10,382 bases of DNA from Candidatus Odinarchaeia archaeon (GTDB taxonomy: Archaea > Asgardarchaeota > Odinarchaeia > Odinarchaeales > Odinarchaeaceae), in assembly GCA_029856525.1 (NCBI GenBank), contig JAHQXC010000048.1, positions 1 to 10,382 on the forward strand, in the 5' to 3' direction. Position numbers and translations under genes: made by a program. This document shows positions 1 to 10,382 of this stretch, one piece after another. The notes under the pieces are model-generated. The model did not search any database. It was not told the DNA's origin and worked only from the letters and a program-made list of their open reading frames with translations. Each line of letters starts with the position of its first letter. The stretch's first letter is position 1.

Positions 1-437
1 TCATATGTTACCGGCACCGCTCCGAAAAATTGGGCTATAGATATATATGGTGGATATGTAGGGCCAGGCATTAAAATCTCGTCTCCAGCTTCCGTTGCAG
101 CGGCTATCACGAATTGCAGTGCTTCTGAAACACCGTTTGTTACAAGCACATCTTCTGGAGCTAATCCGTTAATATTATTATATTTCTTCTCTTTTTCAAC
201 TATAGCTTTTCTCAGCTCTTCTACACCGTTAGAAGCGGAGTAACCGTTATAACCGTCGTCGATGGCTTTCTTAGCGGCTTCCCTGAAGATTTCAGGTGTT
301 TTAAAATCGTATGCGATAGGATCACCGATATTTAAATAAAGCATTTTTTTACCCTGTTTTTCAAGCTCCATAGCCACCGCGGCGACATCTCTAATAGCAT
401 ATGTGAGATTCCTTACTCTACTACTTATAAAAACCAC
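1..437 (-). CDS. alaA: PLP-dependent class I/II aminotransferase, AlaA/YfbQ (alanine/valine-type) family; 5' part only, runs off the window
   Basis: Not in the ORF track; translated by hand. GTG at 437, 6 nt after a GAGGTG SD, gives MVFISSRVRNLTYAIRDVAAVAMELEKQGKKMLYLNIGDPIAYDFKTP...GYSASNGVEELRKAI...VLVTNGVSEALQ...GDEILMPGPTYPPY. The Y(A)IR, LNIGDP, GxxELRxAI, TNGVSE and PxPxYPxY motifs are typical of AlaA-type aminotransferases. The frame is open to the window edge. Confidence 0.85.
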   Translation of the reverse strand, partial: MVFISSRVRNLTYAIRDVAAVAMELEKQGKKMLYLNIGDPIAYDFKTPEIFREAAKKAIDDGYNGYSASNGVEELRKAIVEKEKKYNNINGLAPEDVLVTNGVSEALQFVIAAATEAGDEILMPGPTYPPYISIAQFFGAVPVTY

Positions 438-504
438 TTTAAGCACCTCTCATTCATTTATGAAAACTAATTCATATTCCAGTTTACTTTTTCCAGGATA
501 TTAG

Positions 505-517
505 TATATAAGTTTTT
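505..517 (-). promoter_or_regulatory. Archaeal BRE+TATA promoter for the aminotransferase
   Basis: Minus strand AAAAAC-TTATATA about 70 nt upstream of the start. The identical 13-mer lies upstream of the 8735..8959 gene. Confidence 0.55.
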
Positions 518-592
518 AGTGTAATTGAACTATCATAACTTTAACAGAGGGACTCCGCTGAGTGAAGTTAAAACGCCTGCTAGTGGAAATAA

Positions 593-955
593 TTAATGAT
601 GGGGCCCGCCACTTTTAGCTATTATTTGAACGAATATTAATGTGAGACTTATCAAGAATAAAGTGCCTAGTTGATATCCATATATAAGCGTGGAGCACTT
701 TAATATAATATCTAATATTAACACTATAGTTGTTAAATTATAGCTGGTTTCTCTCCTCCCTAGAAGATAAGCGCTGTTAACGAATTGGACTCCGCCTAAA
801 ATAAGATATGCAACTCCAACCGCCACTGCAGCCTCAGCGGGTATCATAGAGGTTGAAGGATATAATATTAATACGGCGCCTGAGACTATGGTTAAAGCGC
901 CGAGGAAAAGCATGAATAACCCCATGCCACTATAGTATTTAGGGTGAACGTGCAT
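593..955 (-). CDS. Small integral membrane protein (about 4 TM), weak resemblance to HdeD/DUF308-type helical hairpins
   Basis: 120 aa, four hydrophobic segments. The pattern LGALTIVSGAVLILYP...VGVAYLILGGVQF recalls DUF308 (unverified). Has an ATG start and its own promoter-like element. Confidence 0.7.
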   Translation of the reverse strand: MHVHPKYYSGMGLFMLFLGALTIVSGAVLILYPSTSMIPAEAAVAVGVAYLILGGVQFVNSAYLLGRRETSYNLTTIVLILDIILKCSTLIYGYQLGTLFLISLTLIFVQIIAKSGGPHH

Positions 956-1005
956 ACTTTAATCTTCCACCTTTCAACCGTTATTCTGTTGTTCTCTATG
1001 AAACT

Positions 1006-1021
1006 CTATTTAATTCTTTCG
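1006..1021 (-). promoter_or_regulatory. BRE+TATA promoter for the 593..955 gene
   Basis: Minus strand CGAAAGAA-TTAAATAG, matching the archaeal BRE (cRnaA) plus TTAAATA box. Same architecture as the element at 7995..8010. Confidence 0.55.
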
Positions 1022-1043
1022 ACGATTCTTCTAATTTTACTGG

Positions 1044-1277
1044 TTAAGGTCTCCTCCACTGATTATATGCTAGCTGAATGTCACGGCTTGTCACCGTTTT
1101 CCGCTTAGAGTGAAGTGATAATTCCCCTGCTCTTCTTGCTATTTCTAATCCTATTTCTTCAAGTATTTTACCTAGCTCGCTTGCAGCTTTTTCAGATACT
1201 CGTTCAACTTTAGCTTTTCTTATTAATCTATCTAAAGGCGCTAAAGGTATTATTCTCTCAGCTTTTTCTTTAGGCAT
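1044..1277 (-). CDS. Archaeal histone (HMfA/HMfB-like histone fold) with a short basic N-terminal extension
   Basis: IPLAPLDRLIRK..ERVS..A...L.KILEE.G..IA..A..L..H..RKTV...DI.LA aligns without gaps to HMfB (LPIAPIGRIIKDAGAERVS...LARHAGRKTIKAEDIELA). R10, R19, L46, H49, R52, K53, T54, D59 and L62 are retained. AGGTGA SD is present. Confidence 0.95.
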   Translation of the reverse strand: MPKEKAERIIPLAPLDRLIRKAKVERVSEKAASELGKILEEIGLEIARRAGELSLHSKRKTVTSRDIQLAYNQWRRP

Positions 1278-1312
1278 TATATCACCTAACTTAAATTCCT
1301 ATTTTAATATTA

Positions 1313-1328
1313 GATATAAATTTTTCTT
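1313..1328 (-). promoter_or_regulatory. BRE+TATA promoter of the histone gene
   Basis: Minus strand AGAAAAA-(A)TTTATATC about 36 nt upstream of the ATG, followed by an AGGTGA SD at 1287..1282. Confidence 0.6.
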
Positions 1329-1390
1329 ATTTATAGAAAAATATTTTTAACCTTGCTGATCAGCTTAAACTCTTAAACTATTTGAAGATT

Positions 1391-1936
1391 TTAGATTAAA
1401 AATACTAGTGAGCTTCCTAACAATAATAGTATTCCTTGAGCGATGCAGAAGAATCCTAGAATCACTGAGACAGCCGGGTAGCCTAGTATTTTTCCAAGGA
1501 AATCTAGTACTTCTTCGACAGCTTTAGCGAATATGAATATAACCGCTACTATAACTATGAATACAGCGGCTATCACCCATGTATTATGGATGAAACCTGA
1601 CACATAGAAAGCTGCAACCCCCCCTACTCCTAAAGCTAGAAGCCCTGCTAGAGGGAGTTGAACTGTAGGAGCTAAAGTTAACGCTAAGCCAGCTAATATA
1701 AAGAGGACTATTGTAGCCGTGTCCATTATTCCTCGACTCCACCCGGAGGCTACTACTATTAAATCTATTATTCCTAATATGAATCCGACTGCAGCTAGTA
1801 GTTTAAGCTTCCATTTCCATTCATTTTTACTCTCCTTCCACTCTAAGATATCTAGTAGGAGGATGAACCCTGATATTATTAGTATAATGTTAGCGTAGTT
1901 TACAAGCGTGGTAAGCGTGGATATGATGTCTAGCAT
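1391..1936 (-). CDS. Polytopic membrane protein of unknown function (about 6 TM)
   Basis: Track ORF 1391..1945. The GTG at 1945 is part of an AGGTGA SD lying 5 nt before the ATG at 1936, which is the preferred start. Mostly hydrophobic, with one charged loop (EWKESKNEWKWKLK). No family recognised. Confidence 0.75.
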   Translation of the reverse strand: MLDIISTLTTLVNYANIILIISGFILLLDILEWKESKNEWKWKLKLLAAVGFILGIIDLIVVASGWSRGIMDTATIVLFILAGLALTLAPTVQLPLAGLLALGVGGVAAFYVSGFIHNTWVIAAVFIVIVAVIFIFAKAVEEVLDFLGKILGYPAVSVILGFFCIAQGILLLLGSSLVFLI

Positions 1937-2017
1937 TGGAGTCACCTAAATTTTATGTACAATTTTAAAATGCTGCTAGTATAATAATTTATCCAGTTGA
2001 AAATTTAAACTATAATT

Positions 2018-3667
2018 TTATCGTTTCAAAAGTTTTTCATAATATTGTTCAGCGTATTTTTTAAGATATCCTTTAACTTTTATTTCAGGTTTAACCCATT
2101 TTCTTTTTCTTTTCACCAATTCTTCTTCTTCAACTAGTAGATCTAGCCTTCTGTTAGGGATGTCTATTTTAATTAAATCACCGTTTTCTACAAGACTTAT
2201 AGGTCCACCTAAAGCCGCTTCAGGTGAAACATGGCCTATGCATAATCCTCTGGTTCCGCCTGAGAACCTTCCATCCGTTACAAGCGACACTTCTTTATCC
2301 ATACCTCGACCTACTAGATTAGCTGTAGGTGATAGCATTTCCCTCATCCCAGGTCCGCCTATAACTCCTTCATATCTTATCACAACAACGTCTTTAGGTT
2401 TTATTTCACCTTTACATATCGCTTCATTAGCCTCTTCCTCAGAGTTGTAAACTCTCGCAGGTCCTATGTGAACCATGCTTTCAGGACTTACAGCCGTCTG
2501 TTTTACCACAGCCCCTTCAGGTGCTAAACTCCCTTTTAAAACAGCTATTCCCCCTTCTCTATGATACGGGTTTTTTAGAGGTCTTATAATATTCTCATCT
2601 ATTACTTTAAAATCATCTATAAGCTCTTTTAACCTTCTACCCGTAACCCCGATAGTGTCAAGGTTTAATAGACTTTTAAGCTGTTTAAGAAGCGCCGGGA
2701 CCCCGCCAGCTTTCTCCATATCCCACATAGTATACGGTCCCCCTGGTCTAAGATTCACTAGATGCGGGGTTGTTCTACCGAAGTAGTCGAATTCATCTAT
2801 TTCTATTTTAATATTCAGTTCTTCAGCTATCGCCGGTAAATGTATAGTTGTATTGGTTGATCCGCCTATAGCCATATCGACTCTAATCGCGTTTTCGAAA
2901 GCTTCTCTTGTAAGTATATCTGAAGGCTTTAAATCCTCTTTTACAAGGTTTACGACTCTAACACCTGAGTCATATGCGATTCTAAGCTTTTTAGCTTGAA
3001 CTGCATGAGCTGTCCCGCAGCCTGGAAGAGACATACCGAGGGTTTCTGTTAGACACGCCATCGTGTTCGCGGTGAAACATCCTGCGCAGCTTCCAGGACC
3101 AGGACAGGCTGAGTTTTCAAGCTCTTTAAGCTCCTCTAAGCTTATTAACTTCTTCTGATAGGCTCCGACGGCTTCGAAAACAGATATAACATCCACAGAG
3201 TTACCTTTAAAAACCCCCGGCATCATAGGACCGCCTGTTACAATGATGCTTGGAATATTCAATCTGGCGGCTGCTATTAAATGGCCTGGGACAATTTTAT
3301 CACATGATGAAATTAACACCATGCCGTCGAATTGGTGAGCTTGCACCATAAGTTCAACCGAATCCGCTATTAGATCCCTGCTGGGGAGAGACATTTTCAT
3401 GCCCATATGCCCCATGGCGATGCCATCGCATATGCCGATAGTGTTAAACTCTATCGGTGTCCCACCGGCTGAGCGTATACCCTCTTTAACTTTCTCGCTT
3501 ATAGTTTTAAGATGGATGTGGCCTGGAACTATTTCATTCCATGAGTTTGCGACAGCTATTAAAGGCTTATCGATTTCGTTATCTGTCAGCCCTGTCGCTT
3601 TTAGAAGAGCTCTATGAGGCGCTCTCTCCACGCCTTTTTTAATGTTATCGCTTCTCATCTCAGCCAC
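2018..3667 (-). CDS. ilvD: Dihydroxy-acid dehydratase
   Basis: Motifs [73 protein letters not shown]. The start could instead be the ATG at 3658. Confidence 0.98.
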
Positions 3668-3669
3668 GC

Positions 3670-4599
3670 TCAGTATACTGGTGTAAGCCAGTGAAGGTAT
3701 TTTTTATTTCTCCCGTAGACGACGTCTAAATACGTTCTCTGTATTTTTCTAGTTAGCTCACCTGGCGTGCCGTTCCCTATTATAGTTGAGTCGATTTTAA
3801 CTACAGGTGTAACCTCTCCAGCTGTCCCGCAGATAAATACTTCATCCGCCTTATATAATTCACTTCTCGTCAAGTCTGTGACTTTCACATCTATTTTCAA
3901 TTCGTTTTTAAACAGTTGAATTATCGTATCTCTTGTCACACCTTCTAGAATAGATGCGTATAAAGGTGGAGTGTAAACCTCCCCTTTTCTTATAATAAAA
4001 ATGTTTTCACCTGTTCCCTCGCTTATAAATCCTCTGTGATCTAGCATTATCGCCTCCGTGTAACCTTTCTCAACAGCCTCCAATCTGGCAAGCACCGAGT
4101 TAAGGTAGTTGCCGCATGCTTTAGCTTCAGGGGGTAGCGCTCTAGGGGAGATTCTCTCCCATGAGGAGACTAAACAACTTATCCCTTTCTCTAAAACCCC
4201 CTCCCCCAAGTATTCTTTGAAAGGTATCGCGTATATGGCTGCATTCACAGGGCTTTTTAAAGGATTTAATCCAAGCGGACCGTAGCCTCTATAAACTATC
4301 GGTCTTATATAACAGTTTTCTTTTATCTTATTCACTTTAATTATTTCTTTTATGGCTTGAGCGAATTCTTGTTGAGTATATGGTATGCTCATTCTATATA
4401 TTTTAGCTGAATAGTAGAGTCTTTCTAAATGCGCGTCTAAACGGAATATGTGAACGTTGTCATCGAACGCGTATCCTCTCAATCCCTCGAAAACCCCGGT
4501 TCCATAATGTAACGCATGTGTTTTCACATGTATTCTCGCTTCATCCCATTTAACTATTCTTCCATCCATCCAGATATAATCGGATTTTTCCTCTGACAT
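3670..4599 (-). CDS. ilvE: Branched-chain amino acid aminotransferase (PLP class IV)
   Basis: [26 protein letters not shown] (PLP lysine), [29 protein letters not shown]. Confidence 0.97.
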
Positions 4600-4636
4600 A
4601 TTTAACCCTCGTTAAAATATTGGAGAGGATTCTTTT

Positions 4637-5620
4637 TTACTCTAATCCGATTTCATGTCTAAGCTGGGAGCCGATTTTCTCTATAAGCCTGGCTTCTTCT
4701 CTAGATTTAAGCTCGTTGAGTTTACGGGATCCTCCCTGGTATTCTTTTATCCACTCATCTGCGAAACTTCCATCCTGTATTTCTTTTAATATCTTCTTCA
4801 TCTCCTCCCGTGTCTGCTTGTTTACCACTCTCGGCCCTCTTGTGAGACCACCGTATTTCGCAGTGTTACTTACAGCCTCCCACATTCCCTTTAAACCTTT
4901 AGCATAGATTAAATCCACTATTAATTTAACCTCGTGTAGACATTCGTAATAAGCCATTTCAGGCTGATACCCTGCTTCAACTAGAGTGTCGAAGCCGGCT
5001 TTTATAAGCTCAGTTAAACCCCCGCATAAAACAACCTGTTCGCCGAATAAATCTGTTTCAACCTCCTCTTTGAAAGTTGTTTCTATAACCTGTACACGAG
5101 TTAAACCTATCGCTTTAGCCATCGCTAAAGCTATTTTTTTAGCGTTACCCGAGTAATCCTGGGCTACTGCTAGTAGACCTGGAACACCGAAGTTATTCAA
5201 GTATTCTCTTCTAACAGCTTTGCCAGGGGCTTTAGGGGCGATCATTATTACGTCAACGTTTGTCGGCGGTATTATCTGTTTGAAATAAATGTTGAAAGCG
5301 TGACTGAACCCTAATACTTTTCCAGCGGTTAAATAGGGTTTAATCTCTTCTTCATAGACTTTTCTCTGAACTTCATCCGGTATGAGAATGTGAATTATAT
5401 CCGCTTTTTCAGTAGCCTCGCTTATAGATAACACTTTAAACCCATCTTTTTCAGCGGCTTCAGCTGTTTTACCTTTTCTAGCTCCTATAATCACTTTCAC
5501 GCCGCTGTCTCTCATATTCATGGCTTGCGCCATCCCCTGGTTTCCATAGCCGATCACGGCTACAGTCTTATTTTTTAAAACATTCAGATCAGCGTCTTTA
5601 TCAGTGTATTTTTTAACCAT
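4637..5620 (-). CDS. ilvC: Ketol-acid reductoisomerase, short-chain (class I)
   Basis: GYGNQG Rossmann motif, LIPDE, GFSHAFN, MIAPKAPG, EVETDLFGEQVVLCGG, MAYYECLHE, SNTAKYG. Strong AGGAGG SD. Confidence 0.98.
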   Translation of the reverse strand: MVKKYTDKDADLNVLKNKTVAVIGYGNQGMAQAMNMRDSGVKVIIGARKGKTAEAAEKDGFKVLSISEATEKADIIHILIPDEVQRKVYEEEIKPYLTAGKVLGFSHAFNIYFKQIIPPTNVDVIMIAPKAPGKAVRREYLNNFGVPGLLAVAQDYSGNAKKIALAMAKAIGLTRVQVIETTFKEEVETDLFGEQVVLCGGLTELIKAGFDTLVEAGYQPEMAYYECLHEVKLIVDLIYAKGLKGMWEAVSNTAKYGGLTRGPRVVNKQTREEMKKILKEIQDGSFADEWIKEYQGGSRKLNELKSREEARLIEKIGSQLRHEIGLE

Positions 5621-5634
5621 TTATTACCTTCCTC

Positions 5635-6111
5635 CTATTTTTTTAACGCGATGATTCCTGATCTAACTATCTCAGTTACATATTTCTGATCTATATGGTT
5701 TAAGATGTGATCTATTTCAGTGCTTGGACCGCTTATTTCTATAGCATATCCTTTAACATAGTTTACTAATGCAACGTTTGATTCTCTGGTTAACTGTTTG
5801 ATTTGTTCAAGAATATTTTCATGATGGTTTTTAAGTTTAATTATAACCAGCTCTCTTATAACAGCGTCATCGCTTTTTAACTGTGTTATTTTTTTAACTG
5901 CGATAAGTCTACTTAACAGGTTTCTCATAAACCTTGCTTTTTTAGGGTCAGCTTCGAAGCTTAATATTATTCTGGCGGTTCGCTCGCTTATCTCTGAGGG
6001 TCCTACTGAAATCCTGGATATGTTAACAGCTCTCCTACTGAATATTGAGACCACTCTCTGCATTACTCCAGGTTCATCATCTACTATAAGTGAGAATATG
6101 TATTGAGGCAT
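5635..6111 (-). CDS. ilvH: Acetolactate synthase regulatory (small, ACT-domain) subunit
   Basis: SLIVDDEPGVMQRVVSIFSRRAVNISRISVGPSE ACT motif, plus a C-terminal RELVIIKL...EIVRSGIIAL domain. Starts 4 nt after the ilvB stop, with a GGTGA SD inside the end of ilvB. Confidence 0.92.
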   Translation of the reverse strand: MPQYIFSLIVDDEPGVMQRVVSIFSRRAVNISRISVGPSEISERTARIILSFEADPKKARFMRNLLSRLIAVKKITQLKSDDAVIRELVIIKLKNHHENILEQIKQLTRESNVALVNYVKGYAIEISGPSTEIDHILNHIDQKYVTEIVRSGIIALKK

Positions 6112-6115
6112 TTTA

Positions 6116-7786
6116 TCACCCTATCATTTTATCTATCTGTCCGCCAGGCCTCACCATGGGGAATACATTGCATTCTCTGTCTACTTCGAAATCTATAACT
6201 GTTGTCTCCCCTGATCTTATAGCTGTGATGAAGGCTTCTTCTATTTCACTGCATCTTGTTACTTTAATACCTTTAGCGCCGAAAGCTTCCGCTAATTTAA
6301 CGAAATCTGTTTTTTCTCCTAGAAAAGTGTACGAGTATCTTTTCTCATAGAATAACTCCTGCCATTGTCTTACCATCCCTAGATATCTGTTGTTTATTAT
6401 GGCGACCACTACAGGTATATTGTTTTCCACTGATGTGGCAAGCTCATGGCACATCATGAGAAAACTACCGTCGCCTGCTATATCAACGACTGTGCTTTCA
6501 GGTTTAGCTGTTTTAGCTCCTATAGATGCAGGTAACCCGAAGCCCATTGTCCCCTGCCCGCCTGAGAATAACACTGTTCTAGGTTTTCTCGGTTTATAGT
6601 AGAGCGCCGCCCACATTTCACATTGACCAACCTCGGTGGCTACGATGTCATTTTCTTTTAAAATAGAGTTCATTTTCTTTATTATTAAAGGCGGTTTAAT
6701 CGGATGTGTTTCCTCAGGTTCAGGTAGCGGATACTCTCTGATCAGTTCTCTGACTCTCATCATCCAAGGTGTGTTCTCTTTTTTTAAACCAGATGTCTGC
6801 ATATAATAGATTAACGCTTTCAATACTTCTTTAGCGTCGCCTATTATTGAGAGATGGCTTTTAATATTTTTATCTATTTCAGATGGGTCTATATCTATGT
6901 GAATTATTTTAGCTTTAGAAGCGAATGTTTTCTCGTCGCCTGTCGCTCTATCATCGAATCTACAGCCTACAGCTATCAGGCAATCAGACTCCATCACAGC
7001 ATAGTTAGCGGGTTTAGTGCCATGCATCCCTATCATACCTAAAGATAGTGGATGATACTCTGATATAGCCCCCTTCCCCATAAGCGTGGTGACTACAGGC
7101 GCAGGTAACAGCTCGGCTAGGGTTCTTATTTCATCCGAGGAGTTCGAGATTATAACACCGCCGCCGGCTAATATCACCGGTCTCTCCGCGTTCATGATTA
7201 TATTAGCCGCCTGCTTAATTTTTCTAAGACTTAGAATAGGTGTCTTACCTGTATAGAATTGTTTGAAAACTATTCTTCGAGTGGTTTTTTTAGTCTGGAC
7301 ATCTTTAGGTAAATCTATGTGAACTGGGCCAGGGCGACCGGATAAAGCTATATCAAAAGCCATGTTCATTATCCTGGCCAGATCGTTGACGTCTTTAACC
7401 AGAAAGTTGTGTTTGGTAATAGGTATGACTAGACTGTAAAGGTCCGCTTCCTGGAAAGCGTCTTTACCGATGTATTGAACTGGAACCTGTCCTGTGATAG
7501 CGATTAAAGGTGATGAATCCGCGTAAGCGGTGGATATGCCTGTTAAAAGATTTGTAGCCCCAGGTCCGGAGGTTGCTATAGCCACGCCAGGTCCTCCTGT
7601 AACCCGCGCATACCCGTCAGCTGCATGCGCTGCAGCCTGTTCATGTCTCACTAGTATATGTCTAATAGATGTTTCATCGTATAATTCATCGTATAATGGC
7701 ATTATAGCTCCGCCTGGAAGCCCGAAAACCGTCTTCACACCTCTAGATTTAAGAACCTCTAAGACTACTTCAGAACCACTTAACAT
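6116..7786 (-). CDS. ilvB: Acetolactate synthase large (catalytic, ThDP/FAD) subunit
   Basis: VFGLPGGAIMPLYD, RHEQAAAHAADGYAR, TSGPGATN, TGQV, DAFQE, GRPGPV, GMIGMHG, RFDDR and the ThDP motif GDGSF...NN. The ATG at 7786 (MLSGSE) is preferred over the GTG at 7798. Confidence 0.98.
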   Translation of the reverse strand: MLSGSEVVLEVLKSRGVKTVFGLPGGAIMPLYDELYDETSIRHILVRHEQAAAHAADGYARVTGGPGVAIATSGPGATNLLTGISTAYADSSPLIAITGQVPVQYIGKDAFQEADLYSLVIPITKHNFLVKDVNDLARIMNMAFDIALSGRPGPVHIDLPKDVQTKKTTRRIVFKQFYTGKTPILSLRKIKQAANIIMNAERPVILAGGGVIISNSSDEIRTLAELLPAPVVTTLMGKGAISEYHPLSLGMIGMHGTKPANYAVMESDCLIAVGCRFDDRATGDEKTFASKAKIIHIDIDPSEIDKNIKSHLSIIGDAKEVLKALIYYMQTSGLKKENTPWMMRVRELIREYPLPEPEETHPIKPPLIIKKMNSILKENDIVATEVGQCEMWAALYYKPRKPRTVLFSGGQGTMGFGLPASIGAKTAKPESTVVDIAGDGSFLMMCHELATSVENNIPVVVAIINNRYLGMVRQWQELFYEKRYSYTFLGEKTDFVKLAEAFGAKGIKVTRCSEIEEAFITAIRSGETTVIDFEVDRECNVFPMVRPGGQIDKMIG

Positions 7787-7837
7787 ATTTAAAAACACTC
7801 TCCGAAAGAATATGCTGATTAAAAATTAATATGGTTG

Positions 7838-7972
7838 AAAAAACACGGTTTAAATTATAGATTGGAGGACCATGTTTAAGCGTGTAAAGTTCTCTCCACG
7901 ATAAAATAATCCCCCTTATCCAGGGGATTGACAAAGCTAGTCCTCCTTGAAGCCTCCACCGTTATCACACCC
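7838..7972 (-). ncRNA. Candidate structured cis-regulatory leader RNA of the ilv operon
   Basis: Hand-folded: a 9-bp closing stem (7946-7938 with 7872-7864) encloses two hairpins (7929-7908 and 7900-7881), followed by a U6 tract at 7843-7838. GC is about 48% versus about 23% in the following 77 nt (hand count). I see no match to any riboswitch family I know. Confidence 0.5.
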
Positions 7973-7994
7973 GGTTAAAAATAATTTAAATTCT

Positions 7995-8010
7995 ATATTT
8001 AACTTTTTCG
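7995..8010 (-). promoter_or_regulatory. BRE+TATA promoter of the ilv operon, overlapping the stop codon of the upstream gene
   Basis: Minus strand CGAAAAAG-TTAAATAT. Standard spacing predicts a TSS near G7972, about 185 nt before the ilvB ATG. Confidence 0.6.
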
Positions 8011-8577
8011 CACTCTACTAGGCTTAATTAACTTACCAGCCTGTTTTATTTTTCTTCTATTCATTGAATCCGCTTTTTTAGAGATTTTTAAAAATAAGTA
8101 TGCTTGAATTAGCAGTGCAGCTATCATTATAACCGTGCCTGCTATTGAATAAACTATGTATAATATTATAGAAGCTAACATGAGGCTTGCTGTAGCTGTT
8201 AAAAACACTCTCCCCTCCTCTTCCCTGTTAACCTCTTTAACCGCTATGTAAAGCATTAAACTCCATGTAACCACGTATACGATGAGCGGTGCTATTGTAA
8301 ATAATGTTAACAGGTTAACGGCTGATAGTATGTTTGAAACTGTTTCAACACCGGTTATGACATTAGATGATAAAAGGAGAAGAAGGCTAGCTCTAATTAT
8401 TTGAAGAGAAGCGTTTAACATTATATACCATAGTAAACCTTTCAAGAAAACCCTGGTTTTCCCGGTATCTGAGAGCAGATACTCTTCGGATACCGTGATC
8501 TTATAGCTTGAATATATTATGAAAAGCGTTAATGTTTCAAAGCTCACCAGTAATAGTAGAATAAGGCTTGATAGCAT
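7999..8577 (-). CDS. Polytopic membrane protein of unknown function (5-6 TM) with a basic C-terminal tail
   Basis: 192-aa ORF with alternating hydrophobic helices and a K/R-rich tail (KISKK...RRKIKQAGKLIKPSRVRKS). No family recognised. Confidence 0.75.
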   Translation of the reverse strand: MLSSLILLLLVSFETLTLFIIYSSYKITVSEEYLLSDTGKTRVFLKGLLWYIMLNASLQIIRASLLLLLSSNVITGVETVSNILSAVNLLTLFTIAPLIVYVVTWSLMLYIAVKEVNREEEGRVFLTATASLMLASIILYIVYSIAGTVIMIAALLIQAYLFLKISKKADSMNRRKIKQAGKLIKPSRVRKS

Positions 8578-8734
8578 GTTAGAATAATGGAGGGGGGTTA
8601 CAAGAAATATAAGCTGTATTAAAGCATCTCCTATGCTAGCGAGAAAACCGTTAACTATTTTTTTAACGCTTGGCGAAAACTCTTCTTTTATTAAAAACCC
8701 CTCTTATAATATTTTTTATTGTAAGCTTCAAATT

Positions 8735-8959
8735 TTAAGAGTGGCTGGGAATATTATTATCTTTCCCCTCGTTTCCACCGTTAAGCTTATTGGCAACGCT
8801 TAACTGTAAGGCGATGTTATCTATCTCACGGTCGAATTTTACAAGGGGGCATAACACATATACGCATAAACCGTTCTCTTTAAGTTTACAGTTCTCTTCC
8901 ATCCTATTTTTACAATTCTGTTTAAAATTAAGCCACTCTTCGAAGTCTCTTATATCCAC
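8735..8959 (-). CDS. Small four-cysteine protein, possible metal-binding (C-x7-C-x7-C-x4-C)
   Basis: 74 aa with a GTG start, a purine-rich GGCGGAG upstream, and its own BRE/TATA at 9011..9026. Confidence 0.6.
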   Translation of the reverse strand: MDIRDFEEWLNFKQNCKNRMEENCKLKENGLCVYVLCPLVKFDREIDNIALQLSVANKLNGGNEGKDNNIPSHS

Positions 8960-9010
8960 TTCTCATCTCCGCCCTTTATTAAATAACAGTTAAATAAGTT
9001 TAATATTCTT

Positions 9011-9026
9011 TTATATAAGTTTTTTT
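9011..9026 (-). promoter_or_regulatory. BRE+TATA promoter for the 8735..8959 gene
   Basis: Minus strand AAAAAAAC-TTATATAA, sharing a 13-mer with the element at 505..517. Confidence 0.55.
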
Positions 9027-9148
9027 AACTTCGCCGCCAGGATGACTGCTAACAGTCTTATATAAAGGATGCTAGGCTCGGGCTGCTCTAAGATACCTGT
9101 GGAGAGTAAGCCTGTATTTAATACTCCTGTAAAAGATAGGTGGTTCAC
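9011..9148 (-). CDS. Possible 45-aa microprotein with three T-G-[VLI]-L-x repeats and a hydrophobic/basic C-terminus
   Basis: Below the ORF-track cutoff. Hand translation from the GTG at 9148: MNHLSFTGVLNTGLLSTGILEQPEPSILYIRLLAVILAAKLKKLI*. The repeats vary at synonymous sites. No clear SD. Confidence 0.3.
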   Translation of the reverse strand: MNHLSFTGVLNTGLLSTGILEQPEPSILYIRLLAVILAAKLKKLI

Positions 9149-9229
9149 GCCACAGTGTTCTTTAGCAATCGACTTATTAAGGATAAACGTAGATAAATAT
9201 TTATAGATATTTTTTAAGTGTGGTCGAAT

Positions 9230-9763
9230 ATGGCTGGAAAAGAATCTTTAATAAGTTTCGAGAATCTTCTATCAGATCTTCTTAAAGGTGTAGCTGGCCT
9301 TCAAAAAATGATTGAAGAGCTTAACCGAAATTTAATCGCCTCTCAGGAGGCTAAAATGGAGTCTATTCTCAGCCGATTAGATCAATTAGAGACGTATTTT
9401 CAATCTATGAAAGAGTCGACTGAGCTTTTAAATGAATTATTAGCAGAGTTAAGGTTTTTAGTTCCAACCCTTCACTTAAATAAGTTAATTGAAGAAGTTA
9501 AGTCATCGCTCACCCAGGTTAAGAGGGAGACTCCTGTTTCAACTCTTTCCGCTACTGCTCGAATACCTACCAGGCCTCCTCCTATCTCAGAGGAATCGCA
9601 GCTTAAGCCTCAATCAACTTTAGAATCTGATGTTCCGGCGGCTTCTAGTGATAGGAAAGAACCGGATATAGTTTACAGTTCGAAGGTCCCCTCCTATATA
9701 AAGGAGAAGAGGAAGCCTAAGTCAATATGGGAGGGGATTCGAGAGGAGGATGAGTCTACTTAA
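9230..9763 (+). CDS. Hypothetical protein: N-terminal coiled-coil/helical domain, Pro/Ser-rich disordered linker, short C-terminal W-acidic motif
   Basis: Track ORF 9218..9763. The ATG at 9230 lies about 30 nt after TTTATAGA (9200-9207), consistent with a leaderless transcript. Heptad-like Leu periodicity over about 95 residues. Confidence 0.75.
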   Translation: MAGKESLISFENLLSDLLKGVAGLQKMIEELNRNLIASQEAKMESILSRLDQLETYFQSMKESTELLNELLAELRFLVPTLHLNKLIEEVKSSLTQVKRETPVSTLSATARIPTRPPPISEESQLKPQSTLESDVPAASSDRKEPDIVYSSKVPSYIKEKRKPKSIWEGIREEDEST

Positions 9764-9770
9764 TTAACCT

Positions 9771-10172
9771 CTATATTTTTCGCTCTAGTAAATCTGTTAG
9801 AAGCCTGCTTAAACTACTTAACTCTACAAGCCAGGCGATTGTTTTAAATTCTTTATAGAGTTTTCTAATTAAATTAACTATCTCCTTATTATCTTGCGCG
9901 AGTATCTTGGATAAAGTGTTTCGGAATTCCTCAATCCAGCGCTGTTCTGCTAATGTTAGCTTGTTAACAAGATTTTTTCTAAACTCTTCTCCGCTCTGTT
10001 CTATGCTGGATAGTTTTGTTTTAATGGTTATAGATTTCTCCTTTAACTCAGCTGTAAGTGTTTCTATGGAAGCGGTTAGAGAGTTTAAACTGGCTGATAT
10101 TTGATCTATCTTATTATATATGTCTGATAATGCTTGTGTTATGAATTTAACCGTTTCCTGAGAGCTTGTAAT
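9771..10172 (-). CDS. 133-aa coiled-coil protein with an apparent ATT start codon (absent from the ORF track)
   Basis: Open frame 10184..9771 with no in-frame ATG/GTG/TTG. GGAGG SD sits 7 nt before the ATT at 10172. Product: MTSSQETVKFITQALSDIYNKIDQISASLNSLTASIETLTAELKEKSITIKTKLSSIEQSGEEFRKNLVNKLTLAEQRWIEEFRNTLSKILAQDNKEIVNLIRKLYKEFKTIAWLVELSSLSRLLTDLLERKI*. It stops 7 nt from the convergent gene's stop. Confidence 0.8.
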   Translation of the reverse strand: MTSSQETVKFITQALSDIYNKIDQISASLNSLTASIETLTAELKEKSITIKTKLSSIEQSGEEFRKNLVNKLTLAEQRWIEEFRNTLSKILAQDNKEIVNLIRKLYKEFKTIAWLVELSSLSRLLTDLLERKI

Positions 10173-10184
10173 ATTAAACCCTCC

Positions 10185-10382
10185 TTATTTTAATTTATTA
10201 AGAGCTGTCTTCAACTCTTTGAAAATGCTTGGAATATCTATTTTCTGAAGCTCCTCGCTTAAGGTTTCAGTTATTTTATCTGTTTTCTCCACTATATCTT
10301 CAAGCTTATTTATGTCGAAGATTATTTTTATACTATCCACGCTATCCATTAAATTTTTTATTAAGAAATCTGTTTGCTGCTC
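10185..10382 (-). CDS. 3' end of a helical/coiled-coil hypothetical protein (5' part outside the window)
   Basis: Open frame from the window edge: EQQTDFLIKNLMDSVDSIKIIFDINKLEDIVEKTDKITETLSEELQKIDIPSIFKELKTALNKLK*. The TAA is at 10187..10185, immediately followed by the SD of the next gene. Confidence 0.75.
   Translation of the reverse strand, partial: EQQTDFLIKNLMDSVDSIKIIFDINKLEDIVEKTDKITETLSEELQKIDIPSIFKELKTALNKLK

Follow-up and report, generated by a model that had tools for sequence, protein, structure and literature searches.

Ribosome-mediated sensing of amino acids through leader peptides is a textbook bacterial mechanism. Ribosome-based sensing of this kind was not found reported for archaea in the literature searched. 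The attenuators of bacterial ilv operons (ilvL and ivbL of E. coli, and that of ilvBNC of Corynebacterium glutamicum, PMC11857589) combine a short reading frame, codons for the products of the pathway and an adjoining hairpin. A different arrangement is found at the +1 frameshift site of bacterial RF2 (prfB), where an internal SD sequence is combined with a shift codon (CUU_U or UUU_U) and an A site that is slow (PMC5009743). Hungry codons favour +1 shifts, and according to the same review no productive use of hungry-codon frameshifting is known (PMC5009743). In the ermC leader frame, a frameshift switches on the downstream gene by unfolding mRNA structure (PMC5009743). Termination-reinitiation coupling, as described for Haloferax, requires that the two frames overlap or be separated by a gap of less than about 20 nt (PMC10666635).

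The leader described here is located on the minus strand of a 10,382-nucleotide stretch of Candidatus Odinarchaeia archaeon (contig JAHQXC010000048.1, positions 1 to 10,382), the whole of which is called the window. Asgard archaea are among the closest prokaryotic relatives of eukaryotes. The operon that follows the leader has the order ilvB-ilvH-ilvC-ilvE-ilvD according to Pfam, in agreement with the ilvBHCED gene set of a first-pass annotation of the same DNA, and all elements listed in that annotation are present on the minus strand at the coordinates it gave. The comparison set consists of ten distinct Odinarchaeal ilvB leaders, five congeneric and five more distant. Conserved across these ten are translation signals, namely SD-like boxes, start codons, two overlapping open frames and a short hairpin. 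In this genome, the features are as follows.

7995–8010, minus strand: predicted BRE/TATA promoter box, CGAAAAAGTTAAATAT
7964–7972, minus strand: SD-like box serving ORF-A, GGGUGUGAU, forming a duplex with the 16S tail
7876–7959, minus strand: ORF-A, predicted, 27 codons, with GTG start (7959) and TAA stop
7930–7946, minus strand: module 1, predicted, GGAGG, 6 nt, UUU (7935–7933) and the Val codon GUC (7932–7930)
7946–7938 with 7872–7864, minus strand: helix P1 of the first-pass annotation, predicted pairing
7770–7934, minus strand: ORF-B, predicted, in the +1 frame relative to ORF-A, 54 codons, with TGA stop (7772–7770)
7908–7929, minus strand: hairpin P2, predicted fold, AAUCCCCU-GGAUAA-GGGGGAUU
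7900–7915, minus strand: module 2, predicted, GGGGG, AUUAU, UUU (7905–7903) and the Ile codon AUC (7902–7900)
7900–7881, minus strand: helix P3 of the first-pass annotation, predicted pairing
7864–7872, minus strand: 3' strand of P1, UGGUCCUCC, read in ORF-B as the codons x-Pro-Pro
7838–7843, minus strand: U6 tract within ORF-B, which may act as an archaeal oligo-U terminator
7825–7821, minus strand: U5 tract
7784–7803, minus strand: SD-like box GGAGAGUG and ATG start (7786–7784) of ilvB, the gene being assigned by Pfam

The promoter box is unchanged in four congeners and near-identical in leaders L039–L042, and GAAANNGTTAWATA occurs only twice in the whole genome (1.32 Mb). From the position of the TATA box, transcription would be expected to start about 25 nt further on, at about 7976–7972. 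The GC content is 44–54% at 7900–7974 and 28–30% downstream, so the GC contrast pointed out at first pass is real. The leader core is invariant in 44 of its 48 columns, against 35% of ilvB third codon positions. This constraint exceeds the need of a single coding frame and thus fits overlapping constraints. The invariant promoter box and a core conserved far beyond neutral sites support the earlier view of this region as a cis-regulatory ilv leader. The leader is narrowly distributed. Its DNA, compared with 40 relatives, matches in three congeners only, and a metagenome scan with the pattern ACTAGCTTTGTCNATCCCCTG gave no matches. The pattern GGAGGNNTNNNTTTGTC(N3-8)CCC, run against 400 Asgard genomes, is present in seven genomes outside the genus, about as many as for the reversed-pattern control, and in none of them upstream of ilvB. 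The ilvB loci of a sister lineage (L046–L048, 61% identity) have neither the motif nor a long uORF; the Hodarchaeal locus has too little upstream sequence to be included.

Lrp-family proteins control archaeal amino-acid operons, and the invariant block and promoter box might be an operator for a protein or small RNA, bound for instance by an Lrp-type DNA binder or an RNA-binding protein, with the reading frames being secondary. An exact promoter box that is rare in the genome and conserved across lineages, together with a core invariant at the nucleotide level, would suit an operator. We nevertheless regard it as improbable, because the conserved stretches of the leader all correspond to translation signals, nothing like a repeated or palindromic operator is seen apart from the hairpin, and the openness of ORF-B through unconserved sequence would be left unexplained. 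A C/D-box or other small RNA was considered and rejected, the SNORD match being weak (17.6 bits) and at the level of noise.

ORF-B is open in all ten leaders, from the UUG at its beginning (7934–7932) to between −4 and +26 nt of the ilvB start, with two to eight stops in each of the other two frames. Dinucleotide shuffling gives a probability of being open of 0.009–0.061 per leader, the product over six diverged lineages being 1.1e-10; among these six lineages, the identity of the downstream leader is at the random level (0.49–0.59, with a baseline of 0.53). The frame is 50–69 codons long across the leaders, and in this genome its stop overlaps the ilvB start by 17 nt. The pair has the arrangement of coupled uORFs, the stop of which overlaps the main start or lies no more than about 20 nt from it, within the range of termination-reinitiation. 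In contrast to such pairs, an upstream sensor frame here overlaps the coupling frame. The SD duplex of ilvB amounts to −7.6 to −15.9 kcal/mol across the relatives. From the open frame and its stop position, it is very probable that the leader is translated and that ORF-B acts on ilvB. The peptide encoded by ORF-B is weakly constrained and itself rich in Ile, Leu and Val codons; a search against 5.8 billion proteins found no homologue, which fits a non-conserved peptide. A role for ORF-B as an N-terminal extension of ilvB was rejected, as in the ten leaders it is never in frame with ilvB, and a role as a functional small protein was rejected because the peptide is not conserved.

Neither the openness of ORF-B nor the position of its stop at the ilvB start requires sensing, and these two are the firmest facts. 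ORF-B might always be translated and set or boost ilvB by coupling, ORF-A and the cognate codons being incidental and amino-acid control being exerted elsewhere, for example by a transcription factor or by enzyme feedback through IlvH. The barely constrained ORF-B peptide, the weak enrichment of branched-chain codons in the tail of ORF-A and the commonness of coupling uORFs in bacteria (PMC13285730) are all consistent with constitutive translation. It is still a rather unlikely explanation, since the start and SD sequence of ORF-A are conserved in all lineages (the SD sequence in nine of the ten leaders), the invariant core goes beyond the need of one frame, and the A-site codons match the pathway at ilvB, at a CimA-like gene, at leuA and at trpE.

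ORF-A, the proposed sensor frame, has an in-frame start 25 nt upstream of the UUG (28 nt in L044) and is open in all ten leaders. It measures 19–27 codons in the relatives, and every one of its indels is a multiple of three. The duplex of the GGGUGUGAU site with the genome's own 16S tail GGAUCACCUCCU is worth −8.9 to −10.8 kcal/mol in nine of the ten leaders; for random 20-mers the median is −3.7 and the 5th percentile −8.6. ORF-A is thus predicted to be a short frame with a ribosome-binding site, as in leader-peptide attenuators, the SD-like box and start being present in nine to ten of the ten leaders. Its candidate regulatory codons in this window are one Val and one Ile at fixed places, and the run of regulatory codons characteristic of attenuators is absent from most of the ten leaders, with short Ile/Leu/Val strings ending ORF-A in L041 and L042. 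In the tail, 17 of 40 codons (six lineages) specify Ile, Leu or Val, a mild enrichment over the roughly 29% expected. The leader probably senses branched-chain amino acids through ORF-A. Since each conserved residue of ORF-A falls on an RNA-level signal, nothing independent is gained from the peptide.

The resemblance to the ilvL, ivbL and ilvBNC attenuators lies in the short frame, the codons for pathway products and the hairpin alongside, and also in the proposed sensor of charged tRNA, which in each case is the translating ribosome. Unlike those attenuators, this leader comes from an archaeon, has its Val and Ile codons singly rather than in runs, shows no conserved terminator/antiterminator pair and contains a second, long frame in +1 that reaches the first gene. 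The search for conserved alternative pairing across the leaders gave none; U-tracts are present, at varying positions, with T4–T6 at the position of the U6 tract within the genus and T5 runs elsewhere in ORF-B in the other lineages. Termination in archaea may need no hairpin.

Within ORF-A, two modules have the same layout, a G-rich SD-like box followed after 4–6 nt by UUU and then by a Val (GUC) or Ile (AUC) codon; they were defined post hoc, after having been seen in the sequences. Module 1, GGAGG-NNU-NNN-UUUGUC, is present in all ten leaders and unique in the genome, and the UUG overlapping it is the first codon of ORF-B. Module 2 is present in nine of the ten leaders, with Ile in seven, Leu (UUA) in L040 and a GUU-GUU Val variant in L041, and is absent from L044. 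Its G-rich box is the 3' strand of hairpin P2. A hairpin with at least four G-C pairs begins 5–10 nt past the UUG in all ten leaders, although in L044 it is GGCCC/GGGCC instead; such a hairpin occurs by chance in 0.4% of 37-mers. The stop of ORF-A is 9–30 nt past the hairpin.

The modules resemble the RF2 cassette (PMC5009743) in several respects. An SD-like stimulator precedes an NUU_N shift codon (GGAGG-N6-UUU in module 1, in all ten leaders; a G-run, 4–5 nt and UUU in module 2), the A site would be slow, the zero frame is short with a stop close by, and the product or effector frame, here ORF-B running to ilvB, is in +1. They differ in that the slow A site would hold a sense codon for an amino acid of the pathway, where RF2 has a stop, in that the spacer measures 4–6 nt and not 3 nt as in RF2, and in that the +1 frame at ilvB is a non-conserved uORF acting on the next gene. 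Re-pairing of tRNA-Phe in +1 at ilvB, from UUU to UUG or UUA, would keep two of three pairs; it is perfect only at leuA (UUU to UUC) and in L040 (UUU to UUU).

In the mechanism that we propose, ribosomes would load on ORF-A via its own SD box and GTG start (7959), and would reach the GUC (Val) codon and then, past the short hairpin, the AUC (Ile) codon, each after an SD-like box and UUU. When Val-tRNA or Ile-tRNA is plentiful, ORF-A would be read to its nearby stop and the rest of the leader left untranslated. Pausing at hungry Val or Ile codons would let ribosomes enter ORF-B, probably by +1 slippage, and continue to ilvB. There they would activate ilvB, either by termination-reinitiation or by unfolding its ribosome-binding site, and their presence may, in addition, protect the nascent RNA against termination at the U-tracts. 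What we infer from this arrangement includes the dependence of pausing on charged tRNA and the direction in which ilvB responds. As in ermC (PMC5009743), a stall or frameshift past the stop of a leader frame would unfold the downstream mRNA so that the next gene is translated; in ermC, however, an antibiotic in the exit tunnel provides the signal, the organism is bacterial and the shift is not driven by tRNA supply. The full statement, including entry into ORF-B by a +1 frameshift, is plausible, with a chance slightly short of even.

GGAGG, 7 nt and UUG also make module 1 a textbook ribosome-binding site, at which ORF-B might simply be initiated; the same sequence admits two readings, a +1 slip site and a ribosome-binding site with a UUG start. 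Classical translational attenuation would then involve no frameshift. The hairpin would block the small subunit, and a ribosome paused or terminating at the Ile/Leu/Val codons of the ORF-A tail would hold the 3' strand of the hairpin and free the UUG, ORF-B being coupled to ilvB as before. The ribosome-binding site of the UUG is canonical and invariant, the position of the hairpin is fixed in all ten leaders, and bacterial leaders of the ermC type operate in this way (PMC5009743). With the ORF-A stop 9–30 nt past the hairpin, a terminating ribosome would cover the 3' strand in about half of the lineages; in G000, G002 and L039, however, the stop is too distant to hold the hairpin open. Initiation at the UUG also leaves unexplained the invariant U that precedes it, and the GGAGG-N6-UUU-codon arrangement at leuA, a gene with UUC as the +1 codon and without a start codon in its own frame. 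We consider attenuation without frameshifting a possible but unlikely account.

The first-pass annotation had proposed a three-way junction closed by P1, acting as a ligand-binding RNA switch or an attenuator. The centroid fold of the leader does yield the three-way junction, but its minimum free energy is no better than that of shuffled sequences (z-score −1.46, with 18 of 200 shuffles folding equally well), and for the whole leader z is −0.49. Analysis of covariation in relatives, as suggested with that proposal, gives P1 no compensatory support. Across the five congeneric leaders, pairing reaches 82% in P1, which shows no compensatory change and has two uncompensated mismatches in G002, where synonymous changes of Pro codons in the UGGUCCUCC strand (CCT to CCG and CCA to CCC) break the helix; P3 is 50% paired and P2 95%. 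The 3' strand of P1 (CCUCC) and P3 are both absent from the five more distant Odinarchaeal leaders, in which a hairpin of 4–5 bp of the CCCC/GGGG type recurs at the position of P2, with no other helix of the junction. RNAalifold recovers only three hairpin pairs from the ten leaders. No helix of the three-way junction is kept by compensatory change, the short hairpin alone being common to the ten leaders. At best, the UGGUCCUCC strand may be a genus-specific anti-SD partner of module 1.

A riboswitch formed by the junction, sensing a branched-chain amino acid, a keto-acid, ThDP or ppGpp and controlling read-through at the U6 tract, is on these results very improbable. It would account for the centroid fold and for a GC-rich block followed by U-tracts, and it would be new, as no known family matches. 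A search with Rfam 15 (including the ykkC/ppGpp, T-box and leader families) gave no match at the gathering score in the window or in the loci of eight relatives, as the first-pass annotation had anticipated for a novel element, and a permissive search returned noise only, the top match scoring 22 bits against a cut-off of 63 bits. Against the riboswitch stand the folding z-score, the lack of covariation, the mismatched P1 and half-paired P3, the unconserved junction strands and the loss of P1 and P3, genus-specific at best, from five other lineages in which the remainder of the leader is retained. The name attenuator still fits in a broad sense, with the difference that the sensor of charged-tRNA supply is likely the translating ribosome rather than an RNA pocket.

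The same module is present upstream of a CimA-like gene, with an Ile codon, and of leuA, with a Leu codon, in the same genome, and the gene is in the +1 frame each time. In trpE it has the form GUU-UGG, with a Trp codon and trpE again in +1; trpE and its N-terminal domain were not found in G001–G003. At leuA, the CimA-like gene and trpE the zero-frame stop follows two codons on, with continuation in +1 as at the RF2 site, and the A-site codon matches the pathway in every case (Val and Ile at ilvB, Ile at the CimA-like gene, Leu at leuA and Trp at trpE). Of the eight matches with a long +1 frame in a genome-wide scan for the module, five are ordinary gene starts. The pattern GGGA(1-2)TTAYKTT is not enriched, with seven matches in the genome against six for the reversed control, four of the seven being inside unrelated coding regions. 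A mini-frame MDYVGG* before a DNA-polymerase-like gene was judged to be due to chance.

The CimA-like gene is preceded by a seven-codon minigene, M-(R/G)-(D/E)-(Y/H)-F-I-x-stop, found in six genomes down to 68% protein identity, with changes that are synonymous (TAT/TAC and ATT/ATC). The 13-mer GGGATTATTTTAT has exactly two copies in the genome, one in module 2 and one at the start of the CimA-like gene; apart from a 20-nt match that traces to this gene, the genome contains no second copy of the junction region. In metagenomes, the CimA-like protein has only relatives of at most 51% identity.

An Asgard lineage keeps a two-frame leader on its ilv operon and matching mini-frames on leuA and the CimA-like gene. 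[quoted passage not shown] If true, hungry-codon frameshifting would here have its first productive use and archaea their first demonstrated ribosome-based sensor of amino acids; slippage of this kind would supply the example that is missing from the frameshifting literature (PMC5009743). With frameshifting at hungry codons, the two cassettes at ilvB (Val and Ile) would feed a +1 uORF; at leuA, since its own frame lacks a start codon, the product of the shift would be the enzyme.

The leuA module, GGAGG-N6-UUU-CUC followed by a double stop, has a spacing identical to that of module 1. In the four congeners compared, the leuA frame upstream of the FDTTLRDGEQ motif contains no ATG, GTG or TTG, and the changes in this start-less stretch are synonymous in the leuA frame. 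Being without a start codon, the gene is likely mis-called in these genomes, and +1 slippage would change its annotation. In this genome, the first in-frame start gives a protein of 457 amino acids that is truncated into the HMGL domain. The position of the proposed slip codon corresponds to the amino-terminus expected from the LeuA family profile.

The ilv operon lies on contig C80 of a genome totalling 1.32 Mb, which is 93% complete and contains an archaeal 16S rRNA. The names of the closest ilvB proteins assign the genome to Odinarchaeia, an Asgard lineage. Its leader is the 213-nt gap between an unknown ORF of 192 aa (stop at 7999) and ilvB. The features of the locus, in window positions, are:

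7786 (ATG), minus strand: start of ilvB, with ilvH, ilvC, ilvE and ilvD (Pfam assignments)
7999–8577, minus strand: ORF without Pfam family (181–192 aa for the three such ORFs); its stop codon falls within the ilv TATA box
1391–1945, minus strand: ORF without Pfam family
9218–9763, plus strand: ORF without Pfam family

In the class collection of seven species genomes, this ilvB and its leader are restricted to the genus of the window (genomes G000–G003). When ilvB was queried against 5.8 billion proteins, more Odinarchaeal lineages were obtained, at 92, 83, 77, 76, 76 and 66% identity, and their contigs raise the set to ten distinct leaders. All ten have the same order of elements: the promoter box, a Shine-Dalgarno (SD)-like GGUGAU or GGAGUGAU, NUG-GAG-G, GGAGG-NNU-NNN-UUUGUC, a CCCC/GGGG hairpin and a U-rich tail. 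As calibration, just 35% of third codon positions in ilvB show no change across the four genus genomes, and the longest unchanged stretch of its 1.5 kb coding sequence measures 20 nt; the leader is invariant over its 15-nt promoter box and at 44 of 48 core columns. The ilv leader is real and regulatory. The promoter box GAAAAAGTTAAATA (window 7995–8010) is kept in its exact form across Odinarchaeal lineages, and a loosened form of it occurs just twice in the window's genome; beyond BRE/TATA it may carry further information, such as the site of a regulator. Congener G001 has, in addition to IlvB, an acetolactate-synthase-like paralogue of 34% identity to it (contig C1, 382088–383656, locus L038), which was not seen in the other three genus genomes at the threshold used.

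The first-pass annotation had read the leader block as a candidate three-way-junction riboswitch or attenuator, composed of helices P1, P2 and P3. All its listed elements are found where it placed them, the GC contrast of the block is real, and the proposed junction is the centroid fold, but the junction is neither unusual nor conserved. Its z-score is -1.46, with 18 of 200 dinucleotide shuffles equally stable, and folding of the whole leader gives z = -0.49. In the five leaders of the genus, P1 shows no compensatory changes and two uncompensated mismatches (both in congener G002), P3 pairs in half of the cells, and P2 is nearly invariant. Outside the genus, the 3' strand of P1 and all of P3 are absent and the remainder of the leader is retained, and in RNAalifold of all ten leaders the P2 core alone survives. 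An Rfam search gave no family match in the window or its relatives. In one particular reading frame, the substitutions in G002 that disrupt P1 exchange one Pro codon for another, a pointer to translation. The observation is confirmed in part and its first interpretation supported in part: the regulatory leader stands, and the three-way-junction riboswitch gives way to a putatively translated, two-frame and probably frameshift-based sensor, with these parts:

7959–7876, minus strand: ORF-A, the short proposed sensor frame, one nucleotide upstream in phase of ORF-B, 19–27 codons across the set
7934–7770, minus strand: ORF-B, the +1 frame, from an invariant UUG (7934)
7946–7930, minus strand: module 1, with Val codon GUC
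7915–7900, minus strand: module 2, with Ile codon AUC

In all ten leaders ORF-A has an in-frame start, at a distance of 25 nt (or 28 nt) upstream of the UUG; in nine of them this start is preceded by an SD-like box whose duplex with the 16S tail of this genome has an energy of -8.9 to -10.8 kcal/mol (random median -3.7 kcal/mol). Indels within it are all multiples of three. Its conserved residues all overlap RNA-level signals, so the peptide is not independent evidence. ORF-B is open for 50–69 codons in 10/10 leaders, with its end at -4 to +26 nt relative to the ilvB start, and is in frame with ilvB in none; the remaining two frames contain 2–8 stops each. By dinucleotide shuffling, the chance of this openness is 0.9–6.1% per leader, and the product over six lineages, whose downstream leader sequences have diverged to random-level identity, is 1.1e-10. 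The peptide itself is barely constrained (20, 14 and 18 variable columns of 27 by codon position; synonymous share 0.20, vs 0.10–0.11 in other frames) and a protein search found no homologues, so that the selected thing appears to be translation itself, up to the ilvB start. As judged from its sequence, this is the signature of a coupling upstream ORF (uORF), of which bacterial examples have been described (PMC13285730), as has a distance rule for translational coupling in an archaeon (PMC10666635). Within ORF-B, window positions 7864–7872 encode a Pro-Pro pair that the genus retains through synonymous changes of its codons. These bases also read as an anti-SD-like CCUCC able to pair with module 1, and they may act as an additional lock peculiar to the genus or as a site of diprolyl pausing.

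The putative SD and UUG start of ORF-B are at the same time GGAGG, 6 nt, UUU, GUC (module 1), invariant in 10/10 leaders. The P2 hairpin begins 0–5 nt past the A-site codon of this module, a place where 3' stimulators sit in known cases of recoding. Module 2 is made up of the 3' strand of the hairpin and the UUU-AUC after it; among the more distant leaders it carries Leu in L040 and GUU-GUU (Val) in L041, and is absent in L044. A shift at either module would lead into ORF-B; read in this way, no conserved feature of the leader is left without a role.

The leader is best described as a proposed ribosome-read sensor with two putatively translated frames, probably based on frameshifting. Ribosomes that pause in ORF-A at a hungry Val or Ile codon would pass into ORF-B, +1 slippage of the type seen at the bacterial release factor 2 (RF2) site being the most likely route, and ribosomes in ORF-B would then activate ilvB by coupling. 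They would perhaps also shield the RNA from termination at its U-tracts, archaeal transcription being terminated at oligo-U. Hungry codons favour +1 shifts, with no productive example known to a review of the subject (PMC5009743). At the ilvB sites, re-pairing of tRNA-Phe in the +1 frame is imperfect, and the spacer between SD-like box and shift codon is 4–6 nt, vs 3. The main rival, which uses the same SD-like box and UUG, is that ORF-B is initiated at its own UUG after a paused ORF-A ribosome opens the hairpin; it retains everything else in the proposal.

The frameshift reading is joined by similar arrangements at other biosynthetic genes of the window's genome:

C17, locus L069, 1474–1497: CimA-like minigene M-R-D-Y-F-I-G-stop, 7 codons, formed by GGGATTATTTTAT, overlapping the gene start
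C14, locus L068, about 2150–2345, minus strand: leuA (orthologues L095, L096 and L097)
C99, 1814–1837 (locus L094, 215–238): trpE minigene M-G-N-Y-V-W-I-stop, trpE in its +1 frame

The 13-mer GGGATTATTTTAT, comprising the 3' strand of the hairpin and ORF-A codons G-D-Y-F-I, occurs exactly twice in the genome, once in the ilvB leader, once at the start of a LeuA/CimA-family gene with (R)-citramalate synthases as its closest named homologues. The minigene there, M-(R/G)-(D/E)-(Y/H)-F-I-x-stop, is found in six Odinarchaeal genomes (including loci L071, L072, L073, L092 and L093), with protein identities as low as 68% and synonymous exchanges of the Tyr and Ile codons, and is retained even without the UUG start of the main gene. 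The 2-isopropylmalate synthase gene leuA passes NCBIfam equivalog NF002086. In the four genomes compared, one per species, its frame lacks ATG, GTG and TTG throughout the part that precedes the FDTTLRDGEQ motif, yet the changes within this start-less part include synonymous ones when it is read as leuA; choosing the first in-frame start cuts the protein to 457 aa. A small upstream frame ends ...W-R-N-x-F-L-x-stop-stop, with leuA as its +1 frame. The site reads GGAGG, 6 nt, UUU, CUC, the arrangement of module 1 with Leu in place of Val; tRNA-Phe slipping by +1 from UUU would pair perfectly with UUC as well and land on the residue expected as N-terminus by the LeuA profile. The trpE minigene has the same layout, with GUU-UGG; its only Trp codon stands two codons ahead of the stop. 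A search of the three congeners found neither trpE nor its N-terminal domain. Codons match products throughout (Val and Ile for ilvBHCED, Ile for the citramalate branch, Leu for leuA, Trp for trpE), in modules that were defined after they had been seen and for which a genome-wide scan also picks up ordinary gene starts.

In its proposed action the ilv leader resembles bacterial leader-peptide attenuators as well as the RF2 site, but as defined is a member of neither. The former have codon runs and a terminator/antiterminator pair; in the ilv leader the amino-acid codons of ORF-A are single, and no conserved pair of that kind was found. Unlike at the RF2 site, the proposed slow codon is a sense codon and the +1 frame at ilvB a putative effector uORF, not the product. 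No description of ribosome-mediated amino-acid sensing in archaea turned up in a literature search.

At ilvB loci of 61% identity the leader element is absent. Those of a sister lineage (L046, L047 and L048) have a different element in common, CAAAATCCTTATTT, about 60–110 nt upstream of ilvB (gene start 1501). Translated in one frame, this element gives Q-N-P-Y-F as the last residues of a small upstream ORF, and it may be an unrelated leader peptide.
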